Counted from the first letter of the stretch, positions 1-64,000 are shown. The stretch is 64,000 nt of DNA from a bacterium (GCA_026417415.1 JAOADG010000012.1:8213-72212); one strand, 5' to 3'. Numbers and translations are program-made. The notes: a model not told the origin generated them from the sequence alone.

Positions 1-1
1 A

Positions 2-577
2 ACCGCAGCACATATTTGGTTAAAAGAGCACCTCAAAAAGATTCATTTCATCGCATTGGCATTAACCATAATGGGTGCGATCTTAATCACGTGGGGTGAT
101 ATACAAATTAAAAAAGAGTATCTGATTGGAGATATTTTAGCGCTTATTGGAGCAGCGTTGGCAGGAGGTTACTTATTTATAGCAAGGTTAACGCAAACAG
201 GATTCGTTGGTACAAAAGAAGGATTACATTTGTTTCAGTATCTACCGATTGTGTATTGGGTAGCCACCTTTGGTTTATTGGTTTTATGCATACTTTCAAA
301 TAACTCTTTTTTTCCATATTCCACAAAAACATGGTGGGCATTGCTTGGAACTGGAGTCGTTCCAACCATAATCGGACACAGCTTATTCAATTGGGCAATG
401 AAACACCTTCCTGCACTTACCGTGAACATTGCATTGGTTGGAGAACCGATTGGTTCTACCATTCTTGCATGGATTTTTTTTCAAGAACCGATCTCATTTG
501 GAATTTTGCTGGGAGGTCCAATTATGATCATTGCAGTCATTTTAGTAGTCAAATCACCAACAAAATCTGAAACTTGA
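2..577 (+). CDS. DMT/EamA-family membrane transporter, 5'-truncated by the window edge
   Basis: Frame is open from base 2. Multiple TM helices with GDILALIGA, PTIIGHSLFNWAM and EPIGSTILAW motifs typical of the second EamA repeat. Confidence 0.85.
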   Translation, partial: TAAHIWLKEHLKKIHFIALALTIMGAILITWGDIQIKKEYLIGDILALIGAALAGGYLFIARLTQTGFVGTKEGLHLFQYLPIVYWVATFGLLVLCILSNNSFFPYSTKTWWALLGTGVVPTIIGHSLFNWAMKHLPALTVNIALVGEPIGSTILAWIFFQEPISFGILLGGPIMIIAVILVVKSPTKSET

Positions 578-611
578 GAGAAATAACAAGAAGTGAAATT
601 TAAAGTATAAA

Positions 612-1406
612 CTACTGTAATTTTCTTGCTAAAATATGTACACGATCATCGTTTTCTGAACCGCGAGAAAAGGTCGTATTGGAATAGACCGAAAGAATGT
701 GAAAATTAGCTTGTGAAGCGGTTTGTATCATTTCATCAATGGAATAAATTTTTTGCATGTGTTTTTCTACATAGACCGTAGTGGGATCGTTTGAATGGAT
801 GATTTCAAAATCATTGTAGTGGATTTGATTTTCTTCATTGTACCAACTGTGTCGCCAATAAGTCCAATCACCATAAGTTTGGATTTCACACCAATGGTTT
901 AGATTCCGCAAACTGTTTCGTTCAGTACATAAATCAAACAAAAACAATCCATTTGGGATCAGAGCATTATACACTCGTTGAAAAAACTTTAGTACTTCTG
1001 TAATGTTCAATAAATAGTTCATACTATCATATACAGTAAAAAGTGCAGCAAGATTTTGAAAGGTAAAGGTGTGAAAACTTTCTACTTCAAAGTTTAATTG
1101 ATAATTTGATTTTTTCCTTGCAACTTGAATCATTTCTTCAGATGCATCAAAGCCAGTAATTGCAATTCCTTTTCGAAACAATTGAATGGTGATATTTCCT
1201 GAACCACAACCACCTTCACACCAAATGCCATTTGGTACGTTTGAGCGCTTGAAAACTTCGTAAATGTAATTGGACCAAAAAATGTAATTCACATGCCACA
1301 TTAGTTGGTCATAAAAGTTTGACAAAAGACAATAGGGTTTTATTGGTATAACGCGATTAGCAGTTGTTGACAATGGCTTCGGCTGCTTAGAGGACTTTGA
1401 ACGCAT
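612..1406 (-). CDS. Class I SAM-dependent methyltransferase
   Basis: EGGCGSG motif I, GFDASEEM motif II, YDSMNY, and L.PNGLFLFD; first ATG at 1406. Confidence 0.85.
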   Translation of the reverse strand: MRSKSSKQPKPLSTTANRVIPIKPYCLLSNFYDQLMWHVNYIFWSNYIYEVFKRSNVPNGIWCEGGCGSGNITIQLFRKGIAITGFDASEEMIQVARKKSNYQLNFEVESFHTFTFQNLAALFTVYDSMNYLLNITEVLKFFQRVYNALIPNGLFLFDLCTERNSLRNLNHWCEIQTYGDWTYWRHSWYNEENQIHYNDFEIIHSNDPTTVYVEKHMQKIYSIDEMIQTASQANFHILSVYSNTTFSRGSENDDRVHILARKLQ

Positions 1407-1414
1407 CAATCAAA

Positions 1415-2050
1415 TTACATTTTTTTATTGGTTAAAAAGAAACTTAATGACTCAATTTCATAAGCCATATTTTCTTGTCGGACAAAAACATTTTGAGGAA
1501 CTTGTAGGGTAACTGGAGCAAAATTTAAGATGGCACGACATCCAGCTTGAACGGCTAAATCTGCTGCGGCTTGGGCTGAATGAGCTGGAACGGAGATGAT
1601 GGTGATGGCAATCTCAAATTCTTTGTAAAATAACTCGGCATCCTTTGGTGATTGAATCGTTAATCCATTGACTTTTGTACCAATTTTGTCTGGATCGTTA
1701 TCAATAAGCAGTTTGATATTAAAGCCGCGATTGCGAAATCCTTCATAAGCCACTAAAGCACGCCCTATATTTCCGACTCCAATCAATGCGACATTCCAAG
1801 TTCGGTTTAAACCTAATAATTTACTGATGCTTGTCATTAAAGTGAGTACATTGTACCCTAAACCACGTCGCCCAAACGCTCCAAAATAAGAAAGATCTTT
1901 ACGAACTTGTGCTGCTGTGATTTTGTTTTCTGCTGCAATGTACTGACTCGAAACCGTACGAATTCTTTGCTGATGTGCTGACTCAAGTGTTCGTAAATAC
2001 ATAGATAAACGACGTATGGTTGCATCGGATAAACGTGTCTCTAATGCCAT
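1415..2050 (-). CDS. rex: Redox-sensing transcriptional repressor Rex
   Basis: ATIRRLSMYLR, QVRKDLSYFGAFGRRGLGY winged helix, GVGNIG Rossmann motif, ILNFAP. Confidence 0.97.
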   Translation of the reverse strand: MALETRLSDATIRRLSMYLRTLESAHQQRIRTVSSQYIAAENKITAAQVRKDLSYFGAFGRRGLGYNVLTLMTSISKLLGLNRTWNVALIGVGNIGRALVAYEGFRNRGFNIKLLIDNDPDKIGTKVNGLTIQSPKDAELFYKEFEIAITIISVPAHSAQAAADLAVQAGCRAILNFAPVTLQVPQNVFVRQENMAYEIESLSFFLTNKKM

Positions 2051-2126
2051 ATGAACCTCACAAAATGGTTAAACTAAAGTTAACTGCAAATTGATTCGAG
2101 CGAAACAAAAAAACGTAAAAACAAAA

Positions 2127-4742
2127 TTATTCTGTTCCCCCTAACAACAATTCATTGCCATTGTCATCGTTGTCACCATTGGAATCTGGTGCAACTTTGG
2201 TAATGTCAGCAATGGTTTCGCCTTCTTCTAATTTGATTAATTTTACACCTTGTGTTGCTCGACCTGTTACCCGAATTTGACTTACGGGCTGCCGAATGGC
2301 AGTACCTCCGGTGGTTATCACCATTAAATCATCTTCATCTTTTACCAGAAGCAATGCAATCATTGGACCGTTACGTTGATTCGCTTTTACTGCAATAACG
2401 CCTTGACCACCTCGGTTTTGAATGCGATACTCATCTAAAGTTGTGCGTTTGCCAAATCCGTGATCCGTAACCGCAAGCAAAGTGTACTCTGTTTTTGTAT
2501 CAACATCTTTATCTACTACAACAAAACCGATCACATAATCATCTTTGGATAAAGTAATTCCTCGTACACCTTCGGTGTTTCGGCCTGTTTCACGAACCGA
2601 TTCTTCATCAAACCGAATGCACTTCCCATGATGGGTCCCGATGATAATTTGTTGTGCACCATTGGATACAAGTGCTTGAACCAAATCATCCCCTTCTCTT
2701 AATGAAATTGCAATGATGCCAGTTTTGCGTTCAAATTTGAACTCTTCAAGAGAGGTCTTTTTCACTTTGCCTTGTCTAGTGACGAAAACGATATATTGAT
2801 TGGGATGATAGTTTTGGGCTGGAATGAGCGCACGAATTTCTTCACCTTTTTCACGATCAATAGGAATCAAATTCACAATTGGAGTACCGCGTGATGTACG
2901 ACTGGCTTGGGGAATTTCAAACACCTTTAAGTAAAAACAACGTCCATGATTTGTAAAAATTAATAGCGTATCATGGGAATTGGCAGTAAATAAATGATCA
3001 ATCCAATCGGTCTCTTTGGGTTTAGTCGCTTGTAATCCTTTGCCACCGCGGTTTTGACGTCTTAGTGTACTTACAGGCATACGCTTAATGTATTGTTGGT
3101 GGCTAATGGTGACAATCATTTCTTCATTGGGAATTAAATCTTGCCAACCAATTTCACTGGTTTCCAATGTTATTCGGGTGCGACGGTCATCCCCATAATT
3201 CGCTTCAATTTCTTTAAGTTCTTGTTTGATGACTTCGCGTTGTTTCATCGGGTCATTCAACAGATTTTCTAATTCAAGAATGATTTCACGTAAAGATTGA
3301 ATTTCTTCTTCTAACTTTTGTCTTTCCAAACCAGTAAGTCGTGAGAGACGCATTTCTAATATCGCTTTGGCTTGTTCTTCGCTCAGTCCTTGACCTTCAA
3401 CAACTTTTGCCATCGTAAGTGTAAGTTGAAGTTGTTGCATCAATGCGTATGTGCGTTCATATGTGAAAAAGAGCATTAAATCATTTTTTGCATCTTCAAC
3501 TGTTTTTGCAGAGCGAATGATTGTGACCACGCGATCAATATCATCTACTGCGAGACGCAAACCTAATGCGATGTGTAAACGATCACGCGCTTTTTTTAAA
3601 TCAAACTCTGCACGTCGGATAATCACTTGATTACGATGTTTTAAAAATGCTGTGCACAATTCTTTTAGGGTACAAACTTTTGGAATTCCATCCACTAAAG
3701 CCAAAAGAATAACTCCAAAAGTAGTTTGTAATGGGGTGTGTGCATACAATGCATTTTCGACTTGGGAGGCAAGTGAATCTCGTTTCAGATCAATTACAAT
3801 TCGCATCCCTTCACGATCGGATTCATCGCGTACGTCTGAAATTCCTTCTATTTTCCCTTCGTTAGCAAGTTCTGCGATTCGTTCAATCAGTTTGCTTTTA
3901 TTGACTTGATAAGGAATTTCACGTATCACCAAACGTTGCCGATTTCCTCGATCAGTTTCTTCAGTTTCTACAAGGCCACGAACGATAATCCGACCTCGGC
4001 CGGTGGTATAAGCATCCCGAATTCCCTCGATACCTAAGATGATACCACCAGTTGGAAAATCAGGTGCTAAGCAATAAACAGGGCTACGATTGCTGGGTAT
4101 TTGAATTAGTTCTTCATTAGTCAAATTGGGGTTGTCAAGAAGTGCTTCAAGAATCCAAACTATTTCACGCAAATTGTGAGGCGGTATATTAGTTGCCATA
4201 CCTACAGCAATCCCCGAACTTCCATTTACCAATAGGTTTGGAAGTTTACTAGGTAAAACGGATGGTTCTTTGAGAGTATCGTCGTAATTGGGAACAAACG
4301 GTACAGTTTCTTTGTCCAAATCTGCCAGCATTTCTTCTGCTAAACGTTGTAAGCGTGATTCGGTATATCGCATTGCAGCAGCACCATCTCCATCAATGCT
4401 GCCAAAGTTACCTTGACCATCAACTAAAGGGTATCGCAAACTAAACGGTTGAACCATCCGAACGAGTGTGTCATAAATCGCTGCATCGCCATGGGGGTGA
4501 TATTTACCCATAACATCACCCACAATTCTGGCTGACTTTTTGTAAGGCCTACCGGCTGTTGCGCCAATTTCTTGCATTCCATATAAAATGCGGCGGTGAA
4601 CAGGTTTTAGTCCATCACGAACATCCGGTAATGCACGTGAAACAATGACGGACATGGAGTAATCTAGATAGGACGATTTCATCTCGTCCGTAATATCTAC
4701 AGGGATAATTTGGCTATTGTCAAAAATGGTATCTTGGTTCAT
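2127..4742 (-). CDS. gyrA: DNA gyrase subunit A
   Basis: [27 protein letters not shown] catalytic Tyr, GyrA-box QNRGGKG, C-terminal pinwheel repeats. Start moved to the ATG at 4742 (MNQDT) because the longer N-terminus is not GyrA-like. Confidence 0.97.
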
Positions 4743-4969
4743 TATCTTTTCTTTCAAACTTTGAGAATCATCTGTACACATGAAAATTGAACAAACGGAA
4801 GGGGGCAAATTACCCCCCATTACAACCGCTGAAATATAAGAAAAATCAATACTTTGAACAAGTTCATCCGATTGAAAAAAGTAACATAGGAAGAAAAAAT
4901 AGAAGTTTGAAAACCATCAAAAAATTTGTACATTACTGCCGAAATTGTAATGGAAAGGAGGTGAAAAAA

Positions 4970-5161
4970 TTGCCTTATATTAAAGTTCGAGACAACGAAA
5001 CCTTTGAACGTGCATATCGTAGATTTACGAAAAGTTGTGAGAAAAGTGGATTAATGGCTGAAATCAGAAAACATGAACGTTATGAAAAACCTTCAGAAGC
5101 AAAGAAAAGAAAGTCAGCCGCTGCACGTAGAAAATTGCGAAAAGCAATGAGTCAAATGTAA
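4970..5161 (+). CDS. rpsU: 30S ribosomal protein S21
   Basis: AGGAGGTG SD then TTG start; MPYIKVRDNETFERAYRRF...YEKPSEAKKRK, 63 aa. Confidence 0.95.
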   Translation: MPYIKVRDNETFERAYRRFTKSCEKSGLMAEIRKHERYEKPSEAKKRKSAAARRKLRKAMSQM

Positions 5162-5166
5162 CAGTG

Positions 5167-5188
5167 ACCCCCTTAGACGGGGGTTTTT
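5167..5188 (+). terminator. Intrinsic terminator-like hairpin after rpsU
   Basis: ACCCCC-TTAGAC-GGGGGT followed by a short T run. Confidence 0.6.
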
Positions 5189-5210
5189 GGTAAATGTCTG
5201 GAGAAACAGT

Positions 5211-5672
5211 ATGAGTGAAACATTAGAACAACGGTTAATGCGTGATGCTCAAAATGCACTTAAAGAACAAAATAAACGTAAAAGAGAAATTTTAACTACA
5301 CTATTGGCTATTGTAAAAAAAGCACGGATAGATGCCGCTGGAAAACCGTTTGGTCCTGCAGAAGAACTCTCAGCATTGGAAAAAGCAAAAAAACAACGTG
5401 AAGAAGCCGTAGAAATTTATCGCCAAGCAGGAAAAACGGAACAAATGAATAAAGAGTTAGAAGAAATAGAAATCATCAAACAGTATTTGCCTGAGCAATT
5501 GTCCGAAGATGAAGTGAAAGCGATCGTTCAAAGAGCCATTGCTGAAACTGGTGCAACAACGATTAAAGAGATGGGAAAGGTAATGGCAATTGTTCAACCA
5601 CAGACGAAAGGAAGGTTTTCAGCAGAAAAAGTTGCACAAATCGTAAAACAAAATCTTAGCCAAAGTTCATAA
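5211..5672 (+). CDS. yqeY: GatB/YqeY domain protein
   Basis: KQREEAVEIY..AG, YLPEQLSEDEV, GATTIKEMGKVM; usual position after rpsU; GGAG upstream of ATG 5211. Confidence 0.92.
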   Translation: MSETLEQRLMRDAQNALKEQNKRKREILTTLLAIVKKARIDAAGKPFGPAEELSALEKAKKQREEAVEIYRQAGKTEQMNKELEEIEIIKQYLPEQLSEDEVKAIVQRAIAETGATTIKEMGKVMAIVQPQTKGRFSAEKVAQIVKQNLSQSS

Positions 5673-5752
5673 AAAAGTTTATCTTAATTAATTGACGACC
5701 ATTTGATATTTTTTAAAAGAACAACAAAACTGTCTTCAAAAAGGATGAACCC

Positions 5753-6694
5753 ATGCCTCCCTTAAGAACTCTTGACGAAGTTCGTTCTTTTGCCATTCGG
5801 ATTGCAGAACATTCTGGAAGATTAAAAGTAGCAGTACCTGCGGCCAATGATGATGATGTTATTGGTGCGTTAAAAGAAGCAGCCATTGAAGGTTTTATTG
5901 AAGCCATATTAATTGGTCCCAAAAGCGATATTCAATCCTTAACTGAGCAAGTTGATTTTCCAAAAGACCGATATGAAATCATTCATGAAACAGATGTGAA
6001 AGCAGCTGCCAACTTAGCGTGTAAATTAGCACAAAACGGAACTGCTCAACTCATTATGAAAGGAAATCTTCCTACAGGTACGCTTCTAAAAGCAGTTCTA
6101 ACCAAAGAGTATGGACTTCGTACAGGAAGGATTTTATCCCACGTTGCTGTTCTATCCATTCCACGATTACCAAGGTTACTGGGAATTACAGATGGTGGAA
6201 TGTTACCAGCGCCGGATGAAATTACACGTCCACAAGTTGTTGAAAATGCTGTTCAAGTATTTCATGCTTTAGGCATACAAAAACCAAAAGTTGCGTTATT
6301 GTCTGCCACGGATGATGTGGTTCCAGGGGTTCCGGTAACAAGAGATTTGGCCGCATTTGCGAAAGGTGCTGAACGTGGTGCTATTAAAAATGCAATTGTG
6401 GACGGACCGCTTGCTTTTGACAGCGCAGTTTGGGCTCCGATTACTGGACGTTTGCTTTTCCGATCACCAGTAGCAGGTGCAGCAGATATTGTGGTAGTTG
6501 GTTCGTTTGAGGCAGGAAACATTATCGTCAAAGCGTTGTATTTGCTTGCTGATGCTGGGATGGCGGGTGTGATCTGCGGTGCTAAGGTACCAGTTGCGTT
6601 GGTAAGTCGTTCAGATACTGCACAAAACAAAATGTATTCATTAGCATTGGCAACAGTCGTAGCCGCCTATGCAGATGGGAGAATTGGAGCATGA
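5753..6694 (+). CDS. Phosphate butyryl/acetyltransferase family protein
   Basis: LIMKG, LSHVAV, TDGG, PKVALLSA, DGPLAFD, EAGNI, SRSD motifs. Confidence 0.88.
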   Translation: MPPLRTLDEVRSFAIRIAEHSGRLKVAVPAANDDDVIGALKEAAIEGFIEAILIGPKSDIQSLTEQVDFPKDRYEIIHETDVKAAANLACKLAQNGTAQLIMKGNLPTGTLLKAVLTKEYGLRTGRILSHVAVLSIPRLPRLLGITDGGMLPAPDEITRPQVVENAVQVFHALGIQKPKVALLSATDDVVPGVPVTRDLAAFAKGAERGAIKNAIVDGPLAFDSAVWAPITGRLLFRSPVAGAADIVVVGSFEAGNIIVKALYLLADAGMAGVICGAKVPVALVSRSDTAQNKMYSLALATVVAAYADGRIGA

Positions 6695-7572
6695 TTGAAT
6701 CTGTGAATGCTAAAGCACTAAATGATTTTTTATCCATTTTACCAAAAAGAAATCACATTCGTTTGGGAATTCTTTTACCATCTCTCCCAGATGCTGCAAA
6801 TGCAATCAAAGCAGCAGTTAAACAAGAGTGGATCGTTCCTGTATTATTAGGAAACAAAAAAGATCAAGAATTGTTTTCTTACCTTTCTGGGGTGGATGCC
6901 GAATCCATTACAGCCGAAAATGCTTTGCAAGCCCTTGAGATAGCGATTAACGAAGAAAAGATTCAAGCCCTGTTAAGAGGTGAAGCAGGCGTTCACAATT
7001 TGTTTGCTACCTTATTGAGAATGCCTTCTTTTCGAATAGGGTGGATCTCTCAAGTAGCACTACTCCATTTAAATTCAAGAACATTCCTTTTATCGGACGC
7101 TGCAGTTACCTTGTTACCTACCTTAGAGCAAAAGGTAAAAATTGTTGAAAATGCGATCCGTGTTGCCAGAGTGATTGGATTTGATCCTCCAAAAGTTGCT
7201 TTGCTTGCTGCAGTTGAGACCATTTCAACCGACATTCCAGTTGGGATGCACGATGCAATTTTGGCAAAAATGAGTGAACGCGGACAGTTTGGAAATGCTT
7301 TATTGGAGGGCCCGCTTGCTTTGGATTTAGCAATATCCGAAGATGCTGCCAAAAAGAAAAAAGTAAAAAGTCCTGTTGCTGGAAACGCAAATGTTTTAAT
7401 TGCACCGAACTTAGAAGTTGGCAACGGTTTATACAAAGCGTTGATTACACTTGCTGGTGCCGCTTCTGCATCCGTGGTAGTAGGAGGTTCAATTCCTATC
7501 GCTTTGCCGTCAAGATCAGATAGCATAGAAGCGTTTATCAATTCAATTTTACTAACCTCTATTCTATCTTAA
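6691..7572 (+). CDS. Second phosphate butyryl/acetyltransferase family protein
   Basis: SDAA, PKVALLAAVE, EGPLALDLAIS, PNLEVGN.LYK, PSRSD; 4-bp ATGA overlap with the upstream paralogue. Confidence 0.88.
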   Translation: MIESVNAKALNDFLSILPKRNHIRLGILLPSLPDAANAIKAAVKQEWIVPVLLGNKKDQELFSYLSGVDAESITAENALQALEIAINEEKIQALLRGEAGVHNLFATLLRMPSFRIGWISQVALLHLNSRTFLLSDAAVTLLPTLEQKVKIVENAIRVARVIGFDPPKVALLAAVETISTDIPVGMHDAILAKMSERGQFGNALLEGPLALDLAISEDAAKKKKVKSPVAGNANVLIAPNLEVGNGLYKALITLAGAASASVVVGGSIPIALPSRSDSIEAFINSILLTSILS

Positions 7573-7574
7573 AA

Positions 7575-8639
7575 TCAGATCGCAAAACGAATAAATAATA
7601 CATCTCCATCTTGTACAAGATAGTTCTTACCTTCAAGGCGAACTAAACCTTTTTCTTTTAATAAATGCATAGATTGATGTTGTAAAAGATCTTCGCAACG
7701 TGAAACTTCTGCACGGATAAATCCTCGTGCCAAATCACTATGGATCGTAGCAGCCGCACCTACAGCGGTGGTATTTCGTTTGATGGTCCATGCACGACAT
7801 TCCTCTTCACCTACAGTGAAAAAGGTGATGTAATCTAATAGATGGTAACAAGTTCTAATAACCTTGTGTGATGCAGGTTCGTGAATTCCTAATTCCTCTA
7901 AAAATAGATCGCGATCCGCTTCTTCCAATTCACTGATTTCTCGTTCTAGTTCACCTTGCAGTGCAAGGAATTCACTGCGGATAGTTAACTCCGATTGAAT
8001 TTGCTTTTCCCATTCCTCAGCTTGATGAAAATAGAATTCACTTAAATTCAAAATCACCAAAAGCGGTTTGTAACTTAGAAATTGAAAACCACGCAACAGT
8101 TTATCTTCTTCATTTGTAAAGGTAAGCGTACGAAGTGGTTGATTTTGATCCAAAACCTCTTTGCACTTTTCTAATAGTTTTAATTCTACATTGAATTGTG
8201 GATTTTGCATTTTTTTGAGTTGGACTTGAAGTTTTTCTATTCGTTTTTCTATAATTCCTAAATCATTCAATAGAAATTCTTCTTCTGCGATATTGAATTC
8301 ACGAACGGGATTAGGTGGCAGTCCATCTTCCCCTTCAAATCCTCGTACAACTAAAGCAAGCGCATTGGTTTGTGAAAGAGCTTTTAAAAAATCTTCTTCA
8401 TACCCTTTTTTTCCTGTACCACTCTCTAATCCACCGACGTCAACAAATTCAACGGTAGCGTAGATTTCCCTTTTTGGATTGTAAATTTGGCTTAATTTAG
8501 GCAATCTAGTGTCAGGAACCTTTGCAACACCATAGTGAGTTTCTCGTTTACCGTAACTACGCTCAATACGTTGTCCAACTAAAGCTGAGAAAATGGTAGT
8601 TTTTCCTACACGTGGTAAACCAACTAATCCTACTTGCAC
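7575..8639 (-). CDS. ychF: YchF/Obg-family ATPase
   Basis: GLVGLPRVGKTT, FVDVGGL, TFFTVGEEECRAW, IHSDLARGFIRAE, RLEGKNY.VQDGD. Confidence 0.93.
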   Translation of the reverse strand: MQVGLVGLPRVGKTTIFSALVGQRIERSYGKRETHYGVAKVPDTRLPKLSQIYNPKREIYATVEFVDVGGLESGTGKKGYEEDFLKALSQTNALALVVRGFEGEDGLPPNPVREFNIAEEEFLLNDLGIIEKRIEKLQVQLKKMQNPQFNVELKLLEKCKEVLDQNQPLRTLTFTNEEDKLLRGFQFLSYKPLLVILNLSEFYFHQAEEWEKQIQSELTIRSEFLALQGELEREISELEEADRDLFLEELGIHEPASHKVIRTCYHLLDYITFFTVGEEECRAWTIKRNTTAVGAAATIHSDLARGFIRAEVSRCEDLLQHQSMHLLKEKGLVRLEGKNYLVQDGDVLFIRFAI

Positions 8640-8740
8640 GTTTTCATTCCTTCTACGATTATTCTTAATATAATGTAGAAGATTTTGAAATTTGGAATGT
8701 TATATTCATAGCAATTATAATCATTCCGTAAGGAGTGGAG

Positions 8741-9286
8741 ATGCTAACACCAGAACGAGCACAATTAGAAGCAATCTTGTTTGCAACCGATCTTCCCCTG
8801 ACCATTACAAAAATCGCTGAATTGTTAGTAATGCCTGTGGGACGTGTAGAGCGCGAAATTGAAATGTTGGAAGAATATTATCAAACCAATGGACATGCAC
8901 TTACTGTGTCACGTGAAGGAAATGCTGTTCGTTTAAGAACCAGAAAAGAATTTGCTGAAATTGTGATTGCGGTTCGTGGTGAGCCACCACGTTTAACCAA
9001 AGCAGCATTGGAAACACTTGCCATTATCGCTCTTTCTGAGCAAGCGGTTACAAGAACAACCATAGAAAGAATAAGAGGAGTAGATTCAGAAACCGTAATC
9101 AATGGATTGGTCGCAAGAGGTTTGATTGAGGAAGCAAAACGCGAAGATACAATAGGAAGACCTATTGTATATCGCGTCACGGAACTGTTTTGTGAATTGT
9201 TTGGGCTATCTGATATTAGTGAATTAAAAACTGAGTTTCAGAAATTACAAAAGACAGAGCAACCGAATACCCTTGAACGAACTTGA
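8741..9286 (+). CDS. scpB: SMC-Scp complex subunit ScpB
   Basis: LEAILFA, LTKAALETLAIIA, IERIRGVDS, GRPIVYRVT..F..LFGL; ATG at 8741 follows AGGAG. Confidence 0.93.
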   Translation: MLTPERAQLEAILFATDLPLTITKIAELLVMPVGRVEREIEMLEEYYQTNGHALTVSREGNAVRLRTRKEFAEIVIAVRGEPPRLTKAALETLAIIALSEQAVTRTTIERIRGVDSETVINGLVARGLIEEAKREDTIGRPIVYRVTELFCELFGLSDISELKTEFQKLQKTEQPNTLERT

Positions 9287-9307
9287 AATTTGACTAATTA
9301 GAAAAGA

Positions 9308-11278
9308 TTATGCATGAACTTTTTTTCTAATCCAATTTTCTAATCCACCGACCACGATTAATTCCTGCGCTGAAGTTCCTACAGGTCCAATAGAAAACGA
9401 TTGATCACGGAATGTAATCGTTGAACTTGCAAAATGAATGGATATTTCCTCTTCAAGCCGAATCGTCAATTGATCTGTGCCTAATTGTTGTTTTAAGAAC
9501 TTAACGAAATCTGGCGATTCGACTACCAAAAAACCATTGTTTAATGCGTTTCTTTGATAGGTTTGGTTAAATGAACCTGCCACAACCAATTGAATTCCAC
9601 GGTACTTTAAAGCAGTAGCCGCTTGTTCTCGTGATGAACCCGTACCGAAATTAAAGCCACCAACCAAGATATCCCCTTTCTGAACAATATGTCGAAAATT
9701 TGGATCATAATTTTCCATCACCACTTCTGCTTGTTCTTCTGGGGTCATATCGTCTTTGTAGGTGTATTTGCCCGGATAAATACCATCGGTATTTAAATTA
9801 TCCTGATGACAGAAAACAATATTTCCCGTTACAGTTTCAGGAAATCCATCCACAATTTCTACTTTACTAGCAATTGATGGTCTTGAAAATTCAAACATAG
9901 AACTCTTGGGCAATTGGCTATCAAAAGAAACAGGACCGCAGATGTATCCATGAATTGCAGAAGCAGCAACAACGGCGGGAGATGCCAAATAGGCAATTGC
10001 TTTTGGAGAACCCATTCGTCCTTTGAAATTGCGATTGGTAGCAGAAATTCCAACTTCGTTGTCTTCTAACAATCCTTCACCTAATCCGATACACGGTCCA
10101 CATCCTGGAGGTAACTCAATTGCACCAGCTTGAATTAATTTCTGCCAATCTCCTCGACGTTTGCTTTCTTCTTGGACTTCGCGTGATGCTGCAGAAATAT
10201 AAAACTTTACCTCACTTGAAAACCGTTTTCCGTTGACAACTTCAGCTGCTGCTGCAATATCTTCTACACGGCTATTAACACAAGATACTAAGTATGCTTT
10301 GTGGATTTTAATCTTTTGTTTTTCAATATCTGTAACACTCTGCATGGTTTTCACATGATTCGGTCCAGAAACATAGGGTCTAACAGTAGATAAATCAAAT
10401 TCAATACGTTTTGCATATTGTGCGTCGGGATCTGCAGTTGGAGCAGTGAGTTGAATATGTTGAAGTGTTTGTGGGTTTAATCTTGGGTGTTGACCATTCC
10501 CATCAATATCTGAAGGAACTCCCTCTAATCCGCGTTGTTGAATAAATTGAACACGCTTTTCAAGCCAATCAAAAGTCACATCATCAATTGGAAACAAACC
10601 TACCAATGCACCCCACTCAGTGGTCATATTTGCAATTGCTAATCGTTGATCGATACTTAGTGTTCGTACTCCATCGCCACAAAACTCAATAGCATGATTA
10701 AGTACTTCGTCACGATTATACAATCCACACAAAGTAATTATCACATCTTTTCCAGTTACACCGGGTAGCAACGAGCCAGTGAATACCACTTGAACAATTG
10801 GTGGAACTTGCCACCAAGTTGTTCCTGTTGCCCAAATGGATGCTGCATCGGTACGAACAACCGGTGTGCCTAAGCAACCCAAACCACCATACATATTTGA
10901 ATGACTATCTGATGCAACAACAAAACTACCGGGGAATGCATAACCCTCTTCGCACATGATTTGATGGCCAATTCCACGTCCTGCTGGGTAGAAATCTACA
11001 CCCATTTCTTTTGCAAAATCGGAGATCCGTTGATACTTACGTAAATTTTCTTCTGATGTATCTTGGATGTTATGATCCAATGCGAAAACGGGTTGACGTG
11101 GATTTTTAATTTTTGGAACTCCAAGTTCTTTAAACTTTTTAATTACAGCACCAGTATTATCATGCGTCATAACATGTCGTGGTTGAATGGTTACATAATC
11201 CCCTGCATGCACTTCGTGATGCATCGGTAGATTTACAGCATAATTTTGGACGATTTTTTCTATCATTGTTTGTGGCAT
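9308..11278 (-). CDS. lysF: Homoaconitase, single-chain fungal Lys4/LysF type
   Basis: EKIVQ.YA, MTHDN, DSHSNMYGG.GCLGTPVVRTDAA.IWATG.TWW, Fe-S ligands SCVNSR and CGPCIG, fused swivel domain NLNTDGIYPGKYTY.DD and NFGTGSSREQAATA. Confidence 0.85.
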   Translation of the reverse strand: MPQTMIEKIVQNYAVNLPMHHEVHAGDYVTIQPRHVMTHDNTGAVIKKFKELGVPKIKNPRQPVFALDHNIQDTSEENLRKYQRISDFAKEMGVDFYPAGRGIGHQIMCEEGYAFPGSFVVASDSHSNMYGGLGCLGTPVVRTDAASIWATGTTWWQVPPIVQVVFTGSLLPGVTGKDVIITLCGLYNRDEVLNHAIEFCGDGVRTLSIDQRLAIANMTTEWGALVGLFPIDDVTFDWLEKRVQFIQQRGLEGVPSDIDGNGQHPRLNPQTLQHIQLTAPTADPDAQYAKRIEFDLSTVRPYVSGPNHVKTMQSVTDIEKQKIKIHKAYLVSCVNSRVEDIAAAAEVVNGKRFSSEVKFYISAASREVQEESKRRGDWQKLIQAGAIELPPGCGPCIGLGEGLLEDNEVGISATNRNFKGRMGSPKAIAYLASPAVVAASAIHGYICGPVSFDSQLPKSSMFEFSRPSIASKVEIVDGFPETVTGNIVFCHQDNLNTDGIYPGKYTYKDDMTPEEQAEVVMENYDPNFRHIVQKGDILVGGFNFGTGSSREQAATALKYRGIQLVVAGSFNQTYQRNALNNGFLVVESPDFVKFLKQQLGTDQLTIRLEEEISIHFASSTITFRDQSFSIGPVGTSAQELIVVGGLENWIRKKVHA

Positions 11279-11384
11279 GTTGACCTCTTACAGTTGAAAT
11301 GGTTTTTGAAAATTCATCTTTCTAAAAAAGTTAGACAAGGTTAGATGAAGCAACAAATTAGAAAAAAGGTTAGTATAGAAATTT

Positions 11385-12089
11385 ATGTGTGTTATACCTT
11401 ACCCTGAACCATTGGTTGAAGGGATTTTGTTAAAAAGATACAAACGTTTCTTAGCAGATGTCCAACTTTATTCTGGCGAAATTGTAATTGCACATTGTCC
11501 AAATCCTGGTAGGATGACTTCATGTTTATTCGTCCATGAAAAAATTCGTCTATTGCCTACTCCTAAAAATAAACTCAAATACAGATGGGTGCAATCTTAC
11601 ACTCCCTATGGATGGGCAGGAATTGACACCATGTTACCTAATGAATTGTTGTGGAAAGCGCTACAAAACGGATCGATACAAGAGTTAAAAGATACAAAAT
11701 ATATCCGTAAAGAATATCAAGTTGATCATTCGCGTTTTGATTTTTTTCTTCCTTATACAGAAAAAGAAGTAAAAGGGACACTCATTGAAGTAAAATCAGT
11801 AACGTGGTATGATGAAAGTGGTTTTTTATTCTTTCCAGATGCTCCAAGCAAGCGAGCAGTAAAACATTTACAAACCATGATTGAGTTTGTACAATCAAAG
11901 AAAATGAATGGAGTGGTAATCTACCTTGTTCAACATCCTAAAGGAAATCAAGTTTTACCAGCTGCACAAATTGATCCCCTTTATGCAAGAGTTGCAAAAG
12001 AAGCAGTAGAAATAGGGATCAAATTTTTCACCTATCGAGTACATTTTACTCAAAATTATGCGGCTTTAGATACGAATTTGCTCGCATAA
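11385..12089 (+). CDS. sfsA: SfsA family nuclease/DNA-binding protein
   Basis: KRYKRFLADV, AHCPNPGRM, SRFDF, IEVKSVT, FPDAPSKRAVKHL. Confidence 0.93.
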   Translation: MCVIPYPEPLVEGILLKRYKRFLADVQLYSGEIVIAHCPNPGRMTSCLFVHEKIRLLPTPKNKLKYRWVQSYTPYGWAGIDTMLPNELLWKALQNGSIQELKDTKYIRKEYQVDHSRFDFFLPYTEKEVKGTLIEVKSVTWYDESGFLFFPDAPSKRAVKHLQTMIEFVQSKKMNGVVIYLVQHPKGNQVLPAAQIDPLYARVAKEAVEIGIKFFTYRVHFTQNYAALDTNLLA

Positions 12090-12093
12090 CCTC

Positions 12094-12129
12094 AAAAAAA
12101 AACGGGACGAATGTTCGTCCCGTTTTTTT
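12094..12129. terminator. Bidirectional intrinsic terminator
   Basis: A9-CGGGACGAA-TG-TTCGTCCCG-T7 between convergent genes. Confidence 0.9.
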
Positions 12130-12144
12130 CATCATCTGTGAAAC

Positions 12145-14916
12145 TTACTTCAAGAGTAAAATTTTACGGCTTGCTTCGAACTTTCCTGCTTGCATTTTAA
12201 CGATGTAAGTACCGGATGCAAGTGCTTGACCTTGTGCATTCTTACCATCCCAAGATAGGATATGCGAGCCGGGCTGTAGTTCATTTTCTAATAAGTTTCT
12301 TACTTCTCGTCCATTGAGATCATAGATACGAATAGTAACCTTTGAAATGGTCGGAAGATCGAATCGTATGTTCGTTATACTATTGAATGGATTCGGGTAG
12401 TTAGGTTTGAGCTCGAACTTGTTTGGAAGTTCATTTACATAAACCTCAACTGTACGTCCAAAAGTAAACCCAGAACCATCAATATCTATTGAACGTAAAC
12501 GGTAGGAATAGGTTTGCCCCATAGAAACATTTCTATCTACAAATTCATACACGAAACCTTCCGATGATGTACCGCCTTCTGCTTGTGAACGTAATTCAGG
12601 ATTGGTTAAGAAACTAGCAATCTTGATATAATCTGAATTATTAGAACTTCTATAGATTTCAAATCCAGCATTGTTCGTTTCAGAAGCAGTTACCCATTGC
12701 AATGTGACGGTTCCATTTCGTGATCCACCAACAAACGATTCTAACTCCACTGGAAGTGCAGTATTTACATAGGGTAATGGGAAAGAACCTGCAGCGCTTG
12801 TAGACGAAGAGAAAGTAAAGCTTGAGGCACTGTTAACTGATGTATAAACTTGATCCAAATCAGATGCAGTGCTGCTGGTATTAATGGTCAAGAACAAATA
12901 CCTTGGTGTAGTGGTGATCGCTTGTGCTGAAAACGAGAACGATATTGCTGCTGGTGTGGTAAACGATGCTGTTGAACCAATTTGTGTATCACCACCGAAG
13001 GTTGCATCATTTGAAATCCAAAGTTTTACAGCAGTAATATCGGTGTTGTCGGCCGTCGTGAAAAAGTTTACGCCATCACCATCCATATCAAAAGTTACGC
13101 CTGTTAACATCGCAGTTCCATGGCTTGCAGAAAGATTAAGGCGATAAATGGGGGCATTGGTTTGACTTGCACCAACCCATGCCGCAACTAACGTCCCAGT
13201 TACATTCAACACATTTCCAGTTGATACATGGATTGTTCTACTAGAAAACTCTGTTCCGTTTGCGGGTAAGTCGTTGACAGTAATTTTCCAAGTATATGTT
13301 TGTCCAGCATCTAATGCACCATCACCTGAATAAGAATAATCCGAAGTTCCAGATATACTTGTAAGATTTAACGTCAATGATTTACTTCCAGAAGTTAGAT
13401 AACTGCTACCAGGTGTTATTGTTAACGTATGGTTATCGCCTGTTCGTTCAAAAGTGATGACAACTGATTGATAAGGTTCAACGTTTGTCCATGTAAAGAT
13501 CTGTGTGCCAGCAGGAACATAAGAGCCGTTAGAGGGTGAAGTTAAAGATGGTGCGACTGTTGACACATCATAAACAAAGCTAGCAAAATCCACATTACTA
13601 CTTGTATTTCCAACAATGTCATCGTAATAAAGTCGAACAGTATAAGTCGAACCGTTCACCAATGCTGTAGTGTTGGATTGCGAATGAATGGTAAATAGTG
13701 CATCACCGACATCATTCGAACTGGGAACGACTGAAAAAGAATTGCTATAGTAACGTAGTAATCCACTGTACCATCCTGAAGCAGTATTTGAAAATACAAT
13801 GGTTTGATGGGCAGTACCACCACTACGGAATTCTAAAGTAATGCGGTTTCCAGAAGATGATGCGGTTTCTGGAATGTTAAACCGAACTTTGATGGTATCA
13901 TCATCACGTCCTTGTTGGAAAGCACTGGATGGTAAATTTAAAGTAGGTGTAGCAGCAGTTATGTCATATACAAAACTTGTAAATTCTGCGTAGTTTGATG
14001 CTTTCCCAGTTTCTTTTGTATAAATCCGAACCGTATAAGTTGATCCATCAACCAATGCTGTATTGTTTGTTTGTGATGCAATAGAAAAAGTGTTATCTCC
14101 TGGATCAGCTGATCCTGTTGCAGTAAAGCTTCCTGCGCCACCAGGCGTATAAGTCAAATCACGACTATAAGAACCAGCCGTTTCTTCATTAAAAACGATT
14201 TCGTGTAAGACAGTTCCCCCTCCAGTGCGTATTTGCAGCTTAACTTCATTATCTACTGCGTTAACTGGGAGAGTATATCTTACTCGAATTGTATTGTTAT
14301 CACGTCCATTTTGAAATGATGCAGAGGGTATGTGCAGAGTGGGCGCAGCAGAAAGCAATTGAACACTCATGTAACTGTTTGTATAGATACCAGAGCCGAA
14401 TGCACTTACTGCACTTGCAGTACCCCAAGAAATACTGGATGCACGCCAAGCTGTAGCAACGTAATCAAAATCTTCGTTAATGTAAACCACACTGCCACGA
14501 ATTTGTATCGATTGAGTTCCAGTTGGAACTATAGTTGGAAGTAAGAAATACCCCGTAACAGTTCGATTGGATAAATCAGTATCGGTTACAGTAAAACGAC
14601 GTTTTGTTTGAGTGCTTGTTGCTGTTAAAGCAAACGATGCATTCGGTGTAGAAGAAGAAAAATATCTTACCTGAACTGTATCTGACTGGGTCAATGAAGC
14701 ACTTGTACCCGCAAGAGTTACCAATTCTGTAATACCAGTAACATCATCCAATCGGAAACGAATAAACACGGTATCGCCTACTGCAACAACATTATCAGAA
14801 ACACCTAAACTAGATGTCATCCCGATTGCATCAATTGTCTGTGCGTAGAGAATTGATGGCAGAATCAATAAAAAACTAAAGACAAGTAAAAGTTTTACTT
14901 TTTTCACAAAACGCAT
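12145..14916 (-). CDS. Large secreted Ser/Thr-rich beta-sandwich repeat protein with T9SS-type/FlgD-Ig C-terminal sorting domain
   Basis: Signal peptide; LPVELESF...W.TASETNNAGFEIYRS module; NYPNPFN...IYDLNGREV..L...WDG...SGTY...KILLLK tail; GAAGGAGG SD before ATG 14916. Confidence 0.85.
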   Translation of the reverse strand: MRFVKKVKLLLVFSFLLILPSILYAQTIDAIGMTSSLGVSDNVVAVGDTVFIRFRLDDVTGITELVTLAGTSASLTQSDTVQVRYFSSSTPNASFALTATSTQTKRRFTVTDTDLSNRTVTGYFLLPTIVPTGTQSIQIRGSVVYINEDFDYVATAWRASSISWGTASAVSAFGSGIYTNSYMSVQLLSAAPTLHIPSASFQNGRDNNTIRVRYTLPVNAVDNEVKLQIRTGGGTVLHEIVFNEETAGSYSRDLTYTPGGAGSFTATGSADPGDNTFSIASQTNNTALVDGSTYTVRIYTKETGKASNYAEFTSFVYDITAATPTLNLPSSAFQQGRDDDTIKVRFNIPETASSSGNRITLEFRSGGTAHQTIVFSNTASGWYSGLLRYYSNSFSVVPSSNDVGDALFTIHSQSNTTALVNGSTYTVRLYYDDIVGNTSSNVDFASFVYDVSTVAPSLTSPSNGSYVPAGTQIFTWTNVEPYQSVVITFERTGDNHTLTITPGSSYLTSGSKSLTLNLTSISGTSDYSYSGDGALDAGQTYTWKITVNDLPANGTEFSSRTIHVSTGNVLNVTGTLVAAWVGASQTNAPIYRLNLSASHGTAMLTGVTFDMDGDGVNFFTTADNTDITAVKLWISNDATFGGDTQIGSTASFTTPAAISFSFSAQAITTTPRYLFLTINTSSTASDLDQVYTSVNSASSFTFSSSTSAAGSFPLPYVNTALPVELESFVGGSRNGTVTLQWVTASETNNAGFEIYRSSNNSDYIKIASFLTNPELRSQAEGGTSSEGFVYEFVDRNVSMGQTYSYRLRSIDIDGSGFTFGRTVEVYVNELPNKFELKPNYPNPFNSITNIRFDLPTISKVTIRIYDLNGREVRNLLENELQPGSHILSWDGKNAQGQALASGTYIVKMQAGKFEASRKILLLK
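13555..14346 (-). repeat. Two tandem 132-aa (396-nt) internal domain repeats
   Basis: APTLHIPSASFQNGRDNNT...ALVDGSTYTVRIY...FTSFVYD versus TPTLNLPSSAFQQGRDDDT...ALVNGSTYTVRLY...FASFVYD; a third, more diverged unit starts APSLTSP. Confidence 0.85.
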
Positions 14917-15195
14917 TAGCAACCTCCTTCGCATTTTTAATTACAACCTAAAATACATCATCTTTTCATAAAAGCAAGAATCTAAAATCTTGAGCGGAAA
15001 AATTAAAGGTGATTTTGAACACTTTAAAGAGTGATCGTTCACATATTCTTAATAAACTCTTTCAAAGTTTTGTAAATACAAAAAATTTTGCGAAACTTTA
15101 CCTAACCTTCCGTTTAATCCAAAGATTAAAATAACCAACTGTTTTAAAAATAACAACCAATTTTTAAAGTTTGAGTATTATTGAAACTCAGAGAG

Positions 15196-15645
15196 CTAAT
15201 ACTTATCTCGTGGTATCAAGCCACTTTCAATGCTATCCTGTGTAGCTGGAATACCCCACCCCCATAACAAACCGGTTGCGATATCAATATATACGAATCG
15301 ATCCCTCCCACCGGGCATAGAAGGCAAACTTTGGGCTTCAACAGTATGTGCTGGGTTACCTAATAGTTCAAAAGACCAATGCTGCTTTGTTTCTTTATCT
15401 AAAATGACCCAATTTTTGGTTTGGGTCATATAGGTGATCGTTACAGGTTCATCGGCGGTCGCTGCGTATCTGTTGTAAGCATTTGCAAAATCTTTTAACG
15501 CCATTTGAACTTCTTTTTTAGCCATATACAAAGGGTACCAAGAAGAGATATACCACAGTAAAATTCCTAATAGCGCAATTCCTATGGCTAATAGTAAAAT
15601 GATTTTCAAAACCTCATTAACATTATCGCTACGTAAACCGGACAT
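15196..15645 (-). CDS. Single-TM protein with type IV pilin-like layout
   Basis: GGAGG SD before ATG 15645; hydrophobic helix, then an amphipathic helix and a short beta-rich head; no canonical G-FTLIE cleavage motif. Confidence 0.5.
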   Translation of the reverse strand: MSGLRSDNVNEVLKIILLLAIGIALLGILLWYISSWYPLYMAKKEVQMALKDFANAYNRYAATADEPVTITYMTQTKNWVILDKETKQHWSFELLGNPAHTVEAQSLPSMPGGRDRFVYIDIATGLLWGWGIPATQDSIESGLIPRDKY

Positions 15646-15721
15646 ACAGTGCCTCCAAATCACTTGTTGTTTTTTGCTATATTAAGATTTTCAATCAAAA
15701 GATACAAACAAAGGGGAAACT

Positions 15722-16879
15722 ATGTTTTTCAGAGCAAATCGGATGCAAAAATTGCCACCTTATCTGTTTGCTGGGTTAGAAGCAAAAGCGGAAGAGTTGA
15801 AATCCAAAGGCATTGATATTATTGACTTAGGTATCGGAGATCCGGATCTACCACCTCCAAAAATCTTTACGGATGCAATCAAAGCGTTTTTAGAACTTCC
15901 CAATGCTCATCTCTATCCAACTTCTATAGGTGATTTAGAGGTACGAAAAAGTATTGCTCGATGGATGAAAGTAAAGTTTCAAGTAGAGGTCGATCCTAAA
16001 ACTCAAATTTGTGTACTTATCGGTGCGAAAGAAGGACTGGCCAATCTTGCGCGTGCGTTCGTTAATTCTGATGATCAAGTTGCTGTTCCTGATCCTGCAT
16101 ATCCCGTTTATGCAAATGGTGCCACAATTTTATCGGATGGAATACCTGTTTATCTACCTTTATTTCAAAAGAATCAAATGCTTCTTGATGTTGATTTGCT
16201 TGATCAAAAGTTCAAAATGGTTTATTTGAATTATCCCAACAACCCAACAGGTGCCATTGCGACAAATGAGTGGTTTAGTCAATTATCAGAGTGGGCAAAA
16301 TCAAATTCAGAAACCATCGTTGTCCATGACAATGCTTATAGTGAACTTACGTTTTATGGATATAAAGCACCGTCATGGTTACAATTTTATGAAAATGGAA
16401 TTGAGTTTTTTTCGCTTTCTAAAATGGTTAATGCAACTGGTTTTCGTATCGGATTCGCAGTGGGACATCCTGAAATCATTCAAGCATTGGTAAAAGTGAA
16501 AACTCAATTGGATAGTGGAGCGCCTTTATTCATCCAATTGGCAATGAAGCAAATTCTGGATATGTATGACGAGTATGGAAATCCACCGCAAATAATCCTT
16601 GAAAATCTTAACGTTTATGGTGAACGAAGAAATGTAATGGAACAAGGTTTAACACAACTCGGGATGAGTTTTGTGAAAAGTCCTGCTACTTTTTATGTAT
16701 GGACAAAAGTTCCAGATGGGTGGGATGATTTAACTTTTACAGAGGCAGCGCTTGAAAAAGGCGTTATTCTCACTCCTGGAAGAGGGTTTGGCAATCAAGG
16801 AAAAAATTACGTGCGTTTTGCTTTGACTCAATCAACAGAAAGGATTCTTGCAGCGATTCAACGATTAAAAACGTTGTAA
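15722..16879 (+). CDS. Class I/II PLP aminotransferase, LL-diaminopimelate aminotransferase-like
   Basis: LPPYLFA, IIDLGIGDPD, LIGAKEG, PDPAYPVY, LNYPNNPTGA, HDNAYSE, SLSK...TGFRIG, VKTQLDSG. Confidence 0.85.
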   Translation: MFFRANRMQKLPPYLFAGLEAKAEELKSKGIDIIDLGIGDPDLPPPKIFTDAIKAFLELPNAHLYPTSIGDLEVRKSIARWMKVKFQVEVDPKTQICVLIGAKEGLANLARAFVNSDDQVAVPDPAYPVYANGATILSDGIPVYLPLFQKNQMLLDVDLLDQKFKMVYLNYPNNPTGAIATNEWFSQLSEWAKSNSETIVVHDNAYSELTFYGYKAPSWLQFYENGIEFFSLSKMVNATGFRIGFAVGHPEIIQALVKVKTQLDSGAPLFIQLAMKQILDMYDEYGNPPQIILENLNVYGERRNVMEQGLTQLGMSFVKSPATFYVWTKVPDGWDDLTFTEAALEKGVILTPGRGFGNQGKNYVRFALTQSTERILAAIQRLKTL

Positions 16880-17019
16880 CTATTGATTAAATGGAGTATT
16901 AAAGAAAAAGAAATTCACTGTAACTATTAAACGAGTAATCAAACAACGTCTGATTGAAAAGCGTTGTTGACGTTTAGGACACACTATATTTTCAAAGTGT
17001 AAATAAAAGATTTTCTTTG

Positions 17020-19260
17020 CTACTTGAGTAAGACCACCGTTTTTTGTTCAATGATTTGATGATTCGAGATTAAAACCAAATAATAAGTACCCGATGGGAG
17101 ACCATCAGCGTTCAAGAGAATCTCTTTTTGTTCGCGGTTACCGGTAAGTTCTCGGATTAATTTACCTTCTACAGAATACACTGCAATTTGATAATTCAAT
17201 CTAAATTCGTTGTGTATAACGATTCTCGTTGTTGAGTTAAAAGGATTTGGGTGAATACTCATCACATCAAATTGTTGTGGTATGTTAGTTTCACCATTTT
17301 CTTCAATGTTCAAAACGCGAATAGAAAAATTTGCATCAGACGTATCCGCAATTTCTACAGCCATCTCTAAGGTTCTTACTCGTACTCTGGCATTTTGTGT
17401 AGCAGGTCCAGTACATAGCCAAGAGTAAGGGCTACTAAGAACACTATCGCCAATGACTTCCCAGTTGCCCGATGGATAATTCCGATCAATTTCTAAACGA
17501 ACAGTTCCTACAATTCCATTTTGATTCCATAAGATCGCGTGACGATTTCCAGCAGTGAAAAGTTCATTACCATTGGGACGTGTTAATGTGATCGTTCCAT
17601 ATCCAATAGAAAAATTTTCATCACTAACACCACTTACTGCCGGATTCATTGTGTTGGTGCGTACACGAATTCGTGCTTGTGATGTTGTATCTCCAGTGAT
17701 TGTCCAAACAAAAATGCTTTCTGCGGTCACATTATTATGGATCAATTCCCATGGCCCGTTGGGATAGTTCCGATTGATTTCTATGGTCTTTGATCCTGTT
17801 ATTCCACTGGGTGCCCATTCAATGGTCATCCTAGAACCCACAGCGTAAAACTCGCCACCATTGGGCGTTTCCATAACAATACTTGCACCATTTACCATAA
17901 GATCTGCAGTCATGACAGGTCCCGAATTGCTTATTCCAAGAATTCCAACCTGTGTAGAAGTATTTGAGTAAGAGCGACTATTAGGGGTTGTAGAAGTATT
18001 GAAGTTACGGTTGTAACTAGTACCGGGATATGGATCACCAGCATCTCCTGAATTGACGTTTCTTTCTAAATCCCAACGTCCATCAGCTTGTTCTAGAGCA
18101 ACTCGGTAGTGACCAGAAGAAGTACGTCCCGGGTACCATTCATTGCGGTTGTGGCTTACAGTACGATCAATATGATAAATCAAAAGACCATCAGCAGGTA
18201 AAGCCGCATCATAACCAATGCGTTGACGATTTTCTAAAAGAAAGTACTGGCTACCGAGTGTGCCGTTTCGCCATAACCGATAGATTATGCCACTGGTTTG
18301 TACCGCAGGAATTTGTTGATTACTAAGGGTTGTGGTGACATTAATGGATGAGGTAACTCCCATAGCAATCTTACAGTAAGCATCTGGATGTGCTGGTGAA
18401 TTGCCACGTTGACCATTCCAAGAACCACCGGCCATTAAAGACCAACTTCCTAATCCTTCTGAACTATAATCTGTATCATACAGATCAGGTAAGCCAAAAA
18501 ATGAATGGCCCATTTCATGTGCAAATACACCACAAGTCATATCATTTGGATTTACCCAATATTCCGGCACTGTATTGTAATTTTGAATGGTTACACCATC
18601 TACGTTGACTGGGTTTGGTAAATTCCAAGCGTGTGACCATATATGATTGTTATTTCCAGTAAGTTCTGCACCGGGACCTGAGTGGACCACCATGAGACCA
18701 TCTACGATATTGTCTCCATCAAAATCATATTGAGAAAAATCTACGAAAGGATTGGCTAAAAGAATTGCGTCTTCAACCATTCGTTGAGCGTTTTGGGGAT
18801 ATGTACCAAAACCGTTTTGACCATTCGTATAGTATGAATACAACTGAGGTGCCCGAATCCAACCTACCATGCTCGGTGGATGAAATGTGGTAATGTAAAG
18901 TTGTTCACGGGAAATTTCACGAAAGTAATGTCTAACTTTACCAACACTGTTTCCGTACATTAAACTGTCAAAAAAACTCGCAGAGGTTTGAAAAGGTTGG
19001 TCAACGAAATCCACCAACAATAAAATGGATGGAAAATAAGTTGTATCTATTTCGTCTGCATTTCGTTGCCAACGTACCTGAACAGGTTGTTCAACACCTA
19101 AGTTTCTCAAGTGATTTTCATTGATTAAAAAATAAGGTTGAGTGATTGAACCTTCCCGAATGCGCTCTAAGAGTTCAGGAGATGGCGGCATCCCATAACT
19201 CAAGCCAAGTATACCCATCGTCAATACAACAGTGAATCCTAACCGAAAAATTAAATGCAT
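17020..19260 (-). CDS. M6-family (immune inhibitor A-like) secreted metalloprotease with C-terminal sorting domain
   Basis: GVFAHEMGH..FGLPDLYD, WSLMAGGSW, YFLLENRQ..GYD..LP..GLLIYHID, two PNG.E Ig-like repeats, PNPFN...VLLK tail. Confidence 0.92.
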   Translation of the reverse strand: MHLIFRLGFTVVLTMGILGLSYGMPPSPELLERIREGSITQPYFLINENHLRNLGVEQPVQVRWQRNADEIDTTYFPSILLLVDFVDQPFQTSASFFDSLMYGNSVGKVRHYFREISREQLYITTFHPPSMVGWIRAPQLYSYYTNGQNGFGTYPQNAQRMVEDAILLANPFVDFSQYDFDGDNIVDGLMVVHSGPGAELTGNNNHIWSHAWNLPNPVNVDGVTIQNYNTVPEYWVNPNDMTCGVFAHEMGHSFFGLPDLYDTDYSSEGLGSWSLMAGGSWNGQRGNSPAHPDAYCKIAMGVTSSINVTTTLSNQQIPAVQTSGIIYRLWRNGTLGSQYFLLENRQRIGYDAALPADGLLIYHIDRTVSHNRNEWYPGRTSSGHYRVALEQADGRWDLERNVNSGDAGDPYPGTSYNRNFNTSTTPNSRSYSNTSTQVGILGISNSGPVMTADLMVNGASIVMETPNGGEFYAVGSRMTIEWAPSGITGSKTIEINRNYPNGPWELIHNNVTAESIFVWTITGDTTSQARIRVRTNTMNPAVSGVSDENFSIGYGTITLTRPNGNELFTAGNRHAILWNQNGIVGTVRLEIDRNYPSGNWEVIGDSVLSSPYSWLCTGPATQNARVRVRTLEMAVEIADTSDANFSIRVLNIEENGETNIPQQFDVMSIHPNPFNSTTRIVIHNEFRLNYQIAVYSVEGKLIRELTGNREQKEILLNADGLPSGTYYLVLISNHQIIEQKTVVLLK

Positions 19261-19352
19261 AGGAATACCTTAAACTGGAAAAGAAAACAATGTAAAGGAA
19301 GAATGGTCACTAAAAAAACAGAGTTGGAGCATAATAAGAAGAATTACACTTG

Positions 19353-19426
19353 CGACCTCGGAGGGATTTGAACCCCCAACCCTCAGATCCGAAGTCTGAT
19401 GCTCTATCCAATTGAGCTACGAGGCC
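19353..19426 (-). tRNA. tRNA-Arg, anticodon UCG; CCA not encoded
   Basis: Minus strand reads GGCCTCGTAGCTCAATTGGATAGAGCATCAGACTTCGGATCTGAGGGTTGGGGGTTCAAATCCCTCCGAGGTCG; full cloverleaf with anticodon arm TCAGA-CT-TCG-GA-TCTGA. Confidence 0.96.
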
Positions 19427-19470
19427 TGTTTGAAGAAATAAAATAAAAAAAGGATTCAAAAAAGAAAACT

Positions 19471-19686
19471 TCACCGTGTTGCCTCTTTTTGAATAAGTTC
19501 ATTCAGTTCTATAATGCAGCTTTCTAAGAATTGTTGGTTGTATCCCTTTTCACGAACAGCGCTTCCCAAAGTACCCCATATTGGTTCTCCACACGCAATA
19601 CATTTGATCCCTTTTTGCATCAGGTAACGCACAGTAACAGGGTATAATCTCACCAACTCTTCTATCGTAGTATGTTCAGTGATCAT
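19471..19686 (-). CDS. DUF1858-like small protein
   Basis: TTIEELV..YP....LM..GIKCIACGEP.WGTL pattern, 71 aa. Confidence 0.8.
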   Translation of the reverse strand: MITEHTTIEELVRLYPVTVRYLMQKGIKCIACGEPIWGTLGSAVREKGYNQQFLESCIIELNELIQKEATR

Positions 19687-19751
19687 AGTTTATCCATCTA
19701 TAGTGATTTTTCTTGAAACGTTCTGAAATACGCAAATCCTTTCAAGAATGT

Positions 19752-19780
19752 TTGCACTCAACCGTTTGCTATTGTATTCT
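19752..19780 (+). promoter_or_regulatory. Candidate sigma70 promoter for the M23-bactofilin-atp run
   Basis: TTGCAC-N17-TATTCT, ending 37 nt before the M23 ATG. Confidence 0.45.
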
Positions 19781-19817
19781 ATAAATCTAAATGATTGAAT
19801 AATAGTTTGATTATCAT

Positions 19818-20642
19818 ATGATTAAAAAAGGAACACCACCTGCTGATTCTGCTTCCGACCATTATTCTTTGATATGGTTGCCTCCCAATCATGCAGAACC
19901 GCATACTATTACCATGTCCATTGCAGCATGGAGATGGATACGGTTAGGACTGCTCTTATTAATTCTTTTGGCAATGATTATCTTGGTGACTTGGGGTGTG
20001 TCACTTAGAAGAGCAATTCAATACGATTCGTTAGCAGCAGAAAATGAGAAGTTAAAATCAAGTTTGAGAACTGTAGAAAAGTTAAGAGCACAAATGGAAG
20101 ATTTGCTCATTTTAGATCAACAAATTCGTCGTGCAATTGGAGGTGCACCTGCACTCAATGAAGAAGATCGGGCGATATTAAAAGACAGATTTCGTAAAAA
20201 ACAGATGGAACGTGAATTAACTACAACAGTGGATGTCCTTGATTTAACGGCAATTCCACGGGTGTTACCCGTAAATGGAATGATTTCAAGAGGGTTTCAG
20301 AAAGATCCTTTTGCTGGGAATTATGGACATCGTGCTGTTGATATTGCAGTACCCGAAGGAACTCCGATTTTGGCTTCAGCATCTGGGACAGTTCTATTTT
20401 CAGGTTGGACCTATCGTTATGGAAAAATGATGATTATTGGCCATCGTACAGGGTACTTTACGATGTATGCACATTGTCAAGTGCTGTTTTTTGAAACAGG
20501 AGATGTGGTGAATCAAGGCGAACCGATTGCCTTATCGGGAAACACAGGGCTATCTTCGGCACCCCACTTGCATTTCGAAGTTTGGAAAAATGAGCAAATT
20601 CTTGATCCATTTAAAGTGTTAGTCCATTATCAAAAAAAATAA
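19818..20642 (+). CDS. Membrane-anchored M23 peptidoglycan endopeptidase
   Basis: N-terminal TM plus coiled coil; HRAVD (HxxxD), YAH and PHLHFEV (HxH) zinc motifs. Confidence 0.92.
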   Translation: MIKKGTPPADSASDHYSLIWLPPNHAEPHTITMSIAAWRWIRLGLLLLILLAMIILVTWGVSLRRAIQYDSLAAENEKLKSSLRTVEKLRAQMEDLLILDQQIRRAIGGAPALNEEDRAILKDRFRKKQMERELTTTVDVLDLTAIPRVLPVNGMISRGFQKDPFAGNYGHRAVDIAVPEGTPILASASGTVLFSGWTYRYGKMMIIGHRTGYFTMYAHCQVLFFETGDVVNQGEPIALSGNTGLSSAPHLHFEVWKNEQILDPFKVLVHYQKK

Positions 20643-20669
20643 AAGCAAAGATACTATAAGGAGTGATTC

Positions 20670-21086
20670 ATGTTTGTGAAAGGAACCCCGATTGCAACTA
20701 CGGATCAATTCACAATTATCGGACCGGGTACTGTTGTATCTGGCAATATTACTGCTCCACATATGATTAAAATGTACGGAAAAGTAACAGGTGACATCGC
20801 TTCGGATGATGCAATTGCCATAGGAAATAGTGCTGAAGTTCAAGGAAATGTTTCCGGTAGATCAGTGGAAATTGCCGGAAAAGTAGCAGGAACTGTATCC
20901 GCAATTGACAAAGTAAAATTATCTGAGACCGCTTCACTTAAGGGTGATATTGTGTGTAAAAAATTGGTGATTGAAGAAGGTGCGATTTTTGAAGGGAATA
21001 CCTCCATGAGTACTGAATCATTACAGCTCCATTTTCCAACGGAACGCTCAAAATCAAGTGTAACTACACCCAATCCAAAACTTTGA
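20670..21086 (+). CDS. Bactofilin (polymer-forming cytoskeletal protein)
   Basis: TIIGPGT.V.GNI, beta-helical G.V.G.I repeats, LVIEEGAIFEG. Confidence 0.93.
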   Translation: MFVKGTPIATTDQFTIIGPGTVVSGNITAPHMIKMYGKVTGDIASDDAIAIGNSAEVQGNVSGRSVEIAGKVAGTVSAIDKVKLSETASLKGDIVCKKLVIEEGAIFEGNTSMSTESLQLHFPTERSKSSVTTPNPKL

Positions 21087-21117
21087 TGGATGGATTGTAT
21101 TCTAGGTAAAATACATT

Positions 21118-21387
21118 ATGCTTGATCGCGAATCCGTACGATCCTTAGCAATTGTTGCAGAATACAGTGCTTTAGGAATTCAGTTGTTAGCGATGATTGC
21201 TGTATTTGCCCTTTTAGGGTGGTGGCTCGATTCTTTGTGGAATACAAAGCCGTACCTACTCATGATAGGTGCATTATTAGGTTCAGTAGCAGGGATTTAC
21301 AATTTTATTCGCGCTGTCCAAAAGCTAAATCAAAAATTAGAAAAAAAGGAAAAAGAAAAAATCAATCAAACAGAAACTCAAAAATAG
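21118..21387 (+). CDS. AtpZ/AtpI-family small membrane protein
   Basis: LGWWLD...T.P.L..IG.LLG...G motif, upstream of atpB. Confidence 0.88.
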   Translation: MLDRESVRSLAIVAEYSALGIQLLAMIAVFALLGWWLDSLWNTKPYLLMIGALLGSVAGIYNFIRAVQKLNQKLEKKEKEKINQTETQK

Positions 21388-21390
21388 GAG

Positions 21391-21419
21391 TTGACGAACC
21401 CATTTTTACAATGTAATTT
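21391..21419 (+). promoter_or_regulatory. Candidate internal sigma70 promoter before atpI-atpB
   Basis: TTGACG-N17-TAATTT. Confidence 0.45.
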
Positions 21420-21437
21420 ACGAATTTTTGATACCGA

Positions 21438-21833
21438 ATGAGATTAACGATTGTAAAAGAAATGGTGGCAACTCTAATGGTATTTGCCATCATTTATTTT
21501 GTGCCACCGTATGGGTTTGAAGCCCAAAAATATGGTTTTAGCATTGTAACTGCGTTGGGTGTTTTTGGGGCTGGAATTGTACAAGTGAAAATTTTACAAA
21601 AAACACCAGAAAAAACATTAAAAGCAATCCTAATCGGAATCACGATTCGCAGTATCGTTGTTCTTTGTTCAATAATCCTTGTTTGGAAAGTTGCTTCAGA
21701 TAAACTGTTTGGGATAACCATTTCCATAATGCTGGTTTATTGGGTCATCTTACTAGTAGAATTACCTTGGTTCAAGGTGGTATTAAATAATCAAATGAAA
21801 GAAAAGGAGAGGGAAAGTAAAACGAATGGCTGA
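21438..21833 (+). CDS. Four-TM ATP synthase protein I-like
   Basis: Four hydrophobic segments; overlaps the atpB start. Assignment is positional. Confidence 0.65.
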   Translation: MRLTIVKEMVATLMVFAIIYFVPPYGFEAQKYGFSIVTALGVFGAGIVQVKILQKTPEKTLKAILIGITIRSIVVLCSIILVWKVASDKLFGITISIMLVYWVILLVELPWFKVVLNNQMKEKERESKTNG

Positions 21834-22764
21834 ACACGGACAACCTGTTGGTGCTGAATTTATTCAAGATAGTGTGCTCACGAATCCAAGCACTCTCCAC
21901 CTAAATCATTCACAGCATGATTATAGTTTTGCACACGATTCGTTGTGGGAAGGAAAAGATTTGGTTTACAATTTATTGGATCACGAATTGGACTTTTTAC
22001 CCAAAATCCAAATTGGCAGTTTAGACCTTTCTATGACCAAACATGCTTTTATTCTTGCAATAGCATCAATCATTCTATTGATTGTTGCTACCTTGGCCGG
22101 GAGATCCGCAAAAAAAAGAATGGGCAAAGCGCCTACAGGATTGGGAAACCTCTTTGAAGTGATAGTGAAATTTATTCGTGATGAAGTAGTTTACCCTGCT
22201 ATGGGCGAAAAAATGGGTAGGCACCTGTTGAACTATTTTTTAACGGTGTTCTTTTTCATCTTAATTGCCAATTTATCAGGTTTAATTCCCGGTTCGAAAT
22301 CTCCTACCATGAATATTGCTACTACAATGGGACTTGCATTGATGACATTGGTGCTGATGATTTACGGTGGGATTCGTACACATGGCTTCATTGGATTTCT
22401 GAAACATTTCGCACCACCAGGGATACCCCCATTTGTTTATCTCATTCTAACACCAATAGAAATCGTTGGCGTATTCATTAAACCGTTCGCTTTGACCATC
22501 CGACTTTTTGCCAATATGGTGGCAGGAAAAGCGCTGGTGTTAAGTTTTATCGGACTTATTTTCATGCTGGCATTAGGAGCAGGAGCCATTGGAGCTTTTA
22601 CAATCGGAATTTTGCCTTTTCTTGGTGGATTAGGAATAATGGTATTAGAAGTATTTATTGCATTTTTACAAGCATTTATTTTTACGATGTTATCAGCGTT
22701 GTTTATTGGTCAGCTTTCTTCCCATCACGGGGATGAACATCATGAAACAACCCATGAACATTAA
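21826..22764 (+). CDS. atpB: ATP synthase Fo subunit a
   Basis: FFFILIANL.GLIP, KPFALTIRLFANM, AFLQAFIFTMLS. Confidence 0.97.
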   Translation: MAEHGQPVGAEFIQDSVLTNPSTLHLNHSQHDYSFAHDSLWEGKDLVYNLLDHELDFLPKIQIGSLDLSMTKHAFILAIASIILLIVATLAGRSAKKRMGKAPTGLGNLFEVIVKFIRDEVVYPAMGEKMGRHLLNYFLTVFFFILIANLSGLIPGSKSPTMNIATTMGLALMTLVLMIYGGIRTHGFIGFLKHFAPPGIPPFVYLILTPIEIVGVFIKPFALTIRLFANMVAGKALVLSFIGLIFMLALGAGAIGAFTIGILPFLGGLGIMVLEVFIAFLQAFIFTMLSALFIGQLSSHHGDEHHETTHEH

Positions 22765-22772
22765 ATTTAAAA

Positions 22773-22854
22773 CTCAAAATGGTAAACGCAGTTTACATTT
22801 TGAGAGAAACTCAGACCTTGGCTGAGTGCCTATCTAAAGCGAGATGCGGATAGG
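22773..22854 (+). other. Three consecutive hairpins in the atpB-atpE spacer
   Basis: CTCAAAAT(G)GTAAAC/GTTTACATTTTGAG; ACTCAG/CTGAGT; CCTATCT/GGATAGG. Confidence 0.6.
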
Positions 22855-22884
22855 AACAACGGATTATTAAAAAAAGGAGAAACA

Positions 22885-23112
22885 ATGGAAGGAGCAGGAT
22901 TAGCATTATTATCAGCCGGTATTGGAGCTGGATTGGTAGTAATCGGTGCAGGACACGGTATTGGACGTTTGGCTGAGAAAGCAATGGAAGGGATAGCAAG
23001 ACAACCTGAAGCAACGGCTAAAATCCAAACCGCGATGATTATTGCAGCCGCACTTATTGAAGGGGTGGCTTTGTTCTGTGCAGTTATCTGTTTACTACTT
23101 TCATTTAAGTAA
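22885..23112 (+). CDS. atpE: ATP synthase Fo subunit c (H+-type)
   Basis: GxGxG helix, ARQPE loop, ALIEG; lacks the Q...ES/T Na+-binding signature. Confidence 0.97.
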   Translation: MEGAGLALLSAGIGAGLVVIGAGHGIGRLAEKAMEGIARQPEATAKIQTAMIIAAALIEGVALFCAVICLLLSFK

Positions 23113-23120
23113 GAAAACAA

Positions 23121-23155
23121 CACTTCGCCAAAGAATTCGTTTCTTTGGCGAAGTG
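23121..23155 (+). other. Perfect 15-bp stem-loop after atpE, no U-tract
   Basis: CACTTCGCCAAAGAA-TTCGT-TTCTTTGGCGAAGTG. Confidence 0.85.
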
Positions 23156-23194
23156 CTATCTGTTGATTCATCGTCGTGAAAGGAAACGTAGCGA

Positions 23195-23689
23195 ATGAAC
23201 GCAATTGATTTAGTCACTCCAAAGATAGGAATGTGGTTTTGGACCACACTCTTATTTCTTGCATTATTGTTCATTTTAAGAAAAACGGCTTGGAATGTGA
23301 TTTTGAAAGCACTTGAGGAAAGAGAAAAAAATATCGCAAATGATATTGAACAAGCAAAACAAGCCAGAATTCAAGCCGAAAAGATTCGTGAGGAAATGAT
23401 TGAACAACAAACCAAGCAGCTTGCACAAGCCAATGAACAGATTGCATTGATGTTAAAAAATGCCACAGATAGAGCCCAAGAGATTGAAGAGAAAGCAAAA
23501 CAAACTGCTCAAAAAATTCAAGAACAATCTAAATATGAAATTGAATTAGAAAGACAAAAAGCAATTGCCAGCATAAGAAATGAAGTGGCTAACATTGCGA
23601 TGCTCGCTGCGAAAACCATAATCGAACGTGAAATTAAACCTGAAGATCACAATAAAATCATTCAAGATACATTAAACCGAATGAATTAG
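23195..23689 (+). CDS. atpF: ATP synthase Fo subunit b
   Basis: FWT...F..LLFILRK.AW..I..ALEERE..I, followed by a long coiled coil. Confidence 0.95.
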   Translation: MNAIDLVTPKIGMWFWTTLLFLALLFILRKTAWNVILKALEEREKNIANDIEQAKQARIQAEKIREEMIEQQTKQLAQANEQIALMLKNATDRAQEIEEKAKQTAQKIQEQSKYEIELERQKAIASIRNEVANIAMLAAKTIIEREIKPEDHNKIIQDTLNRMN

Positions 23690-23698
23690 GATAAAATA

Positions 23699-24235
23699 GT
23701 GAAAGTTTTAGTTCAACGATACACATATGCATTGATTCTTGCAGCCAAAGAGGCAAAGGCGCTTGACGCAGTGACAAAAGACATTGCACAGTTAGAACGT
23801 TTATTAACAGAAAATCTCGATGGCAATGAATTTCAAAATCGTATCAGTTCACCGATTTACACCAAAGCGGAAAGAAAAGAGTATATTCTTTCCCATTTTC
23901 AAAATGCACACGATTTGACCAAAAACTTTATTGCGATGGTGATGGATCGAGGAAGAGAAAAGATACTCATTGAAGTCCCTTCTGTCTTTCGTCAAATTCA
24001 ACGTATGATAGAAGGGATTGTATGGGTTCAAATCACTTCCGCTAAACCCTTGAGTACACAAGAACTTCAAGCGTTTCAAATCAAGTTAACGAAATCTCTA
24101 AACAAAAAAGTTGAGTGTAGTACCGAAGTTGACCCCACGTTAATTAGTGGGGTAGTCATTGAGGTAGAAGGAAAACGGTTTGACAGTTCGTTAAAACGTA
24201 AAATTGAAGAACTTCACACTTTGTTAATTCATTGA
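23699..24235 (+). CDS. atpH: ATP synthase F1 subunit delta
   Basis: RY..AL, ITSAKPL, VDPTLISGVVI......D.SL; GTG start. Confidence 0.93.
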   Translation: MKVLVQRYTYALILAAKEAKALDAVTKDIAQLERLLTENLDGNEFQNRISSPIYTKAERKEYILSHFQNAHDLTKNFIAMVMDRGREKILIEVPSVFRQIQRMIEGIVWVQITSAKPLSTQELQAFQIKLTKSLNKKVECSTEVDPTLISGVVIEVEGKRFDSSLKRKIEELHTLLIH

Positions 24236-24273
24236 ACCAATTTTGTAGAAGGAATAAGGAATAAGGAAGTAGT

Positions 24274-25782
24274 ATGCAACTTAGACCAGACGAAATTACA
24301 TCTGTACTAAAAGAAAGAATCCAATCGTTTGACCGGAAAATACAAACAGACGAAATCGGCAAAGTTCTCACTGTAGGAGATGGAATTGCTCGGGTTTATG
24401 GATTAGACAATTGTCTTGCGGGTGAACTGATTGAGTTCCCGGGACAAGTGTACGGAATGGCTTTGAACTTAGAAGAAGACAATGTTGGAATTGCTCTTTT
24501 TGGAAGTGATGAGCACATCCGAGAAGGAGATATTGTCAAACGTACTGGAAGAGTTGTGGATGTGCCTGTCGGTGAAGAACTATGTGGAAGAGTGGTCAAT
24601 CCATTAGGGATTCCGATTGATGGGAAAGGTCCTATTTTAGCAAAACGCAGGAATCCTGTAGAAAGAAAGGCAACAGGTGTAATTACTCGTCAACCGGTAA
24701 AAGAACCCTTGATGACTGGAATTAAAGCCATTGATGGAATGATCCCAATTGGTCGTGGACAAAGAGAATTGATTATTGGTGATCGGGGTACTGGAAAAAC
24801 AGCAATTGCTGTGGATACCATCATTAACCAAAAAGGACAGAACGTTTATTGCATTTATGTCGCGATTGGTCAAAAAGGTTCTACGATTGCAAAAGTGGTT
24901 AAACAATTGCAAGACCACGGTGCAATGGATTATACCACTGTGATTTCATCCACTGCAGTAGAAACTGCACCTATTCAATTTCTTGCTCCTTATGCTGGTG
25001 CTGCAATGGGAGAGTATTTCAGAGACAACGGCAAGCATGCGTTGGTGATTTATGATGATCTAACCAAACATGCTTGGGCGTATAGACAATTGTCTTTGCT
25101 TTTAAGGCGACCACCAGGACGAGAAGCATATCCCGGTGATGTGTTCTATTTGCATTCAAGGTTGTTGGAACGAGCTGCAAAATTATCCGATGCTTTAGGA
25201 GGAGGTTCATTAACCGCATTACCCATTATTGAAACTCAAGCAGGTGACGTTGCTGCTTACATACCAACCAATGTGATTTCAATAACGGACGGCCAAATCT
25301 ACCTTGAACCTGATCTTTTCTATTCAGGAATACGTCCTGCAATCAATGTTGGTATCTCTGTTTCACGTGTAGGTTCAAGTGCTCAGTTTAAGGCGATGAA
25401 GGCCGTTGCCGGTACCATGCGACTGGATTTAGCGCAATATCGAGAACTTGCTGCGTTTGCTCAATTCGGAAGTGATTTAGATGTTGCCACCAGAAAACAG
25501 CTTATTCGCGGTGAAAGAGTAACAGAAATTTTAAAGCAGGGGCAGTTTACCCCTTGGCCCTTAGAAAAACAAGTAGCAACGATGTTTGCAGCCACCCAAG
25601 GTTATGCAGACGATATTCCCAGAGAAAAAGTAAAACAGTGGGAAAGTGAACTCATCGCATTTTTAGAGAACAGTCATGGAAATGTGTTGAAAGAGATTGC
25701 AGAGAAAAAAGAACTTTCAGAAGAAATCAAATTAAAATTAAAATCTGCCATTGAACATTTCAATCAATTGTTTGTTGCTTGA
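24274..25782 (+). CDS. atpA: ATP synthase F1 subunit alpha
   Basis: [41 protein letters not shown]. Confidence 0.99.
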
Positions 25783-25814
25783 TTGTTGTGATTTGTAAGG
25801 AGTTTTAGAGAAAA

Positions 25815-26678
25815 ATGCCCTCATTAAAACAGATTAAGCGTCGTATTGCTAGTGTGAAATCTACGCAACAAATCACCAAAGCAATGAAGATGGTTGCTGC
25901 AGCGAAACTAAGAAAAGCACAAAACAATATGATGGCAGCAAGACCATATTCACATCGGTTACGAACCGTTATCGCAGACATGGCTGCCCGAACTGATTTT
26001 TCACATTTTCTACTGGCAGTTAGAGAACCTCAACAAGTTGCATTTGTTGTAGTCGCATCTGATCGCGGGATGGCGGGTAGTTTCAATACCAATGTGATTA
26101 AAAAAGCAGTCGCGACCTACGAAGAATTTGAAGGTTCAGATCGATTTCTTATTACGGTAGGTAGAAAAGCGACGGACTATTTTGTAAAAAGAAATTATCC
26201 TGTACTATCTAAACACCTCAATGTTTTTCCTGATCCTACTTTAGAGTCAGCGAGGTCAATTGGCGAAAATATCATTGAGAAATATAGAAACAATGAGTTA
26301 GGTTTGGATCGTGTGTACTTAATTTACAATGAGTTTAAAAACGCAGCACAGCAGAGAATCGTGGTAGAGCAACTTTTGCCGATTACTCCTGAAAAAATGG
26401 AAAGCGAACCATATCTTCTGGATGTTCTTTTTGAACCCGATCCAGAAACGATTTTAAATACAATTTTACCTTTATACATCAATGTTACGATTTGGCATGT
26501 TCTATTGGAATCTTTTGCTGCAGAAATGGCTGCACGAATGACTGCGATGGAAAACGCAACCAAAGCAGCAGGTGATTTAATTAAATCCTTGACGTTACAA
26601 TTCAATAAAGCAAGGCAAAGTGCAATTACAAAAGAATTGCTTGAAATTGTGTCCGGTGCAGAAGCATTAAAAGGGTAA
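25815..26678 (+). CDS. atpG: ATP synthase F1 subunit gamma
   Basis: ITKAMKMVAAAKL, SDRGMAG, ARMTAMENAT, NKARQSAITKELLEIVSGA. Confidence 0.99.
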   Translation: MPSLKQIKRRIASVKSTQQITKAMKMVAAAKLRKAQNNMMAARPYSHRLRTVIADMAARTDFSHFLLAVREPQQVAFVVVASDRGMAGSFNTNVIKKAVATYEEFEGSDRFLITVGRKATDYFVKRNYPVLSKHLNVFPDPTLESARSIGENIIEKYRNNELGLDRVYLIYNEFKNAAQQRIVVEQLLPITPEKMESEPYLLDVLFEPDPETILNTILPLYINVTIWHVLLESFAAEMAARMTAMENATKAAGDLIKSLTLQFNKARQSAITKELLEIVSGAEALKG

Positions 26679-26794
26679 ACAAAAAGCGGTTGAAGTTAGA
26701 GAGTAGTAGTAAATAACCGTTAAGAAGTTAAAGTTTCTAGAAACAATTTCGTTTAAGATTTACAAAATAAGATAATTACTAACGATTTACATAG

Positions 26795-28306
<1,512 letters not shown>

Positions 28307-28320
28307 TTTTCAGGTGTTCA

Positions 28321-28719
28321 ATGGCAAACAATATCCTTTTTGAAATTCTTACTCCTCGTGGAGTTGTTTACAAAGCAAATGTTAAACATGTTAAATTGCC
28401 GGGAATTGCTGGTCAATTTGGTGTACTACCTCAGCATATCCCATTTATGACGACTTTGGATATCGGTGTGATTGAACTAGACACCATTGAAGGAAAACAA
28501 GAAAAAATAGCTGTTTCTGGTGGATTTGTAGAGGTGCTTCCAGAAAAGATTGTTTTGTTTGCCGAAACGGCTGAAACTTCTGAAATGATTGATTTGCAAC
28601 GTGCACAAAACGCTTTACAACGTGCTGAAGAAAAATTAAAATCTGCAACTGACGAAATTGAAATAGAACGTCTGAAAATGGCGATTGCCAGAGCAAAAGC
28701 AAGAATTAAAGCAAAGTAA
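28321..28719 (+). CDS. atpC: ATP synthase F1 subunit epsilon
   Basis: EILTP, GQFGVLPQH.P, VSGGFVEV, C-terminal helical hairpin. Confidence 0.97.
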   Translation: MANNILFEILTPRGVVYKANVKHVKLPGIAGQFGVLPQHIPFMTTLDIGVIELDTIEGKQEKIAVSGGFVEVLPEKIVLFAETAETSEMIDLQRAQNALQRAEEKLKSATDEIEIERLKMAIARAKARIKAK

Positions 28720-28841
28720 TAGAAATCACTTTGTTTTTTTAACTTTGTATGTATATTAAGAATGGGGTTCTAACAACAGATTGAGAATCATTACATACTA
28801 AAAAAGTTGAAGAAATAAGGACTCGGTAAAGAGGTAACTTT

Positions 28842-30944
28842 ATGATTGGAATAACATCCTTCAGGAGAAGAACGATAGAGGGAATTTTTTTCTCTGTTTT
28901 TCTCATTGCATCCTTTGCGTATGGAGTTACTGAAGAGAAGTTCAAATTGGCAAAAATCCGACACGTTCAAAAAGAGATGATTGGGTTTACTGCAGAAAGA
29001 CAAATTCGAGAAAGATTTCTTCAACAACTTGTCCAAGGTAATGCTCGTGAAATACGTCTTAGAAGACGTGCTGGTGAAGTGGTACCAACCTTTTCTTATC
29101 CTGAAGGAGAAACCGAAAAATATTTTAATGTAGATGATACCTTAAACATCGTTGTTAATTTTTATGAATACCGTGATTCAGTTCGACTTGAATATGATAA
29201 AAAGTTAACTGCAGCAAGGAAAATTAAAAAAGATTTATTAGCAACTGCATCCCCGATAGCACTTGAGAGAATGAGAATATTTGATTGGAGTGCATTCTAC
29301 TCTGCTTACGGAGCAAACATTGAGCTACGCAGCGATCCACAACTTGCATTACTTATTTCTGATGAATACGCTAGAAATTATCCTCAAGCTTTAGCCGACA
29401 GTTTTTGGTTCTATCGTGGAGAAGCAGCTTTAACTGCTGGGTATTATCGCGAGGCAATAGAAAGTTATGATCGAGTATTTGTATTGGAGACCTCTGCATT
29501 CCGACCTAAAACAATCGAACGATTAGCATTTTTATACGCTGAATTAGGCGATGCAAAACGTGCGGATAGAGTGTATCAGGTTTGGTTAAAAGCGGGAAAA
29601 CCCCTTGCAGCAGATGGAAAAGTGGCTTTTCATATCGGACGTGCTCAATACGAAGCTGGAAATTATATCAAAGCAATAGAAGCGCTACGATTAGTACCCA
29701 ATAAAACACGATATGCATTTCGTGCAAAACTGTTATTAGGGTCAGCTTTAGCAAATACAGATCAATACGATAGTGCCATTGTCGTATTAAGGCCTTTTAT
29801 TACTCAAAAAGTCATTGATAGAGTTGCGATTGAACCTGAACAGTATGTTTATGCTGCTTTGTTAGTTGCTCAAATACGTACGCTGATGGGAAAAGGAGAT
29901 GAAGGTTTAAAAATACTATCTGTTTTGGATGTAAATGACGTCTATGGCGACAAAGTATTGTTTACAAAAGCATGGATTTACCGTACTATCGGCCGTTTTG
30001 ACGATATGGCACAAACGGCTGATTTACTTGTCCGCAAAAAAATATGGTCTCCTTATGTTCCTATTGCATCTGCTTGGTTATCAGAGGTTGCTGAATTAAA
30101 AGCGGATAAGTCCAGTGAAAAAAGCTATATCAACATCATAAAAATTTTAGAACAGAGTCAAAAAGCATCAAGATTTGCCGAAGAAAGATTAGGCATTTAT
30201 CGAATGATGAATGAACTCCATGAGTTAGAAGCACAAATCTTATTAAAAGAAGATATTGAATTGTTTAGACAGTATTTACGTGAACAAGGGCGATTAACGA
30301 ATTTGTTAGAATATAACCTGCATCATGCTACTTTAATTTCCAACCCATTGATCACAGAAATTTCAATGCTAACGGATTCACTAGCAAAGTACAGACTAAC
30401 GTTAAATCGTTTGCGACAAGTAGTAGATACAACAAAAAGCGGAAAATTAGAGAAACAATATATCCGATTAAGACGTGCGACTGAGATTCTCGAAGAGAGA
30501 TTGCAAGAAATTCATCGTTTGACCAAAAATTTACAACCTGCTATCCGTTTAGAGCAGGATCAAAAAGTGCTGTTAAGAGAATTAGATGCATATTCAAAAA
30601 AAGCACTTCATTTGCTATCGGAAGGTGCTGATCCTTCTACATTACCTATTCCTGATAGAGCAACGATGGCTCATTTGAATCTTGATAAATTCAGTTCACA
30701 ACTCATTTCAATGAAAATGGATCAAATACGAACCAATATAGATGCATTTGCTGGATTTGCGTTACAAAGATATGCTTTGGGTGGATTGGATTTTGATGTA
30801 TTGGTTCGACATCGAGAACAAAGCGATGAATTGACGTTGTACATCAATCAGATTAACGCTTTGATTGAAGCTAGAAATCAAGAATTTGATGAAGTTGAAA
30901 TGCGCAATATTCCTGAAAGTAAAAATCCGACTAATCCACAATAA
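28842..30944 (+). CDS. Exported TPR/coiled-coil protein (GltC-like position)
   Basis: Signal-peptide-like N-terminus; TPR helices such as FYRGEAALTAGYYREAIESY and FHIGRAQYEAGNYIKAIEAL. Confidence 0.75.
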   Translation: MIGITSFRRRTIEGIFFSVFLIASFAYGVTEEKFKLAKIRHVQKEMIGFTAERQIRERFLQQLVQGNAREIRLRRRAGEVVPTFSYPEGETEKYFNVDDTLNIVVNFYEYRDSVRLEYDKKLTAARKIKKDLLATASPIALERMRIFDWSAFYSAYGANIELRSDPQLALLISDEYARNYPQALADSFWFYRGEAALTAGYYREAIESYDRVFVLETSAFRPKTIERLAFLYAELGDAKRADRVYQVWLKAGKPLAADGKVAFHIGRAQYEAGNYIKAIEALRLVPNKTRYAFRAKLLLGSALANTDQYDSAIVVLRPFITQKVIDRVAIEPEQYVYAALLVAQIRTLMGKGDEGLKILSVLDVNDVYGDKVLFTKAWIYRTIGRFDDMAQTADLLVRKKIWSPYVPIASAWLSEVAELKADKSSEKSYINIIKILEQSQKASRFAEERLGIYRMMNELHELEAQILLKEDIELFRQYLREQGRLTNLLEYNLHHATLISNPLITEISMLTDSLAKYRLTLNRLRQVVDTTKSGKLEKQYIRLRRATEILEERLQEIHRLTKNLQPAIRLEQDQKVLLRELDAYSKKALHLLSEGADPSTLPIPDRATMAHLNLDKFSSQLISMKMDQIRTNIDAFAGFALQRYALGGLDFDVLVRHREQSDELTLYINQINALIEARNQEFDEVEMRNIPESKNPTNPQ

Positions 30945-30955
30945 TAAGGGAGTGT

Positions 30956-33900
30956 TTGCCTATGCGAAGATGTAACACTGGGTCATTAGTCATTTTCTAT
31001 GTTGCACTACTAAGTTGGATTTTACCTCAACAAGTATTGGCGCAATCCACTGATAACCTTGATTCTTTAGCTATTCTTCGTTTAAAAAACGAATTGCTTT
31101 CTATAGAAAAACAGTTAACAGAGATTACGCGTTTAAGTGGAACTGGTATTAGTGATCCGAATTCTCTTGCATCCCAACGATTTACTGAATTACGCGAGCG
31201 CCAAGTGGCGATTGAGAGACGCATTAAAATGCTCTCTTACAAAGGTTTGGACAATGATTCTTTAAGAATTTTAGTAGAAAATTACCAAAGAGAAAAAGAA
31301 CGCATTAACCGTGAAAGTCAGTCATTAAGAAAAGTATTTATTGCACGCTGCGAAACATTTTTGAATCAATGGAGACAAACAGATCCCAGACAAAGATTGC
31401 AAATACCGGATGATTTAATTGCACAAATTGTTTTAAGATTGGCCGAATTGTATGCTTTTGAAGCGTTTGATGATTATGGTGAGGCGATGGAAAAATGGAA
31501 TAAAAATCCAACTTTACCTGAACCAAAAGTGAATTACAACAAAGCAGCCAAAACCTTTGCAGAAGTGGTAAGAGATTTCCCCAACTCACGGTGGGCTCCC
31601 GATGCGATGTATAGTTTAGCGTATATCAAAACCGAACAAGCTAATCCTGATCCGTTTATCTATGATCCATTAAGAGATGAAGCAAGGAGTTTATATACTC
31701 AGCTTATTGAATACTACCCAACTAGTCGTTATGTGGATGAAGCGTATTTTGCGTTGGGAGATTATTGGTTCCATACTCCCCCAAAAAACACGAAACCTGC
31801 TCAGCAACTTGACTCCGCTGAATATTATTACAAACTGATTGTACAAAGAGGAAATAAAAATAAACTGGGTACCGCTTACTATATGCTGGGTTGGACTCAG
31901 TTTAGAAGAAACACAGGTATATCCTATGCAAGGGCGGTAGAATATTTTGAGAAAACAATTTATTTCTACACTGAGAACCCAGAAATCGTTGCGATAAGTA
32001 AACGGGATGATCGTGAAGAAGCCATTAAGTACATTGCAGGGATTTTTGTCGATCAAGGTAAAGTTTGGAACGGTTCAGGCGCTGCAAATGCTGTTCAATT
32101 TGTGGAAGCCGATTCATTTCGAGCAAACACTTATGGAACAAAGATGCTTGAAATACTTGGACAACAGCTTACCATCGCGCAGAATGCCTATGATTCAGCA
32201 ATTTATGTCTGGAAAGGAGCAATACGGATTGCACCTTTAAATGAACGTGCTCCATTTATCCAAAAAAATATTTTAGATATGGCACGATACGAACTGAATA
32301 ACATGAATCTGTGGTATGTTGAAGGGATCAAGTTATTTGAAAACTACAACTCTAAATCACCATGGTGGGCTGCGAACACTTCACCTAAGATACGAAAGCA
32401 AATCCGATCGATGATCCGTACTGTTTATGATGAAGTAACGCGCTATGCTGTTGCGAGATCAATTGATAATACTCGACCTGATTATAACCCAAGTATGATT
32501 GATGAAGCAATTAAACTTGCTTCAGGAATGGTGAATGAATTTCCCAATGATTCTGCTGCTTATGAATGGAATTTTCAAGTTGCTAATATGTTGGCAAGTC
32601 CGCAAGTCAATCGAATTGAAGAAGCATATGAGGAGTATAAAAAGGTTTCTGAAAACTATCCATTTACATGGCACAAGCAGGAATCCAATTTACAGATGCT
32701 TTTGCTAGCAAATGAAAAGGCAACCACGCAATTAAAAGCATTTCCTTACAAAGAAGCAGAAACAGATACTGCGACAGGTTTACCACTTGCTGTGAATGAT
32801 ACACTCACTGATGGCGAAAAACTACTCATACTCGCAGCTGATAAATATGCAAATTCATATCCACAAGATGATACCATCTCTTCTACCTACTTGTACAAAG
32901 CCGGTCTCGTACTTTACCGACGTGGCTACATTGATTCTTCTGCTACTTTTTTTAATCGTGTAATAAAAAATTATCCTACCTCAAAAGCTTATGAATCAGC
33001 ATTTCAATTGTATGTTAATACCTTTTTAGTGAAGAGAGATTTTAAAGGTGCAGAAGTTGCTACACAGGAACTTATTGCGGCACCAGTATCTGATTCTCTA
33101 AAGGTGTTCGCAAAAGAGAGACGTGCGGCAGCAGCTTTTTTCAATGCAGCCGGGCTTCAAGCCAGTGCTGAAAAAATTCTGGAAGATACAACAACGGCCT
33201 CGAAATCAGATGCTTATCGTATTTATGAAGAGGCAGGAGATAACTATGTGAAGGTTGCGGTAGAAACCGATCCTCAGTTCTTTAAAGATGGTGACTTAGC
33301 ATTAGAGAACGCTGCACTCTCTTATCGAAAAGCACAAAAACCAGAAAAAGTGATTTATGCATACAATTTATTAGTGGAAAAGTTTCCTACCTCTAATCGT
33401 GTTCCGAGAGCTTTATACAATTCCGGTTTGATTCTTCAGAATGAATTAAAAAACAATTTAGCTGCTGCACAAAAATTTGAATTGTTAGTCAAGAATTATC
33501 CCAAAGGCGAATACGATGTTAAACAAGCATTAATCAACGCTTCCTACAATTATGAAGAAGCAAAAGATTATTCAAGTGCAGTTCGTATCAATCAAGAATT
33601 TGCAAAGTTATTTCCTAATGAACCTGAAGCTGTCCAACTTCTCTTCAAAACTGCCGGATTGTATCTAAAATTAGGCAATGTGGATGGTGCAAATAAAATA
33701 TATGAAGAATTTGCTCGGCAATATCCCAATAGTCCAAACACTGTTGTGGCACATTATGAAAGAGCAAAGTACGCAGATGAGAGAAATGACCGCGTAGTGG
33801 CACGTAGAGAATATCAACTTGCCTATGAACGGCACAATCAGCTGGTCGCTGCAGGTGGTACTGGAAATCCAGAGTACGCTTCAAAGGCATTGTATCGGAT

Positions 33901-36349
33901 TACTCAATGGGATTTAGATACTTATAGAAACATTCAATTTACAGCGTCCAAGCAATATAGAGAAGGTGTACAACAACGCGATCAGAAAAAAGCATTAAGA
34001 GAAATCCTGTTTAATAACATTCGTAATCTTGTTCAGTTGAGTCAAATTGAACAATTTGAAGCGTTGTATTGGGCAGGTGAATTGGATGAAAATTTCGGTA
34101 CCACACATCTCAATCAAAAAGTTGAACCAGCAAAAGATGCAATTACCAATTATGACAATAGAGAGTTGATCATTGAAGAAACAATTGAGTTTTATAAACT
34201 CGCTGTTAAGGAATATGCGAATTCTCTTGTACAATACGATAAGGCAATAGAATTGCTTGAACAACAATACAACGAGCAAGTTGCATTAAGAGATACACTT
34301 TTTGCACAAATAGAAAAAATGACTCAGTCCAATGCATCTGGGATTGCAGACTCAAATACCGTTTTAGAGGTTAGAAACAATCTAGTCAATAAACTCAATA
34401 CTGCACTTGTTGAAGCAAAGAGATGGCGAGAGCGTGCCAGAGAAAAAGCTCCGGAACTTGCGTTTCGTAACGCAATGCTCAAAAAAGAGATATTATTAAG
34501 TGCTTCAGCTTTACCCGATGTTCCCAATCCTAAAATAAAAGATGTGGATGTTGGTAGAACTTTGTACCGTCAACAAGTACTAAGTGGTGTAATTGGTGAA
34601 TTCACGAAAAAACTTTTTGAATCCTTTATGGAAGCCATTAAAGTTGCACGAGAAGCTGGATACGAAGAAAAATGGGCACAACCTGCACGTGTTGAAATGG
34701 CTTCAGCAGTTGATTTTGTGTTGAAAGATGCATCACAATTGAATCAACGCTGGTTTGATATTTTTCAAAGATATCACCAAGATATCCAGAATTTATTACC
34801 AAGAGGTGAAGGTGCAAGAGATAGGCAACGAAGAGAAGTTTTAACCATAGCATCTGAACTTGAACAAATCGTTGCATTGTATGCAGGTGATAAAGGTGTA
34901 ACAGCTGTTGTAAATAAAATTATCAATGAACTAATCGAAATCATTCAATCCGATGAAAAAGAATTCGTAGCAATGCAACCTATGGTTGAGAAAGTTTTGA
35001 AATGGTATTTGGACGAAGCAGAAAAAACAGTTCCTTATATTGAAATTTCACGGAATGCTGATATAAGTGCGAAAAATAAATTTGCGGAAACCAGTCAATA
35101 TCAATATGAAGATGCATATCTAAAATATGAGTCCATCCGTTTGTACTTTGAAAGCCAATATAAAGATTTATTAAGTTCGGGTTATGATCTTAGTGAGCGG
35201 TATAAGTTTGATTCTCCAACAGTTCCGATGTTGATACAAAAGTTAGCAGAGATTGATCCTGAAACTTATGGTGCTAAAGTAGGGATCACTGTAAAAGAGA
35301 ACGTAGTTTATAGTGATGAAAATTGGATTGCGATTGATAAATATATTGAAGGATTTACTGAATCGAATTTAGATTTAACAGGTTGGAGATACGCTGAAAT
35401 TAGTCCTATGGTATTCAACGATAGTGCAAAAGCAGTATTGGGAGCTGCAAAACCTATACACTACGTAACCAAACCCAATGGAACCAAAACATGGTTCAGA
35501 AAAGCAGTTTGGATACCAGAAAGGGTTACCTCTGCATCCTTGTCATTTGTTGCAGATCAAATTGTTTCGGTATTTGCAAACAAAGAGTTTTTATACTCAA
35601 CTCCAGAAGAAGTTACAGATTGGACGATGCCAGTAACTATAGATGTTTCACCGATTATCAAAGCGGGATATAATGTTCTAACCTTTGAAGTCGAAGATAC
35701 GGATGGATCAAATAATGGAATTGCAGTGATGTTTAAATATCGAACAGTACCAGGTGTTGTAACTCCAGTTTATCCGGAACCACCCAATGCTTCAACGATT
35801 AACAATGTTAAGCGGGGATTGGATATACCACCTCCTGTAGAAACGAAAGCAGAGCCCACGATCGAAAAACAGGAACAAGTTACACCTGAAGCTCCTACTA
35901 CTGGAACAGAAGCACCGGTTGCTATTCCAGAAACCATTCCCCAGCAACCTGTAGAAACGCCTATACAGCAAGCTACACCGGTTCAGGAAGAACAGAAAGA
36001 AGTAGTTCCGGAAACAGAGATACCGGTTTCTACACCGGAATCAGTTCCACAACAACCTGTAGAAACGCCTACACAGCAAGCTGCACCGGTTCAGGAGGAA
36101 GTGACACCTAAAACTGAACAATTGGAAACAACACCAGTAATTCCTGAAGTAGAGCAACAAAAAGAAGTTTTACCAGAATCGGTCACAACACCAGTAGATA
36201 CAACTAATACAACAACTACTGTTCAAGACACAATTCAAACCTTGCCAGTTGAAGAAACAGTCCCAAGAGGAATGGAGGAATTAGAGGAAATTCCTGTGGA
36301 TACATCATCTGCTCCTGTGGACACTTTAGAACCTAATCAAGGTCAATAA
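30956..36349 (+). CDS. Giant exported TPR protein (GltD/AgmU-like) with jelly-roll domain and P/E/T-rich tail
   Basis: Signal peptide; many outer-envelope-type TPRs (FPNSRWAPDAMYSLAY, YPTSRYVDEAYFALGDY, AYYMLGW); WFRK...AD....FAN...G.N.L..EV.D beta-sandwich; low-complexity tail. Confidence 0.75.
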   Translation: MPMRRCNTGSLVIFYVALLSWILPQQVLAQSTDNLDSLAILRLKNELLSIEKQLTEITRLSGTGISDPNSLASQRFTELRERQVAIERRIKMLSYKGLDNDSLRILVENYQREKERINRESQSLRKVFIARCETFLNQWRQTDPRQRLQIPDDLIAQIVLRLAELYAFEAFDDYGEAMEKWNKNPTLPEPKVNYNKAAKTFAEVVRDFPNSRWAPDAMYSLAYIKTEQANPDPFIYDPLRDEARSLYTQLIEYYPTSRYVDEAYFALGDYWFHTPPKNTKPAQQLDSAEYYYKLIVQRGNKNKLGTAYYMLGWTQFRRNTGISYARAVEYFEKTIYFYTENPEIVAISKRDDREEAIKYIAGIFVDQGKVWNGSGAANAVQFVEADSFRANTYGTKMLEILGQQLTIAQNAYDSAIYVWKGAIRIAPLNERAPFIQKNILDMARYELNNMNLWYVEGIKLFENYNSKSPWWAANTSPKIRKQIRSMIRTVYDEVTRYAVARSIDNTRPDYNPSMIDEAIKLASGMVNEFPNDSAAYEWNFQVANMLASPQVNRIEEAYEEYKKVSENYPFTWHKQESNLQMLLLANEKATTQLKAFPYKEAETDTATGLPLAVNDTLTDGEKLLILAADKYANSYPQDDTISSTYLYKAGLVLYRRGYIDSSATFFNRVIKNYPTSKAYESAFQLYVNTFLVKRDFKGAEVATQELIAAPVSDSLKVFAKERRAAAAFFNAAGLQASAEKILEDTTTASKSDAYRIYEEAGDNYVKVAVETDPQFFKDGDLALENAALSYRKAQKPEKVIYAYNLLVEKFPTSNRVPRALYNSGLILQNELKNNLAAAQKFELLVKNYPKGEYDVKQALINASYNYEEAKDYSSAVRINQEFAKLFPNEPEAVQLLFKTAGLYLKLGNVDGANKIYEEFARQYPNSPNTVVAHYERAKYADERNDRVVARREYQLAYERHNQLVAAGGTGNPEYASKALYRITQWDLDTYRNIQFTASKQYREGVQQRDQKKALREILFNNIRNLVQLSQIEQFEALYWAGELDENFGTTHLNQKVEPAKDAITNYDNRELIIEETIEFYKLAVKEYANSLVQYDKAIELLEQQYNEQVALRDTLFAQIEKMTQSNASGIADSNTVLEVRNNLVNKLNTALVEAKRWRERAREKAPELAFRNAMLKKEILLSASALPDVPNPKIKDVDVGRTLYRQQVLSGVIGEFTKKLFESFMEAIKVAREAGYEEKWAQPARVEMASAVDFVLKDASQLNQRWFDIFQRYHQDIQNLLPRGEGARDRQRREVLTIASELEQIVALYAGDKGVTAVVNKIINELIEIIQSDEKEFVAMQPMVEKVLKWYLDEAEKTVPYIEISRNADISAKNKFAETSQYQYEDAYLKYESIRLYFESQYKDLLSSGYDLSERYKFDSPTVPMLIQKLAEIDPETYGAKVGITVKENVVYSDENWIAIDKYIEGFTESNLDLTGWRYAEISPMVFNDSAKAVLGAAKPIHYVTKPNGTKTWFRKAVWIPERVTSASLSFVADQIVSVFANKEFLYSTPEEVTDWTMPVTIDVSPIIKAGYNVLTFEVEDTDGSNNGIAVMFKYRTVPGVVTPVYPEPPNASTINNVKRGLDIPPPVETKAEPTIEKQEQVTPEAPTTGTEAPVAIPETIPQQPVETPIQQATPVQEEQKEVVPETEIPVSTPESVPQQPVETPTQQAAPVQEEVTPKTEQLETTPVIPEVEQQKEVLPESVTTPVDTTNTTTTVQDTIQTLPVEETVPRGMEELEEIPVDTSSAPVDTLEPNQGQ
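35903..36100 (+). repeat. 108-nt (36-aa) tandem duplication in the acidic tail
   Basis: CAACCTGTAGAAACGCCTA at 35945 and 36053; PQQPVETPIQQATPVQEE versus PQQPVETPTQQAAPVQEE. Confidence 0.85.
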
Positions 36350-36372
36350 GTGGAATAGGAAAGGAGAAAATT

Positions 36373-36690
36373 ATGAGAGTTATCATTGTCATTTTATCCT
36401 TATTCAGTTTAGGTATCGGTTCTTTGGCGTATTCACAACAAACGATGACTTTTGAAGAAAAAATTCGAGCGGAAGTGGATTTTCCAAAGTGGATGCTCTT
36501 TGGTGGAAGACAAAGATCGGAGTTCCCAAAGGCGACTTTGGATTTAAATGCAAGCGATATTTTAACAAAAGTACCGTATGTATTATATAGAGCGGATCCA
36601 GTTGAAAGAAAACCCTTACTGGGTTTTCAACTAAATGATAAGGATTTTTATACACCAACCATTAAAATTGAGTTTGAATTAAAAAGGTAA
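36373..36690 (+). CDS. Small secreted protein (GltF/CglF-like position)
   Basis: AAGGAG SD, signal peptide ending AYS, 105 aa, sits between the TPR genes and exbB. Confidence 0.55.
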   Translation: MRVIIVILSLFSLGIGSLAYSQQTMTFEEKIRAEVDFPKWMLFGGRQRSEFPKATLDLNASDILTKVPYVLYRADPVERKPLLGFQLNDKDFYTPTIKIEFELKR

Positions 36691-36719
36691 TTGCAAGAAT
36701 TTGTTATTTCAATTATATT
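36691..36719 (+). promoter_or_regulatory. Candidate internal sigma70 promoter for the motor genes
   Basis: TTGCAA-N17-TATATT, ending 42 nt before the exbB-like ATG. Confidence 0.45.
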
Positions 36720-36761
36720 CGCAACTTGGTTAAACAATAGGACTTTAACGGAGGAATCAAA

Positions 36762-37406
36762 ATGGAACAATTTTTATCAAAGTTCTTCTCAGCTTACAAC
36801 TTAGCAAATGATGGAAGTTTGTTTATGTGGGCAATTGCTTTAATGGGTGCTTGGGGTCTAGTAATCATCGTTGAACGCTTTAACACCATTTGGATGAAAG
36901 CCAATGTAAACGCAAAAGCGTTTATGACAGAAATTTATCAGTATTTGCGTTCAAATAACGTAGATGCTGCAATCAAACTCTGTAGTGAGGGTGAACAAAA
37001 AGCATTGGTCAAAGTTGTCGGTGCAATTCTAAAAGCGTATAAGCAACACGGTGATTATCGTGCCATGCAAAATGCAGCTGACGAAGCGGTTTTGGAAATT
37101 GTACCACATTTGAATAAGCGTACTCCAATGCTACAAATGATCTCGGGTGTATCTACGTTGTTAGGGCTAATCGGGACCATTTATGGTTTGATTATTGCAT
37201 TCTCTGCTGCTGCTGCTGCCGGTGCGGGTGGTTCTCAAGCATTAACGGTAGGTATTTCTGTAGCAATGTTAACGACCTTTGCCGGTCTTATGAATGCTAT
37301 TCCGATTTCATTGTTGCATGCTGTTATCCAAAGCAAGACCAATCATATCATTGAAACCATTGACGAAAATTCTGTAAAATTGATGAACTTCTTAATTGCC
37401 AAATAA
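36762..37406 (+). CDS. MotA/TolQ/ExbB proton channel subunit (AglR-like)
   Basis: IIVERF, TLLGLIGTIYGLI.AF, GISVAMLTTFAGL..AIP. Confidence 0.93.
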   Translation: MEQFLSKFFSAYNLANDGSLFMWAIALMGAWGLVIIVERFNTIWMKANVNAKAFMTEIYQYLRSNNVDAAIKLCSEGEQKALVKVVGAILKAYKQHGDYRAMQNAADEAVLEIVPHLNKRTPMLQMISGVSTLLGLIGTIYGLIIAFSAAAAAGAGGSQALTVGISVAMLTTFAGLMNAIPISLLHAVIQSKTNHIIETIDENSVKLMNFLIAK

Positions 37407-37439
37407 TTGGATTAAAACAGAAGAAAGGAACTTTATTTT

Positions 37440-38060
37440 ATGGCGTTCCAACCATCCAAAAAGGCAAAACTGTTATTTAGAGATTACTCGGAACCTGATT
37501 TAGTCCCGTTAATGAACATCATGTTGATTTTGATTCCTTTGTTGGTCTCAATTGTATCGTTCATTCAGTTTGCTTTCTTACAGTATAATCCTAATCCTGC
37601 AGCGGGTGGAGAAGGCGCTGGTGGAGGTGGCGGTGGAAGTGGTGAAGCGGGAGAAATGTTAAACTTGGTGCTTAATATTACTGAAAATTCTTTTCAAATT
37701 TCAGTTCTCAATGCACTGCCAGGAAGTCCTAACTATTTTGAAATACCAAAGTTAGAGAATGGGCGATACAACTATACCGGTCTTAAAGATCGGTTAATGT
37801 ACATTAGAAAAGAAATCGTTAAAGATCCTATTGAGACGAAAGAAACCATTGATCCGTTAACACGACAGATTTCTTATACAATGCGGTTTCGTTACGCTGA
37901 TGGAAATATCATCAACATATCAGCAAAGAATGAGATTCCTTGGCAAGTATGTACACGAGTACTTGATGTCATTCGTGAGTACGAAGTGAAGACACTTCCG
38001 AACGGTGCAAAATTATCTATCCCTTTGTTTGCTGAACCTGTATTTGGTCAAATTCAATAA
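37440..38060 (+). CDS. ExbD/TolR-family subunit 1 (Asn at the conserved TM Asp)
   Basis: DLVPLMNIMLILIPLL TM; periplasmic I.ISA...IPW.....VLD..R. Confidence 0.85.
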   Translation: MAFQPSKKAKLLFRDYSEPDLVPLMNIMLILIPLLVSIVSFIQFAFLQYNPNPAAGGEGAGGGGGGSGEAGEMLNLVLNITENSFQISVLNALPGSPNYFEIPKLENGRYNYTGLKDRLMYIRKEIVKDPIETKETIDPLTRQISYTMRFRYADGNIINISAKNEIPWQVCTRVLDVIREYEVKTLPNGAKLSIPLFAEPVFGQIQ

Positions 38061-38078
38061 GAGAGGAGTGGTAGCATT

Positions 38079-38576
38079 ATGGCAATGAGCCCCACTAAAA
38101 GGGTAAAAAATAAAACCAAAGAGTTTAAAATGCCGCCATTAACCTCGTTAATGGATGCCATAACCATCTTGACATTCTTTTTATTGACTCAAATGTCAAC
38201 CAGCACGATTTTACATCCACTTATTGAATCGGTTCCTAAATCTACCGTTGAAAACGAAGTAGTCAAAGGGTTAGTTCTTGGATTAGACCGTAGTGGATTG
38301 TTTCAGGATCTTGGACAAACAGTAAAAGAAGAACAGCGAAAAATTTTGTTGGCATCACCTAGCGAGATGGAATCACCTGAACTGGATATACCAGCATTAA
38401 CCGCAGTATTAAGTGATGAAATCCAACGTACTCAAGCAAGAGGTCTTCCACCACATACCATTACATTAATGGTGGATTCATTGATAAAATACAGTTGGGT
38501 ACTCAAAGTCATTAATACAGCAGGCAATTTGAATTATCCAAAAATTGACTTTGTGGTATTAAAAGGAAGAGGATAA
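38079..38576 (+). CDS. ExbD/TolR-family subunit 2
   Basis: LTSLMDAITILTFFLL TM, VPKS, D..I.Y....KVINTA....Y.KI.FVV. Confidence 0.88.
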   Translation: MAMSPTKRVKNKTKEFKMPPLTSLMDAITILTFFLLTQMSTSTILHPLIESVPKSTVENEVVKGLVLGLDRSGLFQDLGQTVKEEQRKILLASPSEMESPELDIPALTAVLSDEIQRTQARGLPPHTITLMVDSLIKYSWVLKVINTAGNLNYPKIDFVVLKGRG

Positions 38577-38586
38577 GGGGGAAACT

Positions 38587-39633
38587 ATGGCTACAGCGGT
38601 TTCTACGTTCCCAAAACATTTGGAAAGGAATTGGTTCCGTGAAAAAATGGAGGAAGACCGCGATTTTCTGATCATCTTCTTCTTAGGATACCTATTGGTA
38701 ATCACTTTTTTTGCGGTGATGGGTTCTTTAGAATGGAAAGAAATGACGCTTGAAGATGCACAAAGACATTTAGATAAATTGTACTCGGTAAAGACATCTA
38801 CGCCTGCCTATGCACGACGGCAAATTATGCAACAAGGTAAGAAAGAAGAAGAAGTGAAAACTGCTGATGAAGGACGACAAGCAGAGGCACGTGGAAGAAC
38901 TGAAGAAAAGAAAGTTCTATCTGCGGAAGAACGTCGTGCTCGCCGTGAAGCTGCTGCTGGTGCTATGTCTGCACAGATTGGTTCTGCCATTGATGCCGCT
39001 TCATCTGTAGGAATCTTTAGACGTGCAGGTGCTGCTGGTGGTGGACGTGGAGGTAGAGGTGCAGGTGCAGTTGCTGGGCTTAGCACCGGTATTGGTAGCG
39101 GTGCGGACATGAAAGGTCTTGCGGGTATTGGTGTATCTGGTCAGGATTTAGCCAATGCCCAGCGATTGAGAGGTTCAGGTTCACTAATTGAAGGTGGTGG
39201 TGGTACTGGTGGTAGGTTAAATTTAAGAGATATGACACCTGCGGAAATTGATGCATTGATTAAGCGTGCAAGTGTTAAAGCCGTAGGAGCACCCACAGTT
39301 GTAGGTTCAGAAAAAGCCAAAGTTGCTAAAGGTAGAACCACTGAGGATTTATCAAGACAAATTGCAAGTTATTCTAATCAAGTTAAAGCATGTTATCAGC
39401 AGTTTTTAAGACAAGATCCCAATTTAGCTGGAACTGTTCGTTTATCTTTTACCATAAAACCAAATGGCACTACTTCAGCAGTGCGAGTCACGGAAAGTGA
39501 TTGGAGTGATGCAAGTTTAGGAAATCGAGTAAACGCATGTATTGTTCAACGAGCACAAAGTTGGAGATTTGATCAAATAGAAGCTACGAGTGGTGACTTG
39601 ACTGTAAATTACACGTATGTATTTTCTCGGTAA
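38587..39633 (+). CDS. GltG/AgmX-PglI-like TonB-type energy transducer
   Basis: N-terminal TM, charged helix, Gly/Ala-rich linker, C-terminal VKACYQQFLRQDPNLAGTVRLSFTI.P.G...V.ACI......WRF...V.Y.YVF domain. Confidence 0.85.
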   Translation: MATAVSTFPKHLERNWFREKMEEDRDFLIIFFLGYLLVITFFAVMGSLEWKEMTLEDAQRHLDKLYSVKTSTPAYARRQIMQQGKKEEEVKTADEGRQAEARGRTEEKKVLSAEERRARREAAAGAMSAQIGSAIDAASSVGIFRRAGAAGGGRGGRGAGAVAGLSTGIGSGADMKGLAGIGVSGQDLANAQRLRGSGSLIEGGGGTGGRLNLRDMTPAEIDALIKRASVKAVGAPTVVGSEKAKVAKGRTTEDLSRQIASYSNQVKACYQQFLRQDPNLAGTVRLSFTIKPNGTTSAVRVTESDWSDASLGNRVNACIVQRAQSWRFDQIEATSGDLTVNYTYVFSR

Positions 39634-39693
39634 ATGCGGAGGTGAATTTAATATCTTTTTTGATTTAGTAAGTGTTGAATTTCGTTAAGCTAC

Positions 39694-39730
39694 AAGGAAC
39701 CGTAGTCATCTTCGGTTCCTTTCTAATTTT
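39694..39730 (+). terminator. Terminator-like hairpin closing the TPR-motor cluster
   Basis: AAGGAACCG-10 nt loop-CGGTTCCTT followed by a T-rich tract. Confidence 0.6.
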
Positions 39731-39754
39731 ATTTTAGATAATTGGAATCAATTT

Positions 39755-41497
39755 ATGCGAACAAACTACTGTGGGTTGTTATCAAGTCACGATTTAGGTA
39801 AGTCAGTAACTTTATGTGGATGGGTAGATAGAATTAGGGATTTAGGTGGTTTGGTGTTTATTGATTTGCGTGATCGTGAAGGGATTATCCAAATCAATGT
39901 ACCTCAAGGAGAACTGACAGAAATTGCAAAGCAATTAGGGCGCGAATACGTCATCCAAGTACAAGGCGAAGTCGTTAAGAAACCCGTTCCGAATCCTAAG
40001 TTAAATACAGGTGATATTGAAGTTTTGGCAAGTTCAATTGAAATTTTTTCCCCTGCAAATTTGCCTCCTTATGAATTAAGTGAACCCAATGTATCCGAAG
40101 AACTGCGATTGAAATATCGTTATTATGATTTAAGAAGACCGGAGCTACAAAACAATTTGCGTATTCGTGCAAAAGCGATGCGGTCTGTGCGATCGTTTTA
40201 TGATGCACATGGATTTATTGAAGTAGAAACACCTGTTTTAATGCGTTCCACACCTGAAGGTGCAAGAGATTACATTGTTCCATCACGCATCCATCAAGGG
40301 TGCTTTTATGCGTTACCTCAATCTCCACAACAGTACAAACAATTGTTAATGGTTGCAGGCTTTGATCGATACTACCAAATTGTAAAATGTTTTCGTGATG
40401 AAGATTTACGTGCAGATAGACAACCGGAGTTTACTCAAATTGATGTGGAAATGTCTTTTGTTAAGGAAAACGATGTAATGACTATTGCAGAAGAAATGGT
40501 GGTGGTGCTTTTTCAGGAGGTTTTACAAGTTCAGTTGCCGACACCGTTTCCAAAACTTGATTTTGAAACCGCAATGAAAATCTATGGTTCTGATAAGCCA
40601 GATTTACGTTTCCAACTACCACTAATTACGGTTACAAAGTATTTTCAAAATAGTGGTTTTCATGGTTTCGATCAGGAAGTTGAAAAAGGTGGTGAAGTCG
40701 TCGCGTTAAAACTACATGGACAATCTAATGTATCGCGTAAATCTTTAGATGTATGGCAAGAGAAAGCTAAAAAATATGGTCTTGCTGGTCTGGTGACCAT
40801 TAAAAAGCAAGAAAGTAATTTATCCTCAAGTATTTCTAAATTTGTCTCACCTACAACTATACAAAACGTTGCAAATGCACTTGAGATGGAAAACGGAGAT
40901 TTAGTGATATGTGCTGCTGCTGATCCGGAAACCATTTATCCTGCTTTTGGAAACTTACGAGTTTACTTTGCAAACGAATTCAATTTAATCAAGAAAAATC
41001 AGTGGGCACCTGTATGGGTAGTCGGTTTTCCATTGTTTGAATGGAATAAAGAAGAAAATCGTTGGACTGCGGTACATCATCCTTTTACATCGCCTATTCC
41101 AGAACATGAAAGTATCTTAGAATTGACTCCTGAACGTGTGAAAGCACGTGCTTATGACTTGGTTTTAAATGGAAATGAAATAGGTGGTGGTTCAATACGC
41201 AACCACCGTTCTGATTTACAAAAAAAAGTATTTTCTGTACTTGGTCTTTCTCAAGAAGAAGCAAAAGAGAAATTTGGGTACTTTTTAGAAGCATTGACTT
41301 ATGGTACACCACCTCACGGCGGTATTGCGTTTGGTTTCGACCGGATAGTTGCTTTACTATGCGGTGTGGATAACATTCGTGAAGTGATTGCGTTTCCGAA
41401 AACGACTACTGCAGCATCTCTTATGGATGGTTCACCTGCACCGGTGTCACCTAAGCAGTTACAAGAATTGGGAATACAAATTGTTCAATCAAAATGA
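39755..41497 (+). CDS. aspS: Aspartate-tRNA ligase
   Basis: MRTNYCG, FIDLRDREG, STPEGARDY, CFRDEDLRADRQPEFTQID, PPHGGIAFGFDR. Confidence 0.98.
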   Translation: MRTNYCGLLSSHDLGKSVTLCGWVDRIRDLGGLVFIDLRDREGIIQINVPQGELTEIAKQLGREYVIQVQGEVVKKPVPNPKLNTGDIEVLASSIEIFSPANLPPYELSEPNVSEELRLKYRYYDLRRPELQNNLRIRAKAMRSVRSFYDAHGFIEVETPVLMRSTPEGARDYIVPSRIHQGCFYALPQSPQQYKQLLMVAGFDRYYQIVKCFRDEDLRADRQPEFTQIDVEMSFVKENDVMTIAEEMVVVLFQEVLQVQLPTPFPKLDFETAMKIYGSDKPDLRFQLPLITVTKYFQNSGFHGFDQEVEKGGEVVALKLHGQSNVSRKSLDVWQEKAKKYGLAGLVTIKKQESNLSSSISKFVSPTTIQNVANALEMENGDLVICAAADPETIYPAFGNLRVYFANEFNLIKKNQWAPVWVVGFPLFEWNKEENRWTAVHHPFTSPIPEHESILELTPERVKARAYDLVLNGNEIGGGSIRNHRSDLQKKVFSVLGLSQEEAKEKFGYFLEALTYGTPPHGGIAFGFDRIVALLCGVDNIREVIAFPKTTTAASLMDGSPAPVSPKQLQELGIQIVQSK

Positions 41498-42525
41498 AAA
41501 AGAATTTATCTAAACAGACCTATAAAAAACAAAAGATTATACGTTGGGAGTTAGAACTTGGTTTAGATATTGGACCAGAATTGCTTGGACCCAATGATGC
41601 TCATATTCGTTATTTAGAACAATACTTTCTTTCTTCAATTACGGTTCGAGGTACCAATTTAGTAGTCCATGGTCCAGAAAATGAAAAGTCATTAATTGAA
41701 GCAGTTTTTCGTGATTTAATGACCATTTACCGTGAAAAAAAGATCCCAATCCATAGTAGAGATGTGGAAACGGCGGTTGCTTTAGCAGCCAATCCTATGA
41801 GTGCTCGTAATAATGGCAACCATAAAATTATTTCGCAAGAATCATCTTTAAGCGTTTCTACCATATCACCGTTGTTAAGGATACCGGTTCAAGCGAAATC
41901 AGAAGGACAAAAGAATTACCTTGAAAAATTAAAAAAGTATTCTATTCTATTTGTAACAGGTCCTGCAGGTTCCGGAAAAACCTACTTAGCTGTTGCTGTT
42001 GCGGTAGCAAGTTTGCTTGAAGGGTCAGTGGATCGAATTATTTTAGTTAGACCTGTAGTTGAAGCAGGAGAACATCTTGGTTTTTTACCCGGTGATATTA
42101 AAGAAAAAGTAGATCCCTATTTTCGTCCTATTTATGATGCTTTAATGGAATTGTTACCTTCTGATAAATTGAAAAAATTTCTTTATAGCGGAATGATAGA
42201 AATAGCACCACTTGCTTATATGCGTGGACGTACCTTAAACCGTTCTTTCATAATTTTAGATGAAGCGCAAAATACAACTAGCGGTCAAATGAAAATGTTT
42301 CTTACACGGATTGGAAGAGATTCGCGTGCGGTGATTACTGGAGATATTACACAGGTTGATTTACCTGATCACGTAACATCCGGCCTTACTGAGGCATTAG
42401 CCATACTCAAAGATGTGGATGGAGTCGGGCAAATTGAACTAAGCGGAAAAGATATTGTCAGACACGGTTTGGTGATTGAAATTGTTGCTGCATATGACCG
42501 CATGAGCAAATCTAAGAAAAAATGA
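41494..42525 (+). CDS. phoH: PhoH-family ATPase
   Basis: GPAGSGKT, RPVVEAGE.LGFLPGD, APLAYMRGRTL, DEAQNTT. Confidence 0.95.
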   Translation: MKKNLSKQTYKKQKIIRWELELGLDIGPELLGPNDAHIRYLEQYFLSSITVRGTNLVVHGPENEKSLIEAVFRDLMTIYREKKIPIHSRDVETAVALAANPMSARNNGNHKIISQESSLSVSTISPLLRIPVQAKSEGQKNYLEKLKKYSILFVTGPAGSGKTYLAVAVAVASLLEGSVDRIILVRPVVEAGEHLGFLPGDIKEKVDPYFRPIYDALMELLPSDKLKKFLYSGMIEIAPLAYMRGRTLNRSFIILDEAQNTTSGQMKMFLTRIGRDSRAVITGDITQVDLPDHVTSGLTEALAILKDVDGVGQIELSGKDIVRHGLVIEIVAAYDRMSKSKKK

Positions 42526-44744
42526 AACGTTCTTATTCATTTCGATGGATTGCTGTATCTTCGCTGGAAGAAAATCTTAAACGGCTACTCATCATTGGTT
42601 TAGCTACCTTTGCTTTAGTAGCTTTTTTACCAAATCCTTTTGGTAATGAATTTGCTGATTTACGTGTGGGTGCAGTGGCTACGGTTGAAATCATTGCACC
42701 TTTTGATTTTGAGATTTTAAAAGATCCGGAAGAGTTATCCCAAGAACGCTACACTGCACGAGAAAACACGCCTCCCGTAATTGAATATAATGATTCAATT
42801 TCCAAAGCAATCCTTCAAAAAGCTCAAAAACTACATCATTTTTTCAAAACGGAAATTCCAAAATTAGCGAAAAAAAATAATACACAAATAGATCCTATTG
42901 TAGATGAAATGGTAGTTTCCTTATGGCGCGATGATCAATATCTCATTGATCGAGAAAATTTGTGGTGGTTAATCAGAAAGTGGAATGAAAATGAAAAATC
43001 TATCTTGGATGCTCTTGACCGATGGTATGACTTGATTGACAAATTGGTTAATCGTGGTATTGCGGAGTTTCCTGAAAACAGTGCTAATCCGAAGATAACC
43101 ACGTTGAAAGATGGTGTAGCGGCAACCTCGGATCGCTCACTTTTTATTTCAACAGAAAATTTATCCCAAGAACTTCTTGAATTGTTACGCGAGCGCGAAC
43201 CTTCAGAAGAGTTTCTTCGTGTGGGTTATGATTTGATTAGACCGTTATTACAACCTAATTGGTACTACAATTATCAAGCAACACAAAAATTACGAGATGC
43301 AGCCGCCGCTGCAATTCCATCTGCCCAAGGGATTGTTCTAAAGGGTGAAAAAATCGTTGATCGAGGAAAAAGAATTGATCAAACGACCCTACAAGTTTTA
43401 AAATCACTTCAATTAAAACAAAATGAATTGTTGGCTTCGCAAGGGACTTGGGGGTGGTTGCTACCTAAAATTGGAAGAGGGTTTGTTGTCTTTCTATTGC
43501 TTACTCTATGGTTAGTTGTTTTGCTTACTTTGCGCTACGAAAAAGTGAGAAAATTCCGTGATGTTCTTTTAGCAATTGGATTAATTGGGGTACCTGAAGT
43601 AATCTTGGTTTATGGGATTTCATTAAACAATTTATCTATTTTTTTATTTCCTATCGCGGCATTTATTCTATCCATTTCGATATTGTATGATGTTGAAATA
43701 GCTTTAATTAGTATAGTCATCTACACAGGTTTAATGGTCGTTTTAGGTGAAGCAAGTTCAACATTAATTCTGTTTACTGTTTTATCCAGTGCTGTAGCAT
43801 TGGTATTTGTAAGTTCTATAACCTCAAGAAGCCAATTGTTTCGTTCAATTCCTGTCATCTTTATTGTTACCGCGTTTTTGATTGGTCTTCGAGTCCTAAC
43901 GGATGTACAATGGTCTGATCAAAATTTTAGTGATCTATCTGCCGGCTTGATGAATTCATTGGCAAGCCCATTAATTGCATTTGGTTTAATCGTGGCAGCA
44001 GAAAAGGTATTTCTATGGACAACCGACTTAACCTTTATTGAACTTGCGGATTTTAATCGCCCCGTTCTTCGAAAATTGGCACTGGAAGCGCCCGGAACCT
44101 TTCATCATTCGCTTTTAGTAGGTGCTTTATCTGAAGCAGCTGCAAGAGCCATTCAAGCCAATCCCATTTTGGCAAGGTGTATTGCCTATTATCATGATAT
44201 AGGAAAGTTGGATCTTCGCGAGTACTTCATTGAAAATCAAGTAGGAATAGAAAATCCTCACGATAAAATGTCACCTTTAGAATCTGCAAAGATTTTAAGA
44301 AAACATATCCAGCAAGGGATTGATAAAGCGAAAGAATTAAAGTTACCTGATGAAATCATTGCAGGTATTCCGGAACATCACGGTACCTCTATTATGAAAT
44401 ATTTTTATCAAAAGGCATTGGCACTATACTCAAACGAAGTGAATGAAGGCGATTATCGTTATAGTGGGCCTAAACCAAAAAGCAAAGAGACCGCAATTTT
44501 AATGCTTGCTGATAGCTGCGAAGCAATTAGTAGAACTTTGAAAAATCCATCTCGTCTCGAAATTCGTAAAGCAATACGTGAGATTATCCAGGAAAAAGTT
44601 AGTGATGGACAGTTAGTAAATTCTTCCCTTACCTTCACTGATCTTAAGAGAATTGAAACAGCATTTGTAACTGTATTAGATGGTATTTTACATAAAAGAA
44701 TTGTCTATCCGAGTAGTGTAAAGAAAATTGAGGGATTTGAATGA
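42522..44744 (+). CDS. 7TM-HD (HDIG) phosphohydrolase, PgpH/YqfF-like
   Basis: Extracytoplasmic domain, 7 TMs, APGTFHHS, YYHDIGK, YFIENQ, EHHGT, MLADSCEA. Confidence 0.92.
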   Translation: MKRSYSFRWIAVSSLEENLKRLLIIGLATFALVAFLPNPFGNEFADLRVGAVATVEIIAPFDFEILKDPEELSQERYTARENTPPVIEYNDSISKAILQKAQKLHHFFKTEIPKLAKKNNTQIDPIVDEMVVSLWRDDQYLIDRENLWWLIRKWNENEKSILDALDRWYDLIDKLVNRGIAEFPENSANPKITTLKDGVAATSDRSLFISTENLSQELLELLREREPSEEFLRVGYDLIRPLLQPNWYYNYQATQKLRDAAAAAIPSAQGIVLKGEKIVDRGKRIDQTTLQVLKSLQLKQNELLASQGTWGWLLPKIGRGFVVFLLLTLWLVVLLTLRYEKVRKFRDVLLAIGLIGVPEVILVYGISLNNLSIFLFPIAAFILSISILYDVEIALISIVIYTGLMVVLGEASSTLILFTVLSSAVALVFVSSITSRSQLFRSIPVIFIVTAFLIGLRVLTDVQWSDQNFSDLSAGLMNSLASPLIAFGLIVAAEKVFLWTTDLTFIELADFNRPVLRKLALEAPGTFHHSLLVGALSEAAARAIQANPILARCIAYYHDIGKLDLREYFIENQVGIENPHDKMSPLESAKILRKHIQQGIDKAKELKLPDEIIAGIPEHHGTSIMKYFYQKALALYSNEVNEGDYRYSGPKPKSKETAILMLADSCEAISRTLKNPSRLEIRKAIREIIQEKVSDGQLVNSSLTFTDLKRIETAFVTVLDGILHKRIVYPSSVKKIEGFE

Positions 44745-45163
44745 TTGACGTGATCAATTTGCATGAAAAATATCGCGTCAATAAAAGAGCGATTAGAAAA
44801 GCAGTACGAAAAACATTTCTAATTGAAAAGAAGAAATACGATCAAATTTGTGTCGTTTTAGTCAACGATGATAGGATAAAACAAATTCACTTGCAATATA
44901 TGAATGATAATTCAGCAACAGATGTAATCACTTTTGATTTAACTTGGTATGCTCAAAGAATTAGTGGAGATATTTTTATTTCATTAGATACTGCCAAAAT
45001 TAATGCAAAAGAGTTTCAGGTTACTTTACTAAATGAAGTTTTGCGTTTAGCTATTCACGGTGCTTTGCACTTATGTGGATATAAAGATAACTACGCAGTT
45101 CTTAGAAAAATAATGTCCGACAGAGAAAACCAAATTCTCAATGAATTACTCGAAATAAAATAA
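44741..45163 (+). CDS. ybeY: rRNA maturation endoribonuclease YbeY
   Basis: ATDVITF, GDIFIS, IHGALHLCGY. Confidence 0.93.
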   Translation: MIDVINLHEKYRVNKRAIRKAVRKTFLIEKKKYDQICVVLVNDDRIKQIHLQYMNDNSATDVITFDLTWYAQRISGDIFISLDTAKINAKEFQVTLLNEVLRLAIHGALHLCGYKDNYAVLRKIMSDRENQILNELLEIK

Positions 45164-45165
45164 CC

Positions 45166-46452
45166 ATGGAACCATTTCTGATAATCTTACTTTTTGTAGC
45201 CCTCTATTTTTTCCTTTTTATCATTGTTACTGTAGAGATTGCATTTTTTGCTTTAACGAAAAAGGACATGGATGTACTGAACAAAGAAAATGATTTTGAG
45301 AGAAAAATTATTATTTATCGTCGAAAACCCAGAGAAATCATTTTAACTTCAATCACAACGACTACAATTTTTTTATTAGCATTAGGTGTTTTAATCGCTT
45401 ACTGTACGAAATTGATCGCACATAATCAACTTAAAACCTTTACCACAATTAACTTGTTGATTTGGTTTTTCGTTCAAGTATTGGTGGTCATTTTAATAGG
45501 TGGAATACTACCTAGAATTTATGCAGTGGCTAATCCCATACAGACGTTAAGACGTTTTTTACCTGCGTTCTTTTTATTTTATAAAATCTTTTATCCCGTG
45601 GTCTCGCTCTTACGATTGATCACCACGAGGTTGGCAATTCTATTAGGTGTACACAAAGAGAGTTTGTACGTATCGGAAAGTTTTGTTTCAGCCATTGTAG
45701 AAGTAGAACAAGAAAATGATCACGTAACCGAAGAAGAAAGGAAAATGATTCGAGGGGTAATGGAGTTTGGTGATAAAACAGCAAAAGAAATCATGGTACC
45801 CCGTCCTGATGTAGTGTTTCTAAGTGTAGATATCAATATCCCAGATGCAATACGTTTGGTAAAAGAATCTCATCGGAGTAGAATTCCTGTTTATGAAGAG
45901 AACATTGATCATATCGTAGGTATTTTGTATGCAAAAGATTTATTGGGTGAGTTACCTGAAAATGCAACCATTCGTTCGTTATGTCGTGCTGCACATTCAG
46001 TTCCTGAATATAAAAAGGTAGATGAGTTGTTGAGGGAAATGCTGCGATTGCATATCCACATGGCAATCGTGATAGATGAATATGGTGGAACGTCAGGAGT
46101 TGTGACCTTGGAAGATATCGTAGAAGAGATCATCGGGGAAATACAAGATGAGTACGACCGTGATACGAAAAAAATCGAAATTGAATCTGAAAATTCATGG
46201 ATTGTGGAAGCGAGTTTTCTAACTTCAGAATTAAACCGAGAATTAGATACCACAGTGGTTCCAGAAAGTGATGAATATGACACAATTGGAGGTTATATTT
46301 TATCAATTGCAGGTCGTGTACCTGATATCGGTGAAGAATTCGCAGTTGGGAATTGGAAATTTATCGTTGTCAACAAATCACAAACTAGAATAAAAAAAAT
46401 TCGGATTATTAAAGAAGAAGTAGTACAGGATACTGAAGATGAATCTGAGTGA
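45166..46452 (+). CDS. HlyC/CorC (CNNM-CBS-CorC) family transporter
   Basis: N-terminal TMs, EIMVPRPD, SRIPVY, AIVIDEYGGTSGVVTLEDIVEEIIGEIQDEYD. Confidence 0.93.
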   Translation: MEPFLIILLFVALYFFLFIIVTVEIAFFALTKKDMDVLNKENDFERKIIIYRRKPREIILTSITTTTIFLLALGVLIAYCTKLIAHNQLKTFTTINLLIWFFVQVLVVILIGGILPRIYAVANPIQTLRRFLPAFFLFYKIFYPVVSLLRLITTRLAILLGVHKESLYVSESFVSAIVEVEQENDHVTEEERKMIRGVMEFGDKTAKEIMVPRPDVVFLSVDINIPDAIRLVKESHRSRIPVYEENIDHIVGILYAKDLLGELPENATIRSLCRAAHSVPEYKKVDELLREMLRLHIHMAIVIDEYGGTSGVVTLEDIVEEIIGEIQDEYDRDTKKIEIESENSWIVEASFLTSELNRELDTTVVPESDEYDTIGGYILSIAGRVPDIGEEFAVGNWKFIVVNKSQTRIKKIRIIKEEVVQDTEDESE

Positions 46453-47020
46453 TTTGTGGTTAAGATTGGGATATTGGTTAGCAAAACAAAGATATAAGAA
46501 TTACATTCGTAAAGATGAAACCTATTCGTTTCAACAAGGGTTGAAAATCAAAAAAATATTATTGTGTATGCCTGATTATAGCAATCAAGTTCCTGAAGCA
46601 GCAAATACTATTAATTATGTAAAAAGTTATTTTCAAAACTGTGAATTAAAAGTCATTTTTTATGATGCAATTGAAGCAAACATCCCAAACGAATATCGTT
46701 CGTGGGGAATGATGACCAACTCTTCGTTTGATATCTTTGGGATTCCTAAACGTACCTTTATTGAATCCATTAGAAGTGAAAAATGTGATATCGCGATAGA
46801 TTTAGCATGTCCTACGAATGAGGTGAATGATATTCTTTGTTTATTGTCCGGATGTAAATGGCATGCATCTTTAGAATACAAAGGGATGGATGCGAATTTT
46901 CTGTCTTCAGCAAATATCAAAGTGGTTGCTAAAAACGAAACTTCACGTGAACAGCAATATCGTACACTATTTCGAATTTTAGCAAATTTACAAAATCCTT
47001 TGAAACAGGTGAGAACCTAA
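46439..47020 (+). CDS. Hypothetical alpha/beta protein (DUF6913-like, glycosyltransferase-9 N-terminal-like)
   Basis: 193 aa, overlaps the hlyC end; FGIPK..FI......DIAIDL pattern. Confidence 0.55.
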   Translation: MNLSDLWLRLGYWLAKQRYKNYIRKDETYSFQQGLKIKKILLCMPDYSNQVPEAANTINYVKSYFQNCELKVIFYDAIEANIPNEYRSWGMMTNSSFDIFGIPKRTFIESIRSEKCDIAIDLACPTNEVNDILCLLSGCKWHASLEYKGMDANFLSSANIKVVAKNETSREQQYRTLFRILANLQNPLKQVRT

Positions 47021-47035
47021 CTAAAATAATGAAAA

Positions 47036-47170
47036 AGAAAGCAGAACGTGATGATTGTTCAATATCTTAACTTGAAGTGGGAACTGTTTGAGTGGTTGAT
47101 TCTTGTCGTAGTTGAATCAATCTCCAATCAGTTAAAAATCTTAGAAACACACCACAACGTTCTGCATTCT
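47036..47170 (+). ncRNA. Candidate structured RNA in the leader of rng
   Basis: Outer stem GCAGAACGT (47041-49)/ACGTTCTGC (47157-65); inner stems AACTG/CAGTT and TTGATTC/GAATCAA, separated from the outer stem by an A/T-rich bubble. Confidence 0.4.
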
Positions 47171-47192
47171 CAGAGTTGGAGAGTTTTTTTCA

Positions 47193-48728
47193 ATGAAAAA
47201 AGAAATAATAGTGAATGCTGCACCCAACGAAACCAGAATCGCCCTCCTGGAAGACGAAGTATTGGTGGAGCTATTTGTCCAAAGAGACGAGAACGAAAGA
47301 ACTGTTGGGGATATCTATCTTGGCAAAGTCCGTAAAGTCCTAGAAGGAATGCGGGCTGCATTCGTGGATATTGGATGGTCCCAAGATGCTTTTCTACATT
47401 TTTCTGACATTGGGTCTGGTGCATTATCCCTTGATAATTTATCCAGTTCACTAACAGAAGATGACATTGAATTAGACGATCGAGGTCGTGCAGAACGTGC
47501 CAAACTTAATGTTGGCGAAAATATATTAGTTCAAATTATTAAAGAACCAATTGGAACCAAAGGTCCAAGAATTACAAGTCAATTGGCTTTACCGGGTCGT
47601 TTTTGTGTTCTTTTGCCCGGTGAATTGGCAATTGGTGTATCGCGAAGAGTGGTTGATTTTCGCGAACGGAAGAGATTAAAAAGTTTAGCATCTGAGTTAA
47701 GGCCTGAAGGTTGTGGATTAATCATAAGAACGGTAGCTGAAAATAAGCCAGAAGATTTGATTCGTAAAGACGTTGAATCGCTCCATAAGTTTTGGAAAAT
47801 GATTGAAGCAAAGGCCAATCATTCAACCCCACCAACACTCATTTACAAAGATGTATCGGTTTCTGATTCCGTTATTCGAGATTTGTTTACTTCGGATATC
47901 GATCGGTTTGTGGTAGATAGTAAAGCTTTGTATCGCCAAACGGAGGAATACTTACGTAACGTCGCACCAAATTTATTGGATAGGTTAAGTTTATATACCG
48001 GGAAGGTGCCTATTTTTGATGCTTATCGGATAGAAGCAGAAATTGAAAAATCACTTATGAGAAAAGTGTGGTTAAAAGGTGGTGGATACATCATCATTGA
48101 TCACACAGAAGCATTGATCACAATAGATGTCAATAGTGGAAAATTTGTTGGAAAAAAGAATCACGAAGAAAATAGTTTACAAGTCAACATTCAAGCAGCA
48201 AGAGAAATTTGTCGTCAATTAAGGTTAAGAGATATTGGTGGACAGATAGTGATAGATTTTATAGATATGAATGATGAAAGAAATAAAAGAAAAGTTGAAG
48301 AAGAAATGAGACGTGAGTTAAAACGTGATCGTGCAAAAACAGATTTTGAACCGATTAGTCGTTTTGGATTGATGCAAATGACCCGACAACGGATAAAGCC
48401 CTCTTTAATTTTTACCTACAATCAACCTTGTCCAATGTGTGAGGGGTCTGGGCTTATTGCTTCCAAGGAAACAGTGGTCATTCAAATTGATCGTTGGTTA
48501 AAGCGATTTCGTGCAACATCAAAAGAATTAAGATTAAAAATCACTGTCCATCCAGACATCTATGGATTTTTAACAGGGGGAATAAAAAGCCAAATCAATC
48601 AAATGATGTGGCATCACAAAATCTTTATTACCTTAGTTGCGGATGCTACATTAAAAATTCACCAATTTCAAGTATATAGTTACAAACAAAAAAGAGATAT
48701 CACTGAAGATTTCTTACAATCGGTGTGA
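47193..48728 (+). CDS. rng: Ribonuclease G (Rne/Rng family)
   Basis: VGDIYLGKV, AAFVDIG, KEPIGTKGPR, IDVNSG, RQLRLRDIGG.IVIDFIDM, CPMCEG.G; no long C-terminal scaffold. Confidence 0.93.
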   Translation: MKKEIIVNAAPNETRIALLEDEVLVELFVQRDENERTVGDIYLGKVRKVLEGMRAAFVDIGWSQDAFLHFSDIGSGALSLDNLSSSLTEDDIELDDRGRAERAKLNVGENILVQIIKEPIGTKGPRITSQLALPGRFCVLLPGELAIGVSRRVVDFRERKRLKSLASELRPEGCGLIIRTVAENKPEDLIRKDVESLHKFWKMIEAKANHSTPPTLIYKDVSVSDSVIRDLFTSDIDRFVVDSKALYRQTEEYLRNVAPNLLDRLSLYTGKVPIFDAYRIEAEIEKSLMRKVWLKGGGYIIIDHTEALITIDVNSGKFVGKKNHEENSLQVNIQAAREICRQLRLRDIGGQIVIDFIDMNDERNKRKVEEEMRRELKRDRAKTDFEPISRFGLMQMTRQRIKPSLIFTYNQPCPMCEGSGLIASKETVVIQIDRWLKRFRATSKELRLKITVHPDIYGFLTGGIKSQINQMMWHHKIFITLVADATLKIHQFQVYSYKQKRDITEDFLQSV

Positions 48729-48819
48729 TATTATCAAATCATAGACAATAGCCATAAAACAATAGCAGTTTTATGGTTTACAATATACATTAGTTCATAG
48801 ATTTCTAAGGAGGCGGTTT

Positions 48820-51171
48820 ATGAAAAAAGAAAGGTTGATCCTTTTCATCCTCTTTTGTTTGATCTATTCTTTAGGGGTTTCCGCTGAATTTGAATTATCA
48901 CAAAATGTTCCTGTAAATGCAATTCGTAACCTTGAAATACAATATCTTCCCAATCCCATAGATGAAACGAATGACACTTTATTATACCATTGGAATTTTA
49001 CTACTCCTTCTGGTTGGACTTTTTACGATGCATCCAACTTACCTCCTTATTGGCATCCCGATACCGTTCCGGGACGTGGAAATGACAGTGCTTGGTGGTG
49101 TGGTACCAGAGAGTTTAGAGGATATGGAAACTACTGGAATCAAGTAGTACAAACTCCGATGTTGGATCTTAGCGCGACCACCAATCCTATTTTAGCATGC
49201 AAACTTTGGGTATCCGTAGAAAACGGAAATTATGATGGTGTGACCTTATGGATTTCTACAAACGGAGGAAATTCATTTTCGGTGATAAACAATGTGAATC
49301 CGCCATACAATGCCAATAATCTAAATGCAGCATCAAGTTTGGTATGGAACTATGGAAACAATATTCCCGGTTATTCAGGTGAGACGTATGGATATCGTGT
49401 AGTCACTGCAAACTTAGTTAACTTCCGACAAGATTCGGTTATTGTACGATGGACCTTACTATCCGATCGTGCAATATCCTCAGAAACCAGAGATACCATG
49501 CGAGGCGCGTACTTAGATTCAATCCGAATTTCCGATGGTGCAAACTTGTTGTTTGTAGATGATGGAAATCAAATGAATGCAAATAGTTTACAGCCGATAC
49601 CGACGTGGGGTTTCGGTGTCTATTGGACCTGGTCAAATGCACAATATGTTTCTGCACCTACAGCAGCCAACTGTGATGATGATATGCCCAATCAAGCAAG
49701 TTGTCTTGTGAGTCCACCCATTCAATTACCAAATATGGCAACGTATTTTCGGTTTCAAGTAAGATGTGATATGCCTGATTCTACTCATGCTGGAAGTAAT
49801 TATCTAAGGGATTACTATCGTGTAGAACTGATGGGTCCTGATTCGGTTTGGAGATGGGTAATTTCTGATTATTCAAGAGGTGGTTATGGTTATCCCAATT
49901 GGTATGACTACGGACCGGGTTCGCCTTACAATGGTAACCTACAATTGAATCTTTCTGCTTATGCTGGTCAAACAATTAGATTAAGATGGAAAGCAATTAC
50001 TGATTACGACAACAATCCAAGTGGTACAGGATTATGGATTGATGATGTACGCATTTATGGTACCGATGCACCTTTATATCAACTGATGCCATTGGAATTG
50101 AGAATTCCTTTTCCTACCACTTTAGGAAGAGATTTAACACAAACTCCATTTGTACGTATTAAAAATATCGGAGCAGGAAATCTTACTAACCTTCAATGGG
50201 CACTCCGTTTAGATAATGAGCAATTTATCCAACAACCACCAATACCACTTTTACAAGCAGATAGTATTCGTTCTTATTCATTCAACTTAGAATTAGATAC
50301 TGTTCGTTCATTTTATCCGGCTGTACGATTTATTCTTCCTAATGATTCAGTTGTATTTCAAGAATATGATGAAGTAATTATTCGGTCTCCGAACTATTAT
50401 GAATTGGGTTATGATACAAGACATTTTTGGATTGGAGATACTATGCCCAGTGGACGAAGTATCGCTGTTCGTTTTCAACCCTCTTCAGAAAACTTCCTTG
50501 GAAACTTTAATGTGGTTCAGGCACGATTTGCTACAATGGGGGATCAAAGTGGAGCAGTGCATTTGAAAATTATGTCTGCTTCTGGAGCAAGACCCGGTTC
50601 TACTTTATTAGACACCATTGTTGTATGTACTCCAGGAAATCCAAATCGTGCCAAGTGGTATGAGTTTAATGTAGAAGGAAGACCTGAGGGAATGAATCGA
50701 TCGGGTGTAATTTGGGTAGTATTAGATAGAGTTGCAGGTCAACCGTTACCGTTATTTGCTTGTGATACTATTACCTATGGAATTCAGAAAACGTATACTT
50801 GGCTTGGTGGAACTTCCACACCATCCCAACACAATCGTGATGTTGCAGTCAGATTAGTGATCCAATGGCCATACAACGATGTGAATTCAAATGTAGAAAA
50901 TATACTTCCCAATACATTTCAGATATCTACGTATCCTAATCCAATGAATTCTATAACCAATTGTGTACTCACTCTTCCGAAGTCAGATGAAGTAAACATG
51001 AATGTATATTCAATAGATGGAAGAAAGGTGGATCAATTGTTCAAAGGTAAGTTACATGCAGGGAAACACACTTTTCAATGGAATGCGTTCAAGCAAACAA
51101 GTGGAATGTATTTTATCGTTGCAACGAATTCTCACGAGATGAGAGTATCCAAATTGATTTTACTGAAATAA
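48820..51171 (+). CDS. Secreted protein with tandem jelly-roll domains and C-terminal sorting domain
   Basis: Signal peptide; two modules ending G.Y/W.D.(I/V)RI; YPNPMN...YSIDGRKV..L...SGMYF...KLILLK tail; no catalytic motif recognised. Confidence 0.8.
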   Translation: MKKERLILFILFCLIYSLGVSAEFELSQNVPVNAIRNLEIQYLPNPIDETNDTLLYHWNFTTPSGWTFYDASNLPPYWHPDTVPGRGNDSAWWCGTREFRGYGNYWNQVVQTPMLDLSATTNPILACKLWVSVENGNYDGVTLWISTNGGNSFSVINNVNPPYNANNLNAASSLVWNYGNNIPGYSGETYGYRVVTANLVNFRQDSVIVRWTLLSDRAISSETRDTMRGAYLDSIRISDGANLLFVDDGNQMNANSLQPIPTWGFGVYWTWSNAQYVSAPTAANCDDDMPNQASCLVSPPIQLPNMATYFRFQVRCDMPDSTHAGSNYLRDYYRVELMGPDSVWRWVISDYSRGGYGYPNWYDYGPGSPYNGNLQLNLSAYAGQTIRLRWKAITDYDNNPSGTGLWIDDVRIYGTDAPLYQLMPLELRIPFPTTLGRDLTQTPFVRIKNIGAGNLTNLQWALRLDNEQFIQQPPIPLLQADSIRSYSFNLELDTVRSFYPAVRFILPNDSVVFQEYDEVIIRSPNYYELGYDTRHFWIGDTMPSGRSIAVRFQPSSENFLGNFNVVQARFATMGDQSGAVHLKIMSASGARPGSTLLDTIVVCTPGNPNRAKWYEFNVEGRPEGMNRSGVIWVVLDRVAGQPLPLFACDTITYGIQKTYTWLGGTSTPSQHNRDVAVRLVIQWPYNDVNSNVENILPNTFQISTYPNPMNSITNCVLTLPKSDEVNMNVYSIDGRKVDQLFKGKLHAGKHTFQWNAFKQTSGMYFIVATNSHEMRVSKLILLK

Positions 51172-51185
51172 AAGAAAGGATCTTT

Positions 51186-51500
51186 ATGTCAACCAATATT
51201 CCAACCCCTCCACAAGGACAAATTACTATTGAATTAGATGAAACTACAGGTCAAGGCATCTATTCCAATCTGGTTTTAATTGTTCACTCCAATGCTGAGT
51301 TTGTGCTTGACTTTACAAAAGTTTTACCGGGATTACCAAAAGCAAAGGTGCAATCAAGAGTGATTCTTGCGCCACCACATGCGAAGGCACTTCTTAATGC
51401 GTTAAAAGAAAATATTCAAAAGTATGAAGAACAATTTGGTGAGATTACTTTACCCGGAGCACCAAACGATAAGCAATTTGGATTCAAAGTGAACCAGTGA
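51186..51500 (+). CDS. DUF3467 family protein
   Basis: IELDE....GIYSNL..I.HS..EFVLDF....PG.PKAKV.SRVIL.P.HAK; AAGGA SD before ATG 51186. Confidence 0.9.
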   Translation: MSTNIPTPPQGQITIELDETTGQGIYSNLVLIVHSNAEFVLDFTKVLPGLPKAKVQSRVILAPPHAKALLNALKENIQKYEEQFGEITLPGAPNDKQFGFKVNQ

Positions 51501-51530
51501 ACGTGACGAATGGATAATCATTTGAATAGA

Positions 51531-52451
51531 TTATCGTAATCCAAACATCGCACGTAAGATATACCCTGCAATAGCAGGGTTTTCTTTTAATCTGCGTATG
51601 CTATAAGCATACCATTTTTCTCCAAATGGAACATACATTCGGAGTGGATGTCCTTGCTGAACAATTCTATCTCCTAATTCAGGCAAAACGCCTAACAACA
51701 TCTGGAATTCATATTTTTCTTTAGGGATGGATCGTTTTTCTATTTGTTGAATTGAGTAACGGATTAATACTTCATCGTGAGTAGCAATTCCTACAGAAAT
51801 ATCGTGATCTAAAAGTGAATCAAGACAGCGTTTGAAATTGGTTCTAATTTCTTCTCGCCCTTTATAAGCAATGCTCTCTGGTTCTACGTAAATTCCTTTA
51901 CAAAGTCGAATATGTTTTCCAGCATCGGCTAGTGTATGACTCATTAAAGAGGAAAGGTTTTCAATGTCATTGAGTGTTCTACGAAGGTATGCTTGCAATA
52001 CTACCCCCACATTGGTAAAACCACTAGCACGCAATTGTCTATAAAGTTCTAGTGTGGAATCAGTATAAGGAGAATCTTCCATATCAATTCTAACAAAAGT
52101 ATTTTTTTCCCGTGCTGAAGTTAACAACTTTTGGTAGATATGAAAGGCGTGTTGAAAATCAATACCTAAACCCATTTGGGTTGGTTTAACGGAGACATTT
52201 CCTTGAAGTTGTTCAAATTGAATTGCTTCTAAAACGCGCAAATATTCTTCGGCTGCAGCATCTGCTTCGGTCAAATCTTGGATGTGTTCACCAAGCACAT
52301 CAATGGTTACTTGACGACCTTTTGAATTTTGTTGTTTACTTTCACGGATGGCATCTTCTAATCTGGGTCCAGCGATATAGCGTTTTGCAACAGCATAAAC
52401 AAGGGATTTAGGGAGTAAAGGGAGCATTTTAACAACCAATGAATTTAGCAT
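51531..52451 (-). CDS. Monofunctional proline dehydrogenase
   Basis: RYIAG, DVLGE, SVKPTQMG, RIDMEDS, RLCKGIY.E, ATHD, EFQMLLG, YVPFG..WYAY..RRLKENP. Confidence 0.95.
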   Translation of the reverse strand: MLNSLVVKMLPLLPKSLVYAVAKRYIAGPRLEDAIRESKQQNSKGRQVTIDVLGEHIQDLTEADAAAEEYLRVLEAIQFEQLQGNVSVKPTQMGLGIDFQHAFHIYQKLLTSAREKNTFVRIDMEDSPYTDSTLELYRQLRASGFTNVGVVLQAYLRRTLNDIENLSSLMSHTLADAGKHIRLCKGIYVEPESIAYKGREEIRTNFKRCLDSLLDHDISVGIATHDEVLIRYSIQQIEKRSIPKEKYEFQMLLGVLPELGDRIVQQGHPLRMYVPFGEKWYAYSIRRLKENPAIAGYILRAMFGLR

Positions 52452-53019
52452 TTATCCTCCAAGGTGATTCCATCGGTATTCGGTAAGATCATAGAAGAAT
52501 TGCATATTGTGGATTGAAATGTGTGGGTGCTGGTTAATCAATACGTTCCAAGTAAAATATGCAAATTTTAATCAAACGAAGCAAAAAGCATTGATTCCAT
52601 AGATATACAATGCAAAGAATGAGTCAATCACTTTTATTAAAAGGATAGCGAAGTGAATGTTGACAGTAGATTGCAAGGAGAAGATGAAAAAGTAACTCTT
52701 AACTAAGTATGTAAAAACTCAAAAACAAAAAATCTTTTCACACGGATCATTCATTGATTGTTGGTTGGCGACAGCATCAACAAAAGAACTTCAAAAAACT
52801 GTGCAACAACGATTTTCAAGTGCCGTGATACTGAAAAGCATCCTATTGGAAAGCGCAAGCAAATTATCATGATCAGTTGCATTAAAAACTCTTTTTGAAT
52901 AACTGCTCAAAGTTTAACAAGGATTACTTTTCAATTTTCGGATTTCTTCAAAATCTCTGTGAGTAAAACTCTTTGAGGTATTCTATCCCTCTAAGAGTAT
53001 TTCACCCCATTTCTCCTTT

Positions 53020-53104
53020 TTCAAACGATTTTTCAAACGATGAATTTTGATTCAAACGGAGATTTTACTCGTTTTAAACAATTCTTTCACTGCAATTCAA
53101 ACGA
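53020..53104 (+). repeat. Four direct copies of TTCAAACG upstream of the polysaccharide operon
   Basis: Copies start at 53020, 53032, 53051 and 53096. Confidence 0.7.
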
Positions 53105-53166
53105 TAGGGTGTCATCTTGTAAGCGAAATAGGTTGAAAAAGACCTAATCAGCAAAAGGAGAAAAAC

Positions 53167-54852
53167 ATGATTTATTCAAGAATTAGTTCCGGGTTAGAAT
53201 TCCTTGATGCGACCTATGGTGGATTGTACTCCAATCGGAGTTATTTGTTAAGAGGACCCTCGCAATCAGGGAGAACTACTGCTGCACTTCAATTTTTATT
53301 GGCAGGGGTAGAAAACAATGAAGCCGGTATTCTCATTTCTAGCGATCGAATTGAGAATGTCATTTTGAAAGCAGAATCCGTTGGTTTGTCTTTAGAAAAT
53401 TATTTAATGGACAATCGTTTGATTTTAATGGAATATCCAAAAGACATTATCAACGGTCGTTTTCAATTGGGTGGGATAATCCATCTATTGGGAGAGATAG
53501 AAAGGTATATCAACAATTATGGATGTAGCAGAATCGTTTTTGATACCATTATACCACTTCTATCTAAAGCGAGAGAACCTCATTTAACCAACTATGTGTA
53601 TTCATTGATGAATTCTCTGGATGCGTTGCATGGTACGATATTGGTGACTTCGGGTGAACCAAACAGTCCGGTTGCTACCAGAATTACAGAGTTGTTAGAA
53701 GATGCAGTTGTCGGTTCATTTGTATTGAGTTCAATTCCTTTAAGACAAGGAACGCAAAAGACCTTTTCTGTTCATAAAATGATTAATCCATTGTTTCCAC
53801 CACAAACCTTCAAAATCAAATTTGAATATGGGACAGGAATTGTACTTGATGAATCTGGTATTGCTGCAGAAATGGGAAGCGAATCCCTGACTCATGTCAA
53901 TATCCAAGAAATTCCTTTACATATAGCAGTGTTAGATCGAGATGAAGACACACAATCTTATTTAGAAGATATCTTTGCAAAGGGTAGTCATGTGGTGTTG
54001 GTAGAGAGTGAAGAAGAGTTGTTATCCCAACATTTGTTATTGGATTATGACGTGGTCTTAATAAACACCCGTTGTGCACCCAACTGGCATCAAATTGTTC
54101 CAGTGGTAAGAGAAGCAAACCCTAAACAACCAATTTATATCATTTCTGAAAGTCGCGTAGGATCAATTAGTTATCAAGCGGTCAAACAAATTGGTGCAGA
54201 TGGATTGTTTTATAAACCGATGGCAAAGCAAGATGTATTAAAGGCGATTGAAAAAGCATTCCGCACTTATGGAATTTTGGATGATATCATTGAGAAGCGC
54301 TTGCGTTCACCATTAACCAATATGCCGGTTGATTTTGAATCTCCTGCGATAATGGGCGATCAAGTCGTAGTAGAGCAAACAACCAAAACAGGAAATTTAA
54401 TTACCTTAGCCGTTTTCAAAGAGCAAGTCCAACTCCAAATTTTGAAAAGCAATCAAGGTTCCTACAAATCCTCTTTTGCTTTAGTTTCCTTCCGAATGAT
54501 TAGTACACCCGAAATTACCAAATTGCCAAATCTACCGTTGGGATTAGAACTAGTGAAAAAGGTGGCTAATATCATCAGTGTTTCTTTAAGAGGTGCAAAT
54601 GATCGTGCATGTAGAAGTATGGACAAAGTGATTGTTTTGCTTGAAGATTGTGATAAAGAAGGAGCAGAAGCATTTGTAAAGCGAGTGTTCCATGAAATGA
54701 AATCAGAGATTCAAGCCAAACTTAATATCCAAATTGGTAAACATCTGATGATTTCTAATGCGATTGCTATTTATCCAAAAGACGGGTCAGATGTGCAAAC
54801 GCTGATTTCCCACGTGACAGATCATTCCAGAAACTTTAAACTGATTAACTAA
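53167..54852 (+). CDS. KaiC/RAD55-like ATPase domain + receiver domain + degenerate GGDEF domain
   Basis: RISSG...LD...GGL, Walker A GPSQSGRT, RIVFDT; REC HIAVLD...DVVLIN...GADG...KP; GGDEF-fold FALV...LRGANDRACR...VLL......A.....R...I..YP.DG. Confidence 0.8.
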   Translation: MIYSRISSGLEFLDATYGGLYSNRSYLLRGPSQSGRTTAALQFLLAGVENNEAGILISSDRIENVILKAESVGLSLENYLMDNRLILMEYPKDIINGRFQLGGIIHLLGEIERYINNYGCSRIVFDTIIPLLSKAREPHLTNYVYSLMNSLDALHGTILVTSGEPNSPVATRITELLEDAVVGSFVLSSIPLRQGTQKTFSVHKMINPLFPPQTFKIKFEYGTGIVLDESGIAAEMGSESLTHVNIQEIPLHIAVLDRDEDTQSYLEDIFAKGSHVVLVESEEELLSQHLLLDYDVVLINTRCAPNWHQIVPVVREANPKQPIYIISESRVGSISYQAVKQIGADGLFYKPMAKQDVLKAIEKAFRTYGILDDIIEKRLRSPLTNMPVDFESPAIMGDQVVVEQTTKTGNLITLAVFKEQVQLQILKSNQGSYKSSFALVSFRMISTPEITKLPNLPLGLELVKKVANIISVSLRGANDRACRSMDKVIVLLEDCDKEGAEAFVKRVFHEMKSEIQAKLNIQIGKHLMISNAIAIYPKDGSDVQTLISHVTDHSRNFKLIN

Positions 54853-54862
54853 AGGTAATTTT

Positions 54863-57800
54863 ATGCGCTCGTGGATAGTCGTGTTCATAATAGGTATCGG
54901 ATTGGCTTCAATCGTTAAAGCAGAAAGCCCTGAAGACATCCTATACAATGCAAAACAATTGAGATATGAAGGCATCTTAATCGAATCCGCATCGTTGTAT
55001 GAAAAGTATCTTTTGCAAAATCCCAATGATGTTGAAGTCCGTTTTGAGTTCATTGAGTTACTGGAAATGTTAAAACAGAAAGAAAAAGTCATTGCACAGG
55101 TAAGAATACTTCGTAAGCAAGTTCCCAATGATCCACGGTTGGAAAAGTATTCAGAATTGCTGATTAGTACGAAAAAGGAAGCAATTGAGTCCAAGGTGAA
55201 AGAATTTGAAAACTATGTGAGCAGCCCTAATCCAAATCCGAAAACAGTTCTTGACTATGCACGATACTGCGCAAGTAGCGGATTGGTTGTAAGAGCATTT
55301 GAATTGTACCAACAATATTTGAGATTAAGACCAAACGATGATCGGATAAAACTTGAGTTTGCGCAACATTTGGGTTGGAACAATCGTTTCTCTGAATCGG
55401 AAGAGTGGTTAAATGAAATCCTAAAAAACAATCCCAATAACGTTGAGGCGAGAATGTTTTTGGCAGACATTAAGTACTGGCAAGGTTTTGATGATGATGC
55501 TTTACGTCAATATGAAACTGTCCTCAAAATTGCACCGAAAAATAACCGCGCTCTTGATGCAATAACGAGAATTAAAAAATCAAGCGGCTATCAAGAGAGA
55601 AAGTTGATTGCTGAAGCAAAAAATAATCCTGAAGGACAAGCATTAATTTCTTTAGCAAAATTCTATTACTCAGTGGATCGCTTTTACGAAGCAGATTCTT
55701 TACTAAAGTTACGTCTCCAAAGAATTCCAGATGATCGTGAAGCAAAAAAATTGTACAACGAAATGCAGGAAAATAGAAAGGTATTTTTTCAAAGGAAGAT
55801 CAAAGATTTAGAAAATGCACTAATTCAAAATCCTAACGATGCTTCCACCATTTTACAACTGGCAAGATTACACAGTGCAAACGCAAATTTCTCAAGAGCG
55901 ATAGAACTCTACGACAAGTATCTTTCAATTACAGGTGATGATTTCAATATACAACTAGAACGAGCGAATGTATTGAATTGGAATGGAGATTATGCAAATG
56001 CAATTCAAGAATACCTCGATGTATTGTCCCACCAACCGGATAATCGTAGTGCAAAAGTTGGTTTAGCATTTGCACAATTGTACCTAAACCAAAATTTAGA
56101 GGAAGTAGAATCATTATTCCAAGATGAATTAAAACAAAATCCCAAAGATTTAGAAGTAAAACTCGGTTATGCAGAAGTGTTGTATAAACAAGGAAAGTTT
56201 GATCAAGCAAGAAAGATGTTCAAAGAGATCGTTGAAGTAGATACTGCAAATGTAACAGCAAAAAAAGCATTACTTGCAATGGATACGGATCTATCGCCTA
56301 TGATTTATCAAGCAGAAAATGTAGTTCGATCCAATCCATCGGACCTACAAGCCAAAAAGCGTTTATTAGGTTTGTACTTGGATGTTCATCGCTTTTTTGA
56401 AGCGGAAATTTTGCTCAATGAATTACTGAAAAATTCACCCAATGATCCATACTTAAAATCCATGCAAAATGAAATTAATCAGTATAAAAAATCGTACGCC
56501 TTAGATGAGTTGAAGAATATAAAACTCCAAATTCAGTTATATCCAAACGATACATCCTATAGAATAAAGTATGCCCAGTTGTTGACTTTGGCAGGAAATT
56601 TCAAAGAAGCATCAGAACAGTACCGTTTATTAATTGAACGTGAACCGAATAATCCTCAACATTACCTACAGTTAGGTGAAATTTACATTGCACAAAAAAA
56701 ATTAAATGAAGCGCAATGGGTGTATCAAGGTTTAATTGAAAGATTTCCAACGAATACGGACTATCGTGCAAAGTATGCACAACTCTTGGCATGGGATGGA
56801 AAAAACGACGCTGCATTGGTGGAATATGAGCAAACATTAGCGATGAATCCAAACTCTGTAACAGCATTAGTCGGTTTAGCCAATACATACAAATGGCGTG
56901 GGGATAGTTACAATGCGTACGAATACTACCAAAAGGCCTTGGCGATTGATCCACAAAATACTGAAGCAATCAATGGACTCAAATCTTTACGAAATGTATT
57001 TATTCAAGGGTTGCAAACCTATGCAAGAGGGCTTCACGACAATAATGGATATCGTTACAATGAATACGGTTCTGAATTCATCGCACACATCTCGATCAAT
57101 ACCCAAGTGTCTATAGGAAGTGGTTCAATAAACTTTTCACAAGATGGTTTTAGAGAATTGGGATGGTCTATCAATTCTAAGCTTAAATACAATTTTAGCC
57201 GATTTACATCGGCGTCTGTTGAATCCAAGTTTTTCCAATTTAAAAACCGATACACCAATTCCTTAGCAGTAAATCTTATGCATGATTTTTCTGGAATAAA
57301 CGAACTCAAAGGTTTAACCATTCACTTACTTTACAACTATGGAGATGCTGTATTTGAACTCGGTTCACTGCAAAATTTACAAACTTGGACTGAAAAATTG
57401 ATCACAGAAAAAATATCAAGTCATATCGTTTACCAAATGGACACATCCACTACCTTAGAAGGTAAAGTAGATTACATTTCAATTTCTGATAGGAACTCTC
57501 GTACTGATCTATGGTCTGAAATTGGTTACAAAATTAGTCCGATCTTAACGATCGGTGGAAGGTACGATTGGGTCTCCTCACCTGATACTGGTAAAATAGG
57601 TGGATATTGGGCGCCTAAAAACTATGCATCAATTACTGGTTGGATAAAACTGGCAAATCAACTGGATAGGTTCAATTACGAAGTGAAATTGAATTTGGGT
57701 CAAGTGATGAATACAAAAAATACTATAAGCACAACTCAAGCAAAACTTGGTTACAAAATGGTAGAATGGTTAACAACAGATTTTTCTTATTTCCATCTTC

Positions 57801-57868
57801 GAACGATACGATTGGATGGAAAGTATAACTATGAAGGTTTATTAGGTTCACTAACATTTCATTGGTAA
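54863..57868 (+). CDS. TPR scaffold plus outer-membrane beta-barrel polysaccharide export porin (PgaA/BcsC/PelB-like)
   Basis: Signal peptide; about 700 aa of TPRs with repeated A..L.W.G; C-terminal alternating beta-strands, YWAP..Y and terminal aromatic LTFHW. Confidence 0.8.
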   Translation: MRSWIVVFIIGIGLASIVKAESPEDILYNAKQLRYEGILIESASLYEKYLLQNPNDVEVRFEFIELLEMLKQKEKVIAQVRILRKQVPNDPRLEKYSELLISTKKEAIESKVKEFENYVSSPNPNPKTVLDYARYCASSGLVVRAFELYQQYLRLRPNDDRIKLEFAQHLGWNNRFSESEEWLNEILKNNPNNVEARMFLADIKYWQGFDDDALRQYETVLKIAPKNNRALDAITRIKKSSGYQERKLIAEAKNNPEGQALISLAKFYYSVDRFYEADSLLKLRLQRIPDDREAKKLYNEMQENRKVFFQRKIKDLENALIQNPNDASTILQLARLHSANANFSRAIELYDKYLSITGDDFNIQLERANVLNWNGDYANAIQEYLDVLSHQPDNRSAKVGLAFAQLYLNQNLEEVESLFQDELKQNPKDLEVKLGYAEVLYKQGKFDQARKMFKEIVEVDTANVTAKKALLAMDTDLSPMIYQAENVVRSNPSDLQAKKRLLGLYLDVHRFFEAEILLNELLKNSPNDPYLKSMQNEINQYKKSYALDELKNIKLQIQLYPNDTSYRIKYAQLLTLAGNFKEASEQYRLLIEREPNNPQHYLQLGEIYIAQKKLNEAQWVYQGLIERFPTNTDYRAKYAQLLAWDGKNDAALVEYEQTLAMNPNSVTALVGLANTYKWRGDSYNAYEYYQKALAIDPQNTEAINGLKSLRNVFIQGLQTYARGLHDNNGYRYNEYGSEFIAHISINTQVSIGSGSINFSQDGFRELGWSINSKLKYNFSRFTSASVESKFFQFKNRYTNSLAVNLMHDFSGINELKGLTIHLLYNYGDAVFELGSLQNLQTWTEKLITEKISSHIVYQMDTSTTLEGKVDYISISDRNSRTDLWSEIGYKISPILTIGGRYDWVSSPDTGKIGGYWAPKNYASITGWIKLANQLDRFNYEVKLNLGQVMNTKNTISTTQAKLGYKMVEWLTTDFSYFHLRTIRLDGKYNYEGLLGSLTFHW

Positions 57869-57903
57869 TCCCTAAAAAAGTGTAATTCAATACTGGAAGA
57901 AAA

Positions 57904-59355
57904 ATGGAAACGAATACAAAAAATCAGGTTCACGAATCCAAGCAAAATCCTGTGGTAGTTAGCCAAAGTGGTCACATTGGATCCTCTTCTGCAATCACCA
58001 CAACTGGTGAGCAATATGTAAAAACTACAAGTTCCGAATGGGGTTATTGGTTTATCATCATTATGCTTTTGATCGTATTCGGAACGATAACAGTTTCTAC
58101 GTACATCCTTCTGTTAAAATCTGAGTTTTCTATACCCAATATTGTCGTGAATGTGTCCATTATTTCTTTGATCTTGTTCTTGTTTTTGGTCATTGTACGA
58201 TATTTAACCTTAGTCATTTTAAGTTACTTACACCATGCAAGAGATGCTGCGATTGACGATTATGACTATCCCCTTCTTCGCGTTTCCATTTTAGTACCGG
58301 CATACAACGAAGGTCCGCTGATTGGTAGATCCATTGAATCTTTACTCGAAATGGATTACCCAAACTATGAAATTGTTGTGATTGATGATGGTTCAAGAGA
58401 CAATACTCTATCTGAAGCAAAAAAATGGGAAGGTACGCAACCCGGAAAATATGGTCCTGTCGTGGTTCGTGTACTAACACAACCAAATATGGGGAAAGCA
58501 CATGCACTAAATCATGGCGCATCTGTGGCTACCGGTGAAATCGTGGTCTGTATGGACGGAGATAGTCGTCTTTCACCAAATACCCTTCGAGCAGCTGTAC
58601 GACACTTTGCTGATCCACAAATTGTAGGTGTAGCAGGAAATGTGAAAGTACTGAATCGTGTCAATATGCTCACAAGATTGCAAGCATTGGAGTACCTTGA
58701 AGGTTTGAATTTAGTCCGACGTGCTCAAGCTTATATACACGCTGTAAATATTGTTCCCGGACCTATTGGTCTCTTTCGAAAAAGTGCATTAATGGAAGTA
58801 GGAGGTTGGGACTCGGATACTTTCGCAGAAGATTGCGACTTGACACTCAAATTGGTTACTAAAAAAGGTCACATTGAGTACGAACCAGAAGCCATTAGTT
58901 ACACAGAGGCACCGGAAAAACTGCTCCAATTACTAAAACAAAGATACCGTTGGACACGAGGAATCTTACAAGCATTGCGTAAACACCGTTTCTATCTATT
59001 TAATCTGGCAGCAGGATGGAGAAGTTTACTAACCATGTGGCAGATGATTTTTGAATCTGTTTTCTGGCCCGGAATGAACATTTTAGCAAACACCATGTTT
59101 TTACTGGTTGCAATTCTATATGGTATGTCGCCACTAATCGTATTATGGTGGGTACAACTCACTGTGTTAGATACCATTGCAGCGTTGCACTCTGTAGCTA
59201 TGGAGAAAGAAGAATTGCGTTTAGTTCCTTTTGCAATTTTATACCGATTTTACTTTATCCAATTGGTGGACTTTGCAAAATTGTTAGCCACCATTGAAGA
59301 GATGTTAGGCATCAAAATGAGTTGGGGTAAAGTCGAAAGAATAGGAAGATTGTAA
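57904..59355 (+). CDS. Processive GT2 polysaccharide synthase, PgaC/IcaA-like
   Basis: VPAYNE, DDGSRD, GKAHALN, DGD, LQALEY, AED.DLT, QRYRW, flanking TMs, C-terminal W.K.ER.G; no PilZ domain. Confidence 0.9.
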   Translation: METNTKNQVHESKQNPVVVSQSGHIGSSSAITTTGEQYVKTTSSEWGYWFIIIMLLIVFGTITVSTYILLLKSEFSIPNIVVNVSIISLILFLFLVIVRYLTLVILSYLHHARDAAIDDYDYPLLRVSILVPAYNEGPLIGRSIESLLEMDYPNYEIVVIDDGSRDNTLSEAKKWEGTQPGKYGPVVVRVLTQPNMGKAHALNHGASVATGEIVVCMDGDSRLSPNTLRAAVRHFADPQIVGVAGNVKVLNRVNMLTRLQALEYLEGLNLVRRAQAYIHAVNIVPGPIGLFRKSALMEVGGWDSDTFAEDCDLTLKLVTKKGHIEYEPEAISYTEAPEKLLQLLKQRYRWTRGILQALRKHRFYLFNLAAGWRSLLTMWQMIFESVFWPGMNILANTMFLLVAILYGMSPLIVLWWVQLTVLDTIAALHSVAMEKEELRLVPFAILYRFYFIQLVDFAKLLATIEEMLGIKMSWGKVERIGRL

Positions 59356-59383
59356 CGAGTTTAAAAAAAGAAAGGAAATAATC

Positions 59384-59728
59384 ATGGAATTGGTATTAAT
59401 ACTATCTACTTTCATCAACTTTGTAACACTGATTGTTTTAGTGATTGTGATTGCATCCTATCTCACCTTAAAAATGAAGGAAAGAAAAACAGTGCAATTA
59501 CAAAAACAAAATGTTACAGATTTAGTAGCGCAAGAAAAACTTCCAACATCAATCAACATTACCAACACACCACCAATACCAGTACAGGTATCTGTTGCGT
59601 TGTCACAGACAAACCATCAAAGTTTAGGAAATACCACACAAACACAATATCACTTTTTATCTGAACGATCAATACCTGTGAAATATGAAAATGGTAGTTG
59701 GAGATTAGGTTTTCGATCAACGCTTTAA
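59384..59728 (+). CDS. Small single-TM protein, paralogue 1
   Basis: AAAGGAAA SD; MELVLILSTFINFVTLIVLVIVIASYLTLKMKERK, then a low-complexity tail. Confidence 0.75.
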   Translation: MELVLILSTFINFVTLIVLVIVIASYLTLKMKERKTVQLQKQNVTDLVAQEKLPTSINITNTPPIPVQVSVALSQTNHQSLGNTTQTQYHFLSERSIPVKYENGSWRLGFRSTL

Positions 59729-59748
59729 TTGAAAAATAGGATCGTAAA

Positions 59749-59961
59749 ATGAACAAGAATCCGAATAAACAAATGCGATTAAATCCTTTAAGAATAATTT
59801 TCGATCAAGAAGAACTACCCAAAAGTGATTTATTTCAAATACAAGCGCAGATCGAAGTTTCAGAAAATGAACATTGCGTACAATCGGTAAATGGTTCTTA
59901 TAAATCTGTTTTGGATCAACTGCCATTAAGCAGTCAATTCGTAAACTTTAAAAAACAATAA
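59749..59961 (+). CDS. Small hypothetical protein (70 aa)
   Basis: Fills the gap between two co-oriented genes; AGGA upstream; no recognised motif. Confidence 0.4.
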   Translation: MNKNPNKQMRLNPLRIIFDQEELPKSDLFQIQAQIEVSENEHCVQSVNGSYKSVLDQLPLSSQFVNFKKQ

Positions 59962-59976
59962 CGAAAGGAAATTACA

Positions 59977-60612
59977 ATGGAACTCATTCCATTACTTTCA
60001 ACAATCATCTTCTTGATTACCTTAATCACGTTTATTGTTGCAATTGTTTCTTACATTGTCTTTCGTATGAAAGAACGAAGAAAAGCAACTGCAAGACCAA
60101 GTGCACCTGCACAACCAACGCAACCACCGAATTTAAGTGGTGGAATGCAGTACCCTTCTAATGAAACGGTGCAGCATTCAAATCCAAATCCTGTTGTACC
60201 ACCAAAGATTGTTCCAATTCCAACACCACCACCTACGAACCAAGAACAACAAAACTATCCATCAAACTATCAACCGATGAATACGACGGGTTCTTATCCA
60301 ACCCAAACGGTTCGGCAACCGCAAGTACCACCAATGCAGGTGCCGCCACCGGTACAACCACCCCAGATGATTGTACCACCACCTCCACAACCTACGATGG
60401 AACCGCAATTAACTTCGGCGCAAGCTGCATTTTTACAGAGTTTTACTGGTGAAAAAGTGCCTTTGCGAGAAACACCTTTAGAAGAACCGATGGAATCACA
60501 ATCTACCATGCAACCACGTAGATTTGTACTACCCGGTAACAAAATGCAGCAAACAAAAAGTAATCATCCACCATCTGAACCTGAGAATGGAGGTGTTTTA
60601 AGTTGGAAGTAA
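59977..60612 (+). CDS. Single-TM protein with Pro/Gln-rich tail, paralogue 2
   Basis: AAAGGAA SD; MELIPLLSTIIFLITLITFIVAIVSYIVFRMKERRK, PQ-rich tail ending LSWK. Confidence 0.8.
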   Translation: MELIPLLSTIIFLITLITFIVAIVSYIVFRMKERRKATARPSAPAQPTQPPNLSGGMQYPSNETVQHSNPNPVVPPKIVPIPTPPPTNQEQQNYPSNYQPMNTTGSYPTQTVRQPQVPPMQVPPPVQPPQMIVPPPPQPTMEPQLTSAQAAFLQSFTGEKVPLRETPLEEPMESQSTMQPRRFVLPGNKMQQTKSNHPPSEPENGGVLSWK

Positions 60613-60613
60613 C

Positions 60614-62518
60614 ATGCGATTCAGAGTGATTTGGATTTGGATCGTTTTGAATTTCGCTTCAGCTCAAGCTGGAATTCGTGCATTGGTCATACAGTCAATG
60701 AATGATGGAAAAATCAATACAATGGAAAAAAATAGTATCGGTTATCTGCAAATCATGAAAAATAGAGGATGGAATGTGGAATTAACATCCAGCAACGATC
60801 ATCATCATTCATTTGAGAATTATGACTTAGTTGTGATTGAGAATTCAAATCAACTCAACGATTCTACTTGGACAAAATTAAAAACATTCCAACAACGAGG
60901 TGGCTGTATTTGGATGGGTTCAACAAATTCCAATGTAGAATCTGACCGTCATTTCCAGCAATTGAATCAATTTTTCAATGGTCAATTCAGAAAATTACCT
61001 CATCAGTCAAATGTTTCTCAGTGGATACAATTGAAAGGAGAATCTCCTGTAACCTTGAAACTTCTTCCTGGACACCGAATCAAAACCGACACAGATAATT
61101 CAGAGGCAATTGGTGTGGAAGAAATTGATTCTAACAAAACCATAGCTTATTGGAGTAATCTTATCAACAACCCAGACGACTACTTTCTATTGAAGCCGTT
61201 GGTGGCAATGTTCTTTCATTCTGGTCGGAATAATGATCGTCTAATTTGGTGTGGTTTTCAAATATCAAACGAACCTTTTGCATCAGACCAATTAGAAAAT
61301 TTTACATTAACAGAAGAGATTTTAGATTGGCTTTCAGGAAATGCTACCATTGGAATTGCTGCTTGGAAGTACGGAAGACACAGTGCTTTATCAATTCAAT
61401 GTATCAGCGACTATGATTTTCCAAATATCCGCTCATTACTTAAAATACTTAGAAAACATAACGCACCAATCACCATTTTTACATCCTCTGAGGAATTAAC
61501 ACAATTTTCTTTACTTACAAAAGAGCTGCTCAAATTCAATTCTGAATTTGCTATCAATGGGATAAAACTTAATGAAATGACTGATGAAAGCAGTGTAAAA
61601 CAAGCCGAAATAATACGAAAAGATCTTGATAAATTTAGTAGAATCGGGCTTGTTCCAAAAGGAGTTAAACTTCATCAAGATCAATGCACACAGAATACGC
61701 TCAATGCGGTTCAAGCAGAAGGATTAGAGTATTTATCTACTATTTCCACTTCTTTGAATGTTTATCCCCAATTTATCCACGATAAAACCAAATCTTCATT
61801 TCTAGGTGGATTGGTACTATTCTCCAAATCAAACTTAGACGATTATGATCTATTCATAAAACATAAAAAATCGGATGCTTTCAGCAATGCTGAACGTTTG
61901 TATAAAGAATTTCTAAATACCCACCAATTGTACGGACTTTATCAGTTCAGTTTTTCCGCATCGAACATTTCTCAATGGAATTACAATATTACACTCGATT
62001 ATTTTCTACAAAAAATTCAAAAAGATCAAGTATGGCTTGCCACGGCAGCAGAAATTGCTCAATGGGTGAGGCAACGTGAGCAATTAAAAGTTTCTAAGTT
62101 TAGTACAGATACCACAGTTTATGTAGAGGTGATCAATTTATCCAATGAAACAATAGAGGGAGTGGTTTTAATCATTTCACAACCGAAAAAAGTAGGTGCT
62201 GATTTTTTAGAAGTAGTCAATGTTTCAAAAGGATGTACATTTGATTTTACGGACACTGAATTGCTTATTGAATTACCTCCTTTGCCACCAAAAGCAATAT
62301 TTACAGCGAAATTGGCTGAAAGAACCAAAGGTTGGTTCAAAGTGTCCTTAAAACATTTACCTAAAATCGTTCGCTGGAGTATTCTCATTACACTAATTTT
62401 TTTCGTTGCAGCAGGATACTATTTATTTATCGCGAAAAAAAGACACATTCACGCTGCTGCTGAGAACAATACCTTGAAGGATCAAGGTCAAATTCGAAAG
62501 ACAGGATCAGGAAGGTAG
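60614..62518 (+). CDS. Class I GATase-like domain + degenerate CE4/NodB deacetylase fold, C-terminal TM anchor
   Basis: YDLVVI...L......LK.F...GG; W..G..SA leading into the NodB barrel; VWLAT..EIA.W...R; TM near the C-terminus; catalytic motifs eroded. Confidence 0.7.
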   Translation: MRFRVIWIWIVLNFASAQAGIRALVIQSMNDGKINTMEKNSIGYLQIMKNRGWNVELTSSNDHHHSFENYDLVVIENSNQLNDSTWTKLKTFQQRGGCIWMGSTNSNVESDRHFQQLNQFFNGQFRKLPHQSNVSQWIQLKGESPVTLKLLPGHRIKTDTDNSEAIGVEEIDSNKTIAYWSNLINNPDDYFLLKPLVAMFFHSGRNNDRLIWCGFQISNEPFASDQLENFTLTEEILDWLSGNATIGIAAWKYGRHSALSIQCISDYDFPNIRSLLKILRKHNAPITIFTSSEELTQFSLLTKELLKFNSEFAINGIKLNEMTDESSVKQAEIIRKDLDKFSRIGLVPKGVKLHQDQCTQNTLNAVQAEGLEYLSTISTSLNVYPQFIHDKTKSSFLGGLVLFSKSNLDDYDLFIKHKKSDAFSNAERLYKEFLNTHQLYGLYQFSFSASNISQWNYNITLDYFLQKIQKDQVWLATAAEIAQWVRQREQLKVSKFSTDTTVYVEVINLSNETIEGVVLIISQPKKVGADFLEVVNVSKGCTFDFTDTELLIELPPLPPKAIFTAKLAERTKGWFKVSLKHLPKIVRWSILITLIFFVAAGYYLFIAKKRHIHAAAENNTLKDQGQIRKTGSGR

Positions 62519-62601
62519 AATGTATCAAATTGAAGTGACAAGATAATTTAAGATAAGGTGAAAAAGGAAAATCAAATCAAATTTGATAACAGGGGTATAA
62601 C

Positions 62602-64000
62602 GTGGAAAACACAAATTCAACACCCAAACAAAACGCTGGTAAAAAATCGCTTCAACGCTCTAAGCGTAGAAACTTAGAGCAAGTAGGAAGAAGCAGAACA
62701 GCATTCTTTACAGTGCGAATGTTCACACTGATGTTTCTTCTTGCAGTCATAGGATACTGGGGTTATACACAAGTCATGAGTCAAATGTATGGACGATTTG
62801 ATTTATTTCAACATGAAACTGAAAGAACAGCTGGTGTACCTGAAGGATGGTATGGTGACCCGAGAGTAATTCTCATTAATCCTGCTCGTACTGAAATATT
62901 TTTGAGAAATCAGTTAGATACAGCAAGATGGCCCTATGGACCAAGGAATGATGACTGGCCGTTAGCAGATACATTATGGTATGCAAAAGGAATTAAAAGA
63001 GTAGCAAAAAAAGATGTAGAAGCCTGGAGATTAACAGGTGATCGTTCCAGAGAAGGAATGCTGGTAGATTACTGGAAAGATTATTTAACCAAGAAAAATA
63101 TCTATTACAAAGTGTACGAAGAACCAGCCTTGTTAGGAGATTTGACCACATTTGACTTAATGATTTTACCGGGTGCTGTTTTATTATCTGATGCAGAGAA
63201 ATCAGCAATCAAAAAGTTTGTAGCAAATGGAGGAAATATTCTGACCTGTTGGTCAATCGGTGCTAGAAATGAAAATGCTGAATGGATTGGTTTTGATTTT
63301 TTATCACAACTGATTGGAGCAATTCCCACTTTTGATGTAAGGGATACTACAGGTGGAACAAGTGTTGTACTCAACGGGAATAGTCCAATCAATGCAATGA
63401 TACCTCCGGGTACACATTTAGAGTTTTTCACCTACAATGCATTTATTACCATGGAAGTTGTCGAGCCAAGATCACATGTTGGGGGATGGTGGTTTTATCC
63501 TTATTGGAAGGAAAATGCCAATCCAAATCAGCGTGCAATGATAGTTCATGGTGAATACCTGAAAGGGAAATTCGTTTGGTTTTCATTTACACCAGAAACT
63601 ATTCAAGATGCAAAAAACAATCACATCATATTCGATCGAATGGTTAACAATGCGATACATTGGTTGCATGGTAAACCGTTAGTCAATGTAAATTTATGGC
63701 CCATTGGATATCGTTCAGCAGCTGCGTTAATCCTCAATGTAACTGGGAATACCTATGAATATGAAAAGTTATCCAATTCAATAGATTTTGGTTCAACACA
63801 AATGGATTTATTAGTAGATACTGATTTTCCGATCAGTAATAAAATGAAAATTCCCACTCAATCAGATTGGATCATCAAAGCCAATCCTAAAATAAAACTG
63901 AGTGATAACGACATCATTGAACAAAATAAATGGATGAAATATCAAGTTGAACGAGTGGAAAAGGCGATCGGAAAATCTCCAGTGGGTTATATGCCACCTA
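62602..64000 (+). CDS. Paralogue of the upstream GATase-like/deacetylase-fold protein with N-terminal TM; 3'-truncated and absent from the ORF track
   Basis: AGGGGT SD, GTG at 62602; hand translation is open to the window end: FDLMILPGAVLLSDAEKSAIKKFVANGG, NSPINAMIPPGTHL, LWPIGYRSAAAL, GKSPVGYMPP. Confidence 0.8.
   Translation, partial: MENTNSTPKQNAGKKSLQRSKRRNLEQVGRSRTAFFTVRMFTLMFLLAVIGYWGYTQVMSQMYGRFDLFQHETERTAGVPEGWYGDPRVILINPARTEIFLRNQLDTARWPYGPRNDDWPLADTLWYAKGIKRVAKKDVEAWRLTGDRSREGMLVDYWKDYLTKKNIYYKVYEEPALLGDLTTFDLMILPGAVLLSDAEKSAIKKFVANGGNILTCWSIGARNENAEWIGFDFLSQLIGAIPTFDVRDTTGGTSVVLNGNSPINAMIPPGTHLEFFTYNAFITMEVVEPRSHVGGWWFYPYWKENANPNQRAMIVHGEYLKGKFVWFSFTPETIQDAKNNHIIFDRMVNNAIHWLHGKPLVNVNLWPIGYRSAAALILNVTGNTYEYEKLSNSIDFGSTQMDLLVDTDFPISNKMKIPTQSDWIIKANPKIKLSDNDIIEQNKWMKYQVERVEKAIGKSPVGYMPP

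Follow-up and report, generated by a model that had tools for sequence, protein, structure and literature searches.

Seven co-oriented open reading frames occupy positions 28842-39633 on the plus strand of the window, that is, the whole 64,000-nucleotide stretch of bacterial DNA that was analysed (GCA_026417415.1, JAOADG010000012.1:8213-72212), with intergenic gaps of 11, 23, 71, 33, 18 and 10 nt (Table 1). An earlier note on this DNA had described seven tightly spaced, co-oriented genes beginning 122 nt behind atpC and closed by a hairpin at 39694, with no TonB-dependent receptor, TolB or Pal among them. The coordinates and strand were all verified, the 3' end of atpC at 28719 agrees with the 122-nt gap, and the gene and family assignments bear out that none of these three lies within the cluster. 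The closing hairpin was found, followed 3' by a U-rich run, and is likely the terminator of the cluster; aspS starts shortly downstream, at 39755. The note's statement that no clear terminator hairpin follows atpC holds as far as a U-tract is concerned, which is absent, but the gap does contain a long AU-rich hairpin that none of 200 shuffles equalled in stability and whose shape was not kept in the three relatives compared. This structure might terminate transcription weakly, mark a site of RNA processing or have a regulatory function, so that the cluster and the atp genes may or may not share a transcript. A scan for sigma-70 promoters and terminators returned sites no more numerous than in shuffled sequences, and it missed the closing hairpin because the loop is long.

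Table 1. Genes and hairpins of the cluster, with positions in the window
Feature	Position	Strand	Characteristics
Long AU-rich hairpin in the atpC-TPR gap	28729..28820	+	-27.4 kcal/mol, z -3.83, no U-tract
GltC-like periplasmic protein, 700 aa	28842..30944	+	Signal peptide, TPR at ~170-400, coiled-coil C-terminal half
GltD-like scaffold, 1797 aa	30956..36349	+	Signal peptide, TPR_6, beta-sandwich at aa 1431-1610
Putative GltF/CglF-like secreted protein, 105 aa	36373..36690	+	N-terminal hydrophobic signal; profile comparison
AglR-like TolQ/ExbB-family channel subunit, 214 aa	36762..37406	+	MotA_ExbB, E 3.1e-21
First ExbD/TolR-like subunit, 206 aa	37440..38060	+	Weak ExbD match, E 2.3e-3
Second ExbD/TolR-like subunit, 165 aa	38079..38576	+	Weak ExbD match, E 5.8e-6
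GltG-like TonB/TolA-type transducer, 348 aa	38587..39633	+	AgmX/PglI C-terminal domain
GC-rich hairpin, then U-rich run	39694..39721	+	Folding

The channel subunit contains three transmembrane (TM) segments and a family-specific IDEHSVKL-type motif at its C-terminus, and its best NCBIfam matches are TolQ. An ExbB profile set the orthologues (at least 249 bits) apart from all other ExbB/TolQ proteins (at most 125 bits) across 101 genomes, in agreement with the earlier view that the cluster is not an ordinary Ton or Tol system. A search seeded with the ExbB alignment recovered 184 relatives, and the best 80, which were kept, came from FCB-type and Myxococcota/Oligoflexia loci; among these 80, the Myxococcota/Oligoflexia channels, at 40-47% identity, are the closest relatives beyond the FCB-type phyla. 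The two ExbD-like subunits differ at the canonical TM aspartate, which is replaced by asparagine in the first (74 of 79 alignment rows) and is present in the second in all 73 rows having a residue there, while the genome's own Ton ExbDs and TolR all carry aspartate. The first subunit also has a Gly-rich linker behind its TM helix. In searches and on a tree with a very long outgroup branch, the motor proteins fell together with those of Myxococcota-type core loci and far from the Ton proteins of the same genome; the base of the concatenated motor tree was not resolved behind this outgroup, and no direction of transfer between FCB and Myxococcota lineages was inferred from it. The cluster is a third MotA/ExbB-type system in the genome, apart from the canonical Tol-Pal, the Ton operon and a Zorya-like pair. 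The Ton operon lies elsewhere (PstS-like, TPR, ExbB, ExbD, ExbD, TonB), as do six Plug-domain receptors, and a canonical TolQRA-TolB-Pal-YbgF locus is found on another contig.

The transducer combines about 23 cytoplasmic residues, a TM helix at about residues 24-42 and a charged, Gly-rich linker with its C-terminal domain, and residues F8, P9 and D24 are invariant. The C-terminal domain passes the AgmX/PglI model NF033768 (74.8 bits, cut-off 40) and is distantly TonB-like (PDB TonB chains, E 2e-4), whereas the TonB cut-offs are missed (PF03544, 18.2 vs 24.6; TIGR01352, 23.7 vs 27.1). The best match of the whole protein is GltG (NF033760, E 1.5e-22), at 79.9 bits against an equivalog cut-off of 650, so that it is not an orthologue of Myxococcus xanthus GltG in NCBI's sense. 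GltG-like proteins of the Myxococcota type contain about 150 cytoplasmic residues. Only three matches were returned when the whole protein was used as a homologue query, for which its Gly-rich linker is probably to blame.

Full-length relatives of the 700-aa protein are present in FCB-type loci, and hhalign matched its TPR region to Myxococcota-type GltC-like proteins at 99.6% (E 1.7e-23), a comparison for which TPR-TPR matches are permissive; one of the Myxococcota-type proteins matched in this way scores 61.9 bits on the GltC model, whose cut-off is 450. Neither the GltC model NF033756 nor the NCBIfam models of GltE and GltD matched the TPR proteins of the window. The 1797-aa protein comprises, in order, a signal peptide, an N-terminal helical part, YbgF/BamD-like TPR_6 repeats, a helical region, a galactose-binding-like beta-sandwich and a tail rich in Pro, Thr, Glu and Gln. 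Matches to the proteins of about 1150 aa at the GltD position of Myxococcota-type loci were obtained with its N-terminal part in 17 loci and with its TPR part in 11, and this position and the gene order are the same in both types. The TPR region also matches YbgF (79.8 bits) and CpoB, and a GltD-like protein of the Myxococcota type exceeds the YbgF cut-off (116.3 vs 90). The C-terminal domain is confined to FCB-type loci (35 loci); its AF2 model reached a pLDDT of 88.8, with GH2 enzymes as the top Foldseek matches (TM ~0.5), and on this fold similarity the modelled domain is consistent with a jelly roll of sugar-binding type.

FCB-type loci contain one ORF of about 100-130 aa, or two in a few of them, between the GltD-like and channel genes. 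A family search with the 105-aa protein of the window returned no match. In FCB-type and Myxococcota-type clusters alike, the gene immediately preceding the channel gene encodes a member of one small-protein family, which profiles connect across the two types (hhalign 96.4%, E 1.2e-9), and all six Myxococcota-type members match the CglF model NF033764 weakly, CglF being the same protein as GltF according to PMC4488436. The earlier guess that the small gene is GltF-like is thereby backed, and the profile evidence suggests that the 105-aa protein is a divergent member of the GltF/CglF-like family. Complex prediction for this protein and the C-terminal domain of the transducer gave a score of 0.02, which is evidence in neither direction.

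All 14 primary loci examined within the same phylum show this gene order, as do most of the 42 FCB-type loci that belong to Calditrichota, LCP-89, Zixibacteria, KSB1 and further phyla. Of the 29 FCB-type loci having at least 9.5 kb of upstream sequence, 28 contain the large GltD-like gene. With such recurrence, the arrangement is not due to chance, and the possibility allowed for in the earlier note, that the TPR genes would not be syntenic with the motor in relatives, does not hold. The flanks are recurrent as well, with atpDC often upstream and aspS often downstream. Eight of the 31 same-phylum genomes (family f6 and genus g5) are without the cluster, the absence of an ExbB orthologue having been verified in four of them, which indicates that it is dispensable in some lineages. 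Other neighbours include wall-related genes: one Myxococcota locus is preceded by PBP4 and followed by FtsK, and LD-carboxypeptidase and SpoIID/SPOR genes lie behind some of the FCB loci. In the LCP-89/f5 clade, a co-oriented gene for a PorU-like sortase with a CTD lies directly upstream (NF033707, 308-341 bits; eight loci, at least two pairs of which belong to the same genome).

The Agl-Glt core complex was defined as gltC, gltD, gltE, gltG, aglR, aglQ, aglS and one extra gene (Luciano 2011, PMC3169522). This published set is matched by the gene content of one Myxococcota locus, which encodes GltC-like (61.9 bits), GltD-like, GltE-like (153.5), TolQ-like, two ExbD-like and GltG-like (135.9) proteins; the link to Agl-Glt runs via Myxococcota MAG loci and NCBIfam models and not via the named M. 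xanthus AglR/Q/S, GltC and GltD. Like this core, the cluster has one TolQ-type gene followed by two TolR-type genes, a GltG-type transducer with an N-terminal TM helix and an AgmX/PglI domain, and putative GltD-like and GltC-like TPR proteins, all co-oriented. Unlike it, the cluster lacks the GltE-like gene (about 500-640 aa) that Myxococcota-type loci carry between the GltD-like and channel genes, has the GltF/CglF-like small gene within the FCB-type unit, whereas the 2011 classification confined gltF to Myxococcales and Bdellovibrionales (PMC3169522), and has retained its place between atpDC and aspS in several phyla. The proteins themselves also depart from the Myxococcota type, in that the GltG-like protein has no cytoplasmic domain and the GltD-like protein has an extra helical region, the galactose-binding-like domain and a disordered tail. 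Fibrobacter succinogenes, a member of the FCB group, was already listed in 2011 as a carrier of the core cluster (PMC3169522).

The gene content, family relationships, Asn/Asp signature and conserved synteny observed here make it likely that the cluster is an FCB-type variant of the Agl-Glt/Nfs core complex, driven by the proton motive force and spanning the inner membrane and periplasm. The earlier proposal of a proton-driven envelope machine resembling the Agl-Glt core is strengthened by the AgmX/PglI domain, the Myxococcota core-locus relatives and the shared gene order. This machine is related to Tol and Ton but is a copy of neither, and it is a reduced relative of the core that gave rise to the Myxococcus gliding motor. 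With ExbB-ExbD-TonB it shares the motor superfamily, but it misses the TonB cut-offs, has no linked receptor and carries asparagine in the first ExbD-like subunit. With Tol-Pal and CpoB/YbgF it shares a TolQ-like channel of pentamer type, TolR-like subunits, a TolA/TonB-like transducer and a YbgF-type TPR partner, but it has neither TolB nor Pal, its two TolR-like subunits differ and one has lost the aspartate, and its TPR proteins are giant.

The likeness to Tol-Pal leads to the alternative that the cluster might be a second Tol-like system that secures envelope integrity or serves division, tethering or constricting the outer membrane and coordinating wall synthesis, with the large TPR protein in the role of CpoB. 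The TolQ matches of the channel, the YbgF and CpoB matches of the GltD-like TPR region and its Myxococcota-type counterpart, the wall-related neighbours in some lineages and the conserved housekeeping flanks atp and aspS speak for this explanation. Nevertheless, a complete canonical Tol locus already exists in the genome, neither TolB nor Pal occurs in any cluster, the motor proteins form a group of their own with the Asn/Asp signature, whole families that are otherwise similar lack the cluster, and the neighbour genes vary between lineages, so that we consider a second Tol-like system unlikely.

An energiser role in type 9 secretion (T9SS) was the speculative part of the earlier note, in which the cluster would power CTD-protein export, or the movement of T9SS-anchored proteins, in FCB lineages without GldLM/PorLM. 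The cluster resembles GldLM/PorLM in being a proton-driven inner-membrane motor with a periplasm-spanning transducer in a host with SprA and CTD cargo, but the sequences are unrelated and the architecture is different. The genome holds SprA and 64 CTD matches, and family models detected no GldL, GldM, GldK or GldN, with GldM models being of limited sensitivity; a topology search for an adjacent membrane-protein pair resembling GldL/GldM yielded only an SPFH pair and LapA/LapB. SprA was found in all 43 FCB-type cluster-bearing genomes examined (23 from the same phylum, plus 6 and 14) and a GldM match in none, and the PorU-like sortase gene of the LCP-89/f5 clade would also fit. Yet SprA, again with no GldM match, is also present in the eight same-phylum genomes without the cluster. 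CTD matches were counted in six of these genomes and range from 72 to at least 150, which equals the numbers in cluster bearers; the comparison of the cluster with CTD count and GldLM absence that the note had suggested weakens its idea. Moreover, among 101 genomes sampled from a second phylum, 80 are SprA-positive and 49 of these lack both GldM and the cluster, which means that SprA without detected GldM is common, although insensitive models may explain part of this. The GldM models TIGR03517 and PF12081 agree on which genomes they recognise, and some genomes with SprA above 2500 bits escape both of them, so that a missing GldM match is weaker evidence than it looks. Myxococcota-type homologues occur in genomes without SprA (4 of 4 tested), and the cluster of the window contains no T9SS gene. 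The phyletic data therefore do not require the cluster for T9SS, and the energiser role appears improbable. A broader scenario has a similarly slim chance: the Glt-type core could be the ancestral proton engine for type-9-style surface display in FCB phyla without detectable GldLM, acting on SprA/PorV/PorU or on anchored cargo, with GldLM as a later, Bacteroidia-specific replacement and the LCP-89 PorU-like gene as a remnant. Our literature search brought up no publication in which type 9 secretion of these phyla is described as lacking GldLM.

Surface motility of the Myxococcus gliding type, also proposed in the earlier note, is very improbable in spite of the homology to the Agl-Glt core and of the expanded core sets with which Bdellovibrio glides (PMC3169522), given the published view that the core alone does not drive motility (PMC3169522), the lack of a GltE-like gene and of an outer-membrane barrel in the cluster, the CglC and CglE models matching nothing in the genome (searched without a positive control) and, above all for focal-adhesion-type gliding, a GltG-like protein with so short a cytoplasmic part, in which the domain that connects the Myxococcus machine to its cytoplasmic platform is missing.

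For the FCB-type core machine, we infer the stoichiometry, contacts and cargo as follows. By homology, five AglR-like channel subunits would surround an axle of two different ExbD-like proteins, of which only the second would offer a protonatable aspartate, and proton flow would drive the short GltG-like transducer. The TonB-like C-terminal domain and linker of the transducer may then act on a large scaffold in the periplasm that the GltD-like, GltC-like and small GltF-like proteins would form; in a published AlphaFold model, GltG wraps GltD, and GltF bridges GltC and GltG (PMC11761067). The FCB-specific domain of sugar-binding type and the disordered tail probably touch a glycan, for which peptidoglycan, lipopolysaccharide and surface polymers are candidates. 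A precedent for an Agl-driven paralogue that handles glycan is the Agl-Nfs spore-coat machine, in which an Agl-type motor and Glt paralogues move surface glycan and not the cell (Wartel 2013, PMC3858216). Agl-Nfs, as described there, has outer-membrane components and a tie to sporulation, with nothing comparable in the cluster, but it would provide the best functional analogy for a glycan-contacting scaffold. By analogy with Agl-Nfs and its spore-coat glycan, the cluster would most likely serve to move a component of the outer envelope or surface or to hold it in place, and its use is probably neither gliding nor nutrient uptake.

What the Glt core complex does in bacteria other than gliding myxobacteria has been a standing question since 2011. 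Our results indicate that a minimal core, without cytoplasmic platform, GltE and outer-membrane barrel, is vertically conserved and housekeeping-like in several poorly known phyla, rather than something that reached a single Fibrobacter species by sporadic transfer. The Asn/Asp pair of ExbD-like subunits, the putative GltF-like protein of the ancestral unit and the predicted glycan-binding-type domain of the scaffold could serve as experimental handles. Beyond that, numbers are now available for a second question, namely what energises type 9 secretion in the many genomes with SprA but without detectable GldLM, outside the classical Bacteroidia.

The seven co-oriented, tightly spaced genes described in the earlier note were recovered as seven ORFs with intergenic gaps of 10–71 nt, lying behind atpD-atpC and ahead of aspS in the source genome G000 (2.2 Mb, 40 contigs, completeness rating 100%), and the hairpin said to close them at 39694 was also found. 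The window corresponds to G000:C20:8213–72212. The 122-nt gap behind atpC, described as holding no clear terminator hairpin, indeed lacks a U-tract but does fold, although the hairpin shape was not kept in the three relatives compared; an TAACTTTG word in it is similar to the Bacteroidota −7 promoter element. A hydrophobicity scan placed signal-like N-terminal segments in both TPR proteins and the small protein. It gave the channel protein three TM segments, and a single one each to the first ExbD-like protein and the GltG-like protein. The top whole-protein match of the latter was GltG (NCBIfam, E 1.5e-22), at 79.9 bits below the cut-off of 650.

Features of the cluster, its flanks and the other MotA/ExbB systems of G000 (plain positions refer to the window; C, contig; L, examined locus)
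Feature	Position	Strand	Size	Evidence
atpC	end 28719			
Long AU-rich hairpin/inverted repeat in atpC-TPR gap, no U-tract	28729–28820			folding, −27.4 kcal/mol, z −3.83
Promoter-like word	28740–28747			
Seven-gene cluster	28842–39633	+		ORFs
Two TPR proteins (GltC-like, GltD-like)		+	700 aa and 1797 aa	Pfam/NCBIfam
Tail of GltD-like protein	35786–36346		aa 1611–1797	
Small protein		+	105 aa	no family match in Pfam/NCBIfam
Channel protein (AglR-like)		+		MotA/ExbB, E 3.1e-21
Two ExbD-like proteins	37440–38060 and 38079–38576	+		weak ExbD matches, E 2.3e-3 and 5.8e-6
GltG-like protein		+	348 aa	C-terminus passes AgmX/PglI domain model, 74.8 bits (cut-off 40)
GC-rich hairpin with U-rich tail, closing the cluster	39694–39721			folding
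aspS	start 39755			
CNNM/CorC-type protein	45166–46452			258 bits on GldE model (cut-off 376)
TolQ-TolR-TolA-TolB-Pal-YbgF locus, canonical	G000:C1			neighbour annotation
Ton operon (PstS-like, 558-aa TPR, ExbB, ExbD, ExbD, TonB)	G000:C38:713033–718193 (L007)			directly behind nuoL-M-N
Zorya-like ZorA/ZorB pair	G000:C10:4368–6624 (L009)			ZorB2 E 1.7e-48; ZorA matches weaker

Within the same phylum, 22 of 31 genomes (G000 included) encoded a GltG-like protein above the domain cut-off, and in one more the orthologue of the channel gene was found where a contig breaks off. Sixteen regions around GltG-like matches were fetched from relatives, comprising 14 primary loci and two secondary AgmX/PglI-domain matches without a cluster; the channel, both ExbD-like and the GltG-like genes were retained in all 14 primary loci and both TPR genes in most. 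Five of these loci had atpD-atpC on the upstream side, and most had aspS on the downstream side. A wider search, using one genome per species and seeded by two motifs of the channel alignment, was restricted to the best 80 of 184 relatives. Among these, 42 loci were of the FCB type, defined by a GltG-like protein below 440 aa, and were labelled Calditrichota, LCP-89, Zixibacteria, KSB1, Delongbacteria or Electryoneota, or came from MAGs tagged Bacteroidota; the large TPR gene was present in 28 of the 29 having at least 9.5 kb upstream, and aspS lay downstream in 27 of the 42. In one MAG, the whole cluster occurred on two contigs (L050 and L052; also G024:C28 and C42) with identical motor proteins and similar coverage, either a recent duplication or an assembly/binning duplicate.

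The other 28 GltG-like-bearing loci among the best 80 belong to MAGs that carry the label Myxococcota, Deltaproteobacteria or Oligoflexia, or to further ones that are probably mislabelled; their channel proteins are 40–47% identical to that of the window. One such Myxococcota-type locus, scanned against NCBIfam, contained in order a GltC-like gene (61.9 bits), a 1153-aa YbgF-type TPR gene at the GltD position, a GltE-like gene (153.5 bits), a TolQ-like gene, two ExbD-like genes without family assignment and a GltG-like gene (135.9 bits), which, judged by these matches, is the gene set of the published core complex, listed as gltC, gltD, gltE, gltG, aglR, aglQ, aglS and one more gene (PMC3169522). 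The same source reports that complex from Gamma- and Betaproteobacteria, Geobacter and Fibrobacter succinogenes, where it gives the function as unknown. Grouping with ordinary Ton/Tol systems, named in the earlier note as the outcome that would speak against its reading, was not what we found: when 101 genomes sampled from a second phylum were scanned with the channel profile, six of them scored at least 249 bits and no other ExbB/TolQ protein exceeded 125 bits, a gap that sets the family sharply apart from the usual Ton/Tol proteins. In a quick tree built from the concatenated three motor proteins (74 rows), the Myxococcota type formed a single well-supported clade and the FCB type at least three clades, with an unresolved base and a very long outgroup branch. 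At the Myxococcota-type locus L088, the core cluster lies between a PBP4-type D-Ala-D-Ala carboxypeptidase gene (5′) and FtsK (3′), with genes of about 180, 480 and 230 aa without assignment between GltG-like and FtsK, one having a weak EpsL-type barrel match; other loci of this type have large ORFs (~940–1030 aa) at the downstream position of FtsK.

The FCB type differs from the Myxococcota type in several ways. It lacks the GltE-like gene, and its GltG-like protein has about 23 cytoplasmic residues (F8, P9 and D24 invariant), against about 150 ahead of the TM helix in the Myxococcota type. The Myxococcus GltG model has its TM helix at 330–348 and a cytoplasmic N-terminal part whose FHA domain binds GltI (PMC11761067). 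The FCB-type cluster also has no outer-membrane barrel, unlike the scanned Myxococcota-type locus with a 483-aa protein 3′ that weakly matches an EpsL-type barrel. In the GltD-like protein, the N-terminal and TPR parts have counterparts in Myxococcota-type proteins, whereas a helical region, a beta-rich domain and a Pro/Thr/Glu/Gln-rich tail are additions. The beta-rich domain (aa 1431–1610), present in 35 loci of the FCB type but in none of the Myxococcota type, has a confident predicted fold (pLDDT 88.8). Its top PDB matches, beta-glucuronidases and beta-galactosidases, belong to the GH2 glycoside hydrolases (E about 5e-6, TM about 0.5), and we read the domain as a galactose-binding-like jelly roll as at the GH2 N-terminus, fitting a weak rhamnosidase match over aa 1506–1602. 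The tail, also rich in Val, contains near-repeats of a PVETP..QQA.PVQEE unit and had no match in relatives' loci.

Both locus types share a signature in the ExbD-like subunits. At the canonical TM Asp position, the first subunit shows Asn in 74 of the 79 rows (otherwise H in three, E in one and D in one) and the second Asp in all 73 rows with a residue there, which predicts an obligately heterodimeric axle with only one protonatable site; the two Ton ExbDs and TolR of G000 all have Asp. In M. xanthus, AglQ D28N is reported to abolish motor function (PMC3858216). The long Gly-rich linker sits here on the Asn subunit; the published AglR5-AglQ-AglS model has a long linker on AglQ only (PMC11761067).

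The small protein, previously likened to GltF, gained backing at the profile level. FCB-type loci carry a 100–130-aa ORF between the large TPR and channel genes, and Myxococcota-type loci a 73–110-aa ORF directly 5′ of the channel gene, behind the GltE-like gene. Of 231 small ORFs lying upstream, 66 were gathered by an iterated profile search that started from the window protein, and they include members of both locus types; the two small-protein alignments matched each other with 96.4% probability (E 1.2e-9), over a stretch that is partly signal peptide, and the CglF model weakly matched all six Myxococcota-type small proteins compared (E 1.5e-4 to 0.086), CglF being given as GltF in PMC4488436. 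A GltF-like gene also appears, from these comparisons, to be part of the ancestral unit, against the 2011 survey, which classed gltF as limited to Myxococcales and Bdellovibrionales (PMC3169522).

Neighbour annotation resolved four MotA/ExbB-family loci in G000. The Ton operon behind nuoLMN parallels the Glt-like cluster behind ATP synthase, each proton-consuming motor trailing a proton-handling complex, and the Zorya-like pair is flanked by an M48 peptidase, two PknB-type kinases, a PP2C phosphatase and an FHA-ABC transporter. With a canonical Tol-Pal locus, a Ton operon and six Plug-domain receptors elsewhere in the genome, ordinary Tol/Ton functions are already covered, and the cluster stands apart from these as a third system. 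The main rival to contact with a glycan layer is a Tol-like function in envelope integrity, at a probability we consider low.

Energising type 9 secretion, proposed earlier as CTD-protein export in place of GldLM, is somewhat less probable still. G000 has SprA and 64 CTD matches but no credible match to GldL, GldM, GldK, GldN or the GldM first domain, the GldM model matching 24–25 of 101 genomes of another phylum as a positive control; SprA was present in all 43 FCB-type cluster-bearing genomes examined and GldM matched in none. In the LCP-89/f5 clade, the cluster is immediately preceded by a co-oriented gene for a PorU-like sortase that carries a CTD. This gene (~1100 aa, about 330–370 nt 5′ of the GltC-like gene; L018, L025, L026, L038, L039, L040, L051 and L064, at least two pairs being from the same genome) is the sole direct genomic link to type 9 secretion seen. 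However, profiling weakened the claim: the cluster is absent in 8 of 31 genomes of the same phylum (four confirmed by a missing channel orthologue, four inferred from sub-threshold domain matches), all eight with SprA and without a GldM match, and CTD matches (E 1e-9) numbered 72 to at least 150 in six counted cluster-less genomes against 22 to at least 150 in cluster-bearing ones, indicating that close relatives do not require the cluster for type 9 secretion. Moreover, 49 of 80 SprA-positive genomes of the second phylum had neither GldM nor the cluster, and four of four genomes with Myxococcota-type homologues lacked SprA. Three genomes (G054, G059 and G120) had near-full-length SprA above 2500 bits yet no GldM match (TIGR03517, PF12081), so the GldM models are not fully sensitive; GldM/PorM was either missed there or absent. 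The window also encodes a CNNM/CorC-type protein below the GldE cut-off; no gld motor genes were detected in this genome. Gliding is unlikely because the cytoplasmic platform is missing.

Contact with a glycan layer is suggested by the predicted FCB-specific sugar-binding-type domain together with the tail. In the most probable mechanism, drawn from the homologous Tol, Ton and Agl motors, proton flow through a pentamer of AglR-like subunits around a mixed ExbD-like axle would move the GltG-like transducer, which, by analogy with the published Glt model, may work on a GltD-/GltC-/GltF-like periplasmic scaffold, the FCB-specific domain and tail possibly making the glycan contact. The closest functional precedent for the cluster is Agl-Nfs, which is reported to move spore-coat glycan (PMC3858216).
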